Shown piece by piece: positions 1 through 41,936 of a DNA stretch of 41,936 nucleotides. Source of the stretch: an uncultured Acidobacteriota bacterium. GTDB lineage: Bacteria; Acidobacteriota; UBA6911. Where the stretch lies: NCBI GenBank assembly GCA_963827655.1, contig CAWHCF010000028.1, positions 1 to 41,936 of the forward strand. The letters are read 5' to 3'. Within the stretch, counting starts at the first letter, position 1; each line of letters begins with the position of its first letter. The notes under the pieces were generated by a model. It searched no databases. It was not told the origin of the DNA and saw only the letters and a list, made by a program, of their open reading frames with translations. A program made the position numbers and the translations under genes.

Positions 1-19
1 TGAGTTCGTCGGCCGACAT
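1..19 (-). CDS. Possible 5' start of a gene running off the left edge (MSADEL...)
   Basis: ATG at 19-17 on the minus strand with GGGAG 6 nt upstream; only 6 codons visible. Confidence 0.35.
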
Positions 20-400
20 GTAGAACTCCCGCGAGCCTGGCGCGTGGAGAGCCTGCCGATCCGGATTGGTTCGCAGGCCGATCGTTCGCGTCAGCCGCCG
101 TATTTGACCGATGTTGCATTCGAGTCCACGCCGTGTCAAGCCTTTTCTGGAAGAGCGCGCGACTGAGGGTTCGAAAATTAGAACGGTACGTTCGGGCAAC
201 GGCTGCACGCGCTCGATTTCGCCAAGCACGGATATCCTATTTGAGCTTTCGCCAGGGACGGCCGGGAACGATCGCCCTTTGAGTCCGCACGCATGAGTGA
301 GTAGGCATGACTTGCATCAGCAGCGCTTCCGGACCTCATCGAGGATGCTGCGTCCGATTGGCACTGGGCGCGTCGACGGCTTTCGACCGCGCGAATCCCT

Positions 401-1165
401 TCACATCATCATTCCGCCGTCGATCACGACGGCTTGGCCGGTCATGAAGCGGGAGTCCTCCGAAGCGAGGTAAAGAGCGAGAAGCGCGATCTCCTCCGCG
501 GTTCCAAGCCGACCCATCGGTTGGCGGGCGACGAACGCCCGGCGCCAGTCACGCGCGTCCGGATCGGGTGTGTCCGCGACGCGCTGGCGCATGGAAGGGG
601 TATCGACGGTGGCAGGACAGATGCAGTTGACGCGGAGACCGTCCTTGATGAAATCTGCGGCCAGGCTCTTGGTCAGCCCTATGACCGCGGACTTCGAGAC
701 CGAATAGGCGCCTCGATTTTGTACGCCCGTCAACCCGGCGACGGCGCCCATGTTGATGATGCATCCACCCCCCTGCTTGACCATCAGGGGAACCGCTTCC
801 CGGCTGAGAAGGTACATCGATCCGATATTGACATCAATCGTTCTGCGCCACTGCTCCTCGGTGCAGTCGACGAGACTTCCCACGGGGACTATTCCGGCGT
901 TGTTGAACAGCACGTCGAGCCGACCGAAACGCTCCATCGTACGTTCGATGACCGAGCGGCAGACCGAGGGGCTCGAGACGTCGCCGGCAATATCCAGCAC
1001 GGCGGCCCGGGCCTGCCCGAGATCACGAACCAGCTTTTCGAGTTCGGCCCGATCCAGATCGACGAGCACCAGACGCGCGCCCTCGCGTGCAAAGAGGCGC
1101 GCCGATGCTTCGCCAATGCCCGCGGCCGCTCCTGCGATGATCACGACTTTCTCCGTCAGCTTCAT
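401..1165 (-). CDS. SDR family NAD(P)-dependent oxidoreductase
   Basis: GAAAGIG Rossmann motif, NNAG, catalytic YSVSK, C-terminal TGQAVVIDGG; GGAGG RBS. Confidence 0.95.
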   Translation of the reverse strand: MKLTEKVVIIAGAAAGIGEASARLFAREGARLVLVDLDRAELEKLVRDLGQARAAVLDIAGDVSSPSVCRSVIERTMERFGRLDVLFNNAGIVPVGSLVDCTEEQWRRTIDVNIGSMYLLSREAVPLMVKQGGGCIINMGAVAGLTGVQNRGAYSVSKSAVIGLTKSLAADFIKDGLRVNCICPATVDTPSMRQRVADTPDPDARDWRRAFVARQPMGRLGTAEEIALLALYLASEDSRFMTGQAVVIDGGMMM

Positions 1166-1250
1166 GGTTCTAATTCCTCCCGCTCGCCCGTTCGGGACGC
1201 GATTTGTTTCAAATGGCTCACCTGCGAAAGAGTGCTTTCAACTCGCTCAA
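1162..1250 (-). pseudogene. 3' end of a truncated gene coupled to the SDR
   Basis: Frame ending ...HLKQIASRTGEREELEP* overlaps the SDR start (ATGA); upstream sequence belongs to a plus-strand receptor fragment. Confidence 0.35.
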
Positions 1251-1852
1251 CTTTGATCGCACCCACCGGTTCGTGATGAGCGGCCTTGATGAGCTGCCGT
1301 TCTTCCGGGGAAGCACGTCCGCGCTCGAGAAGGCTTTGGGAGGCTGGCAGCTCTCCGGGATCTGGACCGTGCAATCGGGCACGCCCTTCAGCATCATCGA
1401 CGCGACCTCGGGCACGCTTTACGGACTCAGCGGTAGGGCGAGTTTTGCGCCGGGCGCAACGGCAGAAGCCGCCACCCTCTCGGGTTCCACTCGAATCCCG
1501 ACTGAACGCCTATTTCAACACAGCGGCCTTCAACAGGGCTCCCTCGATTCCAGCCGGCGGATCAGACTCCCGACGGTTTCCCGGTCTCGGCGGCGGGGAC
1601 GGTCTTCGGCAACACGGGGTGAACATTCTCCGGGGACCGGGCCAGGCCAACCTGGATCTCGGTATCTTTAAGAGGTTCAGCCTGGGAGAGGAACGAAGGC
1701 TCGAGTTCCGAGCCGAGTTCTTCAACGCGCTGAATCAGGTCAATTTTGATTTGCCCGGCTCCTCCGTCTCCACGCCGGCAACCTTCGGCGTCATCAGCGA
1801 CACGACGGCGGCTCCACGGGTGATTCAGTTTGCCTTGCGACTCATGTTCTGA
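1250..1852 (+). pseudogene. C-terminal fragment of an Oar-type TonB-dependent receptor, frameshifted near 1490
   Basis: FDRTHRF...GGWQLSGIWTVQSGTPF in one frame, then NILRGPG...LEFRAEFFNALNQVNF...PRVIQFALRLMF in another; same motifs as the receptors at 9811 and 34046. Confidence 0.85.
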
Positions 1853-1882
1853 AGGGACTGATTTTCAAAACGGCGATCACGT

Positions 1883-2247
1883 TAGAAGCCAGAAGTCAGA
1901 AGTCAGGAGCAAGAAGTTGGTTGGCAGTACTTGAAAAGGATAACATCACGAGATGGGGTAGGTTACGGCAGACCTCAAGAAGGAAGGATGAATCTCCTGG
2001 AGGAAGTGAGCCGCCTGCTGAATGCGAAAGCGATTTTGGCTTCTGGCTTCTGACTTGGCTTCTATCCGCTCAGAAATCAGGAGCAAGAAGTTGGTTGGCA
2101 CTACCTGAAAAAGGATAACATCACGAGATGGGGTAGGTTACGGCAGACCTCAAGAAGGAAGGATGAATCTCCTGGAGGAAGTGAGCCGCCTGCTGAATGC
2201 ATATGCAAAAGCGATTCTGGCTTCTGGCTTCTGACTCCTGGCTTCTA
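1883..2247. repeat. Tandem duplication (1897-2064 and 2071-2247) bounded by inverted heptamer repeats; carries a four-helix-bundle-like gene tail
   Basis: Two near-identical units with a 174-bp period; 1883-1909 matches the reverse complement of 2221-2247 at 24/27; copy 2 encodes MNLLEEVSRLLNAYAKAILASGF*. Confidence 0.9.
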
Positions 2248-2307
2248 GTCCCGCTGCTTTTGGCGGGATATCAAGGGCGCAGTCCTTGCCTGGTTAGGAG
2301 AATACGC

Positions 2308-3588
2308 ATGTCGGAGATGTATGGGTATCCCGTGAGACTTCACATTGTCCGGTGGCTCGTCCTTGTCGCCTCTGCTCTCCATTTCGCTGTTGTCGCCGAT
2401 GGAAGGCCAGGGCGCCCGGAGAACCAGACCTCGATTACGTCCCCGCAGCCAGCGCGCTCTTCCACTGGCAGGAAAGAGGTCGGCATTTGTGCCTCAGGGG
2501 CGCTGGAAGTCTATGCCCGGAACGAGGCGGAGGGCTGGGCGAAGACGCGTTGCGCGCCGGCTCCGCCGAACGTCCCGAGCGACAAGAATGGCCTGGCCCT
2601 GAACTGGCGCGACGCGGCTGTCAAGAAGGCCGACGGGCTGACCTATGTGGTTTTCCTGATCCCGGGGGAGGATGCCGGAGGTCAGATCCGATTCAACGAC
2701 GCTCCCTCGTATAGCGCGGTCGTCGTCGGGCACGGCGGGGGAGGTGGCACGGCCTGGCCCTTGAAGGCGCGCGACGGCGGACGGGAAGACGACACCGACT
2801 GGCAGGACCTGCAGGACAAGCACGGCATGAGGGTGGTGGAAGTCGCGTGGCACGACGCCGGAATCAAGAATGGGGGACGCTTCACACGCAATTCGCCGGC
2901 CGGGCGCACGCTCGGCGACATGCTGGAGCGGCCCAACCTCCTCTTCGAGTGGATCTACGACAACTTGAACGTCGAAGGGAAGCCGTTTGGCCTGATCGGT
3001 TCCAGCGGTGGCGCAGATGCCGTGCTGGCGCCGCAGGTTCTGCAATCGAGGATCAAAGACAAGATTTCCTATCTCGCGCCGGTCTCCTATCCGCCTCCCT
3101 TCTACGATCCGGTCGTTGCGTGCAACGGTCCCACTCCGCCGGGAACCTTCGTGACGGCGGCCACGGCATCGCTGGGCGAATCCGGTATCGGCGTCAAGGT
3201 GGGGTCGGGGAAAAATGTGGTGGATAGCATCCTGCGCACGCCCGGCCAGAACTGCGCCGCCCAGACCATGACGAAGGCGCTCGCCGGCGGGTCGAGCACC
3301 AAGGAAAGCCTGGATGCCATCCTGGCGCGAGGAGGGAGCGGGTACAAAGGGGCGCTGCACGTCCTCATCGGCACCGCAACCACTGAACTCCGCAACAGCG
3401 ATGTCGGCAACGGAGTGGTCTGGTCCTCGGGCAACCTTTTCCATCACCCCTACTTCGCCGGTGCCAGACGGATCTGGTTCGAGAGCGCCACTGAGGGCCA
3501 TGGCGAGCCGTTCTGGAATGCCAGCGGCCCGGGGTTTTCTCAGGTGCACCGCGAGCTGGTGCGCACGTTGCTGGACCCGCAGAAATGA
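2308..3588 (+). CDS. Secreted hypothetical protein, probable alpha/beta-hydrolase fold
   Basis: AGGAG RBS at 2296-2300; hydrophobic N-terminus; GLIGSSGGA (GxSxG) and a late EGHG histidine. Confidence 0.7.
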   Translation: MSEMYGYPVRLHIVRWLVLVASALHFAVVADGRPGRPENQTSITSPQPARSSTGRKEVGICASGALEVYARNEAEGWAKTRCAPAPPNVPSDKNGLALNWRDAAVKKADGLTYVVFLIPGEDAGGQIRFNDAPSYSAVVVGHGGGGGTAWPLKARDGGREDDTDWQDLQDKHGMRVVEVAWHDAGIKNGGRFTRNSPAGRTLGDMLERPNLLFEWIYDNLNVEGKPFGLIGSSGGADAVLAPQVLQSRIKDKISYLAPVSYPPPFYDPVVACNGPTPPGTFVTAATASLGESGIGVKVGSGKNVVDSILRTPGQNCAAQTMTKALAGGSSTKESLDAILARGGSGYKGALHVLIGTATTELRNSDVGNGVVWSSGNLFHHPYFAGARRIWFESATEGHGEPFWNASGPGFSQVHRELVRTLLDPQK

Positions 3589-3830
3589 TCGCCCGCGGGT
3601 CGAGAGGAGTTCCATTGGCTTTGAGTTTCCTGGTAGATTGGGAACAAAGATGACCGCCACGCTATAGAGCGGGTTGTTCCGGAAGATGACGTTGAAGTCG
3701 GTCGATCTCGTACTCCCGCGTGGAGTCCAAACCGGATCCAATTCTCCAATTCTCGCCGACATCTCCGAGACTTATTTGGGCCTGGGAATAAGACCGTCTC
3801 TACTACTTCACGGCGGAACAGGCGCCGCTT

Positions 3831-5213
3831 GTGCTTCCTCACCAGGCGTGCGGAGTGTATGCTACGCCTGTGTCACGCCATGTTGCCCCGATTAGCTCGC
3901 CAACAACGGGGTTACTTCTTGGACTCATCGTCACCCTGGCGGCAGTGGTGGCGTATTCGTGGTACATCACACGGCAGATCTCCGGGCTGAGAGAGCTGCA
4001 GACCGACCTGGTCGAACGCAACCGCAAGGACTCCCTTCAGCTGCTCCGGATCCAGAACGACCTCAACTCCCTGGCGCTGGCGATGCGGGACATGCTGGAT
4101 ACCGAGGGTCCGTACCCGCTGACTGCATGGTCGGCCCAGTTCCGGCGCATTCGAAGCGATCTCAAGGACGCCCTGGAGACAGAAGCGGAAGTGGCCGTGG
4201 CTCACCGGACGCCGGAGCAGAGGAAGTACCTGGAGAATTCCGTGACGCAGCTTTGGGACGCCGTGGACCGTATGTTCGCGCTTGCGCGCGATGGGAAGGA
4301 GAGCGACGCGCGCGCCCAGATCCGGCTTTCGCTGCAAGCGAGACAGGCGGCGCTGAGCTCAGCTGTGGCGCGGCTTCTGGTCGAGAACAATGAAAGCGAG
4401 CAGCAGGCAGTGCAACGCATCGCCGGGATCTACGACAGCGTACAACGACAGGTCTACTGGTTTCTGACTGCGGCGCTCGTGGCGATCGTGCTCACCAGCC
4501 TCTACCTCATCCGCTCGAACCGCCGCTTGTTTGCGCAACTCTCAGCGCTGTCGGAGCAGCGCAGCGAATTGGCGCAGAAGCTCATCGCGACTCAGGAGTC
4601 CACGCTTCGGCATATCTCACGCGAGCTGCACGACCAGTTCGGTCAGGTCCTGACGGCGATAGGTTCAATGCTGGCGCGTGCCGGGAACCACACAGCCGAA
4701 GGTTCGCCGCTGCGCGCGGAACTGCGCGAGGTGTCGGAGATCGCGCAAGACGCGCTCAACAATGTCCGCAGCTTGTCCCAGGCGCTCCATCCCGCCCTGC
4801 TCGACGAGGCGGGCCTGGAGGGCACGCTTGACTGGTACCTGCGCACGGTGGAACGGCAGACCGGTCTCGTCATTGTTTACCAGAAGTCCGGGACGCCGTT
4901 TTCCGTGGACGGCGACAAGGGAATTCATGTATATCGCGTGCTGCAGGAGGCGCTGAACAACGTCGTTCGACATTCCGGAGCCAAGCAGGCCTGGGTCCGG
5001 TTGGGTTTTCAGACAGACTCCCTGGAGCTGGACGTGGAGGACCACGGTCGGGGGTTTGAACATCAGCGGGCACAGCAGGGGATCGGCGTTGTAGCCATGC
5101 GAGAACGGGCCGAGCTGCTGGGCGGGAGTATCGAGTTCCTGCGCCCGCCTGAAGGGGGGACGCGCGTGCTCCTCAGAGTGCCGCGAGAACGAGTGGATTC
5201 AAATGGCCGGTGA
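3831..5213 (+). CDS. Membrane sensor histidine kinase (HisKA_3, NarX-like); start uncertain
   Basis: Two TM segments, ISRELHDQFGQ H-box, QEALNNVVRHS N-box, DHGRGF, GIGVVAMRERA. Confidence 0.95.
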   Translation: MLPHQACGVYATPVSRHVAPISSPTTGLLLGLIVTLAAVVAYSWYITRQISGLRELQTDLVERNRKDSLQLLRIQNDLNSLALAMRDMLDTEGPYPLTAWSAQFRRIRSDLKDALETEAEVAVAHRTPEQRKYLENSVTQLWDAVDRMFALARDGKESDARAQIRLSLQARQAALSSAVARLLVENNESEQQAVQRIAGIYDSVQRQVYWFLTAALVAIVLTSLYLIRSNRRLFAQLSALSEQRSELAQKLIATQESTLRHISRELHDQFGQVLTAIGSMLARAGNHTAEGSPLRAELREVSEIAQDALNNVRSLSQALHPALLDEAGLEGTLDWYLRTVERQTGLVIVYQKSGTPFSVDGDKGIHVYRVLQEALNNVVRHSGAKQAWVRLGFQTDSLELDVEDHGRGFEHQRAQQGIGVVAMRERAELLGGSIEFLRPPEGGTRVLLRVPRERVDSNGR

Positions 5214-5832
5214 GATCACGGTACTGCTCGTGGATGACCACAGCCTCGTCCGCCTTGGCTTCCGCCGCCTCCTCGAAGATGATCCCGAAATCGCCGTGGT
5301 CGGAGAAGCGGGCAACGGAGAAGAAGCGATCCGGCTCGCCGGTGAGCTGAAGCCGATGGTGATCGTGATGGATTGCGCGCTGCCCGGTGTTAGCGGACTC
5401 GCGGCGACGCGGCGGATCCTGGAGTCCTCACCCGAGGTCGCGGTCTTGATGTTGAGTATGCATTCGGAGGACACGCTGGTGCGTCAGGCGCTCGGAGCCG
5501 GCGCGCGCGGCTACGTGCTCAAGAGCGCCGTGAATCTCGACCTGGTCGCGGCCGTGAAGCGCGCGGCCGCCGGAGAAACCGTACTCGACTCGCAGTTGTC
5601 GCTCTCTCCGGCGTTGAAAGGCGAGCGCAGCGCCGGACTGACACCCCGCGAGATCGAAATCCTGCAACTTATCGTCGAGGGGAAGTCGAACAAGGAGATT
5701 GCGGCGCAGCTCGATCTCAGCGTGAACACTGTGGCGGTGCATCGCGCCAACATCATGGACAGGCTGGGGATCCACAAGACCGCAGAGCTGGTCGTCTACG
5801 CCATCCGCAATGGCCTCGTGAACCTTCCGTGA
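5203..5832 (+). CDS. NarL/LuxR-family response regulator
   Basis: REC domain (LLVDDH, VMD, GYVLK) plus LuxR HTH (LTPREIEILQLIVEGKSNKEIA); overlaps the kinase stop. Confidence 0.96.
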   Translation: MAGEITVLLVDDHSLVRLGFRRLLEDDPEIAVVGEAGNGEEAIRLAGELKPMVIVMDCALPGVSGLAATRRILESSPEVAVLMLSMHSEDTLVRQALGAGARGYVLKSAVNLDLVAAVKRAAAGETVLDSQLSLSPALKGERSAGLTPREIEILQLIVEGKSNKEIAAQLDLSVNTVAVHRANIMDRLGIHKTAELVVYAIRNGLVNLP

Positions 5833-7523
5833 ACCGCTGGTACCTCCTGTCGGTCCTGCTCGGGGCCGGAATCGCAGCTTCGGTGGTGGCGGCCGCATCT
5901 GGAGATCCTCAGCACACCCCGGGTTTCCGGTTGGTCAATGTAACCTTCGCTGCGGGGATTGAGTTTCGTCACAACAGCGGCGCTTACGGCGGCAAGCTCC
6001 TGCCCGAGACACTCGGCTCGGGTTGCGCGTTCCTGGACTACGATCGCGACGGCTGGCAGGACATCCTGCTGGTCAACGCAATCGACTGGCAAGGCCACAA
6101 GCGGCAGCGGACGACGCTCCGGCTCTACCGAAACCTGCGCAACGGCACGTTCGCTGACGTGACGCGCGCGGCCCGCGTCGATGCGGAGATCTATGGCATG
6201 GGCGCCGCCGTTGGCGACTATGACAATGACGGATTTCCGGACATTCTAGTCACCTGCGTCGGGCAGAACCGGCTACTGCGCAATACAGGCAAGGGCACAT
6301 TCGTCGACGCGACGGGGGTAAGCGGCCTCGCCGGGCGGACGGCCTTCAGCACTTCCGCGCTGTGGTTCGATTTCGATCGCGACGGTTGGCTGGATCTTTT
6401 CGTGTGCAATTACGTGCGCTGGTCCCCGGAACACGACGTGTTCTGCAGCCTGGACGGAGTGCATAAGTCGTATTGCACGCCCGAAGCCTATCGCGGCGAT
6501 ACATGCTGGCTCTTCCGCAACCGGCGCAATGGAACGTTCGAGGACGTCACCGCGTCCAGCGAGGTCTTCGACACAAGTTCGAAATCGCTCGGCGTCGCCC
6601 AGCTCGACTACGATCGGGACGGCTGGCCGGACCTGGTAGTGGCCAACGACACGCAGCCCAACAAGCTCTATCTGAATCTACGCAACGGAACTTTCAGGGA
6701 GGTCGCGCTGGAGGCTGGAATTGCTTTCAACAGCGACGGGAAGGCTCGAGCCGGCATGGGCGTCGACGTAGCAGACTTCGAGAACTCCGGGAAGCCGGGC
6801 ATCGCCATCACCAATTTTGACAACGAAATGATCGGGTTGTACCGCGCCGCCGGCGACGGGCGGTACGAAGACATGGCGATGCAGGCCGGAATCGGCCTTG
6901 CGTCAAAGAACACGCTGGGGTTCGGATGCGGTTTTCTCGACGCGGATCTCGACGGATTGCTGGACCTCGCCGTCGCAAATGGTCACATCGAAGAGACAGT
7001 GCGCAACATACGCGGCAACGTGGGGTACGCGCAGCCGCCCCAGCTTTTTCTGAACGCCGGCAACGGCCGGTTTCGTGACATCGCTTCCGAACTGGGAGGC
7101 GGCTTCGATCAGCCGAAGGTCGGTCGCGGTCTGGCGTATGCAGACTTCGATCTGGACGGCGATCTCGATCTCCTGATGACCACAAACAACGGGCCTGCGT
7201 TCCTCTTCCGCAACGATCAGCTCGGTGGGAACCGGAGCATACGTTTTCGACTGGTGGGAACGAGATCGAACCGCGACGCCGTCGGGGCCATCGTGCGGAT
7301 CTATTACGATGGTTCGCTCCAATCGCGCACGGTGAAGAGCGGGTCGAGCTATCTCTCCCAGTCAGAACTGCCAGTGACGTTTGGACTCGGCCGGCGCGAC
7401 CGCATCGACCGCATCGTAATCGAATGGCCGAGCGGACGTAACGAAGAATTCAAGGATCTTGCGCCCGGCAGGACCTACGAATGCGTGGAAGGAAAGACCA
7501 TCACGCCATCCGCGCGCCCCTAG
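5829..7523 (+). CDS. CRTAC1-family FG-GAP repeat protein with ASPIC/UnbV C-terminal domain
   Basis: Signal peptide, repeated DYDxDGxxD motifs, SNRDAVGA, SGSSYLSQS...FGLG, IEWPSG. Confidence 0.93.
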   Translation: MNRWYLLSVLLGAGIAASVVAAASGDPQHTPGFRLVNVTFAAGIEFRHNSGAYGGKLLPETLGSGCAFLDYDRDGWQDILLVNAIDWQGHKRQRTTLRLYRNLRNGTFADVTRAARVDAEIYGMGAAVGDYDNDGFPDILVTCVGQNRLLRNTGKGTFVDATGVSGLAGRTAFSTSALWFDFDRDGWLDLFVCNYVRWSPEHDVFCSLDGVHKSYCTPEAYRGDTCWLFRNRRNGTFEDVTASSEVFDTSSKSLGVAQLDYDRDGWPDLVVANDTQPNKLYLNLRNGTFREVALEAGIAFNSDGKARAGMGVDVADFENSGKPGIAITNFDNEMIGLYRAAGDGRYEDMAMQAGIGLASKNTLGFGCGFLDADLDGLLDLAVANGHIEETVRNIRGNVGYAQPPQLFLNAGNGRFRDIASELGGGFDQPKVGRGLAYADFDLDGDLDLLMTTNNGPAFLFRNDQLGGNRSIRFRLVGTRSNRDAVGAIVRIYYDGSLQSRTVKSGSSYLSQSELPVTFGLGRRDRIDRIVIEWPSGRNEEFKDLAPGRTYECVEGKTITPSARP

Positions 7524-7754
7524 TACTTTTGCATTATTGCCATCACGCCGTTGATCCACCTAATCTCTCCCTACATGGCGAACGTCTTAGCCATTCAGTT
7601 TTGAAGCGGACGCAATTGACTCCAGGGACCAAAGTCCGCAGACGCTACACGGGGGCGCTGGTGAATTTCGGTCTCACCGATCATTCCAATACTCGCGGAG
7701 TTTGCGACTGCCAAACGGGAGGGGACCCAAAACCGGTTAGTAAGGAGTGACCCG

Positions 7755-8894
7755 ATGAGGTTTGAGACGCTTTGGGGAAAAATAAGCCAGGCGAGCCGAA
7801 ACTCGGACAGGGGGCAAGTCTTCGCCCGGCTCGTGGCGGCGGCTGCACTGGCCTTTGGAGGCCTGGGCATTCTCACCCCACAATCTCTGGCACAGGGGTG
7901 AGTGGCCGCTCGACAGAGTGCGCCCGTGATTGGCGCCCTATGCGGCTCGGCTGTGCCGACCTTTGTCCAGCCAAGAACAGACGCGTGGTATCACGGTGTG
8001 GAGCTGACGACTGCTTACCGCTACCAGTCTTCCTTCCGTCACTTCGTCGGCACGGTCGAGCAGAAACAGCGGGAGCTAGACGGCACCCAGATCGTCAATA
8101 ACTACCACCTGTTTGATGTTGCGGTCGCCTACCCATTGACCCGCCGAATAGCCCTTACGGGCAGTTTGCCGATCCTGCTGGCCGAGCGCAATCAGCTCTA
8201 TGCCCCGCGGGGCATCTACAACGTGAATGGAATTGGCGACATGACCTTGGGGACGAGAACCTGGCTATTCCGTCCACCGACGGAGTCCGGCGCCAACATC
8301 GCGCTCGGATTCAGCCTGAAGTTTCCTACCGGCAAGTACAACGCCACGGATCTCGCGGTCAGCAGCACGGGTCAAACCATCCTCGCCACGGCGGATCAGT
8401 CGATCCAGGCAGGGGATGGCGGTTTCGGATTTGTGCTCGACGCCCAGGCGTATCAACCGATCTTCGGCCGGAGCATGCTCTACTTCTCGGGGACTTATCT
8501 CTTCAATCCGCGCAATACCAACGGCGTGAGTACGTTTCGGAGAAGGCGCTACGAGGAGGTGATGTCCGTAGCGGATCAGTACCTGTTTCGAGGCGGTATC
8601 TCGCGTCCGGTTCCGAAGATCCGGGGTCTGGTCGCAGGCTTCGGGGGACGGATTGAAGGTGTTCCCGTGCGCGACGCCTTTGGACGGAGTGATGGGTTCC
8701 GCAGACCCGGCTACGCGATCTCACTAGACCCTGGCGTGATGTACGTTATAGGTCAGAACCTCTTCTCGCTCAACATTCCTTTTGCGGTCGAGCGAAACCG
8801 CAGACGAAGCACAACTGACATTCTGAACGGTGTGCATGGCGACGCGGCCTTCGCTGATTACGCCCTCGTGATGAGCTATACCAGACGTTTCTAA
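7755..8894 (+). CDS. Putative outer-membrane beta-barrel protein with in-frame TGA at 7899-7901 (candidate selenoprotein)
   Basis: AAGGAG RBS, ATG 7755, 48 open codons forming a signal peptide (...TPQSLA/QG), TGA, then the listed 330-aa ORF in the same frame; C-terminal Phe. Confidence 0.75.
7904..7947 (+). promoter_or_regulatory. Candidate bacterial SECIS stem-loop
   Basis: GCCGC 7905-09 pairs with GCGGC 7942-46; GCGCC 7920-24 with GGCGC 7932-36; apical loop CGUGAUU begins 23 nt after the UGA. Confidence 0.5.
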
Positions 8895-9039
8895 CGTGGC
8901 GCATCCGCAGTCCCCTTTTGATGTGACCGTGTCTTGACGGCATAGCGGTTAGACCGGTCGAAACGACTACACCAGGGTCAGGGAATCCTGGGCGAAGACG
9001 CCGTCCGCAACATGCGGAACTTTGTCGAATCATGCCCGT

Positions 9040-9600
9040 CTACTTGACCGGTCCTTGGGTCGGCCTGTAGTCCAATATCGCTTCCAGAGCAGGATCGCGA
9101 TTGGAACTGTACAGGTCAAACGACGGCGGTGCGTAAAGGAGCGGTGCAATCCAGACTCGAAAATCTGTAGCGCTGGAACTTTGCCAGTAGAAGTCAGAAA
9201 TGCTGCCCTGCATTCCACCAAGGTAGCCGGATGCCCACATCCTGACCAACGAAATTCGGGCTGGATGCCTTTGGCTCGCCGACGAACACGGCATCGGTGT
9301 TGCGCTCGATCCCGGTCGCCAGCATCATTCCGGCCGAGAAAGTGTAGCGGCCTACAACTACAAACAATTTGCCTGCCTGGTTGATCTTGTCGTTGCGAAT
9401 AAGGTGGTGAATCAGTTGCTGGTTCAACAGCCGGGTTCCCCCAGTGTTCCAACGCAGATCAATAACAAAACGCTCGACATCGTGTTCGTTCACGAAGCGA
9501 AATAACCTGTCCAGGAAGAGCCGTAACGGCTCCTTTGCCTTGCGCACGGCGTTGTGCTGAAAAAAGACTAGCTTCGCTTCGGCAACATACCTCAAAGCCC
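9040..9600 (-). pseudogene. S41-like peptidase C-terminal fragment, 5'-truncated and frameshifted near 9210
   Basis: VIDLRWNTGG, VGRYTFSAG, FVGEP, then WIAP...RDPALEAIL in another frame. Confidence 0.7.
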
Positions 9601-9810
9601 AGCGTTCCGCTCGTTGACGACCGATCTAGGAGGTCCTCACTCATTCGAACTGTGACCCTCGGATTCAGAACGGTCTGCGCGCGCGACTCTGAGAAATTTT
9701 GAGACGACGCCGCGACTCGGCGCTCCGGGAAGTTTTTGGGAAGTCCCGACCTCTACGATGCCTCCCGTGCGATATCGACCTTTCGCGTTCTTTCTTGAAA
9801 GGAGTTTTCT

Positions 9811-12800
9811 ATGGGAGTCTGGTGGAGTCGACGGAGCGGGCGCTTCGTCATGGTTTTGTTTGGAGCCTTAATATCGAACCTTGTCGCTGGCGCGCAGACT
9901 AACAGCGCGACGCTCAGCGGTACAGTCAGGGACGCCACGGGCGCCGTTGTGCCGGGCGTGGCTATTCGGGTTTCGAGCACGGCGACCGGGTTGCAACGGC
10001 AAACGACGACCGGTAGCGATGGTCTGTTCACACTGACGCTTCTGCCGCCGGGCAGATATTCGCTCCAGGCTGAGCGGCAAGGCTTCTCGCTCGTAGAGGT
10101 AAACGGCATTGAATTACCGGTTGCCGGACAGGTCTCGCACGACATTATTCTGCAGGTCGGAGGCGTTACTGAAACAGTCGACGTCGTCGCTGTGCCGCTT
10201 CTGCAGTCGGACACGAGCGCGCTCGCCGACGTTGTCAATAACCGGCAGGTCGAGCTGCTGCCGATCAACGGTCGCGATTTCCGCCGTCTGACGGTCTTGC
10301 TTCCGGGCGCGGCGCCTCGTTCTCAGCGAGGCTCGCTCGGATCGTTCACAGTCAATGGCCAGCGAGAGAAGGCCAACATCTTCCTCATAGATGGCGTGGA
10401 TAATAACGATTCGTTCCGCAATCAGCCTTCTCTCAATCAGGGCGGCGTGACCGGAGCGCCGGCGACTCTGCTTCCGGTTGATGCAGTCGGTGAATTCACG
10501 CTGCAAACACAGGGCGCGGCTGAGTACGGGCGCAATTCGGGCGCCGTGGTGAATCTCATTCTCAAGAGCGGCACAAACCACTTCCACGGCACGGCCTATG
10601 AATTTCTTCGCAACGATAACTTCGATGCGCGCAACTTCTTCGAACGCGGGAAAAACGAATTTCGAAATAACAATTTCGGCGGGGTTCTGGGCGGCCCGAT
10701 CGTCAGGAATCGAACGTTTTTCTTCGGCGGTTTCGAAAGTCAGCGCGAGTTTGTCTTTTCTCCATCGGTCGTACGCGTACCGGACGCCGCCGATCTTGCA
10801 GCAGCGCGCACGGCCAACCAGGCGGCGGGACTCCAGGAGAACGAGCTCAGCACCAGCATCCTGCAATTCTTTCCGCAGCCCAACCTGGCGGCCACAACGG
10901 GCAACAATTATTCGTTCGCGGCTCCAAATACCAACAACAGCGACAACTTCCTGGCAACCATCGAGCATCGCTTCGACGACCAGTTTAGTCTCAGCGGGCG
11001 GTACATTTTCGGCGATGGCAATCAGGTCTTCCCGCTGACTACCGGCAACGGTTCGCCGCTGCCCGCATACCAGACTGTGGTTCCGACGCGCGTCCAGGTC
11101 TTCGGGCTGAGCCTGTCTCAGTTCCTGACCTCACAGCTCGTTAACGAAACTCGGGCAGGTTACAACCGTTTCGTGCAGACCTTCACACCGCTGGATGCGG
11201 ATTTCGATCCGGCCAGCATTGGTCTCATTACCGGAGCAAAATCGCTCCCCACGGTCACAATCACCGGCTTCGTGCCGCTCGGTGCACCAACCAATGTGCC
11301 GCGCGGACGCGTGAGCAGTGCCTATCAGGCCGTCGACAACCTGACCTGGGCGCGCCGGTCCCATGTTTTCAAAATCGGCGGTGAATATCGCCGGGCTATC
11401 GTCAACTCCTACAACGACCAGCTGGCGCGGGGCCGGTTGAACTTCGACAGTCTGGCCGATTTCCTTGCGGGCAGAGTCGCACCCGCCGGAACCGCCGTCC
11501 TGCGAGGCGCGACCCGGCGCGATACGTTCACGAACAACTTCGGTTTGTTTGTGCAGGACGATTGGAAACTGACATCCCGGGTCACGCTGAATCTGGGACT
11601 TCGCTATGAGTATCTGGGCGTGTTCCGCGAGGAAGGAGATCGGCTCTCCAACTTCATTCCAGCACGCGGGCTCGTACGGGTAGGTGAGCCGGGCCTGGAT
11701 CGTCTGTACGAGCCGGATTACAACAATCTTGCCCCCCGGTTCGGTTTCGCGTACGACCTGACAGGGCAAAGTCGAACGGTTCTGCGCGGCGCATACGGTC
11801 TGTATTACGACACGCCATCTCAGGACTACTTCCTCTTGCAGGGCTTCCAGAACGGGGGTCCGGGAAGCCCGGCACTGAATCCCTTGCCGGGCCTTGGAGT
11901 ATTCAATCTAACCTTTCCGGCGGGAGCGACGATTCCTTATGGACCAAACGTACCGATCTTCGGCAGCGCGAGCGGGTCGCTGCCGACCACGAGCATCTCG
12001 ATCTTTGCGGTCGACCCGAATCTTCGAACTCCTTACGTGCACAATTACAATCTGAACCTGCAGCACGAAGTGGCGCACGGAACCGTTTTGCAGGTGTCTT
12101 ATGTCGGTTCCCATGGCGTGAAGCTTTATCGCGTGCGCGATCTTAATCAGGCGACTGCCGGTCCGGCGTCCACACGCCAGCAGCGGCGCCCCTTCGGCAC
12201 ACAGTTCCCGGATTTCTCCTTCATCAACTATCTCGAAACGTCCGCCAACTCAAGTTACAACGCATTACAAACGACCATCAGGCAGCGTCTGGGGGGCCTC
12301 GATCTTTACGGAACTTACAGCTGGTCGAAGTCTATCGACGATGCCTCAAATGGAATTTATTCGGGCACTCGCGGCGTCGCGTATCCGCAGGACACCAACA
12401 ATCTGCGTGCGGAGCGCGCCCTGTCCAGCTTCGATCTGCGGCACCGAGTCACGGTCAACGCTACCTACGAACTCCGTTTTCTACCGAATCGACTCCGCTC
12501 CTGGCCGAAGCGGCTCACGGATGGATGGCAGGTTAGCGGCATTTATACAGGTCAGAGCGGGTTGCCGATCACACCCTTCCTGAGCCTGGACATCAGCGGC
12601 ACTGGCGAACTCAACGATCGGCCCGACCTTGTGGGCGACCCGAACGCCGGACCGCGCCGTCCCAACGAGTGGTTCAACAAAGCGGCGTTTGCCCAGCCGG
12701 TTCCCGGCACATTTGGAAATTCAGCCCGTAACGTGATCATCGGTCCGACTCTGAGCGCGGTCGACTTCTCGGTGACCAAACTGTTGAAAGTGGCGGAGCA

Positions 12801-12990
12801 TGCTTCGTTACAATTTCGCGCCGAAGTTTTCAACGCCTTCAACCGCGCGAATTTCAGTCTGCCGAACGTTGATTTCAACGCTGCAGCCTTTGGCACAATC
12901 AGCGAAACTCCGGACGTCACGGCCGGAAATCCACGGCTCGGCGAAGGCGGCCCGCGCGTGGTTCAATTCGGACTGAAGGTTATTTTCTAG
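9811..12990 (+). CDS. TonB-dependent receptor (Oar-type, N-terminal carboxypeptidase-regulatory-like domain)
   Basis: LSGTVRDATGAVVPG, LPINGRDF, KSGTNHFHG, QDDWK, FRAEVFNAFN, terminal QFGLKVIF; AAGGAG RBS. Confidence 0.96.
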   Translation: MGVWWSRRSGRFVMVLFGALISNLVAGAQTNSATLSGTVRDATGAVVPGVAIRVSSTATGLQRQTTTGSDGLFTLTLLPPGRYSLQAERQGFSLVEVNGIELPVAGQVSHDIILQVGGVTETVDVVAVPLLQSDTSALADVVNNRQVELLPINGRDFRRLTVLLPGAAPRSQRGSLGSFTVNGQREKANIFLIDGVDNNDSFRNQPSLNQGGVTGAPATLLPVDAVGEFTLQTQGAAEYGRNSGAVVNLILKSGTNHFHGTAYEFLRNDNFDARNFFERGKNEFRNNNFGGVLGGPIVRNRTFFFGGFESQREFVFSPSVVRVPDAADLAAARTANQAAGLQENELSTSILQFFPQPNLAATTGNNYSFAAPNTNNSDNFLATIEHRFDDQFSLSGRYIFGDGNQVFPLTTGNGSPLPAYQTVVPTRVQVFGLSLSQFLTSQLVNETRAGYNRFVQTFTPLDADFDPASIGLITGAKSLPTVTITGFVPLGAPTNVPRGRVSSAYQAVDNLTWARRSHVFKIGGEYRRAIVNSYNDQLARGRLNFDSLADFLAGRVAPAGTAVLRGATRRDTFTNNFGLFVQDDWKLTSRVTLNLGLRYEYLGVFREEGDRLSNFIPARGLVRVGEPGLDRLYEPDYNNLAPRFGFAYDLTGQSRTVLRGAYGLYYDTPSQDYFLLQGFQNGGPGSPALNPLPGLGVFNLTFPAGATIPYGPNVPIFGSASGSLPTTSISIFAVDPNLRTPYVHNYNLNLQHEVAHGTVLQVSYVGSHGVKLYRVRDLNQATAGPASTRQQRRPFGTQFPDFSFINYLETSANSSYNALQTTIRQRLGGLDLYGTYSWSKSIDDASNGIYSGTRGVAYPQDTNNLRAERALSSFDLRHRVTVNATYELRFLPNRLRSWPKRLTDGWQVSGIYTGQSGLPITPFLSLDISGTGELNDRPDLVGDPNAGPRRPNEWFNKAAFAQPVPGTFGNSARNVIIGPTLSAVDFSVTKLLKVAEHASLQFRAEVFNAFNRANFSLPNVDFNAAAFGTISETPDVTAGNPRLGEGGPRVVQFGLKVIF

Positions 12991-12998
12991 CTGTAAGG

Positions 12999-13310
12999 CT
13001 CTTCGAAGAGACGCTGCGCGACTCCGAGGACTCCTCGAAATTGAACACTTCTTTCGTCGAGTCGCCGATCAGCGTTCTTCGCTTTACCTTGACGCTGCGA
13101 TCGTTCCTACAGGTCTTGATCACCTGGCCGTACAGACATGCTGGCTCCAAAATGCGACGGATAACTCTCTTGTAGAATTCGCATCCGTCAGTGGTGAGCA
13201 GCGTGACACGTTCAAGATCAATTCGGGCCGGCTACGTCTTGAAAGAGAGCGAGCGTGTTCGGTAGCTTCGGCGTCTGCGACCGTCGTAGCCAAAGCCGAG
13301 ACGGTCTGAT
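12999..13310. mobile_element. Rearranged IS1-family-like transposase remnant
   Basis: Minus strand ~13310-13063: LLTTDGCEFYKRVIRRILEPACLYGQVIKTCRNDRSVKVKRRTLIG; plus strand 12999-13061: LFEETLRDSEDSSKLNTSFVE. Confidence 0.7.
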
Positions 13311-13464
13311 TGCCGAACAAGAGTCTAGCATTGAAGGACCGATCGCTTGGACGCGGCGTACGGCAGCTACGATTCTCATGCGAGGCTTGAGGGGAGGATC
13401 AGCGCGATCTGCGGGAGATCCTACCGGCGATAGGTCCCCTCGACGGAGCGGCGGTCCACGGCCG

Positions 13465-13812
13465 TTACCTCCTCTCGTGATCGCGTAGCATAATGAGTAA
13501 CATGCGGGCCCGCTCAGGCGCCATCACGGCGTGTGGGATGTTGGCGGGCATTCGAACTATGGTTCCCGGCGTCGCGCGGACGGACGTGCCGCCGATCGTG
13601 AGGGTGAGCGCGCCTTCGAGCACGATCACAAGCGCATCGAAGGGCGCCGAGTGCTCACTGAGTTCTTGGTCCGCGTCGAGCGCGAAGAGCGTGAGATTGC
13701 CTCCAGCGGTTCTGGCCAGGACCCGGCTCGTGATCCCCTGTTCCGTGGGGGTGATGAGCGAGTGTATGAGGTGCGCCTCTGCAGGCGGAATTGTCTGGGT
13801 AGTGGTAGCCAT
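13465..13812 (-). CDS. Cupin domain protein
   Basis: LTLFALDADQELSEHSAP...VLEG...MPANIPHAV; ATG 13812 preceded by GGGAG. Confidence 0.9.
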   Translation of the reverse strand: MATTTQTIPPAEAHLIHSLITPTEQGITSRVLARTAGGNLTLFALDADQELSEHSAPFDALVIVLEGALTLTIGGTSVRATPGTIVRMPANIPHAVMAPERARMLLIMLRDHERR

Positions 13813-13968
13813 CGGCTTCTCCCGCGGTGTGCGTCTGTGGGTTGTGCTTCGCCAAAATGGATCAGGCACTCAATCCCAAGTGTATCCTTAAGTGTTCCAC
13901 AAACGTATTGTGTTTGAGATCAGGTGCTCGACTGTTGGCACCTCGATTCTAACCCATAGTCCAGAGTA

Positions 13969-15018
13969 TCAGTATCCTTCGCGTCCACCGGCGGCGACAG
14001 CCTTGCCGCGGTGAATCCGGAAGAGAACGACGAAGTAAAGGATAGCGAGTGGAAAGCCAACGACCCACCACGCCAGGGCGATCTCGAGGCTCCGAATCGA
14101 CACACTCGAGTTGTACGCGTCCAGCGAGCGCGCGCCATCGTCGATGGCTCGCAGCATGACCGGGAACACGCAGGCAGCCGTCGCGGCGAGCAGGCCTGCG
14201 AGAAACGCGCACGAGCCAAGAAACGCGCGGAGATCCCGGCGTCCGCGCAACCCAAGACCGACTGAGATCAAGCCGGCCACCGCTACCAGCACGGCCAGCC
14301 ATGCCACTGGGCGGCGCGGCAACGCGGCAAACATCTCTCCGTTCACGCGCCACGTCGCCAGCGTCAGCAGCGGCCAGCACACCGCAGCGGCGCCGTACAG
14401 CCAGATGGCGGCCGTGCGGCTGCGCGTCTGCACCACGCCTTCCGATTTCCACGCCAGAAACGTCGCGCCGTGTCCACCGATGGCCAGCAGCCCGAAGATG
14501 CCGGCGACGACCGTGTACCAGTCGAGGATGCCGACCGGCGGTCTCGCGCTGAAATCCGTGAAGAACGGCAGCGAGAACCAGCCATCCTGGCCGATCGGGA
14601 GACCGCGCAGTAGATTGCCGAGCGCGACGCCGAACAGCACGGGCAGCACCGCGCTCGCGGCGCAAAACAGGAAGTCCCAGGCCGCCCGCCAGAGCGGATG
14701 CTCGATGTGACTCCGGAACTCGATCGAAATGCCGCGCACGATCAGCGTCCAGAGCACGAGGAAGATCGCGAAGTAGAATCCGGACAGCCCGGATGCAAGG
14801 ACGGGCGGGAACGCGACGAACAGCGCGCCTCCCGTCGCGAGGAGCCACACTTCATTGGCATCCCAATAGGGGCCGATGCTGGCGAGCACCTGCCGGCGCT
14901 CCGCGTCGGTTCGCGCCACGAACAGATGCAGCAAGCCTGCGCCAAAATCAAATCCGTCGAGCACGACGTATGCAGTGAGCATCAGGGCGGCGATCCCGAA
15001 CCACAACTCAACCACCAC
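13969..15018 (-). CDS. cydB: Cytochrome bd ubiquinol oxidase subunit II
   Basis: YVVLDGFDFGAG, IGPYWDANEVWL, RGISIEFR; overlaps cydA. Confidence 0.97.
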   Translation of the reverse strand: MVVELWFGIAALMLTAYVVLDGFDFGAGLLHLFVARTDAERRQVLASIGPYWDANEVWLLATGGALFVAFPPVLASGLSGFYFAIFLVLWTLIVRGISIEFRSHIEHPLWRAAWDFLFCAASAVLPVLFGVALGNLLRGLPIGQDGWFSLPFFTDFSARPPVGILDWYTVVAGIFGLLAIGGHGATFLAWKSEGVVQTRSRTAAIWLYGAAAVCWPLLTLATWRVNGEMFAALPRRPVAWLAVLVAVAGLISVGLGLRGRRDLRAFLGSCAFLAGLLAATAACVFPVMLRAIDDGARSLDAYNSSVSIRSLEIALAWWVVGFPLAILYFVVLFRIHRGKAVAAGGREGY

Positions 15019-16384
15019 TCACCTCCCCCGTCCGGTGCGGCAGCGCCTCCGGACCGTGACCATTCTGCGGAGCCGGGCCATGCGCGATCTCGCGGCCAAT
15101 CAGGAACAGGAACAGGACGCCGAGCACCAAATACAGTCCCGAGAAGCCCATCAGCGTGAACAGGACGGTCCCGGAGTGCACCATGGGGCTGGCGCCGTCT
15201 CTGGTGCGCATCAATCCGTACACGATCCAGGGCTGGCGTCCCAGCTCCGCCGTCATCCATCCAGCCGTGTTCGCGATGTACGGAAAGGGGAATGCGAGCA
15301 TCAGCACCCACAGCATGCGCCGGCTGCGTACGAGCGCGCCGCGCCACTCGAGAGCCGCCGCGGCAGCCATCGTCACGATGAACATCGTCCCGAGTCCGGC
15401 CATCACGTGAAACGCGTAGTAGAGCAGCTCGATGTTGTCGGGCCACGTGTCCTCGGGAAACCCGTCCAGACCTGCGACGTTCGCGTGAAAGGTGCCGTAC
15501 GCGAGAAAGCTGAGGAAGCCAGGTACGACGATTGGATTGTCCAACCGTCTCTCCTTCACGTTCGGCTGCCCGATGAGGACGATGCCGGCCCAGGTCCCGC
15601 TTTCGAATCGTCCCTCCATCGCTGCGAGGCTCACGGGTTGGTGCCTCGCGATCAGCTTGGCCTGCCAATCGCCCGTCGGGAACGCAACGAGGATGCTCGA
15701 CAGCAGTCCGGCCGCCACACCCACGCGAAGGAACCGCCGGGCCTGCTCCCGATGCGCGTCCTGCAACGCGTAGTAGGCACCGACGGCCGCCATCACGAAC
15801 GACGCCGTCACGACCGCCGCGACCATATTGTGCGCGTATTGCGCGAGCGCCCAGGGGTTCAGCACGAATGCCCAGAAGTCGGCGAGGTACAACGTGCCGT
15901 CCGGGCCCACGCCGTAACCGGCGGGACGCTGCATGAACGCGTTCGTGCAGATGATGAAATAGCCGGATAGCCAGCTCCCCACAAAGAGCGCGAGGCTCGC
16001 CAGGAAGTGTGCCCGGCGTCCGATACGGCGCTCGCCGAAGACGAGAAGCCCGAGAAAGGCCGATTCGAGGAAAAACGCGAACAGCCCTTCCATCGCGAGC
16101 GTCTGGCCGACCACGCCACCGGCGTACTTCGAGAACGCCGACCAGTTCGTCCCGAACTGGAACTCCATCGGGATGCCGGTGACGACGCCGACGGCGAAGT
16201 TGATGCCGAAGATCCGGATCCAGAAGCGCGCCGCGTCATCCCACGCGCTGTGGCCCGTGCGCAGTCCAGCCACCTTCAGCACGACGATGAGCAGCGCCAG
16301 CCCCATCGTGAGCTGGGGAAACAGATAGTGGTAGACGATGGTGAAGGCGAACTGCAGGCGGTGCCAAAGCAGGGGGTCGGACAT
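15008..16384 (-). CDS. cydA: Cytochrome bd ubiquinol oxidase subunit I
   Basis: RLQFAFTIVYHYLFP, GVVTGIPMEFQFGTNW, LAAMEG, GWMTAELGRQPW. Confidence 0.97.
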   Translation of the reverse strand: MSDPLLWHRLQFAFTIVYHYLFPQLTMGLALLIVVLKVAGLRTGHSAWDDAARFWIRIFGINFAVGVVTGIPMEFQFGTNWSAFSKYAGGVVGQTLAMEGLFAFFLESAFLGLLVFGERRIGRRAHFLASLALFVGSWLSGYFIICTNAFMQRPAGYGVGPDGTLYLADFWAFVLNPWALAQYAHNMVAAVVTASFVMAAVGAYYALQDAHREQARRFLRVGVAAGLLSSILVAFPTGDWQAKLIARHQPVSLAAMEGRFESGTWAGIVLIGQPNVKERRLDNPIVVPGFLSFLAYGTFHANVAGLDGFPEDTWPDNIELLYYAFHVMAGLGTMFIVTMAAAAALEWRGALVRSRRMLWVLMLAFPFPYIANTAGWMTAELGRQPWIVYGLMRTRDGASPMVHSGTVLFTLMGFSGLYLVLGVLFLFLIGREIAHGPAPQNGHGPEALPHRTGEVSGG

Positions 16385-16647
16385 GCGGTGCTCCAGGCGC
16401 GCGGTCGTCTATCGCAAGAGACATGCCAGGCACTTGGCCTGCCGGGACCGCGGGCGTCTTATTATGCGGGTGCTCGACAGGGTCGAGCTTCGTGTAAGCT
16501 GACCGGGCATTATCATCCGTCGACTCGCGATGTGTCCCGCGACCCTGGCTGTTGCAGTTGGATCCTTCTGAGAGCAAAGATACGCATGATCATTCCGCTA
16601 GCGTGTCGAGACGCTCCAGTGGCGCGATTCGTTCAATTCGTGGCAAG

Positions 16648-18174
16648 TCATTGTGCAAAGTCTATCTGACTCCTTGACAAGCGCCGGCTGAAGATCTTGG
16701 CTTTCGGCGCGAACGGAACATCGGCGTCGAGAGGAAACATCGGGCGCCGGCAACGGCGATGACCGAGGCTGCGCAGATTGGCGCTGGTGGCTCCAGGAGC
16801 ATCCACATCCACATACCGCGCTGCCCAATCCCTGAACATGTGGGGCTCGCATTGCGGCGACTTCACGACGACCACGTCAAACCTCCCAGGATCCTGACCG
16901 TGCGCATAGAAGAGCGCTCGATCGTACAGGTGCACGGCGCGGCTTATCAGGACGAGCGTGTAGCCATTCGTCCGCACTACTGCCGTGCACCCCGAGTTCC
17001 ACAGGTCGCCGGTTTTCTCGCTGCGAAAGAGTCCCTCGGAGAGAAGATGAACACGACCTTCGATCGGCAGGGGAGTGAAGCGCTGCGGATCGAGCGTCCC
17101 CCCGATCTTGGTCCTCACGATATTTCCCACGCCTGCTGCGAATGCGGCCTCCGCTGCCGGTGCGTCGACGATCGGGACGAGCGCCGTACCTCGAAATTCC
17201 GCATCGATCAGGGCGCGCAGGATGGCGTTGCTGTCACCCGATGCTCCCGAGCTCGTGGCGTCGGCCGCATCCACAAGCACCACGGTCCCGCTCTTGTTCT
17301 CGCACGCGATGCGCGCAGCGTCGCCAAGCGTCGTCAGCGGCACCTGCATCGCGGCGTGATGGCTCCAGAAGATCTCCGCAATCTCGATCGCAGCCTGTTC
17401 CGCGCGCGCCGCCTCGCCATCGGTTACGACAAAGGCGCTCGAGCACAGAGCCGGTACATCCGTGAACGGGTTACTCCAGAACATCCCCGCCGACAATCCA
17501 TACTTGCTCTGCTCCGCCTCCTGTGCCGCCCGAACAACGTGGCGGATTAAGCCATTCTCGGTGATGAGCTCGTCGCCCCGCACGAGGGCGGGCACGTCGA
17601 CTTTCGCAGTGACTGGCTCGACTTCGCGAGCCATCAACCGCAAAAGGAGCCGGGCGGAACGTTCGCCGGTGTCCAGAAAGTCGACATGTGGGTACGTCTG
17701 GTAGCTGACGACAGCATCCGCGTGCGTCAGCATGCGGTCGGTCAGGATCCCGTGCAGGTCGAGAGAAACGACGATGGGAATCTCTTCGCCTAAAATCTTC
17801 CGGGACTCGGCCAGAAGATGGCCCTCGACATCATCTTCGTTTTCGGCCACCATGGCGCCGTGCATCGAGAAGAAAGCGCCGTCTGCGCGGGGCGCGGCCT
17901 TGAGCGCGCCGAGGAACTCCCGTTCGATGCGCCCGAAATCGCGCGCAGCCAGAGGCCCGCCGCATGTGATCATCGCCGCGCTATAGGTCGGCAGCAGGTT
18001 GATATCGGGGCGTGTGTCGAACACCCGCAAGGCTCCACCGATTTCGTTCCCAACCTCACGATGGCACTGGAGTATCTCCTCGCCAAAGCGAACGGTGAAA
18101 TCCTCGTACCGGCTCGGGACAGGGTTGAAAGAGGAGATCTCCTGTTTGCACTCGGCGATGATCACTTTGGGCAT
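16648..18174 (-). CDS. M81 family (MlrC-like) metallopeptidase
   Basis: QEISSFNP, SMHGAMV, SLDLHG, YQTYPHVD, VVVKS, DAPGAT, RRPMFPLD. Confidence 0.92.
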   Translation of the reverse strand: MPKVIIAECKQEISSFNPVPSRYEDFTVRFGEEILQCHREVGNEIGGALRVFDTRPDINLLPTYSAAMITCGGPLAARDFGRIEREFLGALKAAPRADGAFFSMHGAMVAENEDDVEGHLLAESRKILGEEIPIVVSLDLHGILTDRMLTHADAVVSYQTYPHVDFLDTGERSARLLLRLMAREVEPVTAKVDVPALVRGDELITENGLIRHVVRAAQEAEQSKYGLSAGMFWSNPFTDVPALCSSAFVVTDGEAARAEQAAIEIAEIFWSHHAAMQVPLTTLGDAARIACENKSGTVVLVDAADATSSGASGDSNAILRALIDAEFRGTALVPIVDAPAAEAAFAAGVGNIVRTKIGGTLDPQRFTPLPIEGRVHLLSEGLFRSEKTGDLWNSGCTAVVRTNGYTLVLISRAVHLYDRALFYAHGQDPGRFDVVVVKSPQCEPHMFRDWAARYVDVDAPGATSANLRSLGHRRCRRPMFPLDADVPFAPKAKIFSRRLSRSQIDFAQ

Positions 18175-18603
18175 GAGAGGATTATAGCCTGATTCGGACG
18201 ACTCCGATTCTTCCTACATTCCGAAGCGATGCCTGGCTGACATCGCCTCCTGCTTCGGGCGAGTCTCCAAACCCGTCGATGGTTGTTTTTCTGATTTTCA
18301 AACGCGGCAATTCAATTCAAAAGTGGAGAAGGCACGCGAAACCGATTGTCCCGACTTCGGTGTCAAGACTCAGCGGCTTGAGTCACTTCCGGGAACTTGG
18401 GAGGTTGTGCGCGTGATGATGTATCGAGATTAGAGTACAAAAACTTCATACGTCAGCAGGTTGAATCACGGCTCTGTCGCCGTCACCGAAGCTGTTTCAT
18501 CTGGTGAGACACGTTCAAGTGCTCCTCCCGGATAGAACGAGTCACGGAGGCGCGGCGTCAGAGCTCTCCAACGTGGGGAGGCAAAGGGTTGATCACGCTC
18601 ATC

Positions 18604-18642
18604 TTGACACTCGTCGCCATTGCCGTTATGTTTGACGTAACG
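18604..18642 (+). promoter_or_regulatory. sigma70-type promoter and palindromic operator of higBA
   Basis: TTGACA(18604)-N17-TATGTT; CGTTAtGT-ttg-ACgTAACG inverted repeat at 18624-18642 overlaps the -10. Confidence 0.65.
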
Positions 18643-18664
18643 CATAATTTAGCTTATATGGGCA

Positions 18665-18949
18665 ATGATCATCAATTATCGCGACAAGCGAACGAGAGAC
18701 TTTGCCGCTGGAAAATGGGTCAAGGCTTTTTCCAGCATCGAACGGGCCACGCGGCTGAAGATCGACCGACTGGAAGCGGCTACCGCGCTTCGGGACCTTG
18801 CCGGCTTACCCGGTAACCGTTTTGAAGTGCTCAAAGGTGACCGCAAAGGCCAGTACAGCATTCGCATCAACGACCAGTGGCGGATTTGCTTTGAATGGCC
18901 CGAAGGGTCCCCCGGACCCCACAATGTGGAGATCGTTGATTATCATTAG
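18665..18949 (+). CDS. higB: HigB-family toxin (RelE/ParE superfamily)
   Basis: LPGNRFEVLKGDRKGQYSIRINDQWRICFEW...VEIVDYH. Confidence 0.95.
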   Translation: MIINYRDKRTRDFAAGKWVKAFSSIERATRLKIDRLEAATALRDLAGLPGNRFEVLKGDRKGQYSIRINDQWRICFEWPEGSPGPHNVEIVDYH

Positions 18950-18959
18950 GAGAATCGCT

Positions 18960-19259
18960 ATGGCCGTACCCGCAATTCATCCCGGCGAACATCTCGCCGA
19001 AGAACTGAAGGAACTCGATATGAGCGCTGCCGCACTTGCGCGCAAGCTCAAGGTTCCTACGAACCGGATTACAGGGATTCTCAACGGGCAGCGCGCCATT
19101 ACGGGTGATACGGCTCTGCGCCTGGCCCATTTCTTCGGCACGAGCGCGGAATTCTGGCTCAACCTGCAAAAACTCTATGAGTTGCGTTTAGCCGAGCAGA
19201 AAGCGGGTAAGACCATCAAGGCTCTGCCGACACTTAAGAATGAACACGTTCACACCTGA
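18960..19259 (+). CDS. higA: HigA-family antitoxin (XRE HTH)
   Basis: IHPGEHLAEEL, ITGDTALRLAHFFGTSAEFWLNLQ; AGGAG RBS; directly follows the toxin. Confidence 0.95.
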   Translation: MAVPAIHPGEHLAEELKELDMSAAALARKLKVPTNRITGILNGQRAITGDTALRLAHFFGTSAEFWLNLQKLYELRLAEQKAGKTIKALPTLKNEHVHT

Positions 19260-19269
19260 TATAAACTCC

Positions 19270-19870
19270 TGTCGTTTCCGAAAATCCCGTCCAGATTGAA
19301 ACTGTTGCACTTGCCGGATTCGGTTGATAGCCTCCCGACCATGAATTGTGTGCTGGCTTCAATCATTTCAACCCTCCTCGTCGCCTTCCGATCGCGCCTC
19401 GCACTCCAGGCTGAGATCCTCGCTCTCCGCCATCAACTCAACGTCCTCCGCCGTTCTGCTGACGCGCGCCGACATCTGCGTACCTCCGATCGCGTCCTTT
19501 GGGTCTGGCTGTCGCGGCTTTGGCCTGATTGGCGTTCAGCTCTATTGATCGTCAAGCCAGAAACAGTCATTGGTTGGCATCGTCGGGGCTTTCATCTTTA
19601 TTGGTGCTGGAAGAGCCGTGGCCCAGGACGACCCGATACTGAACGAGAGGTCAGAGAACTCATCCGGAAAATGTGCATTTCCAACCCCAGCTGGGGAGCC
19701 CCACGAGTACACGGTGAACTGCTCAAGCTGGATAATTGACATATCCCAGTCGACGGTCTCCAAATACGTGGTAAGACCTCGGAAGCCGCCTTCGCAGACC
19801 TGGCGGACGTTTCTCGAAAACCATGTCAAGCAGTTGGTGTCAGTGGACTTCTTCGTCGTGCCGACCATTG
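19270..19870 (+). mobile_element. Truncated, frameshifted integrase-core (rve-type) transposase
   Basis: EILALRHQL, IVKPETVIGWHR, NPSWGAPRVHGELLKL, frameshift ~19735, PPSQTWRTFLENH...VDFFVVPT, then breaks off. Confidence 0.85.
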
Positions 19871-19921
19871 ATCTTGAATCTTTAGACTAATCCTACCAAC
19901 AACGGAAGACGGACGCACCGG

Positions 19922-20052
19922 ATGAAAAAGAGCAAACCTCCGCTGTTCCGTGGACGCTACTTCGAACCTGAAAATAATTGTCACCTGTGTCCGTTGATAT
20001 CTGCGATTTTCGATGAGCGTACGAATATCCAGGAACTCATGGCAGAGCGCGG
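19922..20052 (+). mobile_element. IS6-family transposase N-terminal remnant
   Basis: LFRGRYFEPE, then shifted IIVTCVR*YLRF and QELMAERG, typical of IS6 N-termini. Confidence 0.7.
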
Positions 20053-20075
20053 CCGATTAGTTGGGACGGACCAGA

Positions 20076-22176
20076 TTAGTCTCTGGTCGGCCTGTTGGCG
20101 CCCCACGGCTCCAATAGCTTCAGGTTCTTCTTATTCAATTCCCGATAGCAGTCCGGCAAGTCAAAGGTCTTTAACACGCCGGGCAATAACGCCGAGAGGG
20201 GCCAGTTGTAGTCCCTGGCTTCCGCGACCTCTGAGTAGGAGTTCAAGGCGTTCTTCAGCGTTACCTGAATTACGTGAGCAGAAAGCAGCGCGGCGAATGT
20301 TGCGGGCAACGCGCCATAGCCCTTTGCGGCCAGGTGAATTTGTCCGTAGCCCCATGCGTTGAGCCAGTCAAGCACCCGGAGAACGTCAAAGGTCCGCTGA
20401 CCGATGTAGGGATAGTCCAGCATGATTGCGTGCGACGAATAGAAATAGTCCGTGCTGTATTCGCCACGGTTGTTGAGACTGGTCGTCTGTGGTTCGGAGT
20501 CTCCGACGCCGCGCACGTCACATGTATAGAAAGCGGCTTCTGGTTCGGCCGCGATGAGATCTCGAATGAGTGGTTCACTACGGAGCTCGTCGTCTGCCGA
20601 TTCCTGTGAGACATATAGGATGGCCTTGTTGGTTTCTCGTGGTGGACGCGAGAGCAGCGGCTCTTTGGTGAGTCTGTAAACAATAGCGTGCACACCCGGG
20701 TCGGTTTCCACCATATATGGAAGCGCGTGTCTCAGCGGATACTTGCGGTCAGGCAGCGGCCTTAGGATGCGGAATTCCGGAACGCTAGTCCGCCGCGGGC
20801 AGCCGAAGCGCCTCCGCAATTGTCTGTGGCAACGCCGCGCCGTCCAGATCGAGACGTTTCGCCGCCAGCGACCTCGATTTCTCCTGCGTGAACCTGTAGA
20901 TCGGCTTGGATTGCAGCTCGGCTACTTGACCGTGCGGTGTACACCACAACGTCTCTTCTTTTTCCAAAACCAGTTCCGGTTCTGTCTTGGCGTCCGAAAT
21001 TCCCGTGCAGCGGTTGAACCATCGATACATTGCCTCCCGGTTCTCCTTCGAGTAGCCGTGGTAGGTTGGTCCCACGAAATAGGCAATATTGTCTTCCGCG
21101 CCAAGCAGACGATAGAGACGCTTCAGCCGATGGTAGGCCGCTTCATTGCCGCGGACGTCAAAGTAATCTTTCTCTTTAGCCAGGATGATAATGGGTTTCG
21201 GCGCGAGCGCGGCCAGGAAGTCTTCATGATCCAGGCCCAACGCCAGCGCCTTCGGGGGGCACTGCTCCGTGTCCGCCCCGAGTTCGTTTTCCATATTCCG
21301 CCGGAACTCGGTGACGAAGCAACTCGGTGCCGCCATTGTCCAGCGCTGTTCGAGCCCGCACAGCCACGTAGTCATTGTTCCACCGCCGGAGTTGCCCGTA
21401 ATGCCCAGGTGCCTGACATCCACTTCCTCGCGAGAGATCAGGTAATCCAAGGCGCGAATGCCGTCCCAAGCACGCCACATGCAAAAGCACTCGTCGACAA
21501 GAAACTGCTGGACGCCGGCGTAGTTGTGCTCTCCGGTCCCTGTCCCGCGCATGGGCTTCCAGTTCGAATCCACGTACTGCATCCGTTCACCCTGGCCGAT
21601 CGGATCGAAGATCAAAACCACATAGCCCAGGCGCACGAGCCCCTGGCAGAAGGCTTGATACGTATCAATGGCCTTGCCATTGGCCGAATGCCCGCAAGAA
21701 GCCACCACGCCCGGAAGCGGGAAAGTCCGCCCCTTCGGAATGTAGAGATTCGCCGACACCAAGAATTGTGGACGGCTTTCGAAGAGAACATTCTCGATCT
21801 TGTAGGCATCCCGTTGCACGACCTTCGTCACGCGGGCATTGAGTGGGGTCTTTTCGGGATAGGGTCCGAAGCATTCGCCAATTTTCCTACGGACGGTTTG
21901 GACATAGGCTTCGGCGTCGGCCCGCGTAGTTAATTCCCACAGCCGCTTCAGCCGTTGCTGATGGACCTCATTCTCACGCTCCACGAAGAACTCTTGGACC
22001 ATCCGTGGGAAACGGTTCAGCGGGCTAAGTGGACGCGTTTCGGCCGTGCGTGCTGCCTGCATCGCGTACGTGGGAAACTGCCCGGCCACGGCCACACCGA
22101 CGCCGCCGACGGAGAACGTGTGTAGCATCATGCGACGCGAGATGCTCGTGACGCCAGCAGGTCTTTTTTGAGTCAT
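20076..22176 (-). CDS. Tat-exported two-domain alpha/beta hydrolase (acetylxylan-esterase-like), frameshift near 20790
   Basis: SRRMML Tat-like signal, CGHS, DPIGQGER, GITGNSGGG, second domain DVRGVGD...RTFDVLRVLD; ORFs 20785-22230 and 20076-20819 join. Confidence 0.85.
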
Positions 22177-22395
22177 GTTCGAGTACTCCGGTAAACGATC
22201 TGCCGGATGGTCTTTGCCAGAATCCAGCATCTGATCAGGGATCTCTTTTTTTCTCTAACTACGACGCGAGAAAGTCTCAACCGAGTCTATGCGGATCATA
22301 CACCAGAAACATACCGAGGCTGTCGCTAATGCAGAAAGCCTCCCTTGCCGTCGCTGAATGCCTGCGTGAACCCTGCCGCGATTGCTTGAAAACCC

Positions 22396-22421
22396 GATTT
22401 CCGGTAATATATCCGGAAATC
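22396..22421. promoter_or_regulatory. Inverted-repeat operator upstream of the VapBC-type module
   Basis: GATTTCCGG-N8-CCGGAAATC, perfect 9-bp arms, 17 nt before the GTG start. Confidence 0.7.
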
Positions 22422-22438
22422 AATCGGAGGGTTCTGCG

Positions 22439-22723
22439 GTGACGAAAACTCAGAAGACCCCGCTTGCGAATTATCGCAGCCGTATGAAGCGCCAAGGCGT
22501 TGTCCGCCTCGAAATTCGAGTGCACAAGAAGGATGCCGCGCTCGTCCGCAGGATCGCTAGAGCGCTAATCGACCCCGAACGTGAGGCGGAAACGCGGGCA
22601 CACCTGCGGCAGCGTTTTGGGAACCCTACCCCGCAGGGGCTTAAGACGTTGCTCGCGGCGGCGCCGATTGAAGGTGTCGACCTCGAACGCAGTCGCGATA
22701 CAGGGCGGGCGGTTGATCTGTGA
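22439..22723 (+). CDS. Putative antitoxin
   Basis: GGAGG RBS and GTG; LKTLLAAAPIEGVDLERSRD C-terminus; GTGA overlap with the PIN toxin. Confidence 0.75.
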   Translation: MTKTQKTPLANYRSRMKRQGVVRLEIRVHKKDAALVRRIARALIDPEREAETRAHLRQRFGNPTPQGLKTLLAAAPIEGVDLERSRDTGRAVDL

Positions 22724-23037
22724 GTTACCTGATCGACACGAACATTATCTCTGAAGTCCGGAAGGGTTCGAGCTGCGATGAGTTGGTTGCATCGTGGTAC
22801 GCGTCGATCGATGATGCCGACCTCTATCTCAGCGTGCTCGTGCTCGGTGAAATCCGCAAAGGCATTGAGCTCGCTCGGCGACGGGATTCGGTGAAAGCGA
22901 AAGCATTGGAATCCTGGCTGACTCAAGTCGACGCCGCCTTTGGCGACCGCGTCCTTGCCATTGATCGGGCGGTGGCCGACGAATGGGTGCTTCCCCAATC
23001 TACTGTTGCTAGCTCGGTCCCATCTAATTGTGTCTAA
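22720..23037 (+). pseudogene. vapC: VapC-family PIN toxin, truncated after ...AVADEW (~22987)
   Basis: YLIDTNIISE, SVLVLGEIRKGIE; lacks the C-terminal DxLIAATA/TRN part. Confidence 0.85.
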
Positions 23038-23150
23038 GATACTTATGTCCGATTTAGCTCAGATTAGAACTGCTGAAGTCAAATTCGTCTGTAATATCCT
23101 GCCTCATAGAGTTTAAGTCCATCCCAGCAACACTTGATGACGGAAGCACC

Positions 23151-23280
23151 ACTCCGAGGACTCCTCGAAACTGAACACTTCTTTCATCGAACGGCTGAAC
23201 CTCACGATCCGACAGGGCTCGGCCTATCTCTTTCGGCGCACGATCTACCACGCGCGCTGGAAGAAGCGTCTCGAAGATTC
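23151..23280 (+). mobile_element. IS1-family-like transposase remnant (second copy)
   Basis: SEDSSKLNTSFIERLNLTIRQGSAYLFRRTIYHARWKKRLED; 23151-23190 is 38/40 identical to 13021-13060. Confidence 0.75.
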
Positions 23281-23496
23281 CCGTCGGCGATGCTTCTTTC
23301 GTTTCGGAGAAAGTCAAGTTCGGACAATCGACCGTCTTGGTCGTTGTCGATGAGACGCGGATGCCTCTGGCAGCACAGCAACAATTGATGATTGGAAGCA
23401 CCGTGCAACTCGGCGAAGGTCCGAACGAATCCCTTGTTGGGCCTTTTGTGTAGACCAAGGTTTGACAATTTGAGCAAGCCCTTCGGGTCTCAATTT

Positions 23497-24921
23497 CTAT
23501 CGCAAACTACCCCATTTTGCTTGTACCCAGCCTCGCAGGCCCAATTCAGAGCGGCAAAGTCGGAGTCCCGGATCCAAGGCTTGCGCCTGAGCACGGGATC
23601 TTGCCGCCTCCTCTTTCCGGGCCTGTTTTTCCAGCAGAAGCGACATCTGATAGTGAGCGGGAGCAAAACCGGGCGCCCGATGGAGCGCAGACTGAAACTG
23701 CTGGAGAGCGGCGTCATGTTTTCCCGCCTCCAGCATTTTAATTCCCGCATGCGTGGCGAAGACAGCCGCTTCGACGTCCGCCCTCTGCCGGCGCTGAGAC
23801 TCCGCCGTGCGGATCTCTTCCAGGGCTTCTTCATTGTTGCCTTGCTGGCGCAGAGCCAATCCGAGGGAGTAATGAGCTTCGGGGAACTGGAAGCGAATCT
23901 GCAGCGACTGACGAAACGCACGGATCGCTCCCTCCAGGTCTCCTTGGGCCTTGGAAATCGCTCCCAGGGCAAGCATCGCCTCCGCGTACTGTGGCCGCAG
24001 ATCCAGGGAGCGACGAATCCAGGATCTGGCGGCATCAAGCCCGCCCTGTTGCCACAACGACGTGCCCACGGAGTACAACGCCTCGGGAAAATCCGGTTTG
24101 AGTTGCGCGGCTTTTTCAAAATGCAAGAGAGCGTCGGCAAGACGGCCCTGTTCCTCGAGAGCCTTGGCGAGATTGAAGACGATGACCGGATCGTTGGGAG
24201 CCGTTGTTAAAATGTCTCGATAAACTTGTTCCGCGGACCGGGCGTCCCCTTTCTCCATCAAGGCGACTCCCAGGTTTTGTTTGGCCTGTAGATGATTGGG
24301 ATTTTGCGATACCAGGCTTCGAAACGTCTGCGCGGCGCCTTCCGGATCCCCTGAATGCAGCTGAGCCAGTCCCAGGTTGTTCTGGGCGTCGGCAAAGCCC
24401 GGTTTCAGATGCAGGGCCTGTTCGAAGGCGCGGATCGCCCCGCCGTAATCTCCGAGTCCTCGAAGAGCCGCGCCCAGATGGTTGTAGACTTCGGCCTTGC
24501 CGGCTCCAAGGCGAATGGCTTCTTCAAAGTGATGGACGGCGCCGTCCCAATCTCCAATCTCGCGCAACCCCTGGGCAAGGAAATGGTGAGCCGGCGCGAG
24601 ATTGGGATCCAGTCGCAGGGCCAGCTTGAGTTCTTCAACGGCGCTCTGAACCTGTTTTGTCCAGAACAGAGTAACACCCAGGCTGTAGTGGGCCTCCGCC
24701 GAACTGGGATCGATTTCCACGGCTCTTCGCAATTCCTGAAGAGCCTCCTGCCACTTTCCCTCCTTGCTCAGCTGAAACCCGCGATCGATATAGGCGCGAG
24801 CCGGCTCGCCCTGGAAGGAAACCGCCAGTCCTTCCGGAGAAAAGGCCAGGATACTTCCCAGCAGGCTCGAAAGAGCCGCCAGCACGCCGATTGATTTCAA
24901 GGGACGAGTTTTAAGCTGCAT
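23497..24921 (-). CDS. Secreted tetratricopeptide repeat protein
   Basis: Signal peptide and many TPR repeats (AHYSLG, AQNNLG, ALYSVG); extreme C-terminus uncertain. Confidence 0.92.
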   Translation of the reverse strand: MQLKTRPLKSIGVLAALSSLLGSILAFSPEGLAVSFQGEPARAYIDRGFQLSKEGKWQEALQELRRAVEIDPSSAEAHYSLGVTLFWTKQVQSAVEELKLALRLDPNLAPAHHFLAQGLREIGDWDGAVHHFEEAIRLGAGKAEVYNHLGAALRGLGDYGGAIRAFEQALHLKPGFADAQNNLGLAQLHSGDPEGAAQTFRSLVSQNPNHLQAKQNLGVALMEKGDARSAEQVYRDILTTAPNDPVIVFNLAKALEEQGRLADALLHFEKAAQLKPDFPEALYSVGTSLWQQGGLDAARSWIRRSLDLRPQYAEAMLALGAISKAQGDLEGAIRAFRQSLQIRFQFPEAHYSLGLALRQQGNNEEALEEIRTAESQRRQRADVEAAVFATHAGIKMLEAGKHDAALQQFQSALHRAPGFAPAHYQMSLLLEKQARKEEAARSRAQAQALDPGLRLCRSELGLRGWVQAKWGSLR

Positions 24922-25074
24922 CCGGTTTCACAAAGGCGGTGATTATAGCACGGCATGGAGAGCCGCGGCCGGAGCAGGCGCGGCTGCAAAACCGCACAGG
25001 CCCGGCGTTTTCATGATTCCATGCTCTGATCGCCGAAGAATCAGGTTGACTCCCAAAGGCGCTTTGTGAAGTAC

Positions 25075-25095
25075 TTGTCGACAATGAGTCGACAG
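25075..25095. promoter_or_regulatory. GntR/FadR-type operator candidates overlapping the start codon
   Basis: Perfect palindrome TTGTCGACAA at 25075-25084 and a second GTCGAC at 25088-25093; TTGACT at 25046. Confidence 0.55.
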
Positions 25096-27945
25096 ACGAG
25101 AATTCCGGCGCCGCAAAGACTGACAGATCGAGTCTTCAAAGCCTTGAAGGGAGAAATCATTACCTGCAGACTCGCGCCCGGAGAGGTGCTCAACGAACTT
25201 GAAGTGGCCAGGAGATTCAAGACTAGCCGGACCAGATCCGTGAGCCGGCGGACTTTCTTGACCCGGGTAGGCGCAGGCACTCTGGCCTTTCCCTGGCACC
25301 CGGCGAAAAGCTTGAGTGCCCAGGGCTCGCCCAATAATCCCGCCCCTATCCCGGAGCCCCATTTCCCTGACCGCCTTCACTTGTTCGTGTGGCGCAACTG
25401 GGAGCTTGCCAATGCGGATCGAATGGCGCAGGTCCTGGGTACGACCGAAGAGAAGGTACGCGAGATCGGAGCTTCCCTCGGGCTTCCACCCAAACCGCGG
25501 CTCACGCCGGATCAGCTCCGACGGATCTACATCACGGTGATCCGCCAGAACTGGCACGTGCTTCCAGAGGATCAACTGATCCAATTGCTGGGCTGGGATC
25601 GAGCCCGCTACGAGTTCACTCTGAAAGAGGACGATTTTCTGGACCACAAGCTGGGGTTCAAGAAGCCTCAGTGTGAACCACTGCGCTACGAGACTCCTTC
25701 CCCAGGAGCCCGCCGGCGCGCGGCAGAAATCAAACGGACGATTCAGAAAACCTTCGGGTCTTCCTTTCATGAGCCGGGTGAAGCGGCCTTTCGCTTCGTC
25801 GAAGATCTGAGCAGTACGTCGTTTGATAGAATCCGGGTTCCGGAGACCAGAGCTGCCCGGGAAGAAATCGATCTGACCGGCTGGACGCTGGTCACATCAG
25901 AGGCAGAGCTTGTCCAGGGCCGCGTACGCCGCTTTCAGTCCTTCCTGAAGGACGCCCTGGCTTGTGAAACGGGAATAGCCGCCGGTGGGGCCGCTGCGGG
26001 AACGCGCTCCGTACGTTTTTCCGTCGATCCGGGCCTCTCCCTGAAAGCCGACAGTTTCGAGATCGATGCTCAGGCCGACCGTCTGACCGTAACGGCCTCC
26101 AGTCCCGAAGGGCTGCTGCAGGGGATTTATCATCTGCAGGGTGTAATGGAAAGCCGGGGAGGTCCTTTCTTCCCCATCGGTAAGACACGGCGGTCGGTGC
26201 GGTTGAACCCGCGCTATCTCTACTCCTACTTCGCTCTTTACGGTGATCCCTTGATGGAGCAAGAGGTCGATCCTTTCCCCGATGGGTACCTGGAAAAGCT
26301 GGCGCGAACAGGGGTCAATGGGGTCTGGCTGCAGGGGGTGCTGAACAATCTTGCCCCCTCATCCGCATTTCCGGAATTTGGCGTCGGATGGCAAACGCGC
26401 ATTCGCAATCTGAGCCGCATGGTGGAAAGGGCCAAGAATTTCGGAATCCGAATTTTTCTCTATTGCAATGAGCCTCGGGCAATGCCCGAGGAGTTTTTCA
26501 GGAAATATCCCGACGTCAAGGGGACCTATGCGCCGAATGTTCCACAGTTTTTCACGATGTGCACCAGCGTGCCGAAGGTACGCCAGTGGATCTCTGACAG
26601 TCTCGCCCACATTTTCAAGGAGGTTCCGGATCTTGGTGGGATCTTCTCGATCACCATGTCCGAGAACCTGACCAACTGCTTCTCGAAGGGGAGTTCCCAG
26701 TTTTGTCCGCGCTGTTCCAAGCGCCAGGGCTGGGAAGTGGTAAGTGAAGTGCTTCACACCTTATACGAAGGTGTGCGCCGCAGCAGCGCAAAAGCGGAAG
26801 TCCTGGCCTGGGATTGGGGCTGGGGCTTCGATTGGGTTCGCAACGGAGCGGAATCCGAGAAGATCATTGAAAACCTTCCCAATGGTATCCGGCTCCTGAG
26901 CGTCAGCGAGTGGCATCAGCCCGTCCATCGCGGAGGAGTCTCCACCAGGGTGGGCGAATATTCCATTTCTGTTGTCGGGCCGGGCCCCCGGGCCAAGAAA
27001 CACTGGGCCCAGGCGAGCAAAAGGAACCTGGGAACGCTGGCCAAGATTCAAGCCAATTGCACATGGGAGATCTCTGCCGTTCCTTACATTCCTGTCCCCC
27101 ATCTGGTCCGCGACCATCTCCAGAATCTCGTGGAGTCGGGCATTGAAGGAATCCAGCTCTCATGGACGGTGGGAGGGTACCCCTCGCCCAACCTGGAGGT
27201 TGCAAAGGAGTACTACTATTCGCAGGCGGCTCAGGGCGATGAAGCACTCGAGCGAGTGGCGGCCAGAAGGTATGGTTCGAAGGCGGTTGCCCAGGCTCTG
27301 CAAGCGTGGAAAGATTTCAGTACCGCTTTTCAGGAATTCCCGTATGGCGTTGCAATCTACACCATCCCCACCCAGCATGGGCCGGCAAATCCGCTGCGTC
27401 TGAAGGAAACCGGCTACTCCAATGCCATGCTTCTGTTTCCGTATGACGATGTGCGGCATTGGGTCGGACCCTATCCTCCAGAGGTCGCCCAATCTCAGTT
27501 CGCCAGGATGGCGGGGCTCTGGAAGAAAGGCTTGGAGAGTTTTGGAAAGGTTCTCGAGCTGGTTCCTCCGAACCGTCTCAAAGAGACTCGCAGAGATCTC
27601 GGAATCGCGGAAACGTGTTACCTGCACTTCCAGAGTGTCGCAAATCAAATCCGGTTCTGGCTGCTTCGAAATGATTTGAATCGACCCGGAGAGGACAAGA
27701 GATCGATCGCCGCGCAGATGGAAATGATCGCGCGCGAGGAAATCGAGCTAGCAAAGCGCCAGTATCGGATAGCCAGGGCGGACTCGCGGATTGCCTTTGA
27801 AGCTACTAATCACTACTACTATCGGCCGCTGGATCTGGCGGAAAAAGTCTTGAACTGCGAAGAGGTGATTGCCGGCCTGAGGCAGATCGAGAGGTTGAGA
27901 GTTACTGACAGTTTCTTCCGGGGCGGATCCATTGGGCAAGCTTAG
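25084..27945 (+). CDS. Large uncharacterised protein: truncated GntR HTH fused to Tat signal, GH20/GH67-like N-domain and TIM-barrel-like region
   Basis: LTDRVFKALKGEII...LAPGEVLNELEVARRFKTSRT, then SRRTFLTRVGAG; DSFEID...EGLLQGIYHL; alternative GTG start at 25240. Confidence 0.75.
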   Translation: MSRQTRIPAPQRLTDRVFKALKGEIITCRLAPGEVLNELEVARRFKTSRTRSVSRRTFLTRVGAGTLAFPWHPAKSLSAQGSPNNPAPIPEPHFPDRLHLFVWRNWELANADRMAQVLGTTEEKVREIGASLGLPPKPRLTPDQLRRIYITVIRQNWHVLPEDQLIQLLGWDRARYEFTLKEDDFLDHKLGFKKPQCEPLRYETPSPGARRRAAEIKRTIQKTFGSSFHEPGEAAFRFVEDLSSTSFDRIRVPETRAAREEIDLTGWTLVTSEAELVQGRVRRFQSFLKDALACETGIAAGGAAAGTRSVRFSVDPGLSLKADSFEIDAQADRLTVTASSPEGLLQGIYHLQGVMESRGGPFFPIGKTRRSVRLNPRYLYSYFALYGDPLMEQEVDPFPDGYLEKLARTGVNGVWLQGVLNNLAPSSAFPEFGVGWQTRIRNLSRMVERAKNFGIRIFLYCNEPRAMPEEFFRKYPDVKGTYAPNVPQFFTMCTSVPKVRQWISDSLAHIFKEVPDLGGIFSITMSENLTNCFSKGSSQFCPRCSKRQGWEVVSEVLHTLYEGVRRSSAKAEVLAWDWGWGFDWVRNGAESEKIIENLPNGIRLLSVSEWHQPVHRGGVSTRVGEYSISVVGPGPRAKKHWAQASKRNLGTLAKIQANCTWEISAVPYIPVPHLVRDHLQNLVESGIEGIQLSWTVGGYPSPNLEVAKEYYYSQAAQGDEALERVAARRYGSKAVAQALQAWKDFSTAFQEFPYGVAIYTIPTQHGPANPLRLKETGYSNAMLLFPYDDVRHWVGPYPPEVAQSQFARMAGLWKKGLESFGKVLELVPPNRLKETRRDLGIAETCYLHFQSVANQIRFWLLRNDLNRPGEDKRSIAAQMEMIAREEIELAKRQYRIARADSRIAFEATNHYYYRPLDLAEKVLNCEEVIAGLRQIERLRVTDSFFRGGSIGQA

Positions 27946-28961
27946 AGCCGGCGTCATCGGTGTGGGCAGTTTTGGAGAACTTCACATCGCTGCTTATCGG
28001 ACTCTTCCCGATGTGGAATTGGTAGCCATCAGCGATAACCGGGAGGAAAGGTTGCGAGAGGTTGCGGCCCGATACGGGATCGGCGAGAGCTACACGGACT
28101 CGACCGAACTCTGCGCCCGCAGCGACCTCAATATTGTCAGTATTGTCACGCCCGAGAGTGAGCACCTGGCTCCCGCGCTGGCAGCCGCCAAACACGGCAA
28201 GCACATCTTTCTCGAAAAGCCGATCGCAACTTCGCTTGGAGGACGGCCAATGTATCATCAGCGCCGCCGAAAAGGCGGGCGTGTACCTGATGGTCGGCCA
28301 CATTTGCCGTTTTGACAGTCGATACGCCAGCATGAAACACATAGTCGACGAGGGACGGTTGGGGGACCTCGTTTCCATTCATGCTCGCCGGAATCGCCCG
28401 AAAAGGCTGTACGCCGTCTACGGAAAGCGAGTGCCTGGACTGCTGGTCAATGCGATTCACGACATCGACCTTTGTCTGTGGTACACGAGACAAAACGTCG
28501 TTCGGGTCCGCGCTTTCACCCGAAACATTCAAAAGGGACAAAACCCTGACATTAACTGGGGTTTTCTGGAATTCGAAAACGGGGCAGTGGCCTGCATCCA
28601 GACTCACTGGCTCATGCCCGATCAGTCGGGCGTCGTCACCGATGATGGAATGCAATTGATCGGAACAAAGGGCACGGCCAACATCGATCTGACTACCTCG
28701 GGATTACAGCTCTGGACGGAAGCTGGCAGCGAGATGCCCAATGTTTCCTACGACGCCTGGTTCCATGACGAGGTTCACGGGCCCATCAAGGAAGAGCTGA
28801 GTTATTTCGTGCGCTGCGTAAGGGAAAAAAAGAGCCCTACCATCATCACTCCGGTCGAAGCCCTTGCAGCCCTCCGGGTCGCGCTGGCCCTGGTCCAATC
28901 GGCCCGGGAGGATCGGGAAATCAAACTGGCAAAGCCGCCTGGAGCCGGGAAAAAGGCGTGA
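27932..28961 (+). CDS. Gfo/Idh/MocA oxidoreductase, frameshift near 28235
   Basis: GVIGVGSFG, HIFLEKPIA, then MVGHICRF and AIHDID in the next frame. Confidence 0.9.
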
Positions 28962-29983
28962 CCGACAATCTAGCGCTGGGCCTTACTCTTGTCGTGCTGG
29001 GGGGCGCTTGCCAGGGCAGTTTCATGCTGCCGATGAAGTACACGGAAAAGTGGCGATGGGAGAATGCCTGGCTGATTTTTTCCTCTACGGCTTACCTGAT
29101 CTTGCCCTGGCTGGTGGCTTTCCTAACCGTCCCTCAACTCAGAAACATCCTCGCCCACACCAGCCGCACTACGATCCTTCAAACCTTACTGTTCGGGTTG
29201 GGGTGGGGACTGGGGGCTTTGACCTTCGGGCTGGGAGTGGACCGTCTGGGCCTTGCCCTCGGCTTTGCCATTATTCTCGGTCTCACTGCCGCTATCGGAA
29301 CGCTGGTTCCTCTATGGGTCCTTTCGTCTGAGCCCCTGACCGGTTCACAGAGCCGATTCGTATTGCTGGGAGTCGGTCTGATCATTATCGGCGTTTCTCT
29401 CTGCTCCTGGGCCGGCAAGCTGAAGGAAGACGCTCTGAAAGGGGAGACCGGGTCGGTCTCGAGTAGCGAACCCAGATCCTTTGCTATTGGATTGATCTTC
29501 TGCATTGTGTCGGGGGTATTGTCGCCGTTCGGAAATCTGGGTTTCGCGTTCGGGTCCGAGATCAGCCGTGTTGCCCTCGAATTTGGGACATCTGAATTCT
29601 ATGCCGCCAATCCCTTGTGGGCGGTCATCACCCTTCCGCTTTTTCTGTGTAATGCGAGTTTCTGCGCCTATCTACTGATTCGACGATAAGAGCGCAGGAA
29701 AATTCCTTTCCTCTCCCCGGTACTATTACCTTCTCTGTGCCTCCATGGGAGCTCTCTGGATCGCAGGCATGGCGCTCTACGGCTCCGGGGCAAACCAACT
29801 CGGACCCCTGGGACCGTCGATCGGGTGGGCGATCTTGATGTCTTCCATAGTCCTTGTCGCCAATATCTGGGGAGTTCTCACCGGAGAGTGGAAGGAGAGT
29901 GGACGAAGCCTCTGCGCGTCATGGGTGTTGGGGCCTTCGTTCTGATCGTCGCCATTTTTGTAATCGGGTTAGGCAAACCGTGA
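28958..29983 (+). CDS. RhaT-family (L-rhamnose/H+ symporter-like) transporter, frameshifts near 29690 and 29910
   Basis: GSFMLPMK...WRWENAW, GLGWGLG, LGFAIILG, NIWGVLTGEWK; final frame ends VIGLGKP* at 29983. Confidence 0.88.
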
Positions 29984-30058
29984 CGGAGGTGAAAGGGAGA
30001 AGTCATCAGAACCCCATCGATAACCCGCCGCGATTCTTCTGAAACTGCACCAAAGACG

Positions 30059-30087
30059 CGAGCCTTCGCCGGTTGGTCGAAGGCTCG
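30059..30087. terminator. Hairpin between convergent genes
   Basis: CGAGCCTTCG-N9-CGAAGGCTCG; no U-tract. Confidence 0.45.
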
Positions 30088-30170
30088 TCAGATTAGCGGG
30101 GGCGTAAGCACACCAACCAGCCGACCAGGCCCGTCGCGCGGAATTCGAATCGGCAAGGGCCCGGCATGGA

Positions 30171-31002
30171 TCAACTGAAGAAGAGTTCTTCGGCGGTGCG
30201 ATGCAGGATCCACTCCCGGTCCGTCGCGGAGAGGAAACTCAGATGATCGCGTATGACGGCGATGCTTGCTTCATAAGGTTCGTTGAGGATCTGAAACGGG
30301 CAGTCGGAACCCCAGAGCAATCGCTTCGGGCCGAAGGAATCATAAACGCGCCGGATGAGACTGGAGAGTTCCAGATGAGGAGGCCGTTTTTCGCCAAGGG
30401 CGTAAAAGGCCGAGACTTTGACCCGGACTTTTCCGTGCCGGCATAAATCGCAGAGCGAACGAACCTGTTCCTGCTCAATAGGTCCGCTCATCCCGATTCG
30501 TCCCAGATGATCCACAGCAACCGGCGTCTCGGGAAACCGCGCGCAGATTCTGGAAAGGGCGGGCAGGAACTCGGGGTTGATCAAAGCGCAAAGGACCATA
30601 CCCATCTCTGCCGCTGCCTGAAACATCGGGTCCAGGGCGCCGCTTTCCAGGTTTTTCGCAGCAGCCTGGTCGATCAGATAAATTCGAAATCCCCGGACGC
30701 CCAGCGGCTTCAGCCTGTCCATCTGCCCGGGAACGTCTTTCCCAAGCGGATCGATGACTGCGACGGCACGGAAAGCCTCCGCTGCCGATGCCACGACGTC
30801 GAGCATGTACCGGTTGTCGGTGCCGTAGTAACTCATCTGAATGAGCACGATTTTTCCGACTCCGCTGAGCCGGGCATGGGCGAGAATCTGATTCGGCAAG
30901 AAAGCGCCGCAGCTCCATCGCTTCAACCGAAACGCCCGGCGCCAGTGGATAGCGCTCGAAGTCATCCGTCCAGACATGAACATGAGAGTCAATGTAATCC
31001 AC
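30171..31002 (-). CDS. Amidohydrolase_2 family protein (sugar-lactonase-like), frameshift near 30900
   Basis: IDSHVHVW, GTDNRYM, GVRGFR, VDHLG, VKVS, RLLWGSDCP. Confidence 0.88.
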
Positions 31003-31175
31003 AGGTCACCCGAAGCAAAAACGATGCGATCATTGTTTAGACCTTCGGCGCGCGATGCAGTATAAAGCACGTTGAACCGCACGCAAGCGCCTCGCTGCAA
31101 CACACCAGGAGGAGCATCGTGGAGTACGTGGATGGCTTCCTGACTCCTGTGCCAAGGGCGAAGAGGATGCGTACT

Positions 31176-31238
31176 GCATCCGCTGGGGAGAACGTGTTGC
31201 AAGAACCGGCGGATGAACTCCGCGGCAGGTACGGTGAC
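31176..31238 (-). mobile_element. IS91-like (Y2) transposase remnant
   Basis: VTVPAAEFIRRFLQHVLPSG resembles the conserved EFIRRFLxHVLPxGF motif. Confidence 0.65.
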
Positions 31239-31293
31239 CGCATTTGCTGACACGGCCTCCGGCTGTTAATGCGATGCGGCGAAGGAGGAATTC

Positions 31294-33744
31294 ATGTGGC
31301 AGCGGCGTGAACGAGAGACAGGCTTGTTGGCTTCAACCCCATCCCATGCTCTGGAATTCAGGCATTCCCGGATGCTCGTGGGGGCAGGCAGCAGAGTCTG
31401 CCGCAACGGTCACCGATTGGTCATCCTGATCGTTCTGGTCCTGGTTTCCTTCGGGTTAGTCCAGGCGCAGGTTACGGCTGTCGATTTTTCCCGCGAGGTA
31501 GAGCGTTCGCTCCCCATCGAGGAGCTTTACGATCACCACAAGCAGTTGTCCAAAGGCCCGGTGCATTCTCCTCGTCGTCAATTCCGGCGCGAAGCCGGAA
31601 GCCGCGGAAATGGCCTTGCCGGAGCAGGGATGGACGTTGGTCTGGAACAGGCACAGCTCACCGGTGCTGGAAAACGCCGCTCGGGATTTTCAGGACTACC
31701 TTCAGACATCGATGCAGGTGCGGGGTGACGGCGGAGGGCCGGGATTCCTTGCAGCCGTGGGAGAGCCTGAGGCGGACGATCGTGGTGGGAACGCGCGACC
31801 AGCTGCCGGGGTGCGGCAGCCAACTCCAAGGTCCCAAGGATTACCAGATCCAGGTTTCGCCCGACCGGCTTGACGGTCTGCGGGTACGACGAACGCGGCG
31901 CCATGTACGGGCTTTACAACCTGGAAGCGCGCATGAATCTCCGCGAAGGGCCTTTTCTGCCGGGTGAGTTGAAAACGGTTCGGCACAGCCTCTACAACAC
32001 CCGCATGGTTCTCTCCTGGATGGGATGGATGGAATGGCCCGACAATCTCCTCGCCCACCTCGCTCACGACGGCTTCGACGCCATCTTTACATCCGTCTAC
32101 GCCAACCCCAACGGAGACCGAGGCCCTGCCGATACTTCGACCGAGTTTTATGCGCGGTTGCTTTTCCGGATTCGCAAACAGGATCCGGCCCGCATGCGGG
32201 ACCTGATCGAACGGGCGAGCCGATTCGGCATCAAGGTTTATACCCCCATCATCTACCAGTATCTCGGAACCCCTGAGAGTGAAGCGGGGCTGCGCAAGCT
32301 GGTGCGCGACATCCTGAGAGATTTTCCCGACATCCGGGGCTACGTCCTCCTGACCGAAGGGTTTTATTACAAGGAATGGAGGGCGGGCCACGCCGACAAT
32401 GAAGAGGAGATGCAGGAGTGGGCCAGGAACTGGACTCGAGCCGTCTCGATTGTGGCCGAAGAGTGTCACCGCGTGGATTCTGCCATCGAAATCCTCCCCT
32501 GGGAGTACAACATCGACTTTCGTCCGGAGAAAGCGAACTTGAAGCGCTACTTCATCCAGCAGCTCCCCGAAGGCACGATACCCCTGCTGACCTGGGAAAA
32601 TGGGAAGAGTTTCGAGATCGACGGGCTGCGCGGCTACCTGCGCGATTACTCTTTGAACCAGATCGGTCCGGCCGAGGTCACCGAGGCTCAGATCGAGGAG
32701 GCCCGCAATCGGAGGATGAAGGTCTATTCCAAAGTGGACACTTTTGCCAGCTGGCAGTTCGGCACCATCCCCTATCTTCCCTTTCCCTACCAGTGGCACG
32801 CGCGATATCAGGCACTGGAGAAGCATGGAGTCAGCGGAACCCTCGAAAGCTGGAGCAGCGGCTACAAACCAAACTTTATTGCCGAGATGCGGGCCTGGTA
32901 CTGCTGGAGCGAGGCGCCGCCCCTGGAGGATCTACTCGGCGCCATTGCCCGCCGTGATTTCGGGGCCGGCGCCGAGAAGCTGGTCCTGAAAGCCTGGGAT
33001 CACTTCAGCCGAGCCATTCGTCTGGTGCCCGACACCGGTCCTCACATGGGGACCAACAACGCCGTCGGCAATCCCCTTTTCTTTCAGCCGCCCCCGGCCC
33101 GGACCATGACGCTCAATTACTCTTGGCAGGATCAGGACAAGTGGATGGGGTATTTCGGCGGAGGGATCAACCCCTACTGGCCCTTCACGGTTTCCCGCAT
33201 GGTCTTCTACCCCGATTTCAGCAACCAAACCAACAAGTCCGAAGCGTATGCCAGAAGCGTTTCGGGAATCGGACGTCTGAAAGGGCAGGAAGGACTGGAA
33301 CTGAAGGTGCTTCCGGTATTCATGAAATACCTCCTGCTGGCCGCCGATGAGTTGGAGGAAGGGCTGAAACTATACCGGCAAGCGGCCCTGCTAAGCCCCG
33401 CCGACAAGCGCCAGAGGGCCGTCAGGGAAGTCGTAGTGGCTGAGCAGATCGAGAGGATGCTGCGCAGCAACCAGGCTATCCTCGAATTCGAGGACTTGCG
33501 ACTGCAACTGGCGCGGGAGTCCGATTCCGGAAAGGCCAAGGCTCTCCTGGACCGGATGGAAATTATCCTCCGCGCCGAAATCGCGCGCACCGAGCTCTCG
33601 CTGACGGCCGCCAGCCGGGATTCCCGACTGGGTTTTCAATTCGAGCAGGATTACGTCTACACTCCCTTTTCCCTGCGGGAAAAGCTGGAACTCTTGCGGG
33701 AATCCCTGGAAAAGCAGATTCCGGCTTACCGGAAAAAGCTCTGA
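31294..33744 (+). CDS. Large secreted uncharacterised protein, distant paralog of 25084-27945; several 5' frameshifts
   Basis: Signal peptide ending VQA/Q; pieces LENAARDFQDYL, IVVGTRDQL...DYQIQVS, then the 624-aa ORF from 31870. Confidence 0.75.
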
Positions 33745-33815
33745 TTCGATTCGAAACGAGTCGCGGATCATCCGCGAGCCGCGGTCAGAAATTTCATCGA
33801 GCGTCAAACAATTCC

Positions 33816-33845
33816 TTGACAGCAGTGAAGTAATCGGTTCATTCT
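33816..33845 (+). promoter_or_regulatory. Possible sigma70 promoter of the TonB receptor
   Basis: TTGACA(33816)-N18-CATTCT. Confidence 0.4.
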
Positions 33846-34045
33846 GGAGCGCACGTTGGCGAAAAATCGACGATTCACTAGAACTAGCGGCTGGTGATCC
33901 GAGCTTCAGGCTTGAAGGGGCGAGTCATCATCCGTTGGTTGGGCCCTGGGGTCGGTTTCACCGCTAGACGATATTGCAACGTCAAGAGATCGTGCTCTGT
34001 TCTGGAGTTTCTTTGGTCACGGGGTTTCGCCGAGGAGGCTGAAGA

Positions 34046-37000
34046 ATGAAGCAAGTCAACCATAGAATTCTGGCTTCTTTTGTTGTCCTTTACGCCTTGT
34101 GTGCTCCGGTCCTGGCACAGGTGCAGACCACAACGGCTATCACTGGAACCGTGACGGACTCCTCCGGCGCGCTCCTGCCTGGGGTCGAGGTGGTAGTGAC
34201 CGACCAGGATACCGGCACGGTTCGCCGCACTATTACCAACGACACGGGACTCTATGTGATCCAGTCCCTGAAGCCCGGGACCTACAGCATCTCGGCCAGT
34301 CTCGCCGGGTTCAAGACCGCCTTGGTGAAGGACCGGCAGGTTCAGGTGACTATTCCCGCCCAGGTGAACCTCGTCATGCAGGTGGGAGAGCTGACGGAGA
34401 CCGTTACGGTGTCTGGAGTGGGTGAAGAAATGGTCAACAAGACCACGGCCCAGCTGGCCACCACGATCAATGAGAACCTGGTGAAAAGCCTTCCCGTCGA
34501 GACCCGCAACTACTTCGATCTGGTGGCGCTGGCCCCTAACACGTCCCCCGAGTACCTGAACGGGAGCATGTCCTTCGGGCAGCACTCCATGAGACGGGTC
34601 AACGCGGCCTCAAGTTTCGAGTCGTCGGGCATCTTCGCTGCCGGGGAACGTGACTCGTCTTCGTTTGTTTCGATCGACGGGGCGAGTCCCCAGATCGCCA
34701 ACTACAACCAGACCGTCACGATCCAGTCGGCTTCCACCATCAAAGAGCTGAGGCTCGAGACCGCCAGCGCCAATGCGGAGTTCGGCAACGGGTCCAACGC
34801 GGTCAACGTGATCACGAAGAGCGGTACGAACGATTTTCATGGCGAGGTTTTCTGGCAGCATCGAAACGACAACATTGACGCGGTCGGTTATTTCACGAAT
34901 CTGGCGGGCCGGGTGCTCCCGGAATACAAACGGAACAAGTTTGGCGCTACCCTCGGCGGTCCGATCATCAAGAACAAGCTGCTCTTCTTCGCGAACTACG
35001 AAGGATCCAGGCTGCGACAGGCGGTACAGGGAAATGCCCGGGTTCCTACGGCACTGGAACGCAGCGGAGATTTCTCGCAGACTCAACTGTTTGCTTCACC
35101 CGGCGTTCTGGCGCCGCCCAGAGAAATCTACAACCCCTTTAGCTACGACCCGGCGACGGGACTACGCGCGGCCTTTCCTAACAAGAGGATTCCTTCCACT
35201 CTGCTCGATCCTTCAATGCAGGTTGTCCTCAAGTACACTCAGTTGCCCAACACAATCATCGACGGCATACCCCAATATTCGGGGCTGAACCGGACCGACC
35301 TGGACGAGAACCAGTATACGGCCCGGATCGACTGGCAGAAGAGTGAAAAGACCCTGGTCTACGGGCGGTATACGTTCGGGGAGAGAGAGGCTATCAACTC
35401 GGGACTCCTGCCACCCCTTCAGGGAGAGAGCACGCCGGCTTCCTCGAGAACGATAGTCGTCAACTGGAGCCAGGTGATCAGCTCCACCAAGCTCAACGAT
35501 CTCTCTCTTTCGTACGTGCGTCCGAAGTGGGGAATTGGTCGACCCATCGTAGGTGTTCCGGATGTCGCGGCCGAGATGGGGCTGACAAACGCCTCCACCT
35601 TTGGGGGCTCGCCTCTTTTTGGTGTTACCGATTTTACAGTCGCCTCGTCCGGTCAATTCGTCTGGGATCCCACCCAGAACACCTACCAGGCCAAGGACGA
35701 CTACAGCTTTACGATGGGCCGGCATTCTTTCAAGATGGGCGCGCACCTGACCGACCGGCGCCTGTACTACCTGATTGCGTCGACGGACAAGGGTCGCTTT
35801 AGTTTTCTCGAGACCTATACCAAGCCGTGTCCGGTGGGAAGAACCGTTTGCGACCAGGCGCGTACTGGCGCCGGCATACCCGATGGCGGGCTGGCTCTCG
35901 CTGATATGATGCTGGGTGCGTCCAACCTTGTGGACCTGCAACTCAGGGGGGTCGTCTGGCATGGGCAGCAGAAGTATTTCGGCGGCTACTTCCAGGACAC
36001 CTGGCAGGTAAGCCAGAAACTGACCCTCAACATGGGTTTGCGTTACGAATACTGGCGTCCGTGGACGCTGCCTCGCAACGCCGCGGCCACGTTTGATTTC
36101 AGCGGCGACGGGAAAATTGTCTATTCACTACAGAATCCCCTGGACGTCTATGATGCATCCAAGGACTACGGGAGGGACGCCCCCCTCAACCCGAATGTGC
36201 CGCGCCAGGGATACACGACGAGCAACGTGAATCTGGCCCCTCGGCTCGGATTTGCCTATACCATGACACCTAATACGGTAATTCGAGTGGCCGGCGGCAT
36301 CTTCTATGCCGGGAACATCAACGTCAACCAGATGTCGGACAACCAGTCAGGACCTCCTCCCTTTACGTTGCAGGGTGGTTCGGTCACGGACCGGACCGAA
36401 CAACTTCCTCCCATCCTGGTTAAGAACAGCTACGCCCTGCCGGCGCCTACGTCGATACCGGTGGCCTACAGCAATCCGCTGCCGACCGCGCGAGTTCTGG
36501 GGGAAGATTATTATCCTTCACCGGCGGTCTACCAGTGGTCTTTCGGTCTGCAGCAACGGATCAGCGCAAGCTGGGCGATCAACTTCGACTACATCGGATC
36601 CCACACGATTCATAACTCGCAGTTTGTACAGTTCAATCCGGGTGAGTTTCCTGTGGGACCCCTGGCCAATCTGTCGCTCCAGGAACGGCGGCGACTGAAG
36701 GGATGGCAGGGTGTCGACGGCTGGGTTCCCTGGGGTTCAGGGAAGTATGAATCGGGCACGGTGGGCATCAAGAACCGGGAATGGAATGGCCTCTCCTTCA
36801 TGTCCAACCTTACCTGGGCAAAGAATCTCACCACGAGCCACAGCTTGCTCGATAGTGACAGAGGCAACAACCATTACGCGTACTATGACAGCTGGCGCGG
36901 ACGTTCAAATTACATTCCAACCTGGCGCAGCATCAGCGCCTGGTCTTACAATCTTCCTTTTGGCCGCGGCATGAAGTACCCGCTGAGTGGAGTGGCTGAT

Positions 37001-37447
37001 GCGGTTGCCGGCGGCTGGACCGTCAGCGGGATCACGGAGTTTTCTACCGGTGCGTTCAACGGTGTGACGAGCAATGACAACTCGGGAACGGGTAGCGGGT
37101 ACCAGCGCCCCAACCTGGTTAATGGTTGCGAGATCGGCGATGCAGCCAAAGATCGCTTCCAGTACTTCAACACGGCTTGCTTTGTGGATGCCGCATTCGG
37201 AACCTTTGGAACCGCCAATCAGGGATTGATCCAAGAGCCGGGCATCAACAACTGGAACATCACAATGAAGAAGAGCTTCTTCTTTGCTGAAGGGAAGGAA
37301 TTGCAGTTCCGGGGCGAGATGTTCAACGCCTTCAACGTTACCCAGTGGGGTACCCCAACCACGTCGCTGGCCAGCACGAACTTCGGCCGTGTCCTCAGCA
37401 CCCGCCCGGCCCGACAGCTTCAGTTCGGCTTTTTCTTCACGTTCTAG
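34046..37447 (+). CDS. TonB-dependent receptor (Oar-type)
   Basis: GAGGAGG RBS, signal peptide, ITGTVTDSSGA, KSGTNDFHG, QDTWQV, FRGEMFNAFN, terminal Phe. Confidence 0.96.
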   Translation: MKQVNHRILASFVVLYALCAPVLAQVQTTTAITGTVTDSSGALLPGVEVVVTDQDTGTVRRTITNDTGLYVIQSLKPGTYSISASLAGFKTALVKDRQVQVTIPAQVNLVMQVGELTETVTVSGVGEEMVNKTTAQLATTINENLVKSLPVETRNYFDLVALAPNTSPEYLNGSMSFGQHSMRRVNAASSFESSGIFAAGERDSSSFVSIDGASPQIANYNQTVTIQSASTIKELRLETASANAEFGNGSNAVNVITKSGTNDFHGEVFWQHRNDNIDAVGYFTNLAGRVLPEYKRNKFGATLGGPIIKNKLLFFANYEGSRLRQAVQGNARVPTALERSGDFSQTQLFASPGVLAPPREIYNPFSYDPATGLRAAFPNKRIPSTLLDPSMQVVLKYTQLPNTIIDGIPQYSGLNRTDLDENQYTARIDWQKSEKTLVYGRYTFGEREAINSGLLPPLQGESTPASSRTIVVNWSQVISSTKLNDLSLSYVRPKWGIGRPIVGVPDVAAEMGLTNASTFGGSPLFGVTDFTVASSGQFVWDPTQNTYQAKDDYSFTMGRHSFKMGAHLTDRRLYYLIASTDKGRFSFLETYTKPCPVGRTVCDQARTGAGIPDGGLALADMMLGASNLVDLQLRGVVWHGQQKYFGGYFQDTWQVSQKLTLNMGLRYEYWRPWTLPRNAAATFDFSGDGKIVYSLQNPLDVYDASKDYGRDAPLNPNVPRQGYTTSNVNLAPRLGFAYTMTPNTVIRVAGGIFYAGNINVNQMSDNQSGPPPFTLQGGSVTDRTEQLPPILVKNSYALPAPTSIPVAYSNPLPTARVLGEDYYPSPAVYQWSFGLQQRISASWAINFDYIGSHTIHNSQFVQFNPGEFPVGPLANLSLQERRRLKGWQGVDGWVPWGSGKYESGTVGIKNREWNGLSFMSNLTWAKNLTTSHSLLDSDRGNNHYAYYDSWRGRSNYIPTWRSISAWSYNLPFGRGMKYPLSGVADAVAGGWTVSGITEFSTGAFNGVTSNDNSGTGSGYQRPNLVNGCEIGDAAKDRFQYFNTACFVDAAFGTFGTANQGLIQEPGINNWNITMKKSFFFAEGKELQFRGEMFNAFNVTQWGTPTTSLASTNFGRVLSTRPARQLQFGFFFTF

Positions 37448-37458
37448 CTCGAATGACT

Positions 37459-37485
37459 GCTTGCGCCCCCTCGGGGGGCGCAAGC
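37459..37485. terminator. Strong hairpin after the receptor stop
   Basis: GCTTGCGCCCCC-TCG-GGGGGCGCAAGC, perfect 12-bp stem; no U-tract. Confidence 0.55.
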
Positions 37486-37496
37486 GCCTCCTGCCT

Positions 37497-37688
37497 GTGC
37501 GGACGGGCTATCAAGCCCGTCCGGCTTACCCAGCGGCACAAATCAATTTTTACGCCGGACACGCCTTGCCGGGCCGCAGGCCCGGCAGTGAATAGCCACG
37601 CCCGCAATGGCGCTTTGCGTTACGAGACGGTCTCAAGACCGGCCCAGACGCATGTGCCGGACGGGCTCATCAAGCCCGTTCCGGCTAC
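37497..37688. repeat. Two REP-like palindromic repeats
   Basis: CGGACGGGCT-ATCA-AGCCCGTCCG (37500-37523) and GCCGGACGGGCT-CATCA-AGCCCGTtCCGGC-TAC (37656-37688). Confidence 0.7.
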
Positions 37689-37824
37689 GGCGGGAACGCG
37701 AGCTTCAGGGCCAAGGCATGCCGTACGCACCGACGGTGCGCAGCTGAGCCCGTCGACTCCAGGAGTGTCGCTACAAGTGTCGCGATGATATCCGACACTG
37801 CAGTTCGGCCGGAGTGGAATCCGA

Positions 37825-39460
37825 TTACTTGCTGGTCGTCAGGCGGGCCTGCTTGTTGTCCACTGCGAAGCCGGAAGAGACTGCCACTTGCCTCTGACTG
37901 ATACCGTCCCGGACATGGACTTTGAGCACATATTCACCGGGATTCAAACCGTTGAGAGAAAGTCCCTTGATCAAAACCATTCTCTGGCCGGAATAGAACT
38001 GGATTGATTCACCCCGCCTGTCGATCACTTCCCTGAGCACTTTACCCTGGCTGGTAATCGTGTAGGTAACCTGCACGAAGGGCGCTTGCGTCGATTGATC
38101 CAGGCCGAAATTGTAGAGCTGAAGATAGACGCCCAGCGGGTCGGAGGGCAGGAACACCTTGTCAATACTCGGCCTCACTTTGACATCGCCCAGGACAAAC
38201 ATCTGATCCTGTTCGGGGGCCTTGCCCAGCGTCTGGATAAACTCCGCCAGGACTAGAGAACTGGCTTCCAGCTGGTTGGAAGAAGGCGCAGGCGGAACCA
38301 GCCCCTTGCTGATCGCTCCTACTTTGCCACTGTTCAAGTCTTTGACCACGAGGTCCACTTTGTGCCGGATCTTTGAATTGAGCGGTATGATTTTCTGGTA
38401 CATCGACCGTTCCAGCAATCCCTGCTCCATCTCTTCAGGCCGGTAATTGGTGCTGACTACATCCTCAAACTCGAGCACGACGCGATTGGTCAGATCGGTC
38501 ACCATGCCATAAACGGCCACCCGTATGGAGTGGCCCGCCTGTCGCCGCCTTCCAGGTCAGATCCTTGTTCCGGAACTGGATCGTAAGGGGCGCCAGCATC
38601 TGTGCCTCATTGAGTTTGAAGTAATCCTGGCGCACCTGGAACGGAAGATCGGTATAGGTGACGTTGACTTTCACCATCTCCTTGAGGTCCGGGTACTTCA
38701 AAGGGGGTGGTTTCTGAACCCCGAAGAAGGTCTCATAGCGCCGCATCGGGTCGTCCTTGGACCGCGTATTCATGCCCGGGTAGGGCTCTCCATAATTGGA
38801 GACAAAGTAGGGCCGGTCCTTCTTGGCTCTGAGCCCGAATTCCTCCGCCGGGTCGGTCCGAGCCCCTCGCTGATACAAAAGGGCGTCCTTCTCTTCGGGG
38901 CCGACGCCAGGTAATACTCGTTGCTCATCTTCGGGTCTATGAACTCCAGTTCGACATCCGAGCCGACTCCGGGCAGGTTCCGATACCACCAGCGCTCAAA
39001 GGGGTAAACGCTGGTAAAGCCTCCACCTTCGTTTTCCCTGCGCTCGTAGTTTCCGCCCGTTGGATAAGCCTCCCTCTGGTCCGGAGGACCATGAATGATG
39101 TAGATGCGTCCGCGATCGGTCTTCCAGCCTGCGAATCCGCTCTTGAAATTCTCGTTGGCATACGCGATGCGGCGGTAGTGTTCTTCTTTGAATTCATTGA
39201 CCGCGGTCTTCGGATCGGGATCGCGGCGACTGCCAGAACTGTTCAATGAATTTGTCTCGTTCCTCGGTTGTCGTGAGCTTCTGGAAAACGTCCTTTTCCT
39301 CCGGGGAGATGATGTACACGACCGTTTCCTTCAGCCAGTTCTGGTAGTGACGCTGACTTTCCTTCTGAGCCCGATTTTTATTGCCTTGCGCGAAAGTTGG
39401 TGGACCTGAAATCCACAGCAGGAGGGAGCCGGTAAGTGTCAGGATAAAGCGAAGGTTCAT
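37825..39460 (-). CDS. GWxTD domain-containing protein, frameshifts near 39230, 38900 and 38520
   Basis: GGAGG RBS and signal peptide; WLKETVVYIISPEEK, EEHYRRIAYANE, GWKTDRGRIYIIHGPPD, VYLQLYN. Confidence 0.9.
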
Positions 39461-39639
39461 GAGAGCCTGACCTCCGAAAAATCGACGGGTGTTCCAGCGG
39501 AAGCTACGATCGTGCAGAATGATTCTCGCCAGGTGATTCAAATTAAACAATGGTTCTCGTCCGGTTGTCAATGCCGGCTTTGGAGTGCGCAAGCTTGTCT
39601 TGCGGACTTGTGACTCGCGGCAGATTGCTGCGGCAAAAC

Positions 39640-40270
39640 ACCCATGGTAGCGGAATCCTGAGCTGCCCGGGCGCGTGAGCCGCCAGCGCCGCGATGCCGG
39701 CTGCGTACGCCCGCCGGTGCTCCTGCGTCCACGGCGGACCGGCCGGCCGGCCGGTCGACTGACGAACTCTTCGATCTCACTGAGTGTCACACCGAGTTGG
39801 TCCGCGGCTCGCGACGTCTCCTGGCCCCGACGGCAAATTTGGACGTCGAGTCCGAGCTGCCGTGCCGCGCGGCAGATGGCCAGCTGATACATCATCCCAT
39901 CCGCGGCGCATTGCAGACGATACGATTTCCGTACTGCAGCGACCGTTTCGGGAAGCTCGGCAAACGGGGGCTCCCGGATCGCGAGGGCGACGACAGCATA
40001 GGCGGGTGCTAGTTCGGTCACGACGCGCGTGAATGCGTCGGAGGTGCGGGCCGCGATGGACCGCCGAACCCGCGCGATGAGCGCATTGGCATCGTCCTCT
40101 CTCATAGCGGTCGTGTCATGGTGGTATGGCAGCGTCGGCAGCCCCCGATCGATGAGCGCCACCCGCCGGCGCTCGATCACGGCTGGCGCCCGGCCACGCA
40201 CCGCCACACAGACCACGTGCGCCCAACCTGTATGTTCCGCCACGCTGACAACACACGGCGCGCTTCTCAT
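39640..40270 (-). CDS. Hypothetical protein, frameshift near 39750; 3' end uncertain
   Basis: VSVAEHTGWA, LPYHH, ADGMMY; continues as GPPWTQEHRRAYAAGIAAL in another frame. Confidence 0.65.
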
Positions 40271-40333
40271 ATCGTTACCCAACCCGCTTTACGGCCAGCC
40301 TTCCGTGGGCCCAGGGCTCATTCTCTCTGCTCG

Positions 40334-40362
40334 TTGACATAAACTAAGCGATCGTTTAGTTT
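40334..40362 (+). promoter_or_regulatory. sigma70 promoter with a TetR-type palindromic operator
   Basis: TTGACA-N17-TAGTTT; AAACTAAgCGA/TCGtTTAGTTT palindrome (10/11) at 40341-40362. Confidence 0.7.
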
Positions 40363-40486
40363 CGTGCAATATGGCATCGCGAGAACGCATGGCTTCGGAC
40401 GGTGCTGAAGACTCGCGCCGATCACGTCCACCGAGCGCTCCGACAACCAGAAGCTCGAGAACTGCTCCGGCAGCTCGTCTTTTTCA

Positions 40487-41936
40487 TTGCCGGTCATTGT
40501 CTTGCTCCTCCTTGCGGGAATGTTCGGCACAGGCCCGGCAAGGATGATCGCCGGCGCCGGAAACGGGTCGCAGAATGCGTCGCGGACCTGGCCGGCGCAC
40601 CTGGACGGCACGACTCGCTTCGAACTTCCGGGTGATATTCTCGTCCGGCAACACCAGCAGATCGAGGACTATTTCTTGAAGCGGATCCAGGCGTCGGCGG
40701 CAGTTCGCGACCAGGTCTGGAAGCCGGATTTTTCGTCCGTGACCGGCTATCCGGCGTCCCTCCAGGGTCACCGAAAACGCCTGGCCGAAATGCTGGGTTT
40801 GATTGCGGTCGAGCCGCCGGAGTCGAAGCCGAGACGCGTGATCCTGGCCGAGGGAAAGGTTCGGATTGAAGAAGTCAGGGTCTCGATCGACCAGGGATTC
40901 GATGTCCGCGCACTGGTTTTCTTCCCGGAGTCCGCAGTTCCAGCCCCGGCTGTCATTGCCATTCCTTCCGAGAATATGACGCGGGAGTCCTTTGCCGGTA
41001 TCGCCGCCGGTGAAGATCCCAGGGACTGGTTGCTGTCTCTTCTGAGCCGTGGCGTAGCGGTTGCCATACCGGTAACGGTTGAACGCAGCCTGGATCATGA
41101 GCTGTCTCAGCTTTCCTGGCAAGCGAGAATGACCCGCCGCCAGTTATTGCATCGGGTGGGCTTCGTGGTGGGGAGAACGATGGTAGGGCTCGAGGTTCAA
41201 CAAGTGATGGCCCTGCGGACTTTTCTGGCTTCCCTGAAAGAAATCGATGCAAAGCGTGTCGCGGTCCTTGGGGTCGAACAGGGAGGGATGACAGCTCTTT
41301 ACGCCGCCGCCGCCGATGAAGGCTTTGCCGGCGCCCTGGTCATCGACTACTTTCAAAAACGCGAGGACTGCTGGAAAGAGCCGGTCGATCGGATGCTGTA
41401 CGGTCAACTGGTTCCTTCGGCGATGCCGAGGTGGCAGCTCTGATCGCGCCTCGCCGGTTAGTGGCGCTCTCTCAACCTGCGGGTCCCGTCGACTTGAAGT
41501 CGGCCGACCTCGAGGCGAAAAGAGCGCGGCGCTTCTACGGGGGCTTGGGATTAGCTGAACGCCTGGAGGTCGCGCCGCCGACAGGGCCCTGGCCGCCGGC
41601 GCCGAAAAAATAGCGAGCTTGCTTGGGGCCGATCGGCTCTCAAGGGATAACGGGCTGTGTTTTCGCGCTTCCAAGCAACAGGTTGAAGAAGCCCGCGAAC
41701 AGCACTTTCAGGCTCTTTACAGTTACCTTCAAGGTCTCTGCGAAGCCAGCGCTCGCGTTCGAGACGATTACTGGAAGCTGGACACGGTCAAGCCGGAAGA
41801 ACGTCCCGAGCGCGTCCGAGCCCTGCACGGCGAACTCGCCAGGCTGATGGGAACAGTCTCCACCGAGGGTGTCCCACTCAATCCGCGAACTCGACTGATC
41901 CAGGTCAATGATCGCTTTGCGGCCTACGATGTCTTG
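40487..41936 (+). CDS. Secreted multi-domain alpha/beta hydrolase-like protein, frameshifted, running off the right edge
   Basis: Hydrophobic leader; VGRTMVGLEVQQV, IDAKRVAVLGVEQGGMTALYAAA; continues in other frames after ~41420 and ~41610. Confidence 0.75.

What the first reader, a model, noticed from the sequence alone, without database searches (positions are those of the whole stretch)
7755..8894. Candidate outer-membrane selenoprotein hidden by an in-frame UGA
Seen: the ORF track starts this gene at 7902, but RBS AAGGAG plus ATG 7755 opens the same frame: MRFETLWGKISQASRNSDRGQVFARLVAAAALAFGGLGILTPQSLA/QG-[TGA]-VAARQSAPVIGALC. The single TGA sits at mature residue +3, between the signal peptide and the barrel-like body, with a Cys 14 residues later. 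Recalled, not verified: proteins with the motifs SFRHFxG, DQSIQxGDGG, DGFRRPGY and HGDAAFADY begin QGCVA(I/A)R, i.e. Cys at this position. Inference: UGA is read as selenocysteine, giving an exported beta-barrel with an N-terminal Sec, possibly for metal capture or redox chemistry. Most characterised bacterial selenoproteins are redox enzymes, not outer-membrane barrels.
Basis: partly seen in the sequence, partly recalled or inferred. Interest (0 to 1): 0.88.

Follow-up and report, generated by a model that had tools for sequence, protein, structure and literature searches.

The report
Outer-membrane barrel with N-terminal selenocysteine
This gene most likely encodes an exported outer-membrane channel protein whose third mature residue is selenocysteine, from a widespread soil-bacterial family that gene callers cut short at the UGA codon.

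Summary
ATG 7755 opens a frame holding one TGA (7899-7901), which runs on through the called ORF (7902-8894). The Sec reading is strongly supported by comparison. All 77 Sec-form loci examined keep the TGA in one column, after a signal peptide and an invariant Gln-Gly, and 14 homologs have Cys there. A hairpin about 18 nt after the TGA is kept by compensatory changes in Sec forms and is missing from most Cys forms. selA is found in 58 of 66 Sec-form genomes against 4 of 14 Cys-form genomes. The genome has selB, selD, tRNA-Sec and other TGA-containing selenoprotein genes. Strain variants keep the TGA and show mostly synonymous changes. The protein models as a FapF/COG4313-like barrel, with the Sec on an unplaced N-terminal tail. 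In 20 of 91 loci a TlpA-like CxxC oxidoreductase gene is adjacent, hinting at a redox-serviced residue. The main caveat is that selA is split over three frames in this assembly, and I could not resolve whether that is real. I found no description of this family as a selenoprotein; other outer-membrane barrel selenoproteins have been predicted. Verdict: a new selenoprotein family using the known recoding mechanism; the role of the Sec is inferred only.

The parts
7742..7747 (+). Shine-Dalgarno-like AAGGAG, 7 nt before the ATG
   Evidence: Read directly.
7755..7892 (+). Start codon and 46-residue signal peptide (M1-A46), ending S-L-A before Gln47. Cleavage by signal peptidase I is inferred.
   Evidence: translation. 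77 of 77 Sec-form loci have an in-frame start at least 18 codons upstream and a hydrophobic core. Small residues at -1 and -3 are seen in the sequences. Strain variants carry a 3-nt in-frame insertion here.
7893..7913 (+). Conserved mature N-terminal motif Q-G-U-V-A-A-R (Q47, G48, U49 and R53 are invariant in alignment A1)
   Evidence: invariant columns; (QG-[U/C]-x-x-x-[R/H] in 79 of 80 loci, NG-C in L089).
7899..7901 (+). TGA read as selenocysteine (residue 49, mature residue 3)
   Evidence: Same column in 77 loci, Cys in 14. Unchanged in contigs of runs X1, X2 and X15.
7918..7938 (+). SECIS-like hairpin: stem 7918-7924 with 7932-7938 (one U-C mismatch in this copy), loop 7925-7931 (CGUGAUU). 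It encodes the A-P-V-I-G-A stretch.
   Evidence: 90.6% of cells are paired in register, 6 of 7 pairs show compensatory change, and RNAalifold finds the same helix.
7941..7943 (+). Cys63 codon, 14 residues after Sec; not conserved across the family
   Evidence: Cys at +14 occurs in 27 of 77 Sec forms.
8001..8891 (+). Beta-barrel body (first modelled strand starts at mature residue 37) with conserved loop motifs and a C-terminal Phe
   Evidence: AF2 model with mean pLDDT 90.9 and pTM 0.88. Foldseek hits to FapF and COG4313. PF13557. All 11 strain substitutions from codon 87 onward are synonymous.
8892..8894 (+). Terminal stop codon TAA

Best explanation
Window 7755-8894 is one gene for a selenoprotein. 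Translation starts at ATG 7755. UGA 7899-7901 is decoded as selenocysteine by SelB and tRNA-Sec, directed by a hairpin at 7918-7938 that acts as a bacterial SECIS. The 379-residue precursor is exported and, by inference, cut by signal peptidase I after Ala46. The mature protein folds into an outer-membrane beta-barrel of the FapF/COG4313 (PF13557) type. Its N-terminus reads Gln-Gly-Sec, on a roughly 35-residue tail ahead of the first strand. What is shown is the conserved TGA/Cys column, the covarying hairpin, co-occurrence with Sec machinery, the barrel fold and purifying selection. What is inferred is the role of the Sec. The tail should face the periplasm, or reach into the barrel lumen as the N-terminal segments of COG4313, FapF and FadL do. 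The lone Sec (Cys in some lineages) would then be a reactive chalcogen that binds or gates a substrate or metal. A periplasmic TlpA-like thiol:disulfide oxidoreductase, encoded next door in about a fifth of loci, would keep it reduced. I put about 0.9 on the selenoprotein reading and about 0.3 on this particular role for the Sec.
For: (1) Column conservation. All 11 matches in 41 related genomes have signal peptide, QG, TGA in one column. Among the 80 best of 557 relatives in species genomes, 66 have TGA and 14 have Cys there. In an even sample of the phylum, 39 of 401 genomes carry the family and 29 of 44 matches have one in-frame TGA.
(2) Gene-caller footprint. Of the 120 best database homologs, 0 have a signal peptide or the QG-[C/U] motif, and 58 start at the codon after the column.
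(3) SECIS. The hairpin at alignment columns 20-26/34-40 is 90.6% paired, against 18.6-51.5% when the partners are slid. 6 of 7 pairs have compensatory changes and 0 of 500 shuffles reach the observed value. RNAalifold finds the same helix independently. The compensatory changes alter the encoded residues on both arms (Ala to Thr with Ala to Val). Mean hairpin energy is -11.7 kcal/mol in 77 Sec forms against -4.5 in 14 Cys forms.
(4) Machinery. selB scores 380 bits and selD 384 bits, and there is one tRNA-SeC. fdhA carries one TGA, and 5 of 18 AhpC/TSA matches carry one TGA. selA is above the cut-off in 58 of 66 Sec-form genomes against 4 of 14 Cys-form genomes (Fisher p = 1.7e-5, not corrected for kinship).
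(5) TGA is not reassigned. 36 of 77 Sec-form genes end with TGA as their own stop, and in 25 of 77 the codon after the internal TGA is not ATG, GTG or TTG.
(6) The tree needs at least 6 Sec/Cys switches, 4 of them forced by well-supported branches.
(7) Population evidence. The TGA is kept in contigs of 3 studies. Of 19 strain substitutions 14 are synonymous, and all 11 in the barrel body are synonymous.
(8) Fold. AF2 gives pLDDT 90.9; FapF 5O67 matches at E 4e-12 and COG4313 4RL8 at TM 0.61/0.74.
(9) A CxxC thioredoxin-fold gene is adjacent in 20 of 91 loci, against 18 such genes in the whole 8.2-Mb genome.
Against: selA in this assembly is spread over three reading frames, with insertions of 2, 1 and 1 nt relative to the intact 473-aa selA of the nearest relative. 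No second selA was found. No conspecific copy was available for comparison; the best was 77% identical. 2 of 16 other orthologs are also frame-split in this assembly, so assembly error is possible, but three breaks in 1.4 kb is more than that rate predicts.
The window's hairpin on its own is not more stable than shuffled sequence (z = -0.47; 56 of 200 shuffles fold as well), and it has one mismatch. Its loop G-U lies 5 nt further from the UGA than in the genome's own fdhA. Rfam gave no match in the window.
8 of 66 Sec-form genomes showed no selA; they are MAGs and their completeness was not given.
There is no protein-level evidence. The RNA-library contig that bridges the TGA does not prove transcription.
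The Sec-bearing tail has pLDDT 45-50, so its position is unknown. The TlpA-like neighbour is absent from the window's own locus and from 71 of 91 loci. No conserved second Cys exists to form an intramolecular redox pair.
Confidence: 0.88

Rival explanations
1. The family is a selenoprotein family, but in this particular organism Sec synthesis has recently been lost because selA is a pseudogene. The UGA then terminates translation and the gene is a non-functional relic.
For: selA is split over three frames in the assembly, while it is a single intact frame in the nearest relative. No second selA scores above the cut-off.
Against: selB, selD and tRNA-Sec are intact. At least 9 TGA-containing genes have otherwise open frames: two fdhA-type, five AhpC/TSA matches and two barrels. 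Conspecific strains keep the TGA and the barrel body shows 11 of 11 synonymous changes. Frame splits also occur in 2 of 16 other orthologs, so assembly indels are plausible. The genome is only 90% complete.
Confidence: 0.06
2. The TGA is a true stop. The barrel is made from GTG 7902 as a separate 330-residue protein, and 7755-7901 is a small upstream ORF or non-coding.
For: This is what gene callers produce here and in the 120 listed homologs. GTG follows the TGA in 52 of 77 Sec forms.
Against: A barrel without a signal peptide cannot reach the outer membrane (established knowledge). In 25 of 77 loci the next codon is GTC, GTA, ATC, ATT or CAG. 77 of 77 have an in-frame signal peptide ending just before QG-TGA. 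14 homologs are continuous ORFs with Cys at that codon. Q47 and G48, which lie upstream of the TGA, are invariant.
Confidence: 0.02
3. The UGA is read through as a standard amino acid, by near-cognate Trp, Cys or Arg decoding or by a reassigned code, and not as Sec.
For: The frame is open apart from the TGA. I have no direct chemical evidence for selenium.
Against: 36 of 77 Sec-form genes use TGA as their own terminal stop. A covarying hairpin sits at SECIS distance only in the TGA forms. TGA forms track selA presence. The alternative residue in homologs is always Cys.
Confidence: 0.02
4. Lipoprotein variant of the mechanism. The precursor is cut directly before the Sec/Cys by signal peptidase II, and the Sec/Cys is the lipid-modified +1 residue, making a lipidated barrel.
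For: The Gly at -1 is invariant and a Cys/Sec always follows the signal peptide. This loosely resembles a lipobox.
Against: Positions -3 (Ala, Gly or Ser) and -2 (Gln) do not fit the usual lipobox, which by recall has Leu at -3. Many copies have a polar c-region with Pro, Arg and His just before an Ala-x-Ala-type site ahead of the Gln, which is typical of signal peptidase I (sequences). I ran no predictor.
Confidence: 0.04

Closest known systems
COG4313 / PF13557 (Phenol_MetA_deg) outer-membrane channels, e.g. Pput2725 of Pseudomonas putida F1 (PDB 4RL8)
   Same: The Pfam score is above the gathering cut-off (26.3 bits against 22), and 29 of 86 family members match. Foldseek gives E 5.8e-9 and TM 0.61/0.74. 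Public names for the Cys forms are 'Transporter' or 'MetA-pathway of phenol degradation'. The barrel is preceded by an N-terminal segment.
   Different: The Pfam match covers only 70 of 242 profile positions. This family has its own invariant N-terminal QG-[Sec/Cys]-x-x-x-Arg and its own loop motifs. As far as I recall, no Sec is known in COG4313 proteins. The substrate is unknown.
FapF, the Pseudomonas functional-amyloid secretion channel (PDB 5O65, 5O67, 5O68)
   Same: It is the best match by both sequence profile and fold: E 2e-9, and E 4.4e-12 with TM 0.62/0.70.
   Different: The NCBIfam FapF equivalog scores 16-20 bits against a cut-off of 700 for three Cys forms and gives nothing for the window protein. 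No fap-type neighbours were seen. Sequence identity is 11-14%.
[quoted passage not shown]
   Same: These are predicted selenoproteins described as outer-membrane barrels. The first is in Table 1 of PMC9312934 and in a passage of PMC13188914. The second is in passages of PMC12013277.
   Different: They are different families. NF041027 scores 17 bits against 350 for one Cys form and gives nothing for the window protein. Both were reported from Desulfobacterota-type anaerobes, whereas this family is mainly in Acidobacteriota. The Sec here is at mature residue 3.
FadL-type transporters (works-like analogy only)
   Same: They are weaker fold matches (E about 1e-6). In FadL the N-terminal residues sit inside the barrel and take part in gating; this is recalled, and the matched PDB titles include N-terminal deletion and Phe3 mutants.
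   Different: FadL has 14 strands and a larger hatch domain (recalled), TM is only 0.35-0.47, and it has no Sec or Cys at the N-terminus.

Membership tests
Bacterial selenoprotein (SelB/SECIS-dependent UGA recoding) | In-frame TGA conserved at one alignment column among homologs | tested here: met
   77 loci have TGA in the same column. 29 of 44 matches in the phylum sample have one TGA.
Bacterial selenoprotein (SelB/SECIS-dependent UGA recoding) | Cys-containing homologs at the Sec position | tested here: met
   14 of 80 loci have TGC or TGT there. They are interleaved with Sec forms on the tree, which needs at least 6 switches.
Bacterial selenoprotein (SelB/SECIS-dependent UGA recoding) | Stem-loop just downstream of the UGA, inside the coding region, with G/U in the apical loop | tested here: met
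   A covarying hairpin with a loop containing GU. Caveats: the single-sequence z-score is -0.47, the loop lies 5 nt further out than in the genome's fdhA, and there is no Rfam match.
Bacterial selenoprotein (SelB/SECIS-dependent UGA recoding) | Genome encodes selA, selB, selC (tRNA-Sec) and selD | tested here: inconclusive
   selB, selD and tRNA-Sec are intact. selA scores 398 bits but is split over three frames in this assembly.
Bacterial selenoprotein (SelB/SECIS-dependent UGA recoding) | Selenium shown in the protein (75Se labelling or mass spectrometry) | not testable with these tools
   No proteomic data were available.
PF13557 / COG4313 outer-membrane channel | Pfam score above the gathering cut-off | tested here: met
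   26.3-26.9 bits against 22, over only part of the profile. 29 of 86 members match at E <= 0.01.
PF13557 / COG4313 outer-membrane channel | Barrel fold like the solved member, with signal peptide and C-terminal aromatic residue | tested here: met
   AF2 pLDDT 90.9; 4RL8 TM 0.61/0.74; signal peptide; C-terminal Phe invariant. The strand number was read from the DSSP string only.
PF13557 / COG4313 outer-membrane channel | N-terminal segment occluding the lumen (recalled from the 4RL8 paper) | tested here: inconclusive
   The N-terminal 30 residues have pLDDT 45-50.
FapF amyloid transporter | NCBIfam equivalog NF058560 above its cut-off, and a fap operon context | tested here: not met
   16-20 bits against 700 for three Cys forms and no hit for the window protein. 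The neighbours are a histidine kinase, a response regulator, an FG-GAP protein and a TonB-dependent-receptor-like protein.
GSU2204 / 'MtrB-PioB' barrel selenoprotein (NF041027) | NCBIfam model above its cut-off | tested here: not met
   17.4 bits against 350 for L103 only, and none for the window protein.
Bacterial lipoprotein | Canonical lipobox directly before the Cys (consensus recalled) | tested here: not met
   Position -3 is Ala, Gly or Ser and -2 is Gln. A polar c-region precedes an Ala-x-Ala-type site before the Gln (sequences). No predictor was run.

The most novel reading that the evidence does not exclude
This is a widespread family of outer-membrane channels, mainly in soil Acidobacteriota, that uses a lone selenocysteine at the very N-terminus of a flexible tail. 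The Sec would not be the catalytic centre of an enzyme. It would act as a tethered 'ball-and-chain' that captures or gates a metal, chalcogen or other electrophilic substrate inside or beneath the barrel, and a dedicated periplasmic TlpA-like reductase would reset it. That would be a new functional class for Sec, in transport or gating at the cell envelope. It would also make selenium availability a direct control on outer-membrane permeability in abundant soil bacteria.
Probability: 0.3. Interest if true: 0.8.

Novelty: new member of a known kind. Interest (0 to 1): 0.64.

Why it matters
Three reasons. First, annotation. Thousands of database entries for this family are truncated proteins without a signal peptide (4264 hits; the 120 I inspected are all truncated). 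No NCBIfam model exists, so pipelines will keep miscalling them. Second, selenium biology. The family occurs in about a tenth of sampled Acidobacteriota genomes (39 of 401) and in at least 557 species-level genomes, so it may be one of the commoner selenoproteins of soil bacteria. It places Sec in the cell envelope on a transporter scaffold. Third, the family offers natural Sec/Cys pairs, with at least 6 switches on the tree. That gives a clean way to ask what Sec does that Cys cannot in a non-enzyme context.

Tried and rejected
Neighbourhood of the window as a functional clue. The histidine kinase, response regulator, FG-GAP/ASPIC protein and TonB-dependent-receptor-like gene are each found next to homologs in only 0-3 of 90 loci, so I dropped them. 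The first clustering of flank ORFs was dominated by shadow frames over the barrel gene. After filtering only the thioredoxin-fold neighbour stood out, plus a vanadium-chloroperoxidase-like neighbour in 4 loci. Five weak 'TlpA-like' hits without a CxxC motif (L070, L079, L087, L101, L108) were rejected as shadow-frame artefacts.

Cys63 as a resolving partner for Sec. Rejected as a family feature, since it is present in 27 of 77 Sec forms.

Rfam scan of the window: no match. tRNA scan of the window: none.

Conspecific selA in metagenome contigs: none, best 77% identity. The frameshift-rate estimate is crude: of 88 ORFs from six 20-kb regions of the nearest relative, only 9-16 passed as orthologs.

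Runs X16 and X1 do not cover all of the gene. X16 does not cover the TGA. I draw nothing from the uncovered parts.

The tools return no contacts or coordinates, so they could not place the tail. An enzyme-substrate pair is also a poor use of the complex test.

Literature. No paper linking this barrel family to Sec was found by searches. I read Table 1 of PMC9312934 in full. For PMC13188914, PMC12013277, PMC13326102 and preprint 10.1101/2022.07.06.499078 I saw passages only, by word search. PMC9879109 and the Haft and Tolstoy 2025 mSystems paper were not held. Supplementary tables were closed. The full family lists of BSepDB and deep-Sep may therefore contain this family without my seeing it.

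Full report
OBSERVATION. AAGGAG lies at 7742-7747 and ATG at 7755. A single TGA sits at 7899-7901, immediately followed by GTG 7902, and the frame stays open to the stop at 8892-8894. Under table 11 the frame is listed as two ORFs, 7755..7901 and 7902..8894. With TGA read as U it gives one 379-residue protein with the quoted peptide, Cys63 fourteen residues after U49, and all four quoted motifs.

IS THE TGA CONSERVED? A database search gave 4264 homologs at E <= 0.001 among 8000 scored candidates. I inspected the 120 listed. None has a hydrophobic signal-like N-terminus or the QG-[C/U] motif. 58 begin exactly at the codon after the TGA column and 29 begin eight codons later. That is the footprint gene callers leave at a conserved in-frame stop.

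Six-frame searches that read through stops confirmed it. Among 41 related genomes, 9 had a match, giving 11 matches in all. After reading the DNA, all 11 show a signal peptide followed by (A/S/G)-Q-G-TGA-(V/I/Q)-x-x-R, at identities down to 35-39%. One of these is a second paralog in the window's own genome on contig C35.

The best 80 were kept. In these 80, the column holds TGA in 66 and Cys in 14.

Most carriers are Acidobacteriota: Bryobacteraceae, Solibacteraceae, Blastocatellia, Thermoanaerobaculia, Vicinamibacterales, Holophagales and Pyrinomonadaceae. There are also records labelled Planctomycetota, Verrucomicrobiota, Bacteroidota, Lysobacterales and others.

In an even sample of the phylum, 39 of 401 genomes have the family. 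Of 44 matches, 29 carry one in-frame TGA. 12 cover the column without a stop. 3 do not reach the column, and one of those is the own paralog already shown to have the TGA.

IS IT ONE ORF? All 77 Sec-form loci (66 plus 11) have an in-frame start at least 18 codons upstream and a hydrophobic core before the QG-TGA. The codon after the TGA is GTG in 52, but GTC, GTA, ATC, ATT or CAG in 25, so restarting there is not a general option. 36 of the 77 genes end in TGA as their real stop, so TGA is not reassigned. Q47, G48, U49 and R53 are invariant in the 11-sequence alignment.

SECIS. Every Sec form has a GC-rich hairpin starting about 18 nt after the TGA. On the ungapped alignment of 77 sequences, the helix at columns 20-26/34-40 is 90.6% paired. 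When the 3' partners are slid, pairing falls to 18.6-51.5%. 6 of 7 pairs show changes on both sides (28 cells), and no shuffle out of 500 reaches the observed values. RNAalifold independently predicts columns 21-26/34-39, with compensatory changes in 5 of 6 pairs.

The commonest covariation is G-C to A-U at columns 22/38. It changes the encoded residues on both arms (Ala to Thr and Ala to Val), so the constraint is on the RNA and not on the peptide. Two subfamilies encode different peptides here (A-P-V-I/L-G against M-x-L-S-L-G) yet keep a hairpin in the same register.

The Cys forms mostly lack both the peptide and the hairpin. Mean energy of nt 16-45 is -11.7 kcal/mol in 77 Sec forms and -4.5 in 14 Cys forms (Mann-Whitney p = 2.4e-6). 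The exceptions are L088, which looks like a recent Sec-to-Cys conversion that retains a decayed hairpin, and L082.

Points against. The window's own 62-nt stretch is not more stable than shuffles (z = -0.47). The loop G-U lies at positions 28-29 from the U of UGA, against 23-24 in the genome's own fdhA. Rfam reports nothing. From memory, published bacterial SECIS models allow such spacing, but I did not check this in a paper.

MACHINERY. The 8.18-Mb genome has selB (380 bits), selD (384 bits) and one tRNA-SeC. It also has an fdhA of 1381 bits with one in-frame TGA, a second fdhA-like gene with a TGA, and 5 of 18 AhpC/TSA matches with one TGA.

Across the 80 genome loci, selA above its curated cut-off is present in 58 of 66 Sec-form genomes and in 4 of 14 Cys-form genomes. 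Fisher p = 1.7e-5, but kin are not independent. The 8 Sec-form genomes without a selA hit are MAGs whose completeness was not given.

THE CAVEAT. In this assembly selA (398 bits for its middle part) lies in three reading frames. Compared with the intact 473-residue selA of the nearest relative, G041, it has insertions of 2, 1 and 1 nt. No second selA was found. No conspecific copy exists in the metagenome collection; the best is 77% identical. A crude survey found 2 of 16 other orthologs (about 6,100 aa) split over frames in this assembly. Indel errors, or other pseudogenes, therefore do occur, but three breaks in 1.4 kb exceeds that rate. I cannot decide between assembly error and recent loss of selA.

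POPULATION EVIDENCE. Contigs from three independent studies cover the site: X1 and X2 (DNA) and X15 (an RNA library). None differs at 7899-7901. X2 and X15 are strain variants that share a 3-nt in-frame insertion in the signal peptide, and X15 also carries a synonymous change in codon 47. Of 19 distinct substitutions inside the gene, 14 are synonymous third-position changes in the read-through frame. The 5 non-synonymous ones lie in the signal peptide and the variable linker. All 11 from codon 87 onward are synonymous. The gene is thus under purifying selection in the species, which argues against long-standing decay. The RNA-library contig bridges the TGA (7743-8358), but it does not prove transcription.

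THE PROTEIN. Pfam gives only PF13557 (26.3 bits, cut-off 22, covering part of the profile). NCBIfam gives nothing. With an 86-row alignment, AlphaFold2 gives a confident barrel with mean pLDDT 90.9 and pTM 0.88. The first 30 or so mature residues, which include the Sec, have pLDDT 45-50.

A profile search of PDB sequences finds FapF at E 2e-9. Foldseek ranks FapF first (E 4.4e-12, TM 0.62/0.70), then the COG4313 channel 4RL8 (TM 0.61/0.74), with FadL-type transporters further down. Public names for the Cys forms are only 'Transporter' or 'MetA-pathway of phenol degradation'. The FapF equivalog model scores 16-20 bits against a cut-off of 700. So this is a distinct family within the PF13557/FapF structural class, and not a FapF.

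CLUES TO THE ROLE OF THE SEC. No other Cys is conserved. Cys at +14 occurs in 27 of 77 Sec forms, and there is no Cys among the invariant or near-invariant columns of A3. The residue therefore acts alone or with another molecule.

The window's own neighbours are not conserved. In 20 of 91 loci, however, a gene for a thioredoxin-fold AhpC/TSA-Redoxin protein with a CxxC motif lies directly beside the barrel gene, usually just downstream on the same strand. 16 of these loci are Sec forms and 4 are Cys forms, spanning several classes and one Lysobacterales record. Several of the encoded proteins have a signal peptide. The window's genome has 18 such genes in 8.2 Mb. By my rough estimate of gene number, a chance neighbour would be expected in well under 1% of loci.

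By analogy with TlpA-type reductases, which keep periplasmic Cys ligands reduced (recalled), I infer the following. The tail is periplasmic or enters the lumen, and the Sec/Cys must be kept reduced to work, either as a ligand for a metal or chalcogen or as a gate. This is inference, and I give it about 0.3.

EVOLUTION. A tree built without the first 30 residues needs at least 6 Sec/Cys switches, 4 of them forced by well-supported branches. Cys forms are nested in Sec clades, including the window's own clade. This is the usual pattern of genuine selenoprotein families.

WHAT IS KNOWN. Table 1 of the 2022 review (87 families, read in full) has no PF13557, COG4313 or FapF-like entry. Its one outer-membrane barrel is the 'MtrB/PioB family', which a passage of the 2026 review renames GSU2204 family (NF041027). 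deep-Sep names a Sec-containing TonB-dependent receptor among nine new families (passages). Word searches of the deep-Sep, BSepDB and 2026 review texts and of the Haft preprint found nothing on this family. Library searches combining selenoprotein terms with outer membrane, COG4313, FapF or Acidobacteriota found no description. Two Haft papers and all supplements could not be read, so priority is not excluded.

VERDICT. The window holds a genuine member of an apparently undescribed, widespread selenoprotein family that uses the known bacterial recoding mechanism. I rate it a new member of a known kind. The evidence for Sec is comparative and strong. The function of the Sec is open. The state of selA in this one assembly needs a look at the reads.

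Noticed in passing
G000:C23:243616-245032 (locus L001): selA of the window's genome is spread over three reading frames, with apparent insertions of 2, 1 and 1 nt relative to the nearest relative's intact gene. selB, selD and tRNA-Sec look intact.
   Followed up: partly
G000:C35, locus L030:1501-2583 (- strand): A second paralog of the barrel in the same genome, from a divergent subfamily (QG-U-VPARFM...). It also has TGA in the same column and a hairpin with a different sequence and loop in the same register.
   Followed up: yes
G000:C26:166295-169291; C23:324512-325081; C23:427161-427532; C26:260302-260688; C26:235509-235883; C31:56099-56533; C6:38860-39138: The genome appears rich in selenoproteins. 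Two formate-dehydrogenase-type genes and five AhpC/TSA-family matches each carry one in-frame TGA.
   Followed up: partly
L034, L036, L037, L044, L046, L048, L049, L054, L058, L075, L094, L099, L104, L111 (downstream); L027, L052, L056, L064, L088, L089 (other arrangements): A TlpA-like CxxC thioredoxin-fold gene lies next to the barrel gene in 20 of 91 loci, often overlapping or within a few bases of its stop codon.
   Followed up: partly
L046:3-1418, L054:2-1261, L058:2-1324, L096:2718-4064: A vanadium-chloroperoxidase-like / DUF6851 / PAP2-type gene is a neighbour of the barrel gene in 4 loci.
   Followed up: no
L051 and L086: Paralogs in tandem. L051 has a Sec form beside a Cys-form copy (CQG-C-VRSR). 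L086 has two Sec-form copies side by side.
   Followed up: no
L088:1208-2119: A Cys form (TGT) that still encodes the SECIS-type peptide and a partly decayed hairpin, sister to the Sec form L064 on the tree. It looks like a recent Sec-to-Cys replacement. Its ORF also ends early (304 residues).
   Followed up: partly
L057 and L082: Outer-membrane barrel genes sit on contigs of MAGs labelled Heliomicrobium (Firmicutes) and Limnocylindria (Chloroflexota). I would not expect such barrels in those groups, so these contigs may be mis-binned.
   Followed up: no
window 3831-7523 and 9811-12990; 13969-16384 (- strand): Upstream on the same strand are a histidine kinase, a LuxR-type response regulator and an FG-GAP/ASPIC-UnbV protein. 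Downstream is a CarboxypepD_reg plus TonB-dependent-receptor-like barrel. Further on are cytochrome bd oxidase subunits I and II.
   Followed up: partly
G000:C38:48971-50144 and G000:C6:284309-287093: Two further genes whose orthologs in the nearest relative are single frames appear split over two frames in this assembly.
   Followed up: no
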